DNA of 64,000 nt, taken from Candidatus Poribacteria bacterium. Lineage in GTDB: Bacteria > Poribacteria > WGA-4E > WGA-3G. The position numbers and the translations under genes were made by a program. Location of the stretch: contig OZ240248.1 in the NCBI GenBank assembly GCA_965198235.1, positions 3,040,001 to 3,104,000 on the forward strand, given 5' to 3'. Positions 1 through 64,000 of this stretch are shown here, piece after piece. The notes below the pieces were generated by a model that saw nothing but the letters and a program-made list of their open reading frames with translations, was not told the origin of the DNA and did no database searches. Numbering within the stretch: position 1 is the stretch's first letter; every line of letters starts with the position of its first letter.

Positions 1-2190
1 GGCACCATGCGGCTGGAATTCACAGGTATGGAGATTATCTCTGAGGAATCCCGGCAACGCGGACATGCGCCGAGTTATATTTTCACCAATGAAGAACGCG
101 ATGAGGGAATTGTCGCATACATCCGCTACCTCGATTCGATGAATACGCGTGAACTGAGAGAACGCGCTTGGGAGCTTGAGCGTGTCTATCATCCTCCTGT
201 CATCTACAAGGTCGGACGGAAAATCCGGAATATGTTCATCGCTCTCAAAGAGGCGTTGAAAGAAGCTATTAGCATGGCATGGAGCAGTTTCACAAGAGGG
301 GCGAACAGACGCTTAGAGCGGTACCGAGAGGCATATGAAGCTGAAGGCGGCGATCTGGAAAAAAGGTTCGAAAAATTGGAGGATGAATCTGCAGGCTACC
401 TGGAGCAGGAAAGTTATGAACGTTTAATTGAACGCCTGATTGGAACACGGGTCAAAGTTCGAGTCCGTTTCGGTGAACATACCGCTGAGTACACGGCTAT
501 CCTCAAGGACTACAATAGTAAACATATTGCGCTCATGAATGTAAAGGATAAGGACAACAACGGCTACGCAGACGAGTGGGAATATGAACATGAATTTAAG
601 AAGGATCTTGCAAAACTCAACCGTCGTGATGACCGGGGGTTGCGATGTCGTGCGGAAAGCAACACAATCATCTTTGAAAACAATACACCTTATACAATCC
701 GACTTGGACGCATTCGGTTGACGGAGGACTCACCGAAATGGGAAAAGGATTATAAGTACAAGTACCATATCGGTGCCTTCAGTGTTCAAAGACTTGAGGT
801 AGAGCCTGTTGTTAAACATAATGTAGAACCTTTCGAGCGCGTTGCCGTTCGAGACACACGCGCCATAAGCAATTACAAAAAAATTTGGTTCAAGTTTCGC
901 TCTTTCCGCGATGCGGATATCGTTTTCCCACGCCGCTACTGCACAATTGTTGAAAGCGCGGAGAAATACCAGCCTGAACTTTTCAGTCTTACCGGCTTGA
1001 CAGACACTATTTTAGACATGCGTGATGCGGAGGACATCGCTATTACGGACAAAGATGGCAATGCTATTCACGGTATCAACGTTGTTCACGGATATGTGAC
1101 AAATGTCAATGAAGAACGTATTGATTTAAAGGCAATTGATGCGAGTTATAGCCGAAGATGGGACGTTGAAAACGCGTTTCTCCGTTTTGATAATAAACTC
1201 CGCCACGGATTTCCTATCTACAAGCGGCTTCTACCGATAAATCGCGCCCGGATTACAGCGCACGCTTCCCTCGTTGAGCAGATACACAGTAACCCGGTTC
1301 GACATGCGGCGTTAGCGCCGCTTGTTTATCCACAGCCACGTAGCCTAAACGCTGCGGAACAGCGAACACGCAGCCGAAAACGGATGCGGAATCGAATTGT
1401 GAGGGGCATAAATGCTGCAATTTGGAAATCAGGAAACGGGCTCTCCAAAACTCCTGATATAAAACGTTCGGAAGTACAGATCGCGATGCCTCTCAAACTC
1501 ATGGCACTCACTGGAAATACATCCACTGTCGAGTTTCCAGTCCTTGAACGTTTTGAATACGTTCAAGATCACCACATGATTTACAACTCGGTTCAAGATT
1601 TACGGACCGATCGGCTTGCCAAGACTAATATTTTATGGATTGGCAACGGCGAAATTTACAAATCCGGCTATCGATTAAACATAGATGCTGAACATCGAAT
1701 TAAAAACTTCGTCAGCCAAGGGGGAGTCGTCATCGTTTCCGGACAAGATGTCAAAGCCAGTGCCAAACAACGCCGCGGCACAGGGTGGATTCCGGAGCCG
1801 CTCACCGGAATTGAATGTGAAGAGGCTTATGAGCTCTCTCCTACATCACAAGGAAAACGCTCCCGTATTTTCCAACATCCGAATCCACTTAATGGAAATC
1901 ATGCCGATCCAGAGGCGCAGGATCACCCCTTTATTCGACTGGATGATATGTGGTTGGATCCTCTTGGAAAATGGACATCTCTCGCCAAGATTAACACGAC
2001 TGCTGCGGGTTTGCCAAGAAATGGTGAAGATGCCTCCGCGCTGCTACTCCTTCCGTTTCAGAAGGGGTTATACATCGTCACCAGTTTGAAGAATGAGACG
2101 CAGGCGGATGTGCAGGTCAACGATAAAATTATGGAAAACCTGCTCCATTTTTCTGTCAAATGGCTCGACCGGCAACGTAAGAGCGTTTAA
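1..2190 (+). CDS. Large hypothetical protein, probably 5'-truncated by the window edge
   Basis: Frame is open from base 1 (GGC ACC ATG...) and runs at least 727 aa. The C-terminal part (ILWIG...IKNFVSQGGVVIVSGQ) resembles a class I glutamine-amidotransferase-like/ThuA-like fold. No family recognised with confidence. Confidence 0.7.
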   Translation, partial: GTMRLEFTGMEIISEESRQRGHAPSYIFTNEERDEGIVAYIRYLDSMNTRELRERAWELERVYHPPVIYKVGRKIRNMFIALKEALKEAISMAWSSFTRGANRRLERYREAYEAEGGDLEKRFEKLEDESAGYLEQESYERLIERLIGTRVKVRVRFGEHTAEYTAILKDYNSKHIALMNVKDKDNNGYADEWEYEHEFKKDLAKLNRRDDRGLRCRAESNTIIFENNTPYTIRLGRIRLTEDSPKWEKDYKYKYHIGAFSVQRLEVEPVVKHNVEPFERVAVRDTRAISNYKKIWFKFRSFRDADIVFPRRYCTIVESAEKYQPELFSLTGLTDTILDMRDAEDIAITDKDGNAIHGINVVHGYVTNVNEERIDLKAIDASYSRRWDVENAFLRFDNKLRHGFPIYKRLLPINRARITAHASLVEQIHSNPVRHAALAPLVYPQPRSLNAAEQRTRSRKRMRNRIVRGINAAIWKSGNGLSKTPDIKRSEVQIAMPLKLMALTGNTSTVEFPVLERFEYVQDHHMIYNSVQDLRTDRLAKTNILWIGNGEIYKSGYRLNIDAEHRIKNFVSQGGVVIVSGQDVKASAKQRRGTGWIPEPLTGIECEEAYELSPTSQGKRSRIFQHPNPLNGNHADPEAQDHPFIRLDDMWLDPLGKWTSLAKINTTAAGLPRNGEDASALLLLPFQKGLYIVTSLKNETQADVQVNDKIMENLLHFSVKWLDRQRKSV

Positions 2191-3383
2191 TTTATCTGTA
2201 GGAGCGAGTGGTTTTCTGCCGCCGATCTGGAACCCAGCAACACATCAGTAAGCTTCTCATCGCCTTCGGTAACAACCAGTGCAACCGCTAAAACGACTAT
2301 CGGAAGGTTCCAGTTATCTGCAAAGCGCGCTAATTTCTGCTCGTCTTTCTGTGTTGTGACAATCAGATCTGCCCCTGCTTCTTGAAAAGCCGTATCTATT
2401 CGCTGTTTATCGGTTTCTGTATAGACATGGTGATCGGGAAATGCCAGCAGTTCTACACTCGCAACGGAGCATCGCATGAGGGTCGCAACAAACGTATCCG
2501 GGTTTCCAATTCCACAAACTGCAAGAATCCGTTTTCCCTTGAGTTCTTTCATATCAGTGGGAATGGCTTTCGGATCTCGGATTTCAGCCGTCGGCAAAGA
2601 AGGTTTCGTGCTAATTGCTGACGGCTGATTGCTGATGGCTAATGGATAGAGATGTGTTGGCTGGTGAATGCTTTCCAAGACCGATGCGTTCGGTGCCAAG
2701 GGTTTCACCAATTTTTTGATATGTGCAGATACGTCAGGTGTGTCTGCATGCGTCAGTAAGATAAGGTCTGCGCGTTGTAGAGCGGCGGGTGGTTCACGTA
2801 GGGTTCCCGCGGGTAGCAATTTCTCTGGACTACCGAAGGGATGTGTTGCCGGGATAGTGAGAATATCGACATCACGCGCAAGCTGCCGATGCTGAAACCC
2901 ATCATCTAAGAGCAAGACATCTACCTTGAAACGTTCAAGCGCAACCTGACCTGCCAGATAGCGACATTTACCTGCGAGAATCGGAACGCTACTGAGGTGT
3001 TTTGCCATCATGTCCGCTTCATCACCGCTTTCTATGGGAGCGGCACACACTTTTTCGCCGTCCGAGACGATGGTCACTTTTTCGCGAGCACGACGTTTAT
3101 ACCCGCGCAGCAGAATAGCGACGCGCATCCCCTCTCTTTGAAGATGTTTCACAATGGTGATAACAGCAGGTGTTTTACCTGTCCCGCCAACAACAATGTT
3201 ACCGACACTGATGACGCGGCATGGCAATCTGCGTGCTTTAAATATCCCGTGTGTATATAAGATATTCCGTAGTTGGACGCTTGCCGTGTAGAACCAACTC
3301 AATGGAATTAATAAAAAGCGTAGAGGGGTGGCGAGAATCCTCTGCTGTAGCGAGGCAAGATCGCGGGAGTGTGTGAGTTTCAT
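2187..3383 (-). CDS. lpxK: Tetraacyldisaccharide 4'-kinase
   Basis: Motifs VISVGNIVVGGTGKTP, LLRGY, GDEA, LDDGFQH, LLPAGTLRE, FPDHH, TTQKD. Likely start MKLTHS at 3383. Confidence 0.95.
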   Translation of the reverse strand: MKLTHSRDLASLQQRILATPLRFLLIPLSWFYTASVQLRNILYTHGIFKARRLPCRVISVGNIVVGGTGKTPAVITIVKHLQREGMRVAILLRGYKRRAREKVTIVSDGEKVCAAPIESGDEADMMAKHLSSVPILAGKCRYLAGQVALERFKVDVLLLDDGFQHRQLARDVDILTIPATHPFGSPEKLLPAGTLREPPAALQRADLILLTHADTPDVSAHIKKLVKPLAPNASVLESIHQPTHLYPLAISNQPSAISTKPSLPTAEIRDPKAIPTDMKELKGKRILAVCGIGNPDTFVATLMRCSVASVELLAFPDHHVYTETDKQRIDTAFQEAGADLIVTTQKDEQKLARFADNWNLPIVVLAVALVVTEGDEKLTDVLLGSRSAAENHSLLQIN

Positions 3384-3472
3384 AGTGAATAAAGTTTGCA
3401 AGTATCCTAAAGTTGCGAAGTCTGTAAAGTTGAAAGAAGATTTCCTAACAACTTTAGGCACTTTAGAGCACT

Positions 3473-4732
3473 TTACAGACTTTTTGCAGCATCTAACACT
3501 AATTCCGCTGTGCGTTCAGCTGCACCAGCAGTGCCGAGTTGTGCGTGCACCGTTTGGAGTGCCTCCCGTTGTGTCTTTCGTTTCTGTGGATTCTGTAGGA
3601 AATCAAGAGACAGTTCCGTCAGAGCAGTAGGTGTCAGTTCTGTCTGTAGGAGTTCTGGGACAATGTCTCGTCCCGCAATAAGGTTCGGAAGTCCGCTCCG
3701 CTCCAAGGGGGTCAATGCCTTGATGATGTGCCAGTTAAGCGATGCTGTCCGAAAAACAATGATCATCGGTGTACCGATGCATGCCGCCTCAAGCGTCGCT
3801 GTGCCAGAGGTAACCAGTAACAAGGTCGATGCTCGCATTGCCGGATAAGTTGCGTCTTCCACAATTTTGATGGGTGGAATCTGCAGTCCTGACAGGTTTT
3901 GCTCCTGCTGGTACTTCGTAATGAGTTCGTGTGAAATTCCTGGTGCTAATGGGAGAACCCACTGGGCGTTTGGATAGACTTTGGCAATGTTTGCCGCGGC
4001 GCTTAGCATCACTGGCAAAATGTGTCGAATTTCGGAACGGCGACTCCCTGGCATCAATCCGATGACAGGCGTATTCTCAGCGTCTTCCGTTTCACATAAA
4101 TTGAGATGTTCGCGTGCGGCTTGTGTGCTGAGGGGTGTCTGTGCGAAATCAACAAGCGGGTGCCCGACAAATTCGGCGTTCGCACCCGCGTTTCGGTAAA
4201 ATTCTGCTTCAAAAGGGAAGATTGCCGCGACAACGTCTGCCCACTTTGCCAACTTCCGTGCCCGGTTTGCACGCCACGCCCACGCTTTCGGCGGGATGTA
4301 ATACACGACTCGGACACCCTGCTTCTGGGCAAACTTCGCTAACGGCATATTAAACTCCGCAAAGTCCACGAGGAGAAGAACATCGGGGCGTTCCTCACGG
4401 ATGCGCCGTTTCAGATGTGCCTGTTTCCGAAGGAACATCGGTAGGACAGTGATAACATCCGCAAACCCCATGACAGCCGAATCTCGGATATGAAAATCGA
4501 GTGACACGGATGCCTTTTCCATCCAGTCGCCGCCCATGCCGAAGAGTGTTATATCGGGACAAAGTGCCGTGAGTCGGCGTGCGACATGAGAAGCGTGTAA
4601 GTCACCAGAGGGTTCTCCAGCAACAATCATAATTTTCGGCTGTCGGAAACCATCGTCTGAACTGTGATTTATAAGATTAGTAGATGGACCTTGATTGGAT
4701 GTTCTTGTAATCATGGCAAATCTTAAAATCAT
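3473..4732 (-). CDS. lpxB: Lipid-A-disaccharide synthase
   Basis: Motifs AGEPSGDLH, YYIPPKAWAWR, FVGHPL, LMPGSRRSEI, SGTATLE, LPNLIAGR..VPELLQ. Start uncertain (could be ATG at 4630) because the upstream part overlaps a repeat element. Confidence 0.95.
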   Translation of the reverse strand: MILRFAMITRTSNQGPSTNLINHSSDDGFRQPKIMIVAGEPSGDLHASHVARRLTALCPDITLFGMGGDWMEKASVSLDFHIRDSAVMGFADVITVLPMFLRKQAHLKRRIREERPDVLLLVDFAEFNMPLAKFAQKQGVRVVYYIPPKAWAWRANRARKLAKWADVVAAIFPFEAEFYRNAGANAEFVGHPLVDFAQTPLSTQAAREHLNLCETEDAENTPVIGLMPGSRRSEIRHILPVMLSAAANIAKVYPNAQWVLPLAPGISHELITKYQQEQNLSGLQIPPIKIVEDATYPAMRASTLLLVTSGTATLEAACIGTPMIIVFRTASLNWHIIKALTPLERSGLPNLIAGRDIVPELLQTELTPTALTELSLDFLQNPQKRKTQREALQTVHAQLGTAGAAERTAELVLDAAKSL

Positions 4733-4754
4733 CAGAATCCAGGTTCAGACTTCT

Positions 4755-5798
4755 CTACGGCATCATCCCCGGCACCTTCAGTCCGTCAGTCTCTTTGAAG
4801 CCGAACATCAGATTGAGATTCTGCACAACGGCTCCTGCTGCGCCTTTACCGAGATTGTCAATTGCTGCCATCGCGACGATACGACGTGTCCGCGCATCCA
4901 CTTCAAGCCCAACATCGCAATAGTTGCTGCCGAGGACTGCCTTCGTCTGAGGGTATGTGCCGGTAGGAAGCACCCGAACGAAGGGCTCATTCTCGTAGAA
5001 CGCTGTGTACATATCAAGGGCTTCCGCTGTAGATATAACTTCTGTGAGACGCATATAGACGGTGCTAAAGATACCGCGTGTCATCGGGACAAGGTGTGGT
5101 GTGAACGTCACGCGAACTGGTTCAGATGCGACAGCACTCAATTCCTGCTCAATTTCCGGTGTATGTTGATGCACACCGACTTTGTATGCGACAAAGTTTG
5201 ACTCTCGATTCGCGTAGTGCGTATTTTCGCTCGGTTTCGGACCAGCACCCGAAATGCCCGATTTCGAGTCAATGATAATAGAGTCCAATTCCACCACACT
5301 ACGTGCCACTAACGGCAGTGCTGCAAGTATAGCACTCATTGGGTAACACCCTGGATTCGCGACGAGTTGGGCAGTGCGGATGCAATCGCGATAACGTTCC
5401 GGCAGCCCATACACTGCTTGTGGTATCAGTGATGCGCTCGTATGTTCGGCGTGATACCAAGCTTCGTAGGTTTCGGCATCCTCAAATCGATAATCTCCAC
5501 TGAAATCCACGACGCGTAAACCTTGTGCCAAAATCTGCGGCACGAAAGACATCGCCACTCTGTGTGGAACGGCGAGCACAACGGCATCCACTCTCTCTTT
5601 GAGGGAATCAATATCTAAGGCTTCAAATTTGGACGATAGAAACCCGCGGAGGTTGGGTAGAACACTGTCAATACACTGCCCAGCGTAGGTTTCAGACGTG
5701 CAAAGTGCAACATCAAGTTCGCCAGGGTGGTTGACAAGGAAGCGTAGCAATTCGCTGCCACCATACCCTGATGCGCCAATAATTCCAAGTTTCATCAT
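4755..5798 (-). CDS. argC: N-acetyl-gamma-glutamyl-phosphate reductase
   Basis: Motifs GASGYGGSEL, VYGLPE, ANPGCYP, SGISGAG, HQHTPEI, FTPHLVPMTRG, IDNLGKGAAG. Confidence 0.97.
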   Translation of the reverse strand: MMKLGIIGASGYGGSELLRFLVNHPGELDVALCTSETYAGQCIDSVLPNLRGFLSSKFEALDIDSLKERVDAVVLAVPHRVAMSFVPQILAQGLRVVDFSGDYRFEDAETYEAWYHAEHTSASLIPQAVYGLPERYRDCIRTAQLVANPGCYPMSAILAALPLVARSVVELDSIIIDSKSGISGAGPKPSENTHYANRESNFVAYKVGVHQHTPEIEQELSAVASEPVRVTFTPHLVPMTRGIFSTVYMRLTEVISTAEALDMYTAFYENEPFVRVLPTGTYPQTKAVLGSNYCDVGLEVDARTRRIVAMAAIDNLGKGAAGAVVQNLNLMFGFKETDGLKVPGMMP

Positions 5799-5953
5799 TT
5801 AAGTCTCACTGTATGTTTTTTATTAGAAGGTTATAGATTATATCAGGAATTGTAGCACATTTCGAGCGAAATGTCAAATTATTGCAGGGGCTCACACCCA
5901 GAGCCATTCAATTCTCACGAGGTGCCTTTGTGGGAGGGCTTTATCAGTTTCTT

Positions 5954-6169
5954 GTAGGTTGGGTTGAACGCAACTTCACCAGAACCCACAATCCTCGCAA
6001 ACCTCGGACGGACAAAAACACATTAATATCTCCAATCCCGTAGTGAAACCCAACGAAAGCCTTGGAAAGTTGGGTTTCGCTGTCTTCCTGTGATGCGGCA
6101 GGGTTCTCCAAGATTAGGGGTTTCTTGGGTATATCCCGGTCTGGGTCGGTTCCGCTCAACCCAACCTAC
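5954..6169. repeat. REPIN-like doublet of inverted GTAG-type REP units
   Basis: GTAGGTTGGGTTGAACG...GAAACCCAAC / GTTGGGTTTCGCT...CGCTCAACCCAACCTAC. Related copies at 38633-38865 and 54955-55249. Confidence 0.8.
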
Positions 6170-6338
6170 GTCCCTCCATGCCCATAATCCTGTAAATCCT
6201 GATTCAGACAACTGCTTGTCGATCTCCCCTCCCGATTCCTAACTGCTATTCTGCTGTAGGAGCGAGTGTTTTTGCTTGGGTGTTTCCCCATGCTCGCGAC
6301 TCTTGTTGACTGCTAACGACTGCCCCCAAAGAAATAAA

Positions 6339-6367
6339 TTGACAGACCACCGTATACGCGGTAAAAT
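6339..6367 (+). promoter_or_regulatory. Sigma70-type promoter
   Basis: TTGACA-N17-TAAAAT. Confidence 0.75.
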
Positions 6368-6387
6368 ATGTATGGAATTTGCACGAT

Positions 6388-6616
6388 GTCAGTAACCCAC
6401 TCCTAAAGGATTGGGCTTGCGCGAAGCGTAGCCAAACGTCCACTCCGCAAGTTAAACCGCTGACTATAGGTCGCCCGGACCCGTGGCGATATCAATAACG
6501 GGCATAGCGGGTCCGCAGGCACCCGAGAACAACAAAGCCTGCACTTACCCGTAAAAAAAGGAGGGCGGTTTTTCCTCCTAAACCTAAAGGATTGGGTTCC
6601 CAAACCGTGAACGTAG
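6388..6616 (+). mobile_element. Non-autonomous IS200/IS605 (IscB-type) mini-element / stand-alone omega-RNA (HEARO)-like ncRNA
   Basis: Left end GTCAGTAACCCACTCCTAAAGGATTGGGCTTG and right end TTCCTCCTAAACCTAAAGGATTGGGTTCC share CCTAAAGGATTGGG. The interior is structured and has no transposase or nuclease ORF. ATGA follows immediately 3'. Confidence 0.7.
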
Positions 6617-6633
6617 ATGAAAAGGAGACTACT

Positions 6634-7383
6634 ATGAAGTTAGCACGATATGAATTAAATGGCACAATCAGTTACGGCATTGTCTCAGGAGACAATCTAA
6701 GCGTCCTATCGGGATGCCCGTTCAGTGAATATAGCGAAACTGGGGAAACCGTCGCGTTAGCGGATGTCAAACTGCTTGCCCCGACGACACCCACACAGGT
6801 GTTGGCTGTCGGCTTGAATTATCGGAGTCATTTGGGCGGAGATCCGGAACCGCAAAACCCTGAAATCTTTATCAAAACGCCTTCCTGTATCAACGACCCG
6901 GAGGGCAATATTGAATTACCCGATGGCGATGATGAAATCCACGCCGAAGGTGAACTCGTCGTCATAATAAAGGAACGGACAAGCAAGGCGACCCCGGAAG
7001 AAGCAGCCGCCAACATTTTGGGCGTGACCTGCGGCAATGATGTCAGCGCACGCACATGGCAGAGCAACGACATGCAGTGGTGGCGCGCCAAAGCATCTGA
7101 CACCTTTGGCCCCATGGGTCCCATCATCGCTACTGATGTTGACTACACCGATGCCCAATTGGAGACCCGCATCAACGGCGAAGTCGTCCAGAAGCAGACC
7201 ACTGCCGATCTTATTTTCCCGGTGACAACGGTTGTCAGTTTCATTTCGCAGGCGATTACTCTTGAACCGGGGGATGCAATCTTTACCGGCACACCCGGCA
7301 CAACAACTGCTTTGAAAGCCGGTGATGTCGTTGAGATTGAAATTGAAGGCATTGGCATTCTGAAAAATCCTGTCATAGCGTAG
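6634..7383 (+). CDS. Fumarylacetoacetate hydrolase family protein
   Basis: Motifs VGLNYRSH, EGELVVII, GNDVSAR, KASDTFGPMGP, TLEPGDAIFTGTP. RBS AAGGAG upstream. Confidence 0.93.
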   Translation: MKLARYELNGTISYGIVSGDNLSVLSGCPFSEYSETGETVALADVKLLAPTTPTQVLAVGLNYRSHLGGDPEPQNPEIFIKTPSCINDPEGNIELPDGDDEIHAEGELVVIIKERTSKATPEEAAANILGVTCGNDVSARTWQSNDMQWWRAKASDTFGPMGPIIATDVDYTDAQLETRINGEVVQKQTTADLIFPVTTVVSFISQAITLEPGDAIFTGTPGTTTALKAGDVVEIEIEGIGILKNPVIA

Positions 7384-7577
7384 TAACTCCTTCGTAGATG
7401 TGCTTTCTAATCCCTTTGCTGGCGAGGTTTTTAACCTCGCCCTGTTCTACTCGGAAACTCGTCTAATATCCTGCGATTTTAAGGTTATAGATACAGGAAG
7501 CCAAGAAATCTTACCCCAGCGGGGCAAAAGGTGGATAGAATTAAAATTGTCCAAAGTTTATTAATGGGTCAACACTC

Positions 7578-8246
7578 ATGAAAAAATTGTTTAGAGATTT
7601 CGTATTATTATTGGCAGGTTTGCTCACTGTTTCAATGCTCATCGGTTGTGGCAGTGGCGATGACATAGTCACAGATGAGCCTGTTCCAGCTAATTTTGTA
7701 AGTGCGACCCCGCCGGGCGGCGAGATTGCCGCAAATGGGACTATTACGGTTACCTTTGATAACCCACCAACTGATGTCACGGTAAATGTCGGTACTGTCA
7801 AGGTTGCAGGTAAAACGTGGTTGGGTTATAAAGCGATTATCACGGGGCCTTTCGTCCCCGGTCCACTTGCATTGACGGTCACTTGGGCTGATGGAACCCA
7901 GGCACTCACCTATAGGGTTACCAGTCCTGACTGATGTGGACCCACAGTTACTGGCGGGTCCGTCAGAGATGGTGACATAGATGTCGATCCCGAAGCTATC
8001 AACAGTGACGGGAAGATTGAGATTACCTTCGCTGAAGATATGACCGGAAACATCGCCCTTCAAACCGAAAGCGGGGCTGATGTCGGTTGGCTTAGCAAAG
8101 TCGAAGGTAACAAAGCGATCCTTGAACTTGTCAAAGGTAGGGAACTTCAAAACGAAACCACCTACGTTATCAGAGGGAAAGTTCGAGACGCTGCTGGCAA
8201 CTTTATTGATATTGCTGTAACCTTTGTAACCAAGGGTAAAGAGTAA
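7578..8246 (+). CDS. Lipoprotein with two Ig-like domains, interrupted by an in-frame TGA at 7932-7934 (Sec readthrough or nonsense mutation)
   Basis: Lipobox MLIGC. The 7578-7934 and 8040-8246 ORFs are in the same frame, and the sequence between them is open (CGPTVTGGSVRDGDIDVDPEAINSDGKIEITFAED). It ends in TYVIRGKVRDAAGN, typical of bacterial Ig-like domains. Confidence 0.75.
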
Positions 8247-8316
8247 ATTCAAATCCTGCTTTGACTTGCATTGGCAAGGTTTTTTAACCTTGCGTTGTCC
8301 CAATAAGGAAAAGAAA

Positions 8317-9102
8317 ATGCGTTTTAGGTATCTATCTCTTTTTCGATGTAGTCAAGTTTTTAAAAAAGTAGAACTTGCGCTTAAAATTATCGTGCTTTTG
8401 CTGAGCATCGGTATAACAGTACAAGCATCGGCAGTATTGTTGTTTCATGATGACTTTGAGAAAGATAAAATCGGAGCAGAACCCGACAAATGGGAGGTTG
8501 GGCACGACGGAAGCACAACCGCAGAAGTCGTCGCCGATCCGAAAAAAGCAAGTAATAAGGTTTTGTTAACTGCTGACAAAGCATCTAATGCTTCACGGCA
8601 CGATGTCGGTGGTTCTATCTATGTCGTCGGGGATGCAGGTTGGGACGATTATGTCGCTGAATGGGATATGATGTTTCCTGATGACTTCTATATGGGGGTT
8701 GTCTTCCGATTTCAAGGCGGTGAAAAGTTCTACTTGAGTGACCGGCGGCAAGGCGGTAGAGATTACAACTTTTACAAACGCCAAGGCGGCTGGGCACTCG
8801 TCCAAGCGGGGGTGGTGGAAAATAAACCCGAAGTCTGGTATCGCGCACAACTCGTTCTCGCCGGTGATGAATTCACATTCAAGTTGAAAGAACGGAAGGA
8901 CAAGACCCCATTTGACAAGGTCGATCCAGCGACAGAAGGTAAAGACGGAAATTTCAAAACGGGTAAGTTCGGCAACTACGGGCTTGTTTATATTGATAAC
9001 ATCTTTATCGGTGACGCTGTCGAAGACCTCGTTTTACCCGTCGAACCACGGGATAAGTTAAGCACGACATGGGGAACAATTAAAGGTGGCTACTGGAGAT
9101 AG
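8317..9102 (+). CDS. Secreted beta-sandwich (3-keto-disaccharide hydrolase/LamG-like) protein with C-terminal KLxTTWGxIK motif
   Basis: Signal peptide-like N-terminus, LFHDDFE, WDDY, GVVFR, and C-terminal VEPRDKLSTTWGTIK. Confidence 0.7.
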   Translation: MRFRYLSLFRCSQVFKKVELALKIIVLLLSIGITVQASAVLLFHDDFEKDKIGAEPDKWEVGHDGSTTAEVVADPKKASNKVLLTADKASNASRHDVGGSIYVVGDAGWDDYVAEWDMMFPDDFYMGVVFRFQGGEKFYLSDRRQGGRDYNFYKRQGGWALVQAGVVENKPEVWYRAQLVLAGDEFTFKLKERKDKTPFDKVDPATEGKDGNFKTGKFGNYGLVYIDNIFIGDAVEDLVLPVEPRDKLSTTWGTIKGGYWR

Positions 9103-9309
9103 ACGCGTTCAGGAAAAGCGTGGAAGGTTGGAAACGGGATCTTCACACAGAGTAATTCTTCTCTTCTTCCATCCTTCTGTTCTTTGGATTGGCGTGTAAG
9201 CGCAACCGGGGTCCCCACCCGTTACTGGGAAGGGGCGGGCGCGCTGGATATACGGGTGGAACGTTATCATTACGACTCACCTGACCGAACCGCAAGGGAA
9301 AGTAAAAAA

Positions 9310-10596
9310 ATGTCAATGTACATTGCCCACGGTGGAAAAGACACCGTTATCACATCTGAAGAGAAACGCGCACTTCTACGCGAGGTACTCCTCAAGTTAG
9401 GCGGTGTTCCAAAGAAGATATTGGTAATCCCGCCGGATATAACACGCCTCCACTCAAACGCTGGCGAACTCACCCAACTGCTCTACGAATTGTGGGATGC
9501 CGCAAACGGCACCACGTTCGATATCCTTCCCGCTATCGGTACGCATGCTCCGATGAGCGAACCCCAAATTGCTGAGATGTACGGCGATCTGCCCAAAGCG
9601 ACCTATCATGTCCATCACTGGCGGACTGGACTACACCACTTCGGTGAAGTGCCATCCGAGTTCGTGCAGGAAGTTTCGGGAGGCAAACTCGATTACAGCA
9701 TTCCTGTCGCCGTCAATCGCCGTCTCGTAGAGGGAAACTACGAACTCATCATCTCCGTCGGACAGGTGATTCCGCATGAGGTTATCGGTATCGCCAATGG
9801 ATTTAAGAACATCCTCGTCGGTGCGGGTGGTGTTGAGATGATCAACAAATCCCATTTTTTAGGTGCCGTAGACGGAATGGAACGACTTATGGGACGGACG
9901 GATACCTCTGTCAGAAGGGTACTTAATTACGCGCATGCACACTACCTGAAGCAGCTCGGTATTGTGTATGTTATGAGTGTCATGGATGCCGATAATTCTG
10001 GAGAACGCGTAATGCGTGGACTTTACGTCGGTGATGATGCGTACACTTTTGAGACTGCTGCCGAATTGAGCAGAGCCGTTAATATGACGTTCTTAGACGA
10101 ACCTTTAGCAAAAGTAGTCGTCTATTTGGATCCGAGGGAGTTCAAAAGCACATGGCTCGGTAACAAGGCGATCTATCGCACCCGGATGGCGATGGCGGAC
10201 GATGGCGAGTTGATTATCATCGCACCCGGACTCCGTGAATTCGGTGAGGACGCTGAAATCGATAGGCTCATCCGGAAGTATGGCTATCGAGGCACACCCA
10301 CAACGCTCAATGCTGTCTCAGAAAACCCGGAGTTGCAAGACAACCTTTCCGCCGCTGCACACTTGATTCACGGTAGTACCGAAGGACGTTTCAAGGTCAC
10401 CTACGCGACCGAACACCTCACCCAAGCCGAAATTGAATCGGTCGGCTACCAATGGGCACCTGTGGACGAAGTGCTTGCCGAATACAATCCCGAAATGCTT
10501 ATCGATGGGTTCAACGATGGCGGTTTCTTCTACATTAGCGAACCCGGACAAGGTTTGTGGGCATTGCGCTCTCGGTTTGGTAGGAGGGGTTTGTAA
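9310..10596 (+). CDS. Lactate racemase (LarA/DUF2088)-domain protein, putative sugar-acid epimerase
   Basis: Motifs IPPDITR, AIGTH, HHW, GQVIPHEVIG..NGFKN, KSTWLGNKAIYRTR. Confidence 0.85.
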   Translation: MSMYIAHGGKDTVITSEEKRALLREVLLKLGGVPKKILVIPPDITRLHSNAGELTQLLYELWDAANGTTFDILPAIGTHAPMSEPQIAEMYGDLPKATYHVHHWRTGLHHFGEVPSEFVQEVSGGKLDYSIPVAVNRRLVEGNYELIISVGQVIPHEVIGIANGFKNILVGAGGVEMINKSHFLGAVDGMERLMGRTDTSVRRVLNYAHAHYLKQLGIVYVMSVMDADNSGERVMRGLYVGDDAYTFETAAELSRAVNMTFLDEPLAKVVVYLDPREFKSTWLGNKAIYRTRMAMADDGELIIIAPGLREFGEDAEIDRLIRKYGYRGTPTTLNAVSENPELQDNLSAAAHLIHGSTEGRFKVTYATEHLTQAEIESVGYQWAPVDEVLAEYNPEMLIDGFNDGGFFYISEPGQGLWALRSRFGRRGL

Positions 10597-10633
10597 CCCC
10601 GAAACGAATTTCCATAGGAAGAAGGAGAACAGA

Positions 10634-10852
10634 ATGCAACCCTTCAAGATTATTGTCGAAAAACATACCGATGGCTATGTCGCCTATCCACTCGGATTGA
10701 AAGGTGTTGTTATAGGTCAAGGCGACACCTACGAGGAGAGTGTTGCGGATGTCACTTCAGCAATTCGGTTTTATATTGAGACTTTCGGAAAAGAGGAACT
10801 TGAAATTGAGGAACCTGCCTTGGACGTTTTCGTAACTGAAGTGAATATCTAA
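10634..10852 (+). CDS. hicB: HicB-like antitoxin
   Basis: 72 aa, IIVEKHTDGYVAYPLGLKGVVIGQGDTYEE. Stop overlaps the hicA start. Confidence 0.8.
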   Translation: MQPFKIIVEKHTDGYVAYPLGLKGVVIGQGDTYEESVADVTSAIRFYIETFGKEELEIEEPALDVFVTEVNI

Positions 10853-11091
10853 TGCTTCGTTTTCCAACAGATGCCCCAAAAAACAGAGTTATCCGTGCAT
10901 TAGAACGATTAGGATATCGCATAATCCGTGAACGGAATCATATTTGTATGACGCGTGAAAATTCAGATGGGAGTCGAAGTGTATTGGTTCTGCCAAATCA
11001 TCGTCGTATCAAAGGCTCAACTTTGCGCCGAATTTGTACGCAGGCTGGAATTTCCAGAGATGCTTTTCTGGAAGCTTATAATCTGATATGA
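10852..11091 (+). CDS. hicA: HicA family mRNA interferase toxin
   Basis: 79 aa, RALERLGYRIIRERNHICM...LPNHRRIKGSTLRRICTQAG. Confidence 0.85.
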   Translation: MLRFPTDAPKNRVIRALERLGYRIIRERNHICMTRENSDGSRSVLVLPNHRRIKGSTLRRICTQAGISRDAFLEAYNLI

Positions 11092-11092
11092 A

Positions 11093-11176
11093 GATGGGTT
11101 CAATAACTGCGTTTTTTTCTACATCAGCGAACCTGGACAAGGCTTATGGACACTGCGATCACAGTTCAATAAGTAG
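11093..11176 (+). repeat. Diverged duplicate of the 3' end of the LarA-like gene
   Basis: GATGGGTTCAATAACTGCGTTTTTTTCTACATCAGCGAACCTGGACAAGGCTTATGG resembles 10504-10560 GATGGGTTCAACGATGGCGGTTTCTTCTACATTAGCGAACCCGGACAAGGTTTGTGG. Confidence 0.85.
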
Positions 11177-11199
11177 ATAACGTGTCGTAATCATCGAAA

Positions 11200-11560
11200 T
11201 TGGGGCACCCAGTGCAAAGTCCAAATCCGCGGATAGTTTCTCAGGAAATAGACAGAAATACGGATGTCACCACTTGGGTACTTCCAGAAGGGGCAATTGC
11301 CCGATTAGGACGTGGAAGAGTAGGTGCTGTTGGATTTTCTCCAGATGGAGAGCACCTCGCTATCGTCCCAGTCGCATCCCAATTACTTTTTCACCTGACG
11401 GAAGGCTCCTCATAGGAGCAACCCCCGAAAATACCTTTTCAGTCTGGGATATCGAAACAGGTGAATGTCTTTCTCACCTCACCCAACATTCAGCCATGGT
11501 GATCGCGCTGCTTTTTTCACCATGCGGTGAGTTCCTAACCTCGACTGGATTTTCGGCTAC
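11200..11560 (+). pseudogene. WD40-repeat protein remnant
   Basis: WVLPEGAIARLGRG..FSPDG in one frame, FSPDGRLL..SVWDIETGE..FSPCGEFL in another. Only about three repeats remain before the sequence degenerates. Confidence 0.75.
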
Positions 11561-12030
11561 CGTTTGGGCGTTGATCAGTTGGAGTGTCAGGGGGTTGGTC
11601 AGTTGGAGCCTGATAAGCGTTTTCCTCTTTTATGGGGGGCGATTATTTTCCGATGGCAAGGGGGTTTTCCAAAATTTCTTTAAGATGATAGGTATGTGCC
11701 ATCTCGTTCTGTTGGCAAGCACATGAGGTCACTTCATTTTCACTTTAATCAATATCCCGGCTGATTCTACAGTAGAAGTACCGACTACTACTGAGTGGTT
11801 GACTATGGCATTGATTCTCCTTGTAGGTTACATCTGTTTCGCGGTTAGCCTCGTAGCAGCGGTTCAAACTTTTTTTGAAATTGGGTGGGTTCACGCTTTT
11901 TGTAACGTATGTGTCTCTTATGTTATTTATAGGATTTTGAGAATTTTGAGTCATGCCTTGTGGTATGCTCTGTTTAATTCTGACAATTTTGTTTTGAGAT
12001 CATATCCAACCGACCCGATTTTCCCATAAC

Positions 12031-12738
12031 CTAATGTGGTATCAGCATTTCAGGCAATTCGGACAGGCTCTGAATCGTTTCTTTCCATCTATCTGTTTGT
12101 GTGCTGTCTCGGTCAATCAGTATCGGACGAATCCCTACACCTTGCGCTCCGATGATATCCGCCTCGTAAGTGTCCCCAACATGGACAACTTCTTCCGCCG
12201 AAGCACCGACTGCCGCGAGCGCATAGTTAAAGATATGCGGATCGGGTTTCTCGGACCTGACGCGTGCGTCATGCGAGGCGACAATCGCATCAAAATAGTG
12301 AGCAATGCCGAGTCGTTCGGTAAGCGGATCCAACGGTGTATCCCAATTTGAAACAATCGCTAACTTGAAGCCTTCATCTCGAAAATGTTGAAGTGTCGGA
12401 ACGACATCATCGTAAAGCGTAGCACTGTTCGCCGCAAAGAGGTAGTGCCCAGATTGCAGCAGTTCCCACGCTATTTGCTCCACGTGCTTCTCAATGCCAA
12501 CTTCTCTTATAAATTCACATTCTCGCATCATCACAGTTATCAACGATTCCAGCAGAGAATAATGGATAGTAGGTTCGGGGGCCGATGTGCCGGCAAAGAG
12601 TTTCTTTATTGCTGTGTCACAGCGTTCCCAATTGACCTCAACACCATACCTTTCAGCGATTCTTTCAAGGTTTTCTTCAAGTGAATGCCTATGAAAACAC
12701 AATGTTTCGTAAAAATCAAAGAAGACAGCCTTTACCAT
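12031..12738 (-). CDS. HAD-superfamily hydrolase (subfamily IA)
   Basis: Motifs FFDFYETL, IVSNWD, KPDPHIF, HVGDTYEADIIGA. Confidence 0.92.
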   Translation of the reverse strand: MVKAVFFDFYETLCFHRHSLEENLERIAERYGVEVNWERCDTAIKKLFAGTSAPEPTIHYSLLESLITVMMRECEFIREVGIEKHVEQIAWELLQSGHYLFAANSATLYDDVVPTLQHFRDEGFKLAIVSNWDTPLDPLTERLGIAHYFDAIVASHDARVRSEKPDPHIFNYALAAVGASAEEVVHVGDTYEADIIGAQGVGIRPILIDRDSTQTDRWKETIQSLSELPEMLIPH

Positions 12739-12750
12739 AATTTCCTTGCT

Positions 12751-13464
12751 TTATACACCAGCACGACCCGAAAGCAGTTCTGGTAATTTAGACAAACTCT
12801 GAATCGTCTCTTTCCATCTGCCGACTTGTGTGCCGTCTCGGTCGATGAGTATTGGACGAATCCCCGCATTTCTTGCCCCAAGGATGTCCGCTTCATAAGT
12901 ATCCCCAACATGAACCGCTTCCGCCGCCGAAACTCCGACCGCTGTGAGCGTGTAGTTGAAAATATGCGGATCCGGTTTTGCTGACAGGACGCGCGCATCG
13001 TGTGAGGCGACAATTATATCGAAATAGTGGGCGATACCGAGCCTCTCAGTAAGTGGATCCAAGGGTGTATCCCAATTTGAAACAATCGCTAACTTAAAGC
13101 CCGCATCTCGCAAATATTGAAGTGTCGGAACGGCGTCATCGTAAAGCATAGCATTGCTTGCTGCAAAGAGCGAATGCTCGGATTGCAACAGTTCCCACGT
13201 CATCTGTTCTACATGTTCTTGAACCCCAAGCTCCCTGATAAATTTATAATAACTCTCAATGATTTCTTGCATTGTTCCGAGAAGGGAATGTTCGGTAGGA
13301 TCGGAACCTGACGCATCGGCGTAGAGGTTCTCACGTGCCGTTGCATAACGTTCCCAGTCAATTTCAAACCGGTACCGTTCTGCAATTTTTTGGAGACTCG
13401 CCTCAAGTGGCTGTCCCCAAACACACAATGTCGAGTAAAAGTCAAAGAAAACGGCTTTTATCAT
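12751..13464 (-). CDS. HAD-superfamily hydrolase (subfamily IA), tandem paralogue
   Basis: Motifs FFDFYSTL, IVSNWD, KPDPHIF, HVGDTYEADILGA. Start MIKAVFF at 13464. Confidence 0.92.
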   Translation of the reverse strand: MIKAVFFDFYSTLCVWGQPLEASLQKIAERYRFEIDWERYATARENLYADASGSDPTEHSLLGTMQEIIESYYKFIRELGVQEHVEQMTWELLQSEHSLFAASNAMLYDDAVPTLQYLRDAGFKLAIVSNWDTPLDPLTERLGIAHYFDIIVASHDARVLSAKPDPHIFNYTLTAVGVSAAEAVHVGDTYEADILGARNAGIRPILIDRDGTQVGRWKETIQSLSKLPELLSGRAGV

Positions 13465-13486
13465 GATTTTTTTGGGATGTTCGTCT

Positions 13487-14173
13487 TTAGATGTAGCGGG
13501 TCGGATCGGGAATCCCTGCCTCTTTAAAGCCTCTCTTTCGGAGCAGGCAACTATCACATCCGCCACATGCTTTGCCTTCAGTATCTGGATCGTAGCAACT
13601 TAGAGTGAGGCTGTAATCGACACCGAGTGCTGTGCCAATTTGAATAATCTCCGCCTTCGTTTTATCAATAAGTGGGGCGCGAATTCTCAATTTCGTTTTA
13701 CCTTCAACGCCGGCTTGTGTCGCGAGGTTTGCCATTGTTTGATAGGCATCTATATATTCCGGGCGACAATCCGGATAGCCACTGTAATCAATAGCGTTGG
13801 CTCCGATAAAAATGGTATCAGAGGTGAGAACTTCAGCATAAGCGAGCGCGTAGGAGAGAAAAATTGTGTTTCGGGCGGGGACGTAGGTTATCGGGATGCC
13901 ATTTCCCATTTCTGTCCCAGATCTGTCCTTTGGAACTTCGATATTTGCCGTCAATGCTGATGATCCGAAGGTCCGTAGGTCAATGTCAACGACTATGTGT
14001 TGTCTGGTGCCTAATGCCTTTGCGATGTTTTTGGCACACTGTAGTTCCATTGTGTGTCGCTGACCGTACCGAAAACTCATGCAATATGTATCGTAATCTT
14101 CATCGCGGGCGATAGCGAGCGTTGTTGTTGAGTCTAAGCCGCCACTCAATAGGACGACTGCTTTTTTACGCAA
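13487..14173 (-). CDS. queC: 7-cyano-7-deazaguanine synthase
   Basis: Motifs [29 protein letters not shown]...CGGCDSC. Confidence 0.97.
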
Positions 14174-14192
14174 TTCTTTTCCTTTTTTAATT

Positions 14193-14337
14193 GTTCCTTG
14201 CGGTTAGATATCGTGGTTGAAACTTTGGCGTTTTTTTCTTAAATCTGAAGAAATCCGCAGAAATCCACAGAAACACCCTATCAAAAACCCCAAGCAATAC
14301 GCAGAAATACCCAAGCAAAAACACCCCAAGCAAAAAC
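14193..14337 (+). repeat. A/C-rich dispersed repeat with internal 10-15 bp sub-repeats ending in CCCAAGCAAAAAC
   Basis: The 43-bp block 14295-14337 is identical to 55201-55243. Shorter versions at 6266-6289 (reverse strand) and 59638-59661. Confidence 0.85.
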
Positions 14338-14465
14338 CCTTCCATTTCATTACAGGCTATGTGTTTTGAGTCAGTAAAGAGGTGTTAGGACTATCGTAGT
14401 CCTCTTGTAACCGATAACCTACAGTGTGGGACGGCACAAAGCCGTCCCTACAGAAGTCTCGCGAG

Positions 14466-14993
14466 TTACGCCTGTTCAAACTCTAATTTTGCGAAACGCA
14501 TAAAGATGCCGCCACCCGGTCTGGCAAGGGGACCGTTGATCGCTAAGCATGCAATAACATGTTTCGCACCCGGTTCCACGCTTTCCGTAACGACAACACG
14601 TTGGGGTGTGTTGAAACCGGAGGCAGCACCACGTCCAGACTCTCCGAATGCAAGGTCAATTTCGCCATCGACCCAGACTTCGCCGTAGTCGTCAATACAC
14701 GTGTGGAACCACACCTGCGACCCAGCGACTGAGACCCCGTTAACTTCCTCTGGAAGCGTCACGGTAATCCGATACCAACCGAAGCAGAGTCCCTCGGAGA
14801 CGCCTGCTTGGATGTCCTCACAATTTTCCCAATCTGAATCGTCATAGTCGGCGAGACGGGCGGGGCTCTCTTTCATTAGATTAACTAAACCCCCATTAGG
14901 TTCACCGGGAACGAGCCCATCGCCATAACGCCATTCGGAATTGGTGAGTTCACGATGTTCCGCATTTTCTAAATCAAGTTCTGCAATAATCAT
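14466..14993 (-). CDS. Galactose-binding-like (GH2 sugar-binding-like) domain protein
   Basis: Motifs DYDDSDW, GWYRITVTLP, IDDYGEVWVDG. Confidence 0.7.
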   Translation of the reverse strand: MIIAELDLENAEHRELTNSEWRYGDGLVPGEPNGGLVNLMKESPARLADYDDSDWENCEDIQAGVSEGLCFGWYRITVTLPEEVNGVSVAGSQVWFHTCIDDYGEVWVDGEIDLAFGESGRGAASGFNTPQRVVVTESVEPGAKHVIACLAINGPLARPGGGIFMRFAKLEFEQA

Positions 14994-15129
14994 TATGCAT
15001 CCCTTCGTTTTGTAATCGCGGCTTCCAACCGCGGTTTTTGTGGTACAGTGTACACATATTAAGTCCACCTACCGGTTTGTGAAATTAGGTGGTGATCCTC
15101 CCTGAAAAGGGAACAAACACAGCGAAAAC

Positions 15130-16305
15130 TTAATAGTTAAAAGACCAAAGTCTGTAAGCAATACCTGTTGAAAAAATCAGGAAAATTCCTGCGACAATAA
15201 ATGGAACGTGAACAGAGAAGTTAATCAAAAAGCCGCTTGCGACATAGCCGAGAAGAAATCCGGTACTCCACGCTAAATGCGTAAGACCTACTCCGTGTCC
15301 CTTCTCATGAGGCTCGGTAAATTCATTGATAAACCGAGGGATAGTCGTTGAAAGTCCCCACGCCGCGCCTGCGCCGAGTATCCCGAAAACTTCCAGCGCA
15401 ATTAAAGAATCGTGAAAGAACGCCACACCAAAAGCGAGGAGTGTAACAAGTGCGTTCGCCACGAGGGCAGGCGTGCGATGCCCAACTGCATCACATATTC
15501 TCCCAACAGCCAATTGGCACACAAAAGCAAACAGCAGACTCATCGCACCGTAGTAACCTGTCGCTTTGACCCCAGCGATACGGGCGATCAAGATCGGAAT
15601 GAGCAAGTTCACAGATCCCCAATAGTAGGTCGGGAAAACACGTAAACCGATCAGCATCTGTATGTTCCGCCGCCGACTCAGATCGAGGTATGCCGCGACG
15701 TTAAGGGTTGATTTCCATATCCCGTCGCGCCTCCGTTGAGTGCTGGAAGATTGTTGTGCCAACCGAGGGAGAAAGAGACACGCACCTATGAATAGCAAAC
15801 CTGCCAAAGCCACAGCACCGATTCCGAAAACACTATAGTCGATGCGGTCGATGACTTCGCCTGCGATAGCACTTCCAACAGCACTCCCGACAGTCATATT
15901 GATAAAGTACCATCCTGTCGCCCACCCCAATCGGTTTGATGGCACAACGCTGATGAGATAGGTTTGACCACCCGCAGTTTTGAACCCGGATGCGATGCCT
16001 TCATAACAGAGGATGCCCCAGATAAACAACGGCGTTTCTGTCGTGAAAAGCCCACCTACGACGATCGCACCTGTCATTCCGATGAGTATAGTCGGTTTCC
16101 GTCCGAATCGATCGCTGAGCGTTCCCCCTATCAGTGCCGAGATACCACCTAACCCGATAGGCAGTGCGCGCAACAACGCTGCAAACAGTGCCGTCTCTTC
16201 TAAAATCGTCTCCGCGTAGACCGGAAACAGCATCTGGACCGGTCCTGTTACCAAACCGACAACGAACACGATGGCACAAAGAAGAATAAAACCGCGACTC
16301 CACAT
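15130..16305 (-). CDS. MFS transporter
   Basis: About 12 hydrophobic segments; motif A GTLSDRFGRK. Confidence 0.9.
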   Translation of the reverse strand: MWSRGFILLCAIVFVVGLVTGPVQMLFPVYAETILEETALFAALLRALPIGLGGISALIGGTLSDRFGRKPTILIGMTGAIVVGGLFTTETPLFIWGILCYEGIASGFKTAGGQTYLISVVPSNRLGWATGWYFINMTVGSAVGSAIAGEVIDRIDYSVFGIGAVALAGLLFIGACLFLPRLAQQSSSTQRRRDGIWKSTLNVAAYLDLSRRRNIQMLIGLRVFPTYYWGSVNLLIPILIARIAGVKATGYYGAMSLLFAFVCQLAVGRICDAVGHRTPALVANALVTLLAFGVAFFHDSLIALEVFGILGAGAAWGLSTTIPRFINEFTEPHEKGHGVGLTHLAWSTGFLLGYVASGFLINFSVHVPFIVAGIFLIFSTGIAYRLWSFNY

Positions 16306-16412
16306 CTTCAAAGTAGTCGTCAGCCATCAGCAATCAGTAAATCGGACTCTGGCTTATCAGGAGTTCTCTTTACTGAAAGCCGAAAGCAAAGCGACCTGAT
16401 AGCCGATAGCTG

Positions 16413-18047
16413 TTAACAAAAATACCTCATCAGACTATCTGTAATGTTTGGTGCAGCGGTGCCGAGTCCACACGCACTCGTTGCCCTCATAACTGCCCCA
16501 ATCTCCGAAATGAGTGCCTCCGAATTTGGTTGCAAAGGCTCAGACAAAAGTTCTGTCAGTCGATGTGTGCCGATGCGGCAAGGAAAACATTTTCCACAAG
16601 ATTCCTCAGCGAAAAATTCCATTGCGTTGCGTGCGACATCAAGCATATCGCGTGTATCATCAAACACCATAATTCCCGCTGCGCCAAGCATCGCACCCAC
16701 TTTTTGAAAACTCGGTTCATCGATAGTAATATCCAGATCTGCCCCAGCAATAAACCCACCTGATAGTCCTGCTGTCGTAATCGCTTGAATTTCGCGCCCT
16801 TCTGGAGCACCACCTGCCCATTCGTAGAGAAGTGTCTTTAGCGGAAGTCCGAATGGGACCTCGTAGTTCCCCGGTCTCTGGATGTCACCGGAAAGGCTAA
16901 TAATCTTTGTACCTGCCAAGTTTTCGTCACAACTGAGATTTTTATACCACGCTGCGCCGTGTCGTAAAATCTGGACAGCGGCGGCGAGTGTTTCCACGTT
17001 ATTTACAACGGTGGGCAAGTTCTCAAACCCGTGTGTTACAGGGTAAGGCGGACGATTCCTTGGAAACGGATGTTTCCCTTCCAGACTGTTCAATAGCGAC
17101 CCTTCCTCACCGCAGACGTAAGCACCAGCACCCCGTCGAATATAGATATGGAAGTTGAAGTCTTCACCGAGGATGGCATCGCCAAGCAGTCCCGCCGCCT
17201 CTGCTTCTGCGAGTGTGTGTTCAAGTATCTTTAAGGTTTCTGGGTACTCATATCGGAGGTAGATAAACCCGCGCGTCGCACCTGTCGCGTAAGCGGCGAG
17301 CGTCATCCCTTCGATCACGGCGTGTGGGGCGTAATCGAGAATAACTCTATCCTTGAAGCAGCCCGGTTCGCCCTCATCGGCGTTACAAACGATCGTTTTC
17401 GGTTCGCCAGGGGCATTCAAAACCGATTCCCATTTCATACCAGTTGGGAATCCGGCACCACCTCTACCCGCAAGTTGACTCTCTTTAAGCGTTTCAATTA
17501 CATCTGTTTGTGTGAGTGTTGTCAATGCCCGGGTTAACGCTTCATAGCCACCGGTACGTCGGTAGCCCGCTAATGTGTTGTGTTCGGGTTCGCGAATTTC
17601 AGCGAAAATGCATTCTTCGCCATCACTCGGATGTGGCGGTGGCAAAAGGGTAGGTTGCACGGAGAGGGTGTCTACCTGTTTCCCGACGAGTACCTGATGC
17701 CCTTTCAGCACTGGTACACAATCGTCGCACCTTCCGGCACACGGCATTGGGGTCGCGCCTTCATTTTCGAGTGCCTCAAGGATTTCCATTCCACCTTGCA
17801 ACCGACACACGGGTCCAGTACAGACGCGCGGCGCGCTCTGTCCTGGGGCTTCATGGGCAAAATGGTGGTAAAACGTTAACGTACCGAAAAGTTCAGCGAG
17901 TGGAATCCGAAGTCCGACTGCGATGTCGCGAAGAACTGCCTCCGATATAAACCCGTCTCGGTCGTGGAAGGCGTGTAGCAATGCGAGCAGTGGCGCCGGT
18001 TCATCGCGCCACTGTGCAATCACTTCTCGATTCGTCGGAGCTGCCAT
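16413..18047 (-). CDS. NuoE-NuoF fusion flavoprotein (NADH-binding subunit, FdsB/HydB-like)
   Basis: N-terminal 2Fe-2S motif (CTGPVC...C...C), then GRGGAGFPTG, NADEGEPG, GAGAYVCGEE, NNVET, ESCGKCFPCRIG, CGLG. Confidence 0.9.
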   Translation of the reverse strand: MAAPTNREVIAQWRDEPAPLLALLHAFHDRDGFISEAVLRDIAVGLRIPLAELFGTLTFYHHFAHEAPGQSAPRVCTGPVCRLQGGMEILEALENEGATPMPCAGRCDDCVPVLKGHQVLVGKQVDTLSVQPTLLPPPHPSDGEECIFAEIREPEHNTLAGYRRTGGYEALTRALTTLTQTDVIETLKESQLAGRGGAGFPTGMKWESVLNAPGEPKTIVCNADEGEPGCFKDRVILDYAPHAVIEGMTLAAYATGATRGFIYLRYEYPETLKILEHTLAEAEAAGLLGDAILGEDFNFHIYIRRGAGAYVCGEEGSLLNSLEGKHPFPRNRPPYPVTHGFENLPTVVNNVETLAAAVQILRHGAAWYKNLSCDENLAGTKIISLSGDIQRPGNYEVPFGLPLKTLLYEWAGGAPEGREIQAITTAGLSGGFIAGADLDITIDEPSFQKVGAMLGAAGIMVFDDTRDMLDVARNAMEFFAEESCGKCFPCRIGTHRLTELLSEPLQPNSEALISEIGAVMRATSACGLGTAAPNITDSLMRYFC

Positions 18048-18384
18048 CTATTTCTCCAGTCCTGTGACACAAAGAGTGGTTTTTTATGTATCTTACCAAT
18101 TTTCTGGCTTCGCGTCAACGCTTTTTTGGTTTCGTTTGGGGCACTTAGTTTTGTAGAAACGCCCTTTACACTCCACGATAGCCGTCCTAAGAGCAATCTC
18201 CTGACCGCAACTTCTTACCGCTGGCGAGGTTTCCAAACCTCGTCTTTCTTAACTTAGTCCTGTAAGGACGATATGTTTATAGAAATCACGATTTCCAAAC
18301 CCACCAGCCCTGTAAGGGCGGTATGTGTATAGATGCTGAGATGAGAAGAAATTAAACAGCTCTAAATCCTATTCGGTCGGATTC

Positions 18385-19203
18385 TCATTCGGGGACATCC
18401 ACTTTAAAGAGATCTATGAGTTCATTCAACGCTTTCCGCTGCCCGTGATCGCGGCTTTCAAGTTCATGAAGTGCCGCCGGAATCTCGTCCTTATGTGCAT
18501 CGAACGGGAGCCACCAAGATGAGTCCGCATGGTGGAACTGCTTTGCATAGACCCAGCGTAAGAACACCGTCATTCGGGGATAAGCCTTGTGGTTCCACCG
18601 TCGTCCAGCGTGCCGCGTATTTGGCAGAAACACAATGAAATCACCGGCGTTCACCGGGACATTGTGAACCGTCGGTGACGGGTCATCCATCGTGATGTCC
18701 TCTGGATACTGGAAGTTGGATTTGTGGCTTCCCGGAATGCAGGCAAATCCGTTGCTGGGTGGCACATCTACGAGCGAAACGGAGAGATTAAAGAAACTCG
18801 CGAAGATCTCATCGTTAGCGACTTGATATTGGTGTTGTGGACTCCGAAACCAGCCTTTATGTCCGCCGTGCAGTTCCAAACCGTCAGCGTTGGGATAGCA
18901 AATATTCGCTACCACATCAAAGACTCGCGGATGGTTCCAAGTCAGGGCGGTCGCCACGCGCAGGATTTCTGGATTCAAGATAAGCCGTTGGAACGCTTCA
19001 TGTCCATAATGCATGTTGTAGACCCACCACGGCTTCCCCTCTGGGGCGTTGATTCGCATGGGGAGCTTAAAGTCTGCCGCGTCCCATTTGTACCACTCAA
19101 ACATCTGTGCCTTCATCAGTTCAACATCCGCTTCCGGCACGGCGTTACGCACTACAAAATAGCCGAGCAGATCAAGATGCCATTTTTCTTCCTGTGTCAG
19201 CAT
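18385..19203 (-). CDS. Phytanoyl-CoA dioxygenase (PhyH) family protein
   Basis: LGYFVVRN, CIPGSHK, AGDFIVF...HAG. Confidence 0.85.
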   Translation of the reverse strand: MLTQEEKWHLDLLGYFVVRNAVPEADVELMKAQMFEWYKWDAADFKLPMRINAPEGKPWWVYNMHYGHEAFQRLILNPEILRVATALTWNHPRVFDVVANICYPNADGLELHGGHKGWFRSPQHQYQVANDEIFASFFNLSVSLVDVPPSNGFACIPGSHKSNFQYPEDITMDDPSPTVHNVPVNAGDFIVFLPNTRHAGRRWNHKAYPRMTVFLRWVYAKQFHHADSSWWLPFDAHKDEIPAALHELESRDHGQRKALNELIDLFKVDVPE

Positions 19204-39797: not shown

Positions 39798-40229
39798 TTA
39801 GGATACAGTTGTGATCGGGATCTCGGTCGGTTTTACGACTTCCGGCTTCGGAATGGAGAGCATCAACACACCGTCGTTAAATTCGGCTTTGATATTGTCT
39901 GTCTCCACTTCCTCTGGGAGCGCGAATCTCCGTTGGAAACTGCCGTACCGCCGTTCAACTCTGCGATAGTTTTGCGTATCGTCCACCTTTTCCTGCCGTT
40001 TCTCCCCGCTGAGCGTCAAGAGGTTATCTTTGACAGAGACATGGAGGTCGTCCTTGGCGACCCCGGGTAGCTCAGCGCGGACTTCAAAGCCATCGTCTGT
40101 TTCCGAAATATCAACCGAGGGTACCCAATTGTATCTATCCGCATCGCTCCTTGTGTGTTGAGGCGCGAAAAACGGACTGTAGAATCTGAATAGATTTCCT
40201 GTTGGTCTGTGTAAGGTCAAATAAGTCAT
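39798..40229 (-). CDS. Hsp20/alpha-crystallin small heat shock protein
   Basis: PSVDISET, AELPGV, LSGEK, ERRYGSFQRRF, A.F.DGVL...IPK. Confidence 0.95.
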   Translation of the reverse strand: MTYLTLHRPTGNLFRFYSPFFAPQHTRSDADRYNWVPSVDISETDDGFEVRAELPGVAKDDLHVSVKDNLLTLSGEKRQEKVDDTQNYRRVERRYGSFQRRFALPEEVETDNIKAEFNDGVLMLSIPKPEVVKPTEIPITTVS

Positions 40230-40268
40230 TTTTTTCTCCTTTTGAATTTTGTTTCTGTAGATGTTAGA

Positions 40269-40372
40269 GGCAAGTTCTATGCCAAATAGGTTGCAAGTTT
40301 TGTGCCAATCTCTTCTGAGGCGATCCGAAGGTGTTTGCCTCTCTGTGTGTATATTGAGCAAATTCCGTGCCA
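40269..40372 (-). promoter_or_regulatory. Three sigma54 (-24/-12) promoter motifs upstream of hsp20
   Basis: Minus strand: TGGCAC-GGAAT-TTGCT (40357-40372), TGGCAC-AAAAC-TTGCA (40292-40307), TGGCAT-AGAAC-TTGCC (40269-40284). Confidence 0.75.
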
Positions 40373-40693
40373 AAGTCGACATATCCAGTCTCGGTAGGCA
40401 TCAACTCCGTAGAGATAGGTCTCGTACCTACCGAGTAGGAACGCCGATATATCAGGGTTCATATCCATAGGGGTAGGTCTTGTGCCTACCCAGTAGGTCT
40501 CGTACCTACCCTGTGGGAACGACATTGATATAAGACATATACAACACAACTCGTGGAGATTCAGGTGGGAAATACAAGAAATGGGTTCGCCAAATTGGCA
40601 CAACCCTTGCCATTGTGGCGTTGTCTGGAGGTCAAAATGGCTTTGATAGATGAGAGAATGATTGAGGTGCGTTTTCTACGCCTATGGTTGGTG

Positions 40694-41347
40694 TTAAGAC
40701 ATTGAGTCGCGCTCTTGGATCCGCGTTCGGATGCTCGCGACAAGCGTGTACAATGCAACTGGGTTTTCATCTTGGAATGGGATAATCAGATCAGCATACT
40801 GCTTGCAGGGTTCGGTATAGACAGGGAAGTTAGGGAGGACATCGCGCCGATACCAGTTAATAGCCCACTCCAGATCACCCCCGCGTTGTGCAACATCACG
40901 GAGCATCCGGCGCAGGACACGTTCATGTGCATCTACATCAAGGAATAGTTTAATGTCCATCAAGTTTCGTAAATCTTCACTCCAAAAGATGAGATGTCCT
41001 TCCACAATAACGACCTTGCTCGGTTGCACGCTCGCTTTTTCGCCGCCGCGTTGCGCGGCACGCGTGCCGGGGGTGGGTGTGTTGATCGCATCGCCATCGC
41101 GAAGTTTCTTGATGTCTGCGATGAGGGCATCCCATAGAACGGCATCCGGATGATTCGCAGTGATGACTCGTTCCCGTTCCGCTTCCGAGTATTCTGACCA
41201 GTCGCGAAAATAGGAATCCTGATTTAGCACGACAGGCGAGAATTCCGTGAGTTGTTCTGCCAAGGCACTCGCGAACGTCGTCTTTCCAGAAGCGGAACCC
41301 CCCATAATCCCAACGGTCATCGGTCTGAAATGTTCTGGTTTCGGCAT
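40694..41347 (-). CDS. udk: Uridine kinase family protein
   Basis: GGSASGKTT, QDSYF, NHPDA, IVEG, RRMLRDVAQRG, EPCKQYADLII. Confidence 0.85.
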   Translation of the reverse strand: MPKPEHFRPMTVGIMGGSASGKTTFASALAEQLTEFSPVVLNQDSYFRDWSEYSEAERERVITANHPDAVLWDALIADIKKLRDGDAINTPTPGTRAAQRGGEKASVQPSKVVIVEGHLIFWSEDLRNLMDIKLFLDVDAHERVLRRMLRDVAQRGGDLEWAINWYRRDVLPNFPVYTEPCKQYADLIIPFQDENPVALYTLVASIRTRIQERDSMS

Positions 41348-41459
41348 AGTTTTCTCCGTAGTGTCCTCTTTTCGCATATTAGCACACCTTGATTTAGCAG
41401 TCAACACTATTTTATCGGTTGAAAATTGGCTTCACACCTATGGTTGCAAAAAAAGAAAT

Positions 41460-41488
41460 TTGACTTGTATAAAAAAATGTGTTATTAT
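41460..41488 (+). promoter_or_regulatory. Sigma70-type promoter for the aroF-leuA leader
   Basis: TTGACT-N17-TATTAT. Confidence 0.55.
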
Positions 41489-41802
41489 ATAATAGGATTA
41501 GTCATTTTACAGGAAATTACGGCGTACCCTTTTCAAAGTGCTATTCCTTGTGAAAAATACCGTCTTATATTACAATAAAGATATCCGCTTTGATAGCGGA
41601 GTTTGCTTTCAGAACATTAGGGTCGGGACTTTTTACCCTAATTTTTAGGACCTTGATGATGCGAACGCTTCAACGTAATACTACCACAGCACAGATACCT
41701 CATGTCCGGGTTGCTCCAGCCTCTTTACGGAACGCTTCCCTCTATGCATGGTCTCTTTTTACGCCTCTTACAAGCAAAGGTTTGTTTGAAGGCTTTTTTG
41801 GA

Positions 41803-41850
41803 TTGTATCTGTACCTGTACTTATATTTGTACAGCAACGACAGGTGGTGA
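41803..41850 (+). CDS. Putative attenuator leader peptide (LY)5SNDRW
   Basis: TTG TAT CTG TAC CTG TAC TTA TAT TTG TAC AGC AAC GAC AGG TGG TGA. The start could instead be TTG at 41782, adding FEGFFG. Confidence 0.7.
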   Translation: MYLYLYLYLYSNDRW

Positions 41851-41941
41851 AGGTTCGTAGGCGGTGCCTATATTACAAAAACTAACCGATTCAATTATCA
41901 CCACCCGGCGTTGAAAAAATTCAATGTTGGGTATTTTTTTT
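41843..41941 (+). terminator. Attenuator: antiterminator overlapping an intrinsic terminator
   Basis: GGTGGTGA (41843-41850) pairs with TCACCACC (41898-41905), which overlaps the stem ACCCGGCGTTGAA/TTCAATGTTGGGT followed by a T-run. Confidence 0.75.
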
Positions 41942-41980
41942 AACCGAATTTGATTTGCGACAGACAGGATTATTTTCGGT

Positions 41981-42097
41981 GCAGCTTGCAAACCGAAAAC
42001 TTGCTATTAAGAAGGCGGTGTCGCTTGCGAACCGGAAACTTGCTATTAAGAAGGCGGTGCAACTTGCGAACCGAAAACTTGCTATTAAGAAGGCGGA
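41981..42097. repeat. Tandem repeat, 3 x 39 bp, ending at the aroF RBS
   Basis: Unit is approximately GCAGCTTGCAAACCGAAAACTTGCTATTAAGAAGGCGGT. Confidence 0.92.
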
Positions 42098-42102
42098 GGT
42101 AG

Positions 42103-43128
42103 TTGAAAAGCATGGTAATCGTTACCAAGACCGATGCGACACAAGCAGATGTCAATGCTGTTGTAAAACGGATCGAAGATGTAGGATTGAAAGCACAAGT
42201 CTCAGTCGGCGAGAGACACACTGTGATCGGTGTCATAGGAGATAAAACATTGCTTGGTGATATTCCGATAGAGTCAATGTCCGGTGTCGACCGAACGATG
42301 CCCATTACGGCACCGTTCAAATTGGCAAGCCGTGAGTTTCGGGATGAACCGACGGTTGTTGCAGTCAACGGCACAAAGATTGGTGGGCGGCAGGTGCCCG
42401 TCATTGCCGGTCCGTGTGCAGTAGAAAGCACGGAACAGATCGTAACCATTGCTCGGCAAGTTCGGAGTGCCGGTGCCAGTTTCATCAGAGGCGGTGCCTT
42501 TAAACCCAGAACAGGACCTTATAGTTTCCAAGGTTACGGCGAAGAGGCTCTCAAAATGCTGGGGGCGGCGAAAACCGAAACCGGACTCGGCATTGTCACC
42601 GAGGTCATGACCCCGCACGAAGTCGAACTCGTTGGTGAATATACAGATATGTTCCAACTCGGCACGCGGAACATGACAAATTTCTATCTGTTGCGTGAAG
42701 TGGGACGTGCAAATAAGCCTGTAATCCTCAAGCGCGGGATGTCGGCGACAATTGAGGAATGGCTCCTTGCCGCCGAGTATATCCTCGCAGAAGGAAATCC
42801 CGGTGTCATTCTCTGTGAGCGCGGTATTCGGACTTTTGAAACGCACACCCGCAACACACTTGATTTGAACGCCGTGCCTGTTATTCACGAATTAAGCCAC
42901 TTGCCTATTATTGTTGATCCGAGCCACGGCACGGGTATTCGGAGTCTCGTATGTGATATGACAAAGGCATCTGTGGCTGCAGGGGCAGATGGATTGTTAC
43001 TTGAAGTACATCACGATCCAGATCATTCAATGACGGGAGATGGCGCGCAGTCGCTGTTCCCAGATCAATTCGAGACCCTGATGCGAGAACTGAAGCCGAT
43101 TGCCATCGCTGTCGGTCGTGACATCTAA
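42103..43128 (+). CDS. aroF: 3-deoxy-7-phosphoheptulonate (DAHP) synthase, type I-beta with N-terminal regulatory domain
   Basis: IAGPCAVE, RGGAFKPRT, QLGTRNM, LKRG, CERGIRTFE, DPSHG. Confidence 0.95.
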   Translation: MKSMVIVTKTDATQADVNAVVKRIEDVGLKAQVSVGERHTVIGVIGDKTLLGDIPIESMSGVDRTMPITAPFKLASREFRDEPTVVAVNGTKIGGRQVPVIAGPCAVESTEQIVTIARQVRSAGASFIRGGAFKPRTGPYSFQGYGEEALKMLGAAKTETGLGIVTEVMTPHEVELVGEYTDMFQLGTRNMTNFYLLREVGRANKPVILKRGMSATIEEWLLAAEYILAEGNPGVILCERGIRTFETHTRNTLDLNAVPVIHELSHLPIIVDPSHGTGIRSLVCDMTKASVAAGADGLLLEVHHDPDHSMTGDGAQSLFPDQFETLMRELKPIAIAVGRDI

Positions 43129-43337
43129 CTTTTTAATGATTGCGTTTTTGTTCATTTTTTGTCGATGGCAAAAAATGCCCAGCTGATACAATTTAAAAGG
43201 CGATGAAGTTGGCGGTGTTGGTTATGTTATGTTGTCTGATGCTTTTAAATTTGACAATACCCTTTTGACAGCATCAGACTTCTCTCGCAACTTGCAAACT
43301 TTATCCGCCCCTGATTCAAATTTGGAGGAACAGAGCC

Positions 43338-44891
43338 TTGGACGATTTTCAAAACAACCCGCAGAAGGTTTATATTTTCGATACAACGCTCCGCGATGCT
43401 GAACAGACACCCGGCGCTGCGCTCGGTATTGAGGAGAAACTGGAGATTGCCAAGCACCTCGCCAAATTAAATGTTGATATCATTGAAGCAGGATTCCCAA
43501 TTTCGTCGCCGGGAGATTTCGACGCTGTCAAACGGATAGCCAACGAAGTTGAAGGACCGGAAATCTGTGCACTCTCTCGCGTTGTCGAGAAGGACATTAC
43601 TGCCGCATGGAAAGCTATTGAGGATGCACCACGCGCCCGTATCCACACTTTTGTCGGTACATCACCGATTCACATGGGACGCATCACACGGACGACCCCC
43701 GAAGATACACTTCGGATGGCAACCGATGCAGTCGCCTATGCAAAGAGTTTGTGTGAAGGACATCCGGATGCGAATGTCGAATTTTCACCAATGGACGCGG
43801 GACGGACGGAATTAGCGTTCCTTTATGAGGTCGTTGAAGCAACGATCGCAGCAGGGGCAACTGTTGTCAATATCCCGGAAACCGTCGGATGGACAGTACC
43901 AACGGAATTTGGTGACTTAATTAAAGGCATCATGGAAAATGTCCCGAATGTTAACGATGCCATTATTAGTGTACACTGTCATAACGACCTTGGTTTAGCG
44001 GTGGCGAACAGTCTTATAGCAGTTGAGCAGGGCGCACGGCAGGTGGAGTGCACCATCAACGGACTCGGAGAACGTGCTGGCAATACCTCACTGGAAGAGG
44101 TCGTCATGGCGATCCGAACCCGACGTGACTACTTCAAAGCGTATTACACCGATATTAACGCAAAAGAGATCGTTCCAATCAGCCGGCGTGTGAGTCGAAC
44201 AATGGGCATTGCCGTTCAACCGAACAAGGCGATTGTGGGTGCGAACGCATTCGCACACAGCTCGGGTATCCATCAGGACGGTATCATCAAATCGCGCGTA
44301 ACCTTTGAAATCATTGATCCGAAAGAGATCGGATGGAAAGAGAGTCAGCTGATTCTCAGCCCGCGTTCCGGCCGCAACGCGCTCAGACACCGACTCAACG
44401 AACTCGGCTACGAAGTGGACGCGGATCAGTTGGACAAAGTCTATGAAAGATTCCTGCGGGTCGCTGATAAGAAGAAAGCCGTGCAGGATGCTGACCTTGA
44501 AGCGATCATGAGCGATGAAATTCGCTCCATTCCTGCTGTCTTTGAGCTGGATTACATCCAAGTCGTCAGTGGAACGAGAATCGCATCGACAACGACGGTC
44601 GGTATTCGGACGGAAGATGGTGTGGTTGAGAGAGCCTCAACTGGGGACGGACCGGTGGATGCGGCATTTAAGGCGATTAACCAAGTTGTCGACATGCAGC
44701 TAAACCTCATGGATTACCAGATCCGTTCCGTAACCGAAGGGGAAGACGCTATTGGTGAAGTCTCGCTGAAGGTACAAGACAACGGAAACATCATCACCGG
44801 ACACGGTGCCAGCACAGACATCATCGAAGCAAGTGCGCGGGCTTACATCCACGCTGTTAATAAGTTAATTCAGATCCGTTCGGAAGGATAA
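43338..44891 (+). CDS. leuA: 2-isopropylmalate synthase
   Basis: FDTTLRDAEQ, EAGFP, HCHNDLG, INGLGERAGN, NKAIVGANAFAHSSGIHQDG, GDGPVDA regulatory domain. Confidence 0.95.
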   Translation: MDDFQNNPQKVYIFDTTLRDAEQTPGAALGIEEKLEIAKHLAKLNVDIIEAGFPISSPGDFDAVKRIANEVEGPEICALSRVVEKDITAAWKAIEDAPRARIHTFVGTSPIHMGRITRTTPEDTLRMATDAVAYAKSLCEGHPDANVEFSPMDAGRTELAFLYEVVEATIAAGATVVNIPETVGWTVPTEFGDLIKGIMENVPNVNDAIISVHCHNDLGLAVANSLIAVEQGARQVECTINGLGERAGNTSLEEVVMAIRTRRDYFKAYYTDINAKEIVPISRRVSRTMGIAVQPNKAIVGANAFAHSSGIHQDGIIKSRVTFEIIDPKEIGWKESQLILSPRSGRNALRHRLNELGYEVDADQLDKVYERFLRVADKKKAVQDADLEAIMSDEIRSIPAVFELDYIQVVSGTRIASTTTVGIRTEDGVVERASTGDGPVDAAFKAINQVVDMQLNLMDYQIRSVTEGEDAIGEVSLKVQDNGNIITGHGASTDIIEASARAYIHAVNKLIQIRSEG

Positions 44892-44908
44892 TATTTTTAA
44901 ATACAATT

Positions 44909-44946
44909 CGGCGAAAGGGGTGTTGAAGCCTCTTTCGCCGTTTTTT
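44909..44946 (+). terminator. Intrinsic terminator after leuA
   Basis: CGGCGAAAGGGG...CCTCTTTCGCCG followed by TTTTTT. Confidence 0.8.
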
Positions 44947-45035
44947 CATCGTGTTTCCGAGTCTACATTCCGAACCTAAAGGACCGGGATTTTAACTCGG
45001 AAACGTGATAGAACTTTCTACTTTTTCGCTGAAAA

Positions 45036-46523
45036 CTACCAATCCTCAACCAGTTGGACCAACAGCCGCACACCGTAGCCGGATGCCCCTTCAGGGATAT
45101 AGGTAGAACCCTTCATACCCCAAGCAGTGCCAGCGATATCAAGATGCACCCACGGATAGCCTTCTGCGAATTTCTTCAAGAACGCACCGCCTGCAATCGT
45201 TCCAGCAGTGCCGTCACCGATATTCTGTACGTCCGCGACCTTGCTTTTAACCCCTTCATCGTAATCGTCCCAAAGCGGCAATTCCCAAACCCGTTCATGT
45301 GTCTTTACGGCTGCCGATTTCACTTTCGACATGAGTTCCTGATCCGTACTCATTGCCCCAGCCGCGATATGTCCTAAACAGGTTATAACGGCACCAGTGA
45401 GCGTCGCTAAATCAACAACACCCTTCGGATTATACTGTGCTACCCATCCGAGAGCATCTGCTAACACCAACCGTCCCTCAGCATCGGTGTTGAGGATCTC
45501 AATCGTTTTGCCGCCGTAGGCGGTGACGACATCACCCGGCTTAACAGCCGTCCCACTCGGCATATTTTCAGTCGCCGCAATCACACCGATGACGCGCACG
45601 TTTGGCTTCAGCTGTCCAATCACCTGCATCGCGCCTATCACAGCAGCAGCACCCGACATGTCATGCTTCATCTCGTGCATACCACCTCCGGATTTCAGAG
45701 AGATACCACCTGTGTCGAAGGTAATCCCTTTTCCAACAAGCACGACGGTGTCTTGTCCTTCGCCGTCTGGTGTATATTCCAGAATAATAAACCGAGGTTC
45801 TTCAACACTGCCCTGCGCAACAGCGAGGAGTGTACGGAAGCCTTTTTCTTCGAGGGTCGCTTTGTCAAATATTTCGCAATTGAGTCCCGCCGTTTCTGCC
45901 ACCGTTTGTGCCTTTTCAGCGAGTTGTGTCGGTGTGAGATAGTTTGCGGGTTGGTTACTGAGGTCGCGAGCAAGGAGTGTGCCGTTGGCCATCGTTTCAC
46001 CGCGCGCCACGGTGTCTTCTATCGTTGCCTTGATTTGCTCGTTTTCAACTAAAAACGTAATAGATTCAAGCTTCTTTTTTTTATCCTCATCGTCGGTATC
46101 CGTTTTGTGTTCGTTGAACTGATAGAGTGCAAGAAGGCTTGCCTCCGCGGCGGCTTGAATCATTTCAGGGGTGGCTTCAATAGGAATCGGAATTGCGGCG
46201 GTACTTAAACCCATGTCGCGGATCGCCCGCGCGGCGTTACCCGCTGCCTCACGCACCTTCTCAACAGTGAGATCGTGATATTCACCCAAACCCACCAAAA
46301 GCACACGCGGTGCCGTGATGGCTCCGTTTGTATAGAGCCAGCGGGTCGTCTTGTGTTTGCCTGTGAAATCACCGAGGTTCATCACTTCACGAATGCGTCC
46401 GCCGAGAGCTTGTTCTATGTTTTGGAGAGGTGCGCTATAGAAATCCGGGTTTTCCAACACACCAATAGCGATGACATCGGTCTGCTCTTGGGCAAACCCG
46501 CCGGTTTTGACAGTAATATTCAT
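45036..46523 (-). CDS. pepA: Leucyl aminopeptidase (M17)
   Basis: GKGITFDTGG, MKHDMSG, NTDAEGRL, ATLTGA, HLDIAG. Confidence 0.96.
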   Translation of the reverse strand: MNITVKTGGFAQEQTDVIAIGVLENPDFYSAPLQNIEQALGGRIREVMNLGDFTGKHKTTRWLYTNGAITAPRVLLVGLGEYHDLTVEKVREAAGNAARAIRDMGLSTAAIPIPIEATPEMIQAAAEASLLALYQFNEHKTDTDDEDKKKKLESITFLVENEQIKATIEDTVARGETMANGTLLARDLSNQPANYLTPTQLAEKAQTVAETAGLNCEIFDKATLEEKGFRTLLAVAQGSVEEPRFIILEYTPDGEGQDTVVLVGKGITFDTGGISLKSGGGMHEMKHDMSGAAAVIGAMQVIGQLKPNVRVIGVIAATENMPSGTAVKPGDVVTAYGGKTIEILNTDAEGRLVLADALGWVAQYNPKGVVDLATLTGAVITCLGHIAAGAMSTDQELMSKVKSAAVKTHERVWELPLWDDYDEGVKSKVADVQNIGDGTAGTIAGGAFLKKFAEGYPWVHLDIAGTAWGMKGSTYIPEGASGYGVRLLVQLVEDW

Positions 46524-46601
46524 AAATGCTCCTTTTTCTGAGTTTTCAGTTTTCAGTTAAGAGGTTTTCGTTTAACAGCACCTTCTTGTAACTGTTAACT
46601 G

Positions 46602-46925
46602 TTAACTGTTAACTAAATTGTTAGAAGACCGCATTCCCGTCAAGACCACCAATGGCTCCTCGCCTGTGACAGTGATTGAATGATAGGTGTTCGCGGGAAC
46701 ATCCATCCGATCGCCGGGTTCGACAGTCCCCTGTTCATCGGCGACCTTCACACCAGCTGTGCCAGACAGCACACAGACGACTTCATCTAAGGTGTGGATA
46801 TAATCAAGGTAGGCACCACCGGGACGACCTGTCCACTCATAGGCATCAAAGCCTTCAGATTTTAACTGTTGCTTTAAGGCATCAGCGTCTGGGTGCTGTT
46901 CTGACCAGCGTGATTTCCAGTTCAT
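46602..46925 (-). CDS. Cupin domain protein
   Basis: H...EVVCVLSG...PGD...VPANTYH. Confidence 0.85.
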   Translation of the reverse strand: MNWKSRWSEQHPDADALKQQLKSEGFDAYEWTGRPGGAYLDYIHTLDEVVCVLSGTAGVKVADEQGTVEPGDRMDVPANTYHSITVTGEEPLVVLTGMRSSNNLVNS

Positions 46926-46937
46926 AAAAAATCTCCT

Positions 46938-47114
46938 TTAATCCCCAAGCATTTTAAGAATATGCTTTGCTAACACATCTTTGATTTCCCTATGGCGCGG
47001 AACTGGCTGAGAAACGCGGGTACCCGGATTCTGGTACCAATCATGCTTCGCACCATGACGAATGAGCACACACCCTATCTTTTTTAACTCACGAATCAAG
47101 TCTCGTCTTTTCAT
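46938..47114 (-). CDS. hicA: HicA family toxin (58 aa, not in the ORF track)
   Basis: MKRRDLIRELKKIGCVLIRHGAKHDWYQNPGTRVSQPVPRHREIKDVLAKHILKMLGD. ATGA overlap with hicB. Confidence 0.85.
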   Translation of the reverse strand: MKRRDLIRELKKIGCVLIRHGAKHDWYQNPGTRVSQPVPRHREIKDVLAKHILKMLGD

Positions 47115-47302
47115 GCAATCCGTAATTCAGCAACCTTTCGAATACACGGAATAGTCCCGCTCGTGAGTTCCTTGTAAATATCAAGAAGGTTTTCCTCTAA
47201 GGCTTCTATGGTTTCGCCCTGCGTCCAATAATCGGGATATGCTTCCAGATATCCGATAAATACTGTTTCATCTTGCCAGTAAATGTACTTTTGCGTTTTC
47301 AT
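47111..47302 (-). CDS. hicB: HicB-like antitoxin
   Basis: YWQDETVFIGYLEAYPDYWTQGETIEALEENL. Confidence 0.82.
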   Translation of the reverse strand: MKTQKYIYWQDETVFIGYLEAYPDYWTQGETIEALEENLLDIYKELTSGTIPCIRKVAELRIA

Positions 47303-47417
47303 AGACAGTATCCTATACGTTTTGTTTGTTGTCGTTTTCTGATGGTGGTACCTGACCTTCCACGTAACACTTCAACCGATCTCGAAAGTTAGAAAGGCAT
47401 ACCACACTAAAAAATTC

Positions 47418-50114
47418 TTAGAGCGGTTCTAACCGGACTGGGCACACCTTCAATTCAGCGGTGTGGGTAACTGGGTCGTAGCCAGAACCGGTCAATAGGT
47501 TGACTGGAACATCTGCAAAGCTGAAACTCGCGAAGACTGTGCCGCGCGGAGAACGGTTCGTCGCTTTCACTTTGATAGTGATACTCCCACGTGCACTACT
47601 CATTGTACACCATTCCCCGTCCGTTAAATCCCATTTCTCGATGTCAGTAGGATTCACTTCCAGCGATTCTTCCGACAATAGATAATCAATTCCCTGTGCC
47701 CTGCCAGTCTGTGTGCGAGTATGATAGGATTGCAAGCGTCTCCCCGTTGTGAGCCATACCGGGAAATCATCGCTAATCGTCTCAGCGGGATCTCGGTAAT
47801 GCACATTGGAAAAGATACCGCGTCCGTTGGCGAACGTTTCTTCGTGTAATCTCGGTGTCCCCGGATGTTCTTTGTGTGGCACGGGCCACTGATATTCGCT
47901 TTTGTCGATGCGTTCCCAATCCAATCCCGCATAGATCGGTGAAAGTTGGCAGAGTTCGTTGAAAATCGGTTTCGGCGCGTCATAATCGAAGCCTTTAAAA
48001 CCGAGGCGTTGTGCGATTTGACAAATAATCCACCAATCCGGTTTAGCTTCGCCGGGTGGCGGGACTGCAGCGCGCAGTCGCTGAACACGACGTTCCGTGT
48101 TCGTGCAGACTCCATCCGTTTCACCCCAAGCCGTTGCTGGTAGCACGACATCGGCGAGTTCTGCGGTTTCGGTAAGAAAGATGTCGATGACAACGAAATG
48201 ATCCAATGAACGGAGCGCGTGCTCACAGTGTTCCCGGTCCGGATCCGATAGCAATGTATTTTCGCCATCGATCAGCATCGCGTGGATACTGTCGCCACAG
48301 AGTTCTAAGGCGGTGACTTTGGTGATGCCTTTCTCCAAGTCAACCTCTTTGCCGTATGCCGCTTTAAACTTCGCCTGATGTTCTGGATCCGTGACGGCTT
48401 GGAAACCGGAGTAGTTGTTTGGCAACGCCCCGCTATCTCCCGCGCCTTGAATGTTGTTCTGCCCACGCATCGGGTTGATACCTGTCCCCTCGCGCCCGAT
48501 ATTACCAGTCATCAGGGCAAGATTGCAGAGACTCTGCACGTTCTCAACGCCACAGATATGTTCCGTGATCCCTAACGTGTAGTAGATAGCCCCTCTGTTC
48601 GTCGCACCATACCACATCGCTGCTTTTTCAATATCCTTCGCTGGCACACCTGTGATCGCTTCTGCCCATTCCGGTGTCCACTGGCTGATATGCTCAAAAA
48701 AGTCATCAAATCCGGTGGTGCGGTTTTTGATGAACGTTTCGTCAATCAAGCCTTCACGGGCAATCACGTGTGCCATTCCGAGAAGCAACGCCGTGTCCGA
48801 ACCGACGCGGAGCGGTAAATAGAGAGCCGACATCTCCACTAATCCGATGCGCCTCGGATCCGCGACGATGAGTTTGGCACCGCGGGCAACCGCCTTCTTA
48901 AGCCCCGTCGCCGCAACAGGGTGGCATTCCGTCATATTCGTACCGATACAGAAAATTACATCCGGTTTCTCCATATCAACGAGCGGGTTCGACATCGCTC
49001 CACGTCCGATTGTCGCTGCCAGACCGGCAACGGTCGGCGCGTGTCAGGCACGGCTACAGTTGTCGATGTAATTCGTCCCGAACCCAGCACGGATAAACTT
49101 CTGCATGAGATACGCCGCTTCGCTCGGCGCGCGCCCAGAGGCGATGCCGTAGATGCTATGTCTACCGTGTTCAGCATGCACTTTCCGGTATCCCTCAGCC
49201 GCTCTGTCAAGTGCCTCTTCCCATGTGGCTTCGTGGAGTTCCCCATCGTCACCGCGGATGAGTGGGGTTTTCAGGCGGTCGGAATGCTGGACAAAGTCGT
49301 AAGCAAACTGACCTTTAACGCAGAGTGCCCCTTGATTGGCGGGTCCGTCCATTGCAGGGTGGATGCCGACAATCTTTTCATTGTTCGTGAGTATATCAAC
49401 GGAACACCCGACCCCACAATACGGGCAGATGGTGCGCGTTTTGTCAGGAATAGCATCCTCTACCTCATCAACCGCACGGAGTGCTTTCTTATCGGCAAGC
49501 GCACCGGTTGGGCAGGTCTGGATACATTGCCCACAGAAGGTGCAGGCGGAGTCCTTGAGAAGTCCATCAAATTCAGTCGTAATCTGTGTATGGAAACCGC
49601 GATTCATAACATTGATGGCATGATCGCCTTCTTGTTCAGCACAGACGCGGACACACCGATAACAGGAGATGCAGAGTTCGTAATCTCTGAGAATGAACGG
49701 ATTTTCATCGGTTTTGCTCGTGCCAGATGTTGCCCCTGTTATACGTGTGCCGTTAATCTCGTACCTGTCCCGGAGGTCTGTGAGTTCGCCAGATGCATAA
49801 CCGCGCAGTGGGGACACATCGACTTCACGATTTTCACTGACAACCATTTCGAGCAGCGTCTTCCGGTACGCCTCTATTGTATCGGTCGCTGTACGGACGA
49901 CCATTCCCGGTGTAGCTTTCGTCGTGCAAGATGCCACCGGATTCCGCGCACCTTCTAATTCGACGATACAAAGGCGACACCCACCGAAAGGCTCAAGCCT
50001 TGGATCGTAGCAGAGCGTTGGAATCTCTTTCTGATGGTGTCGCGCCACTTCAAGGATCGTTTCACCCTCGGAGAAGGCAACTTCAACACCATCTATTTCC
50101 ATTTTATGTGTCAC
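47418..50114 (-). CDS. fdhF: Selenocysteine-containing formate dehydrogenase alpha subunit (UGA at 49044-49046)
   Basis: The 364-aa and 525-aa ORFs join in frame as IDNCSRA-U-HAPTVAGLAATIGRGAMSN. N-terminal 2Fe-2S/4Fe-4S domains, CPYCGVGC, RGQNNIQG. Confidence 0.93.
49012..49043 (-). promoter_or_regulatory. Bacterial SECIS element
   Basis: UGA CAC GCG CCG ACC GTT GCC GGT CTG GCA GC, closely resembling the E. coli fdhF SECIS; stem GTTGCC/GGCAGC. Confidence 0.8.
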
Positions 50115-50210
50115 TGTGCTAAACCTCCCATTCTTCACGCCTTCCAGCCAAATCCTTCGATTCTTTTGATCATGCCCCTATAAATCCGCGATTCAGAGTA
50201 ATAAAACAGC

Positions 50211-51272
50211 CTACTCGGTTTCACTGAAATCAATTTGTGGCACCTTCAACTCGCCAGCGAGGATTTTGGCTTTGGCATCTTCGACGGCTTTTTGCGTCGC
50301 CTCTGGTACTTTATCCTTCAATGCGGGGTTATAGGTGAGGGTGATCGCCTCGTCCGTGAGCATGTTGAAGGTATAGAGCTGCGGCTTAAACTTTCCTTCC
50401 TTAACTATCTTGGCAATCTTCACAAACGCGTTCGGTGTAATCACGGCGTTGGCAATTACGGTCGTTGGCGAAATATCGCTCTTGTCACGATTCGCGCCGA
50501 AGGTGTATACAATTTTTCCCTCTTTTTGGGCAGTTTCAGATTTATTAAAAACCTCAGCCGCCTCAAAGGCACCGAGCCCTGCTGCGTCTGCATTCGGAAA
50601 AATAAAATCAACCCCTTCATTAATCTGTGCAAGTGCAAGTTCCTTCCCTTTGCCGATATCTTCCCAGTTCCCGACATATACCCAAGATACTTTCACTTCA
50701 GGATTCACACTTTTCGCGCCGCCTTCAAACGCCATAAAAGTGCTATTAACAGATGGGATGTTCTGCCCACCCATGACACCGAGTTTATTTGTTTGCGTCA
50801 TCGTCCCTGCGATCATCCCTAACAGATAGGCGGCTTGTTCAACACGAAAGTTGACGGGTGAGATGTTGTCGGTGATGGTGCCACCGGATGACGTAATGAA
50901 AATCGTCTCTGGAAAATCAGGTGCGACTGCTTTCGCAGGGTCTTGAAACTCGTATCCGTGTCCAAACACCATGTGGTATCCGTCGAGTGCGTATGCCCGA
51001 AATTGTTCTTCCTGATCTGTTGGGGTTCGGGTCTCAGCGTGGCTGATTTCCGCACCGAGTTGTTTTTCAATCGCTTTGAGTCCTTCATAGGCTAAAGCGT
51101 TCCAACCCGCATCACTGATTGAACCGGGCAGCAGCATGGCAACCTTAAATTTTTCATGTCCTTTTGCCTCAAGGTTCGCGCTCCCAATCAGCATGAGTCC
51201 AAGGATGAAAAAGCACGGAAGTAATGCGTAGATTGCAACGTTATTTCGTAACTTATAATATATCTGTATCAC
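50211..51272 (-). CDS. BMP family ABC transporter substrate-binding protein
   Basis: GSISDAGWN...YEGL, GHGYEF, AAYLLGMIAG, F..GAK.VNP. Confidence 0.92.
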   Translation of the reverse strand: MIQIYYKLRNNVAIYALLPCFFILGLMLIGSANLEAKGHEKFKVAMLLPGSISDAGWNALAYEGLKAIEKQLGAEISHAETRTPTDQEEQFRAYALDGYHMVFGHGYEFQDPAKAVAPDFPETIFITSSGGTITDNISPVNFRVEQAAYLLGMIAGTMTQTNKLGVMGGQNIPSVNSTFMAFEGGAKSVNPEVKVSWVYVGNWEDIGKGKELALAQINEGVDFIFPNADAAGLGAFEAAEVFNKSETAQKEGKIVYTFGANRDKSDISPTTVIANAVITPNAFVKIAKIVKEGKFKPQLYTFNMLTDEAITLTYNPALKDKVPEATQKAVEDAKAKILAGELKVPQIDFSETE

Positions 51273-51618
51273 TTCAGAATTCCTCCTTCTTTACAGAAAT
51301 GCTTGAGACAGTATAGCACGTTTATGCGAAAAATGTAAAGCGTTAATAACATTGCCTCAGGTCATTCATTTCTCCTGTAGGAGGGATCTCCGAACCCTGC
51401 CCTTTTGATGATATACTGTCATCTTCGCGCTGGCGAGGTTTGGAATCTTGCCTTTGCACAGTGTATTGTTAATTCTAAAATCTGCTATGAATAATCCTAA
51501 TATTCACAGATTTTCTATTGACACCTCTGCGCAAATAACATATACTTTTTAGCATTATTTCGTAGAAGGCATCGTAGTGATACGATACGTGCTATTCTGT
51601 AAGGGGAACGCCTGCGTG

Positions 51619-51784
51619 ATGCATCCATCAAAGTTATCTGCTCAACACGGGTATGTCTACAAGGAAGCGGGGCAATTCGCAGGGTGGCCCGCCAACGACG
51701 GATGGAAAGTTGGTGACGCTCTACTACTACACAACCGTTGAAAACCCAGAGCAGCACATCGCTGTCACAATCTGGACGGTATAA
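51619..51784 (+). pseudogene. Internally deleted sialidase/BNR-like gene remnant
   Basis: N-terminus HGYVYKEAGQFAGWPAN is joined out of frame to a C-terminus DGKLVTLYYYTT..EQHIAVTIW*. Confidence 0.55.
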
Positions 51785-51798
51785 ATAAATGGAAAAAT

Positions 51799-52653
51799 AT
51801 GAAAAACATTTTTGAAGTCAAAGTAAATGCCAAAACCCACTTAGTCGTCCAAAGCGATACAGGACGCTGTTTGGGCGGTGTCGGTGCGAATTTTTATCGT
51901 CCCTTCGTTTTTCCCTTTTATACGCCGGCAGGGCATACCGTTGTTCAGGAGTTTGCCTTCGATCATCCGTTCCACAACGGTATTTTTGTCGGACAGGGAC
52001 CGGTGCAAGTCGGTGAAAGGGAGGCAGGCTTCTGGGCATCGCCACCTCGTCGTTCTTTCACGGACAAAGTCTTTGAGAAATTAGGACGCATGGACACACA
52101 GAAAGAGATTGACATCACACCACATGCCGATGGCGTTCAGTTCGTTCAGAATGTTATCTGGCGAGACGAAAATGAAGAACCGTTAATTGACGAAATCCGC
52201 ACCGTCAATCTTTACGCGCTTGCAGATGCCACAGTCTGCGATATGACGAGCGAAAAAATTGCGTCTTACGGTGCTGCGACTTATCCACAGACGAAGTTCG
52301 GAAGCATCGGTATCCGTGTGGAACCGAGACTGCTGCCTGTCATGGGCGGTATTGTGCTGGGTGACAACGGACGCAAAGGGGGTGTCGAGGTCGTTCACGA
52401 GGGCGAGTCAGACTTTGTTGCCTACCAAAATATGTTAGCAGGGCATGGACACTTTGGGGTCTGTATGACGATTCTCAATAAAGATGTCCGCGGTCCATGG
52501 TTTATTCGGGATTATGGGATGGCACTCTATAATCCAACATGGACAGGGTCGGTATCAACACCCGCAGGTGAGAGTTGGAAAGTTTCACTTCGGGTAATCG
52601 CTTACGATGGTGAATTGGCACCAGCGAGAACAGAAAAATGGTGTATAGTATAA
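51799..52653 (+). CDS. DUF6807 ('PmoA-family') protein
   Basis: RPFVFPFYTPAG, DHPFHNGIF, WFIRDYG. Confidence 0.75.
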   Translation: MKNIFEVKVNAKTHLVVQSDTGRCLGGVGANFYRPFVFPFYTPAGHTVVQEFAFDHPFHNGIFVGQGPVQVGEREAGFWASPPRRSFTDKVFEKLGRMDTQKEIDITPHADGVQFVQNVIWRDENEEPLIDEIRTVNLYALADATVCDMTSEKIASYGAATYPQTKFGSIGIRVEPRLLPVMGGIVLGDNGRKGGVEVVHEGESDFVAYQNMLAGHGHFGVCMTILNKDVRGPWFIRDYGMALYNPTWTGSVSTPAGESWKVSLRVIAYDGELAPARTEKWCIV

Positions 52654-52721
52654 CTATACATTTTTTCATTTGACAATCCGTGTGGTGCATGTTATTATGT
52701 TCTTACTTAAGGGAGGACATT

Positions 52722-53171
52722 TTGAAAAGGTTGAGCGAGTCGTGGCAAGCCGTGAGGGATTTTTGGAGAACAGGGAAAGCCGGTCTCGCACTTTTTCTTA
52801 TTTCTCTCTTTGTTATCATCTACGGTTACATCGCTCTGAATTATGAAATAAATAAAGGCTGGAACGGACACGCGTCTGTTCAAAATATCCTGAAGGATAT
52901 TTCGATATTTATCCCCGTTGGCGGGGCTTTAGTCGGGATGATAGTAGGAGGCATTGATATCATCATGTTACTATCAGATTGGTATCTAGCTAGGCAAGAA
53001 AAGCGGATCCAGGCTGCCAAAGTTGAAGGCATTGCTGAAGGCATTGCCAAGGGCGAAACCAAGGTTTATCAGGAAGTTTCAGAATGGGACCGCCGCAGAA
53101 GAGAAGCAGCACAGCGCGGCGAAGAATTCACAGAACCAGCCCCCGGAGTGTCACAAGACGATTCTGAATAG
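52722..53171 (+). CDS. Hypothetical two-TM membrane protein with an EGIAEGIAKG coiled tail
   Basis: Two hydrophobic segments; C-terminus WDRRRREAAQRGEEFTEPAP; GGGAGG RBS. Confidence 0.65.
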   Translation: MKRLSESWQAVRDFWRTGKAGLALFLISLFVIIYGYIALNYEINKGWNGHASVQNILKDISIFIPVGGALVGMIVGGIDIIMLLSDWYLARQEKRIQAAKVEGIAEGIAKGETKVYQEVSEWDRRRREAAQRGEEFTEPAPGVSQDDSE

Positions 53172-53252
53172 TATTATATAACTTCAGAGAGGTGCCGACT
53201 TTCACAGTTGGTGCCTTTCTTTTTCTTTTACAGCGGGCAACTTCGGTGAGTG

Positions 53253-54836
53253 ATGAGTAAAGAAAACATCCTTGAACTTCGGAACGTTACGAAAACCTTC
53301 GGCGATCTCGTCGCTGTTGACAGTGTTGATTTTGAGCTGAGAGCCGGTGAAATCCACGCGATTTTAGGTGAAAATGGCGCGGGGAAGTCCACGCTGATGA
53401 ACCTTATCTATGGTCTTTACCAGCCATCAGCAGGGCGGATCTATGTTACCGATCGCGAAAACTGGCAGCATAGGTTGCGGGCAAAGTCGCCACGGGATGC
53501 GATTGCGAATGGGATCGGCATGGTGCATCAGCATTTTATGCTGATTGAAAATCTCACGGTCGCTGAGAATATTGCCTTGGCTCTTGGACAATTGCGTTTG
53601 AATTCGGCAGGAGGCACATCTTCAAACGGTGATTGCAAAAAGTGGTTAGGGAAATTCCGGTTTAAGAAGGGGGAGGCTATCCGTATTACTGAGGAACTCT
53701 CCGAGCGATTTGGGCTTACTGTCGATCCGACTGCGCTGGTACGGACGCTCTCAGTAGGCTTAAAACAACGCGTGGAGATTCTCAAGGCACTCGCTGTTGA
53801 TGCCCGGATTCTGATTCTTGACGAACCCACCGCTGTTCTGAGTCCGCAGGAGGTGGAAGGCTTCTTCACAATTCTACGCAAACTCCAAACCGATGGTCGC
53901 GCAATCATCTTCATTAGCCATAAAATGAAAGAGGTCTTGAGCATCAGCGATAGGATTACCGTCTTAAGGCGTGGCAAGAAAGTTTACCTCGGTCCGACGG
54001 GCGAATTGACTGCACGGGAGCTCGCGAGGGAGATGATTGGAGAAGAAATCAACGACGTTAAATGCTCGGTTTCCAACCCACACCTCGAAAACGATCCTCC
54101 AGACAATGTACTACAACTCTCAAATTTAACAGTCCTCGGCAGTCGAAACGAGGTCGCAGTGTCAGATGTCTCTATGGAGACCTGTCGCGGTGAAATCGTC
54201 GGTATCGCAGGCGTAGATGGAAATGGGCAGCGTGAACTCGCAGAGGCGATCATGGGTTTACGACACAGTGCCTCTGGGACAATAGGTATCTTAGGTGCCA
54301 ATCCCCAGGGGATCAAGGCAGTGCGACAGCGCGGGGTCGGCTATATCCCTGAAGATAGGCAAACGACAGGAGTCATCGCAGCGTTTTCGGTTACGGAAAA
54401 CCTCTTGTTGAACGTGACCCATTTAAAAAACATAGCACAGTGGAATGTACTTAACCAAAAGCGGAAGCGGGAAACAGCAGAGCAGCTCATCGCTGATTAC
54501 GACATTCGTCCGCCTATCGCTGATATTCCTGCTTCTTCACTCTCCGGTGGCAATCAACAAAAAATCGTCCTCGCCCGAGAAATCTCACTTCAACCTGATC
54601 TCCTTATCGCTGTCAATCCTACACGCGGTTTAGATGTCAACGCTGCCCACTATGTACACGAGAATTTGTTGGCACAGCGCGACCAGAGAAAGTCTGTTCT
54701 GTTAATTTCAACAGAGTTAGACGAAGTTTTGCTATTGAGTGATCGACTCTACGTTATGTCGAGAGGCAAGTTGATTGAGGCGACGGCGCAACGCAACGAC
54801 ATTGAGGCACTCGGATTGTTAATGACCGGTTTTTAA
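53253..54836 (+). CDS. Sugar/nucleoside ABC transporter ATP-binding protein (two NBDs)
   Basis: GENGAGKST, HQHF, LDEPT, GVDGNGQ, PEDR, LSGGNQQK. Confidence 0.95.
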   Translation: MSKENILELRNVTKTFGDLVAVDSVDFELRAGEIHAILGENGAGKSTLMNLIYGLYQPSAGRIYVTDRENWQHRLRAKSPRDAIANGIGMVHQHFMLIENLTVAENIALALGQLRLNSAGGTSSNGDCKKWLGKFRFKKGEAIRITEELSERFGLTVDPTALVRTLSVGLKQRVEILKALAVDARILILDEPTAVLSPQEVEGFFTILRKLQTDGRAIIFISHKMKEVLSISDRITVLRRGKKVYLGPTGELTARELAREMIGEEINDVKCSVSNPHLENDPPDNVLQLSNLTVLGSRNEVAVSDVSMETCRGEIVGIAGVDGNGQRELAEAIMGLRHSASGTIGILGANPQGIKAVRQRGVGYIPEDRQTTGVIAAFSVTENLLLNVTHLKNIAQWNVLNQKRKRETAEQLIADYDIRPPIADIPASSLSGGNQQKIVLAREISLQPDLLIAVNPTRGLDVNAAHYVHENLLAQRDQRKSVLLISTELDEVLLLSDRLYVMSRGKLIEATAQRNDIEALGLLMTGF

Positions 54837-54954
54837 TTTTGCCCTAACGGGGCTGTGAGGATGCCTCGGCAGGGGTGCTGCTTCGGTAAAGATCCGCAGT
54901 TGCGCCTGCTTCGCAGTGAGAATGCACTACTGCTATCTTTGGCTTAGGATTCTT

Positions 54955-55249
54955 GTAGGTTGGGTTGAACGAAAATTTACTAAAAACGGCAGAAAGCAGA
55001 TGACTCTCCAGCATCGGGAAACCTGAAATTAACAAGTCTCGAGTGAAACCCAACGCATTCTTGCCTCCATAACGTTTGGTTTGTTGGGTTTCGCTATAGG
55101 TATCTCCAAGAATCGGTACTTGAAAATCGGAATTCTCGGTATAAACTATAGGACTTTTGGTGTTTTACTGCTCAACCTGGGGGAAAAAGAAACGCCCTAT
55201 CAATACGCAGAAATACCCAAGCAAAAACACCCCAAGCAAAAACACCTAC
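54955..55249. repeat. REPIN-like doublet with an A/C-rich insert in its right REP
   Basis: GTAGGTTGGGTTGAACG...GAAACCCAAC...GTTGGGTTTCGCT...GCTCAACC[insert]CTAC. Confidence 0.75.
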
Positions 55250-55280
55250 GTTCATACTGACAATTGACAACTATTAAAAC

Positions 55281-56336
55281 ATGATAAAAAGAATCAATAT
55301 CCAGTGGCTCGCAACGCCTGTTCTAATTCTCGTGAGCGCGTTTGTCACAAACGCCATCATCATGTTACTCTGTCACTATAACCCACTGGAAGCTTACCAA
55401 GCAGCGGTGAGTGGAGCATTCGGTACTGGGAGGAAGTTCGGAGAAACGCTGGTGAAGAGTACACCGTTTCTGATGGCGGGGCTTTCCGTTGCGATGGCGT
55501 TTCGGTGCGGGATTTGGAATATCGGTGCCGAGGGACAGTTTTTGATGGGCGCATTAGCGGCGACATGGTTTGGGACGAAACTCGCCGCATTTTTCCCCCA
55601 AAGCCCGTGGGTTGCAGTGCCGTTGTGCCTCGGACTTGCTACACTCGTAGGCGGAATATGGGGACTCATTCCCGCGATCCTCAAAGTGGCGCGCGGGGTC
55701 AACGAAGTTATCAGTACCATTATGTTGAATTACGTCGCGCTTCATTTGGTGAGTCTGATGATAGATGGGGGTCCCTTGCAGGAGGCAGCGCAACGTGGTC
55801 CCCAGAGTGATCGGATAGTTCAGTGGGTATTTCTGCCACGTCTTTTTCCACCGCATCGGGTCCACCTCGGCATTGTTATCGGATTTCTATTGGCGATTAT
55901 CCTCACATTTATTCTTTTTCGGACGGCGTTCGGGTATCAACTCCGCGCGGTAGGAGAGGGTGCGGCTGCAGCAGAAGCGGCAGGCATCTCGATTGTGCAG
56001 AACACGCTCCGCGTCTTTTTCATCAGTGGGGCACTCGCAGGGCTTGGCGGCGCAATTGAGTTGACAGCACTGACCCGTCGACTTTTTCTTAACTTTTCTC
56101 CCGGATACGGCTACACGGCGATTGCTGTCGCTTTGTTGGCAAAACTGAATCCGTTGGTGACGGTTGCTGCTGCGCTCCTGTTTGGCGCGCTAACGACGGG
56201 TTCCTATAGCATGCAGCGCGAGGTCGGCATCTCCGATAAAGTGACGTTGGTAATGCAAGCGACAATCCTACTTTTCGTCATCGGCTATAGTTCTATCCAA
56301 CTTTTCCGTAAACGCGCGTCTTCACATTCCGAATAA
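55281..56336 (+). CDS. ABC transporter permease
   Basis: NIGAEGQ, NEVISTIMLNY, GYGYTAIAVALLA. Confidence 0.93.
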   Translation: MIKRINIQWLATPVLILVSAFVTNAIIMLLCHYNPLEAYQAAVSGAFGTGRKFGETLVKSTPFLMAGLSVAMAFRCGIWNIGAEGQFLMGALAATWFGTKLAAFFPQSPWVAVPLCLGLATLVGGIWGLIPAILKVARGVNEVISTIMLNYVALHLVSLMIDGGPLQEAAQRGPQSDRIVQWVFLPRLFPPHRVHLGIVIGFLLAIILTFILFRTAFGYQLRAVGEGAAAAEAAGISIVQNTLRVFFISGALAGLGGAIELTALTRRLFLNFSPGYGYTAIAVALLAKLNPLVTVAAALLFGALTTGSYSMQREVGISDKVTLVMQATILLFVIGYSSIQLFRKRASSHSE

Positions 56337-56642
56337 GAGTGGTTTGAAACCGAACTACTGAGGTCCGGAGGCATTTCTATATAGATGTGAAATAGACAAG
56401 AGGTTGAGTTCGTAGTAGGGCGATTTATCGCCCGTCGCATTGCAGAAACGCGCAATGAATTGCGCTACTACTAACAAAAAATTATATGCCGCCCCGAGTA
56501 AATATTGAGGCGTGGGTTAAGGCGAAAATTGTGCTTTATCTGAAAACAAAAAGCGTACTTGTTTAAATTGCCGCAGCAATCTAAGCAAAAACCGTTTTTC
56601 GACAACGGAGAAAAACGAGCAAAAAACCCAATAGTTAAAAGT

Positions 56643-57575
56643 ATGTTTGAAGATATTCTTTCAGCAACGATTCGAGGGGCAACCCCACTCCTGCTCGCCG
56701 CATTAGGCGAGGTCATCTCCCAGCGCGCCGGTGTACTTAACATCGGTATCGAGGGAATGATGCTCACAGGGGCGTTTTTCGGGATGGTCGGCTCCTTCTA
56801 CACGGCAGAATTTGCCATGATCGCACCGTGGTTCGGACTTTTAATGGCAGGTCTCAGTGGACTTATCGCCGCGGCGTTGTTTGCCCTCTGTGCGATAAGA
56901 CTGCGGGGTGACCAAGTTATTATCGGCACGGCGATGACGCTCTTAGCATTGGGCTTGACAGAGGTCGTCTATCAACGGCTCTTCGGCGTAACGGGGATCG
57001 CACAGGGAGTGCCAGCGTTCCAGCAAATTGACATTCCACTGCTCTCCCAAATCCCTTTCTTGGGACGTGCGCTGTTTTCGCACAACATCCTCGTTTTCAT
57101 CACATTCCTACTGGTACCGTGTGTCTATTTTTTTCTCTACCATACGCAACAGGGGCTTCGTGTCCGTGCCTGTGGTGAGCATCCGAGGGCGATTGCCGCT
57201 GCGGGTGCGAACGTCCTCCGTTTGAGAACAATTTGTCTGCTATTCGCCGGAGCGATGGCAGGAATGGCTGGCGGTTATCTCTCCCTTGCCGATGTGCCCT
57301 ATTTTACACCCGGTATGACGGTAGGACGCGGGTTCATTGCTTTGGCGATCGTCATCTTTGGGAAATGGCATCCTGTGAAAGCATGCGGTGCTGCCCTACT
57401 TTTTGGACTCGGTTCAGCACTCGATGCACGATTCCAAGCGTTGGGTTGGGGGGTTCCTTATCAGGTGTTTTTAATGTTGCCCTATGTGCTCTGTTTGGCA
57501 GTGCTGGCAGGGTTTGTCGGGCGCGCCGAAGCACCCTTCGCGTTGGGGAAACCCTACGGACAATCAGAGGGTTAG
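56643..57575 (+). CDS. ABC transporter permease
   Basis: AGVLNIGIEG, RACGEHP, GRGFIALA, MLPY. Confidence 0.93.
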   Translation: MFEDILSATIRGATPLLLAALGEVISQRAGVLNIGIEGMMLTGAFFGMVGSFYTAEFAMIAPWFGLLMAGLSGLIAAALFALCAIRLRGDQVIIGTAMTLLALGLTEVVYQRLFGVTGIAQGVPAFQQIDIPLLSQIPFLGRALFSHNILVFITFLLVPCVYFFLYHTQQGLRVRACGEHPRAIAAAGANVLRLRTICLLFAGAMAGMAGGYLSLADVPYFTPGMTVGRGFIALAIVIFGKWHPVKACGAALLFGLGSALDARFQALGWGVPYQVFLMLPYVLCLAVLAGFVGRAEAPFALGKPYGQSEG

Positions 57576-57703
57576 CGGTCAGCCGTCAGAACCGAGACTT
57601 TCATGCTTCTTCAATCTTTACTGTGATTATGGGACCTCTAATCATGGTACATCTGATAATCCTATCAATCACAGTTCAGACTTCTTCCGATTGCCGACAA
57701 CCC

Positions 57704-60700
57704 TTAAAAAGTACTGCCGAGACGAATGTGAAAGGCTCTGTCCGGATCTAAGGCACCCGGTATGGACACGAGTGGGATAGCATAATCTATTCCAGCTGTG
57801 AGGGCACCGAGGTCTAAGTAGAGTCCGGCACCGACAGAAGAGGGGAGTTGTGCCGTCGTATCGATATCCTCCAATGAATTCCAGACGTTGCCGGTATCAA
57901 AAAAGAACGCCCCGCGAACCATCCAATAGATCGGGAAACGGAGTTCCGTGTTAAAGATGAATTGCACATCGCCGCGATGTGTCCCTGTGCTATCTTCAGG
58001 ACCGAGAGAGCGCTCTGCATACCCTCGGACCGTTGTCCCGCCACCTACCCAAAACCGTTCAAAGGAAATCAATTCTGCGCGACGGTTTGAGCGCAGCCCG
58101 GTCGTGATACCAAATCGAACAGCCGTTGCTAAAACAAGTCCATCGATGAGTTCTTGATAATATCGAGTATCCGTGGTCGTCTTGATAAAGCTGGTTTCGC
58201 CTTGCAAGAAGCCACCCGCATATTCAAGCGTAAGCGCGTTCAGTATACCACCCGTAGGATTCAAATAACGTACACGGCTGTCATACGTCCAGGAGAATCT
58301 AACGCTGCTCACGGTTGTGCTGAAAGGATTCTGCCCGTAGGGGTTGGGTAACCCAACCCCTACAGCAGCGGTCTCTTGGATCGGTGGAACCGGTTGGTTC
58401 AGGTCACGGTAGCTATATCTTAGATTGAGGTGATGCGATTCGGACAAGTCTCTGCTGAGGATGAAACTCCCTTGCAGCGCGCGGACGTTATCGTCGACCT
58501 CTAATTTCTTGGCTAATACTTGTAAACTCCCCCGCGTCCGTCCGATCAACCACGGCTCGGTGAGCGTTGCATCAAAGAGATAACCTAACTCGTCTCGCCA
58601 TCCAAGTCTGGCGCGCGCGCGTCCTCGAATATTCCGATTAAAGAGAAAATTGCTGTCCGTTAACCCCAGCGTGCCGCGGAAACCCTCTGCGAAACTATAA
58701 CCGCTGCTCAAACCGAATGTCCTCGGCTTCTGTTTTTCGACAGTGATTAAAATATCGTTGATTTTCCTGGGACGGAGGTTAGGGGAATCTATAACCTCGG
58801 ACGATGGAGGTGTCCCTGTGCTGCGGGCAGACAGTGAGAGACGTTCATCTTGGACACTGTGAAAAAGCCCTAAGCTGTAGAGATTTTGCAAGACGCTACT
58901 TAACTTCTCTGAGGTCCAAAGGGTTCCTTCAAGGTGAGCGATTTCCCGTTCAAGCACGTGTTTTTTCACGACATCCGTGTCTCCCACAAAATAGAATATG
59001 CCGAACACTACCTGTTCACCTTCCGTATCCACAGTGAGACGAAGGACCCCGTGTTCATAAATCTCAAGATGTGTCGCTTCCTGTTTAAGTGTATACCGTG
59101 GATTCCCTTCAATGTCTTGGAGGCTCCAGCGGTTGCCGATATAGGTGGCTATGTAAACGCCTGTAAGTGTAAGATTATGTCTCTCGAATTCCGCTCGGAT
59201 TTCCGGAGGGAGTTTACCTTTCTCAAGGGGTGCCGAGAAATTACCCGTTACTCGAAAAACCGGATCTTCCGTTTCTGATATATACGAGTTACTAACCACC
59301 GCATCAATGTATCCGAGTTCGTAATAGGCTTTTAAGATTGCGTCGCCGTAGGCTTTCCGGGCAAGCGAGGCATTCGGCTGCGGGAGCGGGAGTTCACTCT
59401 GCAAACGTGCGAGGAGAGTCGCGGTATCTAACGCGTTGTTCCCGCTGATGTCGCATCGGTGAATCATCTCTTTATGTTCTTCAATTATTGTGACATGTAT
59501 TACAACTTCGCCTATATTTCGGTTGTTTGGATTCTGTTTATCGAGCGTTGTCTTGATGACTGCCTTCGGATAACCGGCTTTTCCGTATAAAATTTCGAGC
59601 CGATGTATATCTGTATCGAGTTCTGGTTCATAAAAAAGGGGAAACGCCCCAGCAAAAACACTCTGATCTCGCTGAAATAACAGTCTTGCGATGTTCGCTT
59701 GCAAGTTTCGCAGAAATCCGCCTATGGGTTTCATTGTCATCTCTCGCTTCAGTTTTGCATCCGAAAACGCCCGGTTCCCGGAGAACGTGACATCCTTAAC
59801 GACATAACGCGTCCCTGGGTTAATCGTAAGTCGAACACTGGATGCATCCAGTGTCTCCTCATCTACGGTGGTATCGTGATAGCCTTCGGCTTTGAAATAG
59901 GATTTTATCCGGCGTTCCCATATAGAAGGGGAGGCTGTGTTTATGAGAGAAATTATATCTTCTCTGAACGCATCTTGGAGCGATAAGGGGAGTTCTCCGG
60001 CATCCACAACGAAATTAAACTGAACCTCCTTGCCTTCATTGATGCGAAATTGTAACACACCCGTTTCAGGAACAAAGATTGGGGCGATGGTGGCGGTGGG
60101 ATAGTTGTTTTTATGGTAAAGTTCTAACATGGACGCTACGTCGGTATCCACGGCAGATTTGTTGTAAATCGGAGAGAGTCGGCTGAAGTTACAGACGGCT
60201 TTAAGGCGATTCGTTGAGATAGCAGTATTGCCCTGAATTTGCAATATTTTGATGATTGAGGCATCTCCTACAGTTATTTGGTAGGTTAACGTGCCAGCTT
60301 CGGTGAGGGCATTGGAGACTGTGACTTTAGCGTCAAAATATCCATACGCTTGACAAACTCTTTTGATACGCTGCGCATCGGTGTTGACGATTGTAGGTAC
60401 AAACTTCCCACCTTGCTTTGACCGCATCGCATTTTCGATAGCGTTCTTAAATTCGTTCTCGGGAATGCCGGAGAGCACAATTTGCTCGATGCGCGCGAAA
60501 GATGTTAGTTGGTAGGTTAAAACAATGCCGTCGGGCGTGTCCTGCGAGTATACCTGAATTTGGGAATACTGATGTGTCGCGTAGAGTGCTTTAATGCTTT
60601 GTCGAATGGCATGCCGAGACAGTAGTAGGTCGCCAGCGTATACGACTGTCTGGTTTCTGAGTATATTGAGCTGCTCTGTGGTTTCTTCCACGGGGGTTGT

Positions 60701-61213
60701 GTCAATATAGTACTCTATCTTTGCAATCCGTTTCTGATTGGATGCCCCACGTTGCGGGATAGCTGTTTCCTCTGGTCTCTTTGTATTGCGTGAGAGTTCC
60801 ACTGATTCCTGCGCTTCTACAGATTGCAGAAAAAAGCAGCAGGGAAACCATAAGATAGCAATCAGCAATCGGCAATCAGCAATCAGTTTCCGTCGTCCAA
60901 CGGTTCTTTCTTTTTCAAAAAGTCTTCGTATTGTCGAAAGTGTGAGTCCTTCAAAGAGATCGTCAAGGTGCCCACTGATGACTGAAAGCGAAGTGTGCTG
61001 ATGGCTGAAAGCGAAGCGTGCTGATGGCTGACGGCTATTAAAAGCGTCCCTTGAATTCAATGTCAATCCCGTGTTCCCTTTTTTCGTTCGTTTCAATCTT
61101 AATGGATACATTTTTTCCAAGTGGGTACTCCGCACTGATATATCGGGCATCTTCATCAAGCGGGCGATGAAAACTAAACGTGAACCCACCGAGTGCGCCT
61201 GAGAGCGCGGCAT
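57704..61213 (-). CDS. BamA/TamA (Omp85) family outer-membrane protein with multiple POTRA domains
   Basis: Repeated POTRA motifs (GN..., Y...GY), VRGY, ELRFP, FFDTGNVW, C-terminal F. The true start is probably downstream of the tamB stop (about 60870-61000). Confidence 0.9.
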   Translation of the reverse strand: MPRSQAHSVGSRLVFIARLMKMPDISVRSTHLEKMYPLRLKRTKKGNTGLTLNSRDAFNSRQPSARFAFSHQHTSLSVISGHLDDLFEGLTLSTIRRLFEKERTVGRRKLIADCRLLIAILWFPCCFFLQSVEAQESVELSRNTKRPEETAIPQRGASNQKRIAKIEYYIDTTPVEETTEQLNILRNQTVVYAGDLLLSRHAIRQSIKALYATHQYSQIQVYSQDTPDGIVLTYQLTSFARIEQIVLSGIPENEFKNAIENAMRSKQGGKFVPTIVNTDAQRIKRVCQAYGYFDAKVTVSNALTEAGTLTYQITVGDASIIKILQIQGNTAISTNRLKAVCNFSRLSPIYNKSAVDTDVASMLELYHKNNYPTATIAPIFVPETGVLQFRINEGKEVQFNFVVDAGELPLSLQDAFREDIISLINTASPSIWERRIKSYFKAEGYHDTTVDEETLDASSVRLTINPGTRYVVKDVTFSGNRAFSDAKLKREMTMKPIGGFLRNLQANIARLLFQRDQSVFAGAFPLFYEPELDTDIHRLEILYGKAGYPKAVIKTTLDKQNPNNRNIGEVVIHVTIIEEHKEMIHRCDISGNNALDTATLLARLQSELPLPQPNASLARKAYGDAILKAYYELGYIDAVVSNSYISETEDPVFRVTGNFSAPLEKGKLPPEIRAEFERHNLTLTGVYIATYIGNRWSLQDIEGNPRYTLKQEATHLEIYEHGVLRLTVDTEGEQVVFGIFYFVGDTDVVKKHVLEREIAHLEGTLWTSEKLSSVLQNLYSLGLFHSVQDERLSLSARSTGTPPSSEVIDSPNLRPRKINDILITVEKQKPRTFGLSSGYSFAEGFRGTLGLTDSNFLFNRNIRGRARARLGWRDELGYLFDATLTEPWLIGRTRGSLQVLAKKLEVDDNVRALQGSFILSRDLSESHHLNLRYSYRDLNQPVPPIQETAAVGVGLPNPYGQNPFSTTVSSVRFSWTYDSRVRYLNPTGGILNALTLEYAGGFLQGETSFIKTTTDTRYYQELIDGLVLATAVRFGITTGLRSNRRAELISFERFWVGGGTTVRGYAERSLGPEDSTGTHRGDVQFIFNTELRFPIYWMVRGAFFFDTGNVWNSLEDIDTTAQLPSSVGAGLYLDLGALTAGIDYAIPLVSIPGALDPDRAFHIRLGSTF

Positions 61214-64000
61214 TGTGTACGAGGAAAGTTATAATATCGGCATGTGTGAGGACTTCTGTGGTCGTTTCAGGCGGCGCGCTCAGGATGAAGTTGGGATTGC
61301 TTAGGGTGCCAGTAAAGGAGGCATAAACCTGAAGATCCACTGTGCTTCCATCTCTCGGTAGCACGCCTCGAATGCGGTTCGGTGTGCGGAGAAAAATATT
61401 GAGTTCCGGATCAAAATCGACGGTGCTCTGGTTACTGATTCGAGAGCCTTCGAGGAATTCAAAGGTCTGCGCAACGAACCCAATTTTTCCGCTGAGTACC
61501 GAAACGTTCCCACTGAAAACCGGCTCATTAATTGGACCGAAGAGTTTGCCTAAACAGGCGATTTCAATATCTGTAGGTCCTGTGATAGATGAAAGCACAC
61601 GAAAATTATCGGAAATGTTAATATCTACCCCATCCACATGTAAATCACGTAGAATTGGGTAGTCCAATACAAGTTCCGTTTCCTTGACCGAAACCCCTGT
61701 AAGCCAATCCCGAACTGTTTCCCAATTTTGTTGATAGTAGCCGCCCCTAATGTGTACGCTCCCTGTTAGATACGGGCGAAGAAGTTCACCGTGCAGACGA
61801 AATGCGGTGGAAGCAAGCTCAACCCGATACTGTCCCGGTTGTTCAAAAACTGTTGATGTGAGACCGGTGGACAAGTTCAACGTCGGGGGTTTCTCCCATA
61901 TATGTCTATCGGGTGGGGCTGTAACGCTGCCTGCAACCGAAAATTGCCCGTCATTCAAGGTGCCATCAAGTCTCTTAATATTCGCGCCTTTTTCTGATAA
62001 CCTAATGTCGCCTTCAGCCTCTTTAACTTCAATGCCAGCTTCCGGAAGTTCAAACCCAATATTATTAAAAACCACACCACCGTCGGCTTGTGGGGCTTCT
62101 ATCGTCCCTGTCAGTTTGATATGAATTTCACTTGTGCCTATTGCGGTGCTGAGTCCCGGAACCACAAACGGTAGCATGGTAAGGTCGTTTACTTTTATAT
62201 CCAAAGTCCCACGCATCGGGATCTGTTGGAGTTCCCTCCAAACTTTTTCTGGGGACTGTTGCAGTGCCGTAAGAAACGGAATTAACTCAAATTTGTGAGG
62301 CATCGTCCATGAGAAAGTCATTTGATTTTCACCAAAATTAACTTCAACGTACCGTTTCTCTGTAATTTCCCATTTTCCGTTCTGATATCGGATTCTCCAT
62401 CGCAGATCAATCGGGATGTCGTGTAGATAGAGTTCGGCGGGTTCGTTTTCGTGTCGCCGCAGGGTTATCTTCGGATCCGCACTGGTGCCGCTCATCTGTA
62501 GACTTCCCGACAAGGCACCGGTAACCCGATACGGCGCGGGCCACGCCCCCGTTATCGCTGAGACATCAAAATTCTTGAACCGAAGCGCGCCGTCAAATTC
62601 CCCGTTCACCGCCCATTTGCTTTCAGCATCAATACTGAGCGTTGTTTTGGCTGAAAGTGTTTGTTCATCACCACGTAAACCTTCAGGTTTTGTATCCTCA
62701 TCGGTAAAGGTCTGCTTGACTGAAAATTCATCTCGGTTTTCAAGAGTGAACATTTTAGTTAAAAACAAAGTTCCATCACTGAGAATTATCGGAGTCGGTC
62801 GCGGATCTTGGAAGTCATAACGCCGATCCATTGCCTTGAAAGCGAGGCGGACGTCATCAATTGATAAAATCGCATTTGAAACAGCCACGAGTTTTTTAAC
62901 GATTGACCCCTGGGCATCGTTCCACTTCGTTTCACGATGGTGTTCGGTGAAGTCAGAATCTTTGAGCACCTGGGGTGGGTTGGAATTCGATGAAAACCAC
63001 CGCGAAACGTAGTGGAGCGGTGACCGGAGTCCCATAGTTAAGAAGTTGTCGAACGGTACTGTTAAGGTTCTCAGTGTCGTTGTTAGATGCCCCTCTACCT
63101 CTTCTAACATGTCTGGCGATAAGGCATGACGGACAGTTGAACCGAGTGGGAATCGTTCTAATCTCAATCCTCGTAATATCAAATATTCTGGTGTTAAGCC
63201 GTCTAATGCTACCTGCCCTTGTTCAAGTTTACAGTCACCATCCCCTATGTCAAATCGGAACTCTGTGAAATCAATCAGGTCCTCTTGCACGCTGAGTTGC
63301 ATCTGCATATTCTGAAGAGGCTCGTGAAAGTCCTTGAGACGCAGTTGCGGTGCTTCAAGAAACACCTTTCCGACTGGATACGGAGAGTGACTTGTGCCTT
63401 GTATTCCCAAGTCTATGTCAACAGTACCATCTGCTTCTGAAAAGACGGTATCAATCCCTGGGAAGAAGTTGAGAGGCAGTTCGCTACCTCGAAGACGTAC
63501 ATCGATTGGTGCCGCAATAAATCGCTCAGATATATCCATCGCTTCAAATGTCAGATTAAACGGAATAACACCTGTGAGGGTTAACGTCCCTTCACGGTTT
63601 TTGAGTTCAATTCCGGTGACGTTTATGCGTTCATCTCGGTACTCGATTTTGCCTGTCCATTCCTTTTCATTGATCCTGCCGTGCCACTCTACTGCGATTT
63701 CAGGTGAGGTGAAGGTGCCTGCAATGTTGACCTCCGTCGTTGCTGTCATAGCAGGTGATGTGAGTTGTAACGGAATGTGCACAGCAAGGGGCTCTGCCTC
63801 TTCAGTGGTTCCCCCCGGATCAGATCTAAATCGGAGCGGTGCGCTGTTAGTGAGACGAAAATCGTAGCCATCAAGTTCCAGTTCGTTTATTTCACCAATT
63901 ACCGTAATCTGCTGTGGGTCTAAGCCTGTACCGCTAAGCTTAACATATCCTGAAGCGAAACCATAGTCCCCAATTTCTATTTGTGACGCTGATACATCAA
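61038..64000 (-). CDS. TamB/DUF490-like translocation and assembly module protein, 5'-truncated by the window edge
   Basis: Frame is open to 64000. Repeated GT..xP beta-taco motifs, FDPELNI, GTLSNP. Adjacent to the Omp85 gene. Confidence 0.8.
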   Translation of the reverse strand, partial: DVSASQIEIGDYGFASGYVKLSGTGLDPQQITVIGEINELELDGYDFRLTNSAPLRFRSDPGGTTEEAEPLAVHIPLQLTSPAMTATTEVNIAGTFTSPEIAVEWHGRINEKEWTGKIEYRDERINVTGIELKNREGTLTLTGVIPFNLTFEAMDISERFIAAPIDVRLRGSELPLNFFPGIDTVFSEADGTVDIDLGIQGTSHSPYPVGKVFLEAPQLRLKDFHEPLQNMQMQLSVQEDLIDFTEFRFDIGDGDCKLEQGQVALDGLTPEYLILRGLRLERFPLGSTVRHALSPDMLEEVEGHLTTTLRTLTVPFDNFLTMGLRSPLHYVSRWFSSNSNPPQVLKDSDFTEHHRETKWNDAQGSIVKKLVAVSNAILSIDDVRLAFKAMDRRYDFQDPRPTPIILSDGTLFLTKMFTLENRDEFSVKQTFTDEDTKPEGLRGDEQTLSAKTTLSIDAESKWAVNGEFDGALRFKNFDVSAITGAWPAPYRVTGALSGSLQMSGTSADPKITLRRHENEPAELYLHDIPIDLRWRIRYQNGKWEITEKRYVEVNFGENQMTFSWTMPHKFELIPFLTALQQSPEKVWRELQQIPMRGTLDIKVNDLTMLPFVVPGLSTAIGTSEIHIKLTGTIEAPQADGGVVFNNIGFELPEAGIEVKEAEGDIRLSEKGANIKRLDGTLNDGQFSVAGSVTAPPDRHIWEKPPTLNLSTGLTSTVFEQPGQYRVELASTAFRLHGELLRPYLTGSVHIRGGYYQQNWETVRDWLTGVSVKETELVLDYPILRDLHVDGVDINISDNFRVLSSITGPTDIEIACLGKLFGPINEPVFSGNVSVLSGKIGFVAQTFEFLEGSRISNQSTVDFDPELNIFLRTPNRIRGVLPRDGSTVDLQVYASFTGTLSNPNFILSAPPETTTEVLTHADIITFLVHNAALSGALGGFTFSFHRPLDEDARYISAEYPLGKNVSIKIETNEKREHGIDIEFKGRF

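Follow-up and report, generated by a model that had tools for sequence, protein, structure and literature searches.

In a Candidatus Poribacteria bacterium, a 229-bp segment with several potential RNA helices lies between the promoter of a FAA-hydrolase-family gene and its ribosome-binding site, which raises the question of what this segment is, how it came to be there and what its RNA might do. The initial annotation, made from the 64,000-nucleotide stretch of DNA analysed here (the window), took it for a mobile, protein-free omega-RNA of the IscB type with a guide in its 5' flank and ATGA as its target-adjacent motif (TAM), and suggested that it might regulate the downstream gene from the 5' UTR. 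On reading the sequence, the layout described there (promoter, flank, element, ATGA, ribosome-binding site, gene) proved correct. The flank ..GGAATTTGCACGAT ends at 6387, and the element, here called copy W, begins at 6388 with GTCAGTAACCC, 20 nt past the -10 box and in sense orientation within the 5' UTR, and ends at 6616 with ..GAACGTAG; AAGGAG at 6622-6627 and the gene's ATG at 6634 follow (Table 1).

Table 1. Features of the copy W locus, in window coordinates
Feature	Position	Strand	Basis
Sigma-70-type host promoter of the FAA-hydrolase gene (TTGACA 6339-6344, 17-nt spacer, TAAAAT 6362-6367)	6339..6367	+	11/12 consensus positions
5' flank in omega-RNA guide position, ATGGAATTTGCACGAT	6372..6387	+	near copy of the downstream ORF's first 16 nt
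Copy W, non-autonomous IS200/IS605 (IsrB-lineage) element, 229 bp	6388..6616	+	250.4 bits to family model R1
5' domain: P1 (6388-6393 with 6459-6464) enclosing SL1 (6396-6415) and SL2 (6416-6451)	6388..6464	+	homologous to IsrB omega-RNA 5' domain
Pseudoknot A: stem a GUCGCC 6470-6475/GGCGAU 6485-6490; stem b CCCGU 6480-6484/ACGGG 6498-6502	6470..6502	+	covariation
Pseudoknot B: stem a CGGGU 6508-6512/ACCCG 6521-6525; stem b GCAGGC 6515-6520/GCCUGC 6537-6542	6508..6542	+	covariation
3' part, with homology to the terminus of full IsrB elements	6560..6616	+	alignment with IsrB gene 3' ends
GGAGG/CCUCC hairpin, remnant of IsrB C-terminal coding region	6560-6578	+	
3' end hairpin	6579-6594	+	
Terminal segment	6595-6616	+	
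ATGA, host target motif in TAM position	6617..6620	+	host sequence resumes there in copy A empty sites
FAA-hydrolase-family gene, 249 aa	6634..7383	+	PF01557 (E 7.9e-59), PF10370
Near-cognate site at the FAA-hydrolase ORF start, ATGAAGTTAGCACGAT then ATGA	6634..6653	+	match to flank 6372-6387

The exact ends proposed for the element were borne out by comparison of the four copies in the genome, copy W and three further full-length copies at 75-78% identity to it, among which similarity stops precisely at GTCAGT and past ..TG|ATGA. A scan of 61 genomes of the genus brought the collected family to 28 copies in 15 genomes, and when the phylum was scanned a sister genus contributed 13 more, spread over 4 of 38 genomes, so the element is far from being a single-copy sequence. 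Protein-coding capacity is absent from its 229 bp; indels of 1, 2, 7 and 11 columns separate the copies, and therefore no reading frame is kept in the family. Matches to the family model of ~127-133 nt elsewhere in the genus were considered as a second, shorter class of MITE and dismissed, since the 13 that were inspected proved to cover just the initial ~133 nt of full-length IsrB omega-RNAs.

The family is mobile, as is seen most directly in sibling copy A, for which the 7 relatives whose locus was inspected have clean empty sites of the form ...AT|ATGA...; insertion occurred 5' of ATGA with no target-site duplication, and a 91%-identical copy occupies another locus in the genome G075. ATGA flanks the 3' end in 25 of 28 mini copies and in 69 of 80 full IsrB elements, and the 5' flanks vary among the minis as expected of a guide position, so that both the target motif and the variable flank anticipated from copy W hold across the family. 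The hairpin core CTAAAGGATTGGG recurs at both ends of copy W (6403 and 6584), and the subterminal hairpins in general are alike at both ends, resemble those of IsrB relatives and co-vary within each copy.

The expected empty-site allele was thus found for copy A and not for copy W, for which no GCACGAT|ATGA with its flanks occurs at the locus in the 64 other genomes of the genus. In these genomes the leader of the FAA-hydrolase gene is different and copy W is absent. One genome, G072, shares the 5' flank of copy W and holds only a ~40-nt remnant of the element, with ATAA instead of ATGA. Copy W is an old insertion, marked as such at its own locus by a break in homology at ATGA together with this remnant.

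The parentage of the family is apparent from both of its ends. The first ~95 nt of copy W align with the 5' domain of the omega-RNA upstream of resident IsrB genes, and the last ~65 nt, set against IsrB gene 3' ends in the genome and 80 related loci, align with the stretch that runs from the final part of the IsrB ORF through the end hairpin to ..TTTTG|ATGA. The family model in turn scores 47-70 bits on IsrB-upstream RNAs. The genome encodes 5 full-length IsrB ORFs, one of which matches the solved DtIsrB (8DMB) with E 7.3e-35 and has its DPG, ED and H..D RuvC positions aligned; IsrB ORFs of the genome include the one at genome positions 4647887-4648912 and those at 1584144 and 4954387. Copy W is thus almost certainly a non-autonomous IS200/IS605-type element (PATE/MITE), a mobile mini-element derived from IsrB, and descent of the minis from IsrB-encoding elements through loss of isrB and remodelling of the guide-RNA scaffold is the best explanation of these alignments. 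The initial annotation was therefore right about a multi-copy, protein-free element of the IscB/IsrB (IS200/IS605) family and wrong about the parents, which are IsrB elements (no HNH domain) rather than IscB elements.

The search for an element with the same ends succeeded for isrB, the IsrB elements being resident in the same genome, and failed for tnpA: 6 tnpA genes exceed the Pfam cut-off in the genome, and none of the 6 has IsrB-type ends within 400 nt. The CCCAAACCTAAAGGATTGGG hairpin is also found at the ends of tnpA+tnpB elements, two copies of which diverge past ..GGTTTGATAA and not before ATGA, so the TnpA of those elements is a candidate only.

The Rfam HEARO model (RF02033) matched copy W far below threshold (17.5 bits, the gathering score being 83; E 0.62), and across the window as a whole no Rfam family came up to gathering level; sub-threshold matches to chrB-b, sR38 and sR44 were set aside as noise. 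The covariance-model comparison was informative in the other direction, in that the model built from the family itself found the resident IsrB omega-RNAs.

The family structure was paired in 86.8% of 1442 cells, compared with 34-44% when the partners were slid, and 28 of 52 pairs carried changes on both sides; the observed values were reached by 0 of 500 shuffles, a control that overstates significance with mutually related copies such as these and is less safe than the slide control. Helices 1-5, in the 5' domain, were paired in 87-100% of cells, helices 6 and 7 of pseudoknot A in 95.8% and 93.6%, with both-side changes in all 5 pairs of helix 7, and helix 9 of pseudoknot B in 97%. Stem a of pseudoknot B has at least 5 bp in all 28 copies (30% in shuffles) and at least 6 bp in 24 of 28 (9% in shuffles), and there is covariation in the end-hairpin helices 2 and 10. 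The sequence of SL2 hardly varies among copies that differ by 25-35% elsewhere; in copy W, by reading, SL2 contains a compensatory U-A to C-G change, and the only non-canonical pair of this copy falls in the 3' end hairpin. G-U cells are numerous, and the fold therefore belongs to the RNA-sense strand of the element. Given that the single-sequence fold of copy W was not better than its shuffles (z -1.20), the structural support comes from covariation and not from folding energy, and on this basis we think it very probable that the RNA fold of the family is under selection.

Three of the pairings originally named in copy W, GTCAGT/GCTGAC, CTTGCG/CGCAAG and GCAGGC/GCCTGC, are conserved, whereas GGACCCG/CGGGTCC is a perfect 7-bp helix in copy W only, and in its place the family keeps CCCGU/ACGGG and CGGGU/ACCCG. 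A closing helix of CUAUAGGU with the 3' hairpin, taken from the HEARO alignment, is by eye not kept in other copies, and a pairing of the element ends given by RNAalifold for the four copies was discarded, P1 accounting better for the 5' end. The description of the element as a compact omega-RNA holds for the shared 5' domain. It falls short for the remainder, which is not merely shortened: the cognate IsrB omega-RNA has two internal hairpins, which by reading form kissing-loop (adaptor-like) and nexus-like pseudoknots, and the minis lack both and have pseudoknots of their own.

The placement of copy W under a host promoter was confirmed, and this promoter is conserved in relatives across the genus: it also precedes the orthologous gene where the element is missing, and the genome G014 is 100% identical to window positions 6326-6370, the promoter region. 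The region contains 5 promoter-like sites, compared with 1.1 +/- 1.1 in shuffles, and no terminator-like site was found in 5800-6700. Two RNA-library contigs, both from one study, bridge the element and the gene (6510-6662 with 2 differences and 6567-6890 with 9 differences); being contigs only, these matches are uninformative on RNA ends, strand or level and may stem from contaminating DNA, and they give a faint hint that the element is co-transcribed with the gene. Across the family, 24 loci count as independent, and at 15 of them an ORF of 78 or more codons takes its start codon from the flanking ATGA (baseline 21%, p 1.5e-5); the element adjoins a start codon in 18 of 28 copies, and for 9 of these 18 the final 16 nt of the 5' flank include a Shine-Dalgarno-like tetramer. 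This enrichment next to start codons, in sense orientation, suggests a role for transcription. Full-length IsrB elements have a start-codon (ATG-A) bias too, with a different internal RNA, and hence the bias needs no mini fold.

The reading that we favour, argued from sequence comparison, is that the minis supply guide RNA to an IsrB encoded elsewhere. In RNA sense, such a transcript would carry the variable host flank in guide position, the transposon end made of P1, SL1 and SL2, the two family-specific pseudoknots, the other end of ~57 nt and the host ATGA. A Y1 TnpA, presumably acting in trans, would move the element as single-stranded DNA and insert it 5' of ATGA without duplication, which is the insertion pattern seen for sibling copy A. 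Transcription from the host promoter would then yield an RNA in which ~14-16 nt of flank precede the scaffold, the arrangement that IscB and IsrB guide RNAs need; such a transcript is expected for copy W because it sits in sense 20 nt past the -10 box, the transcription start being predicted from the promoter sequence. Most likely, a resident IsrB nickase would bind this RNA by the 5' domain that the minis have conserved and be guided by it to the vacated site (flank plus ATGA), and this would favour a new round of copying of the element, in line with the restorative-homing model in the literature.

At the level of the family, we judge this whole chain, including the IsrB step, slightly better than an even bet, and we give an even chance to the narrower proposition that the family RNA serves IsrB in trans; that copy W, an old copy, still does so is rather doubtful. 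A canonical IsrB complex is itself questionable, the minis having neither of the two internal hairpins, unless pseudoknots A and B take their place. We also entertain, as a distinctly improbable extension, that the minis are a separate kind of guide-only parasite, a compact, re-knotted omega-RNA of ~165 nt that hijacks the IsrB of other elements, relies on host promoters by lodging where the 5' UTR meets the start codon (ATG-A), and so couples its retention to host transcription, with the guide captured by copy W also addressing the start of the downstream ORF, so that this copy could be an incipient RNA-guided regulator of that gene.

Given that only the end hairpins need matter to TnpA and single-stranded DNA, it is reasonable to ask whether the minis are purely selfish and inert as RNA, the internal fold being a relic with neither IsrB binding nor any effect on the host. 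The absence of both internal hairpins, the unremarkable folding energy of copy W and the loss of most of the element in G072 without apparent harm agree with such inertness. Yet in the mini lineage compensatory changes have kept helices 6, 7 and 9, far from the ends, paired, stem a of pseudoknot B is kept beyond shuffle rates, SL2 is almost invariant among otherwise divergent copies, the G-U pairs assign the fold to the RNA-sense strand, and this, by the orientation given in the available parts of the published work, is not the strand of TnpA, and the enrichment in sense at start codons points to transcription; inertness is unlikely, though the most credible of the rivals. A truce between host and element, in which a compact, stable RNA module makes insertion into a 5' UTR (often between Shine-Dalgarno and AUG) tolerable and might stabilise the mRNA or keep translation initiation possible, would account for the frequent start-codon adjacency with Shine-Dalgarno-like flanks, for the lack of a terminator-like site and for the contigs that link element and gene. 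Against it, no translation signal at a useful distance was evident on reading the element's last 20 nt, the full-length IsrB elements share the start-codon bias with a different internal RNA, and the conservation of SL2 matches the IsrB omega-RNA; we regard such a truce as improbable.

Two further possibilities concern copy W and its gene rather than the family. The flank at 6372-6387 matches the start of the FAA-hydrolase ORF (6634-6649) at 13 of 16 positions, and the orthologous ORF start in G005 and G023 at 14 of 16, so that a near-cognate site with ATGA lies 246 nt downstream, with the 7 nt adjoining the TAM perfectly matched; by binding or nicking at that site, an IsrB complex with the copy W RNA could modulate the gene as an RNA-guided 5'-UTR regulator. 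Such a site within 300 nt is seen for 1 of 28 copies, and so is no family property, yet it is very unlikely to arise by chance at this distance and orientation. When the genome was searched with four guide-position flanks at up to 3 mismatches, the other matches were scattered and none but this ORF-start site had ATGA. The three mismatches, the nickase nature of IsrB, the lack of conservation (the scaffold is lost in G072 and other relatives have other leaders) and the simpler account of a rearrangement footprint between insertions at two neighbouring ATGA sites nevertheless leave self-targeting very unlikely. A structured RNA between promoter and ribosome-binding site could also be a conserved, riboswitch-like cis-regulatory leader of the FAA-hydrolase gene, a reading to which we give next to no credence: it is refuted by the locus comparison, the element being absent there from the 64 other genomes save the G072 remnant, the same element precedes unrelated genes, and the window holds no Rfam family at gathering score. 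Conservation likewise gives no support to the earlier suggestion of a 5'-UTR regulator, since the element is missing from this leader in most relatives.

Stand-alone omega-RNAs were reportedly described for IscB by Altae-Tran et al. in 2021. The minis resemble these in forming an omega-RNA locus with no adjacent nuclease gene, the nuclease presumably lying elsewhere, and differ in that the mini RNA is structurally remodelled and lies inside a complete two-ended mobile element. With HEARO (RF02033) they share a P1 enclosing the CCUAAAGG hairpin and a CUUG...CAAG hairpin, aligned with model positions 1 to ~70, whereas the 3' two-thirds of the model are unmatched in copy W and no HNH/IscB ORF follows it.

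In the partial text available of the DtIsrB study (PMC9581776), IsrB TAMs are given as NTGA/TTGA, with ATGA cleaved by DtIsrB and an NTG TAM for four other IsrB orthologues, including those of Crocosphaera and Dolichospermum; the ATGA flanking copy W fits these published motifs. The same portion mentions stand-alone omega-RNAs working with IscB in trans, and states that disruption of the pseudoknots in DtIsrB abolished nicking. As far as that text goes, the DtIsrB omega-RNA (284 nt, PDB 8DMB) is like the minis in having the guide 5' of the scaffold, two stem-loops set within a 5' stem domain, a pseudoknot-rich architecture and an NTGA-type TAM, and the minis are unlike it in having no adjacent isrB and neither the adaptor-like nor the nexus-like pseudoknot hairpin; at ~165 nt, the mini scaffold is shorter than that of the cognate local IsrB RNAs (~200-219 nt) and that of DtIsrB (262 nt).

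A protein-free mini transposon with a guide-RNA-like fold is a known kind of parasite, here in an unusually compact form. According to the portion of the preprint available (10.1101/2023.03.14.532601), PATEs need transcription from outside and often encode omega-RNAs that act in trans with nucleases encoded elsewhere. Compared with that portion of the text, the minis are like PATEs in having no protein gene, the ends of nuclease-encoding IS200/IS605 elements and a presumed need for mobilisation by TnpA in trans, and are unlike them in belonging to the IsrB lineage and another phylum, in carrying two pseudoknots of their own instead of a plain copy of the parent omega-RNA, and in favouring ATGA at start codons.

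If IsrB does use the mini RNAs, they would constitute a natural minimal omega-RNA scaffold, with the 5' domain kept and the two internal hairpins replaced by two small pseudoknots, that would be directly useful for shrinking IsrB and IscB guide RNAs, and the element would also illustrate how a guide RNA can persist away from its nuclease as a mobile unit in its own right. The ATG-A residence that the minis share with full IsrB elements offers a testable picture of how 5'-guided OMEGA elements obtain transcription from outside. Among the matches listed, no paper linked Poribacteria to IS200, IscB or IsrB elements, and nothing in the literature on Nezha or other MITEs, or on IsrB and start codons, bore on the mini family. 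The host appears to belong to the sponge-associated Poribacteria, a lineage that carries very many IsrB elements.

The promoter, the 229-bp gene-free element (W) and the ATGA that follows it lie at window 6339-6620 as the initial annotation had described them, the promoter agreeing with the consensus at 11 of 12 positions. A consensus scan of 5800-6700 returned five promoter-like sites, where shuffles gave 1.1 ± 1.1, and nothing resembling a terminator. Downstream of W is an ORF of the FAA-hydrolase family (PF01557, E 7.9e-59), and the divergent gene upstream encodes a semialdehyde dehydrogenase. The same intergenic region holds a different repeat of ~230 bp (window ~5940-6172; copies 77-85% identical in G004, G006, G014 and G024) and a short repeat of ~50-65 bp, CTGTAGGAGCGAGTG...CCATGCTCGCGA (window ~6232-6324), which has inverted-repeat character, occurs in very many copies across the genus, mostly 83-100% identical, and in G006 and G073 lies inside the leader of the FAA-hydrolase gene.

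Features at the W locus, sibling copies A-C of W, and leaders of the orthologous gene in genomes without the element
Feature	Position or genomes	Strand	Basis
Promoter TTGACA, 17 nt, TAAAAT	6339-6344 and 6362-6367	+	sequence read
5' flank, 20 nt between TAAAAT and element, ends GGAATTTGCACGAT	up to 6387	+	sequence read
Element W, start GTCAGTAACCC, end GAACGTAG	6388-6616	+	sequence read
ATGA, AAGGAG and ATG, directly 3' of W	6617-6620, 6622-6627 and 6634	+	sequence read
Copy A	1866635 (genome)		
Copy B	1012452 (genome)		
Copy C	3157919 (genome)	minus	
~50-nt leader with small covarying hairpin	G004, G005, G014, G020, G023		
~110-nt leader with short tandem repeats	G012, G054, G056, G067		
Leader with another short repeat	G006, G073		

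The further copies that the initial annotation called for were found: the genome carries three more full-length ones (75-78% identity), with mutually unrelated 5' flanks. Homology begins exactly at GTCAGT and stops after ..TG, followed by ATGA (ACGA in copy B). At all loci examined in seven relatives, the left flank of copy A, up to the base before GTCAGT, is fused directly to ATGA; because the flanks of copy A are thus contiguous, the element goes in on the 5' side of ATGA and leaves no duplication, and the ATGA is host DNA. By analogy, W extends over precisely these 229 bp. The anticipated empty allele was therefore recovered for copy A, but not at the W locus, where the relatives examined have other leaders and one, G072, a remnant. 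A copy 91% identical to A occupies another locus in G075.

A model built from the four copies (R1) gave matches in 60 of the 61 genomes scanned in the genus. We fetched and aligned 32 hits and retained 28 as true minis (L002-L004, L044-L057 and L073-L082; 219-253 bp, 15 genomes); of the others, three are regular omega-RNAs that continue into the start of an isrB gene, and one is a different deletion form. In a phylum-wide draw of 151 genomes, minis scoring above 100 bits were confined to the same genus and one sister genus (13 copies in 4 of its 38 genomes), and 51 genomes of other families gave no match at E <= 1e-25.

The origin of the minis could be traced to elements resident in the same genome. 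Of its seven loci with an RRXRR domain, five are full-length ORFs (341-355 aa) that lack an HNH motif, one is truncated, and one has 621 aa and an HNH motif. The alignment of one short ORF with Desulfovirgula IsrB, whose structure is solved (8DMB), has an E value of 7.3e-35 and keeps the RuvC motif positions in register; by sequence the short ORFs encode IsrB nickases. Over their first ~95 nt the minis align with sequence immediately upstream of three IsrB genes (4954387, 1584144 and 4647887); over their last ~65 nt they match the end of these ORFs, the hairpin with the stop codon and the terminal ..CCGAAGATTTTG, then ATGA, a 3'-end pattern repeated in 80 related IsrB loci (L103-L182). Elements with the same ends, which had been predicted, are thus at hand. 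The Rfam HEARO model placed P1 and both 5' hairpins on 6388-6464 at 17.5 bits, far short of its gathering score of 83, and the expected HEARO match consequently failed; R1 gave 245-258 bits to its own four copies and 47-70 bits to the RNAs upstream of IsrB genes. What stands of the proposed IscB/HEARO origin is the omega-RNA-type 5' domain; the parent is IsrB, with ORFs that lack HNH.

The closest IsrB loci in public species genomes were all from Poribacteria MAGs (best 80 of 382 relatives). These elements are greatly expanded in the lineage, with 382 relatives in the species-genome collection and ten or more in single genomes. The TnpB zinc-ribbon domain is matched 37 times in the window's genome, and a hairpin, CCCAAACCTAAAGGATTGGG, occurs both in the IsrB-type minis and at the ends of tnpA+tnpB elements. 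The only HNH-bearing IscB of this genome (contig C1 1472438-1474303, minus strand, outside the window, 621 aa) matches RRXRR in two stretches, suggesting a large insertion; just upstream lies the best HEARO match of the genome (68.4 bits, below cut-off).

The RNA fold, comprising P1, SL1, SL2, two H-type pseudoknots and a 3' end hairpin, was tested on the 28 copies aligned with MAFFT. Pairing was found in 86.8% of 1442 cells, compared with 33.8-43.9% when partners were slid by 1-3 columns, and 28 of 52 pairs had changed on both sides. None of 500 shuffles reached any observed measure, a control that overstates significance because the copies are related; the slide control and the count of distinct compensatory variants are the better evidence. 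In pseudoknot A the stem GUCGCY/RGCGAU is 95.8% paired, and the loop strand is 93.6% paired with its downstream strand through the variants CCCGU/ACGGG, UGUGU/GCACA, UAUGC/GCAUA, UGCGC/GCGCA and CCCAC/GUGGG. Pseudoknot B (GCAGGC/GCCUGC or ACAGGU/ACCUGU) is 97% paired; its enclosing stem scores poorly by column because two subfamilies are offset by one column, but taken per sequence it has at least 5 bp in 28 of 28 copies and at least 6 bp in 24 (shuffles, 30% and 9%). Given the many G-U pairs, the fold belongs to the RNA-sense strand. Sequence hardly varies in SL2 and in the UUAAAC after it. By our reading, all helices in W are intact except for one A-A in the 3' end hairpin, and its SL2 bears a compensatory change. 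Among the pairings named initially, GCAGGC/GCCTGC is a family feature; GGACCCG/CGGGTCC occurs in W alone. The structural interpretation in the initial annotation is right in nearly every detail; its functional part, guidance in trans and regulation, is an inference.

The cognate scaffold in the same IsrB clade measures about 200-219 nt from GTCA to ATG (59 distinct full-length RNAs), and after its 5' domain a long stem, AUCGC.GUAUC with GAUAC.GUGAU, surrounds two hairpins. As we read the alignment, the first-hairpin loop UGGYA could kiss the SL2 loop (UACCA with UGGUA, AGCCA with UGGCA) and the second loop, GCUCCCCAAG, appears to face a downstream GGGG; these contacts may correspond to the adaptor and nexus pseudoknots of DtIsrB, disruption of which abolished nicking (PMC9581776, in part). 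The minis, in contrast, keep only the AUCGC/GCGAU-like stem and have neither inner hairpin, and are therefore not simply shortened omega-RNAs. Mainly because these hairpins are lost and their substitution by pseudoknots A and B is uncertain, we consider the chances that mini RNA guides a nuclease in trans to be about even.

Stand-alone omega-RNAs working with IscB were reportedly described by Altae-Tran 2021. They are cited in PMC9581776 (in part), and protein-free IS200/IS605 derivatives (PATEs) often encode omega-RNAs for use in trans (10.1101/2023.03.14.532601, in part). In the latter source, as far as covered, IscB-type guide RNA joins a transposon right-end scaffold to a guide encoded outside the element, and so needs transcription that starts outside; in that nomenclature the RNA-sense 5' end of W is the right end, and its ATGA side the left end with the TAM. 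In the literature searched we found no description of a mini of the IsrB lineage whose scaffold is remodelled and doubly knotted, of start-codon residence or of such elements in Poribacteria; earlier catalogues may include relatives. The minis are of interest mainly as a compact omega-RNA-like scaffold of natural origin and for what they may reveal of host-promoter use by such elements.

ATGA was borne out as the motif at the TAM position by 25 of 28 minis, 69 of 80 IsrB elements and the empty sites of copy A; IsrB TAMs are of NTGA or NTG type, and DtIsrB cleaves ATGA (PMC9581776, in part). In 18 of 28 minis the flanking ATG starts a reading frame that spans at least 78 codons or stays open up to the limit of the retrieved sequence. 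With four orthologous pairs merged, these are 15 of 24 independent loci, compared with 21% of all 42,241 ATGA sites of the genome (p 1.5e-5); an SD-like tetramer stands in the 5' flank of 9 of the 18. For full IsrB elements, 36 of the 69 open at least 78 codons (p 1.6e-8). In both groups the adjoining ATGA very often supplies a host gene's start codon. Residence of this kind agrees with the published view that 5'-guided elements persist at sites of host transcription (10.1101/2023.03.14.532601, in part). W matches the pattern loosely, its ATGA lying 17 nt upstream of the start codon, ahead of the SD.

The promoter, TTGACAG.CC..N..TA(A/T)AAT, also precedes the orthologous gene where relatives lack the element (identity in G014 is 100% across 6326-6370) and is, on this comparison, the FAA-hydrolase gene's own, upholding the claim of a host promoter over the element. 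RNA-library contigs at 6510-6662 (2 differences) and 6567-6890 (9 differences), both from one study, span element and gene, and another carries copy A with its flanks; these are contigs only, from libraries that may contain DNA, and give a weak hint of co-transcription.

Conservation lends no backing to the proposed role as a 5'-UTR regulator. The gene is present in 63 of 64 other genomes of the genus (all 65 compared), and in 62 of these 63 homology begins at window 6610-6634, past the element; leaders without it, among those examined, diverge widely. A sister species, G072 (L094), has the 5' flank of W, ATGTATGGAATTTGCA, followed by ~40 nt of the element's 3' end and ATAA, about 185 bp of the ancestral insertion having been lost. 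Because flank and remnant are present there, the insertion predates the split of the two species, and W is thus old; because leaders vary and G072 lost most of the element, a conserved regulatory role at this gene is disfavoured.

The 16 nt before W, ATGGAATTTGCACGAT (6372-6387), agree at 13 of 16 positions with the opening 16 nt of the FAA-hydrolase ORF, ATGAAGTTAGCACGAT, and at 14 of 16 with the orthologous start in G005 and G023; the ORF-start segment is likewise followed by ATGA (window 6634-6653). That the flank is a self-directed guide against the ORF start is possible but unsupported, and no other copy among the 28 has a comparable site within 300 nt. Most simply, the match would be explained if insertions at two ATGA sites, separated by 33 nt, had rearranged with each other and the upstream leader copy had then been lost. 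The ~50-nt leaders (L033, L037, L040, L041 and L042, from G004, G014, G005, G020 and G023, respectively) have, just upstream of the RBS, the hairpin CTTCGGC..ATAAATT..GTCGAAA and variants with compensatory changes, which may be a native leader structure that is absent in the window's genome.
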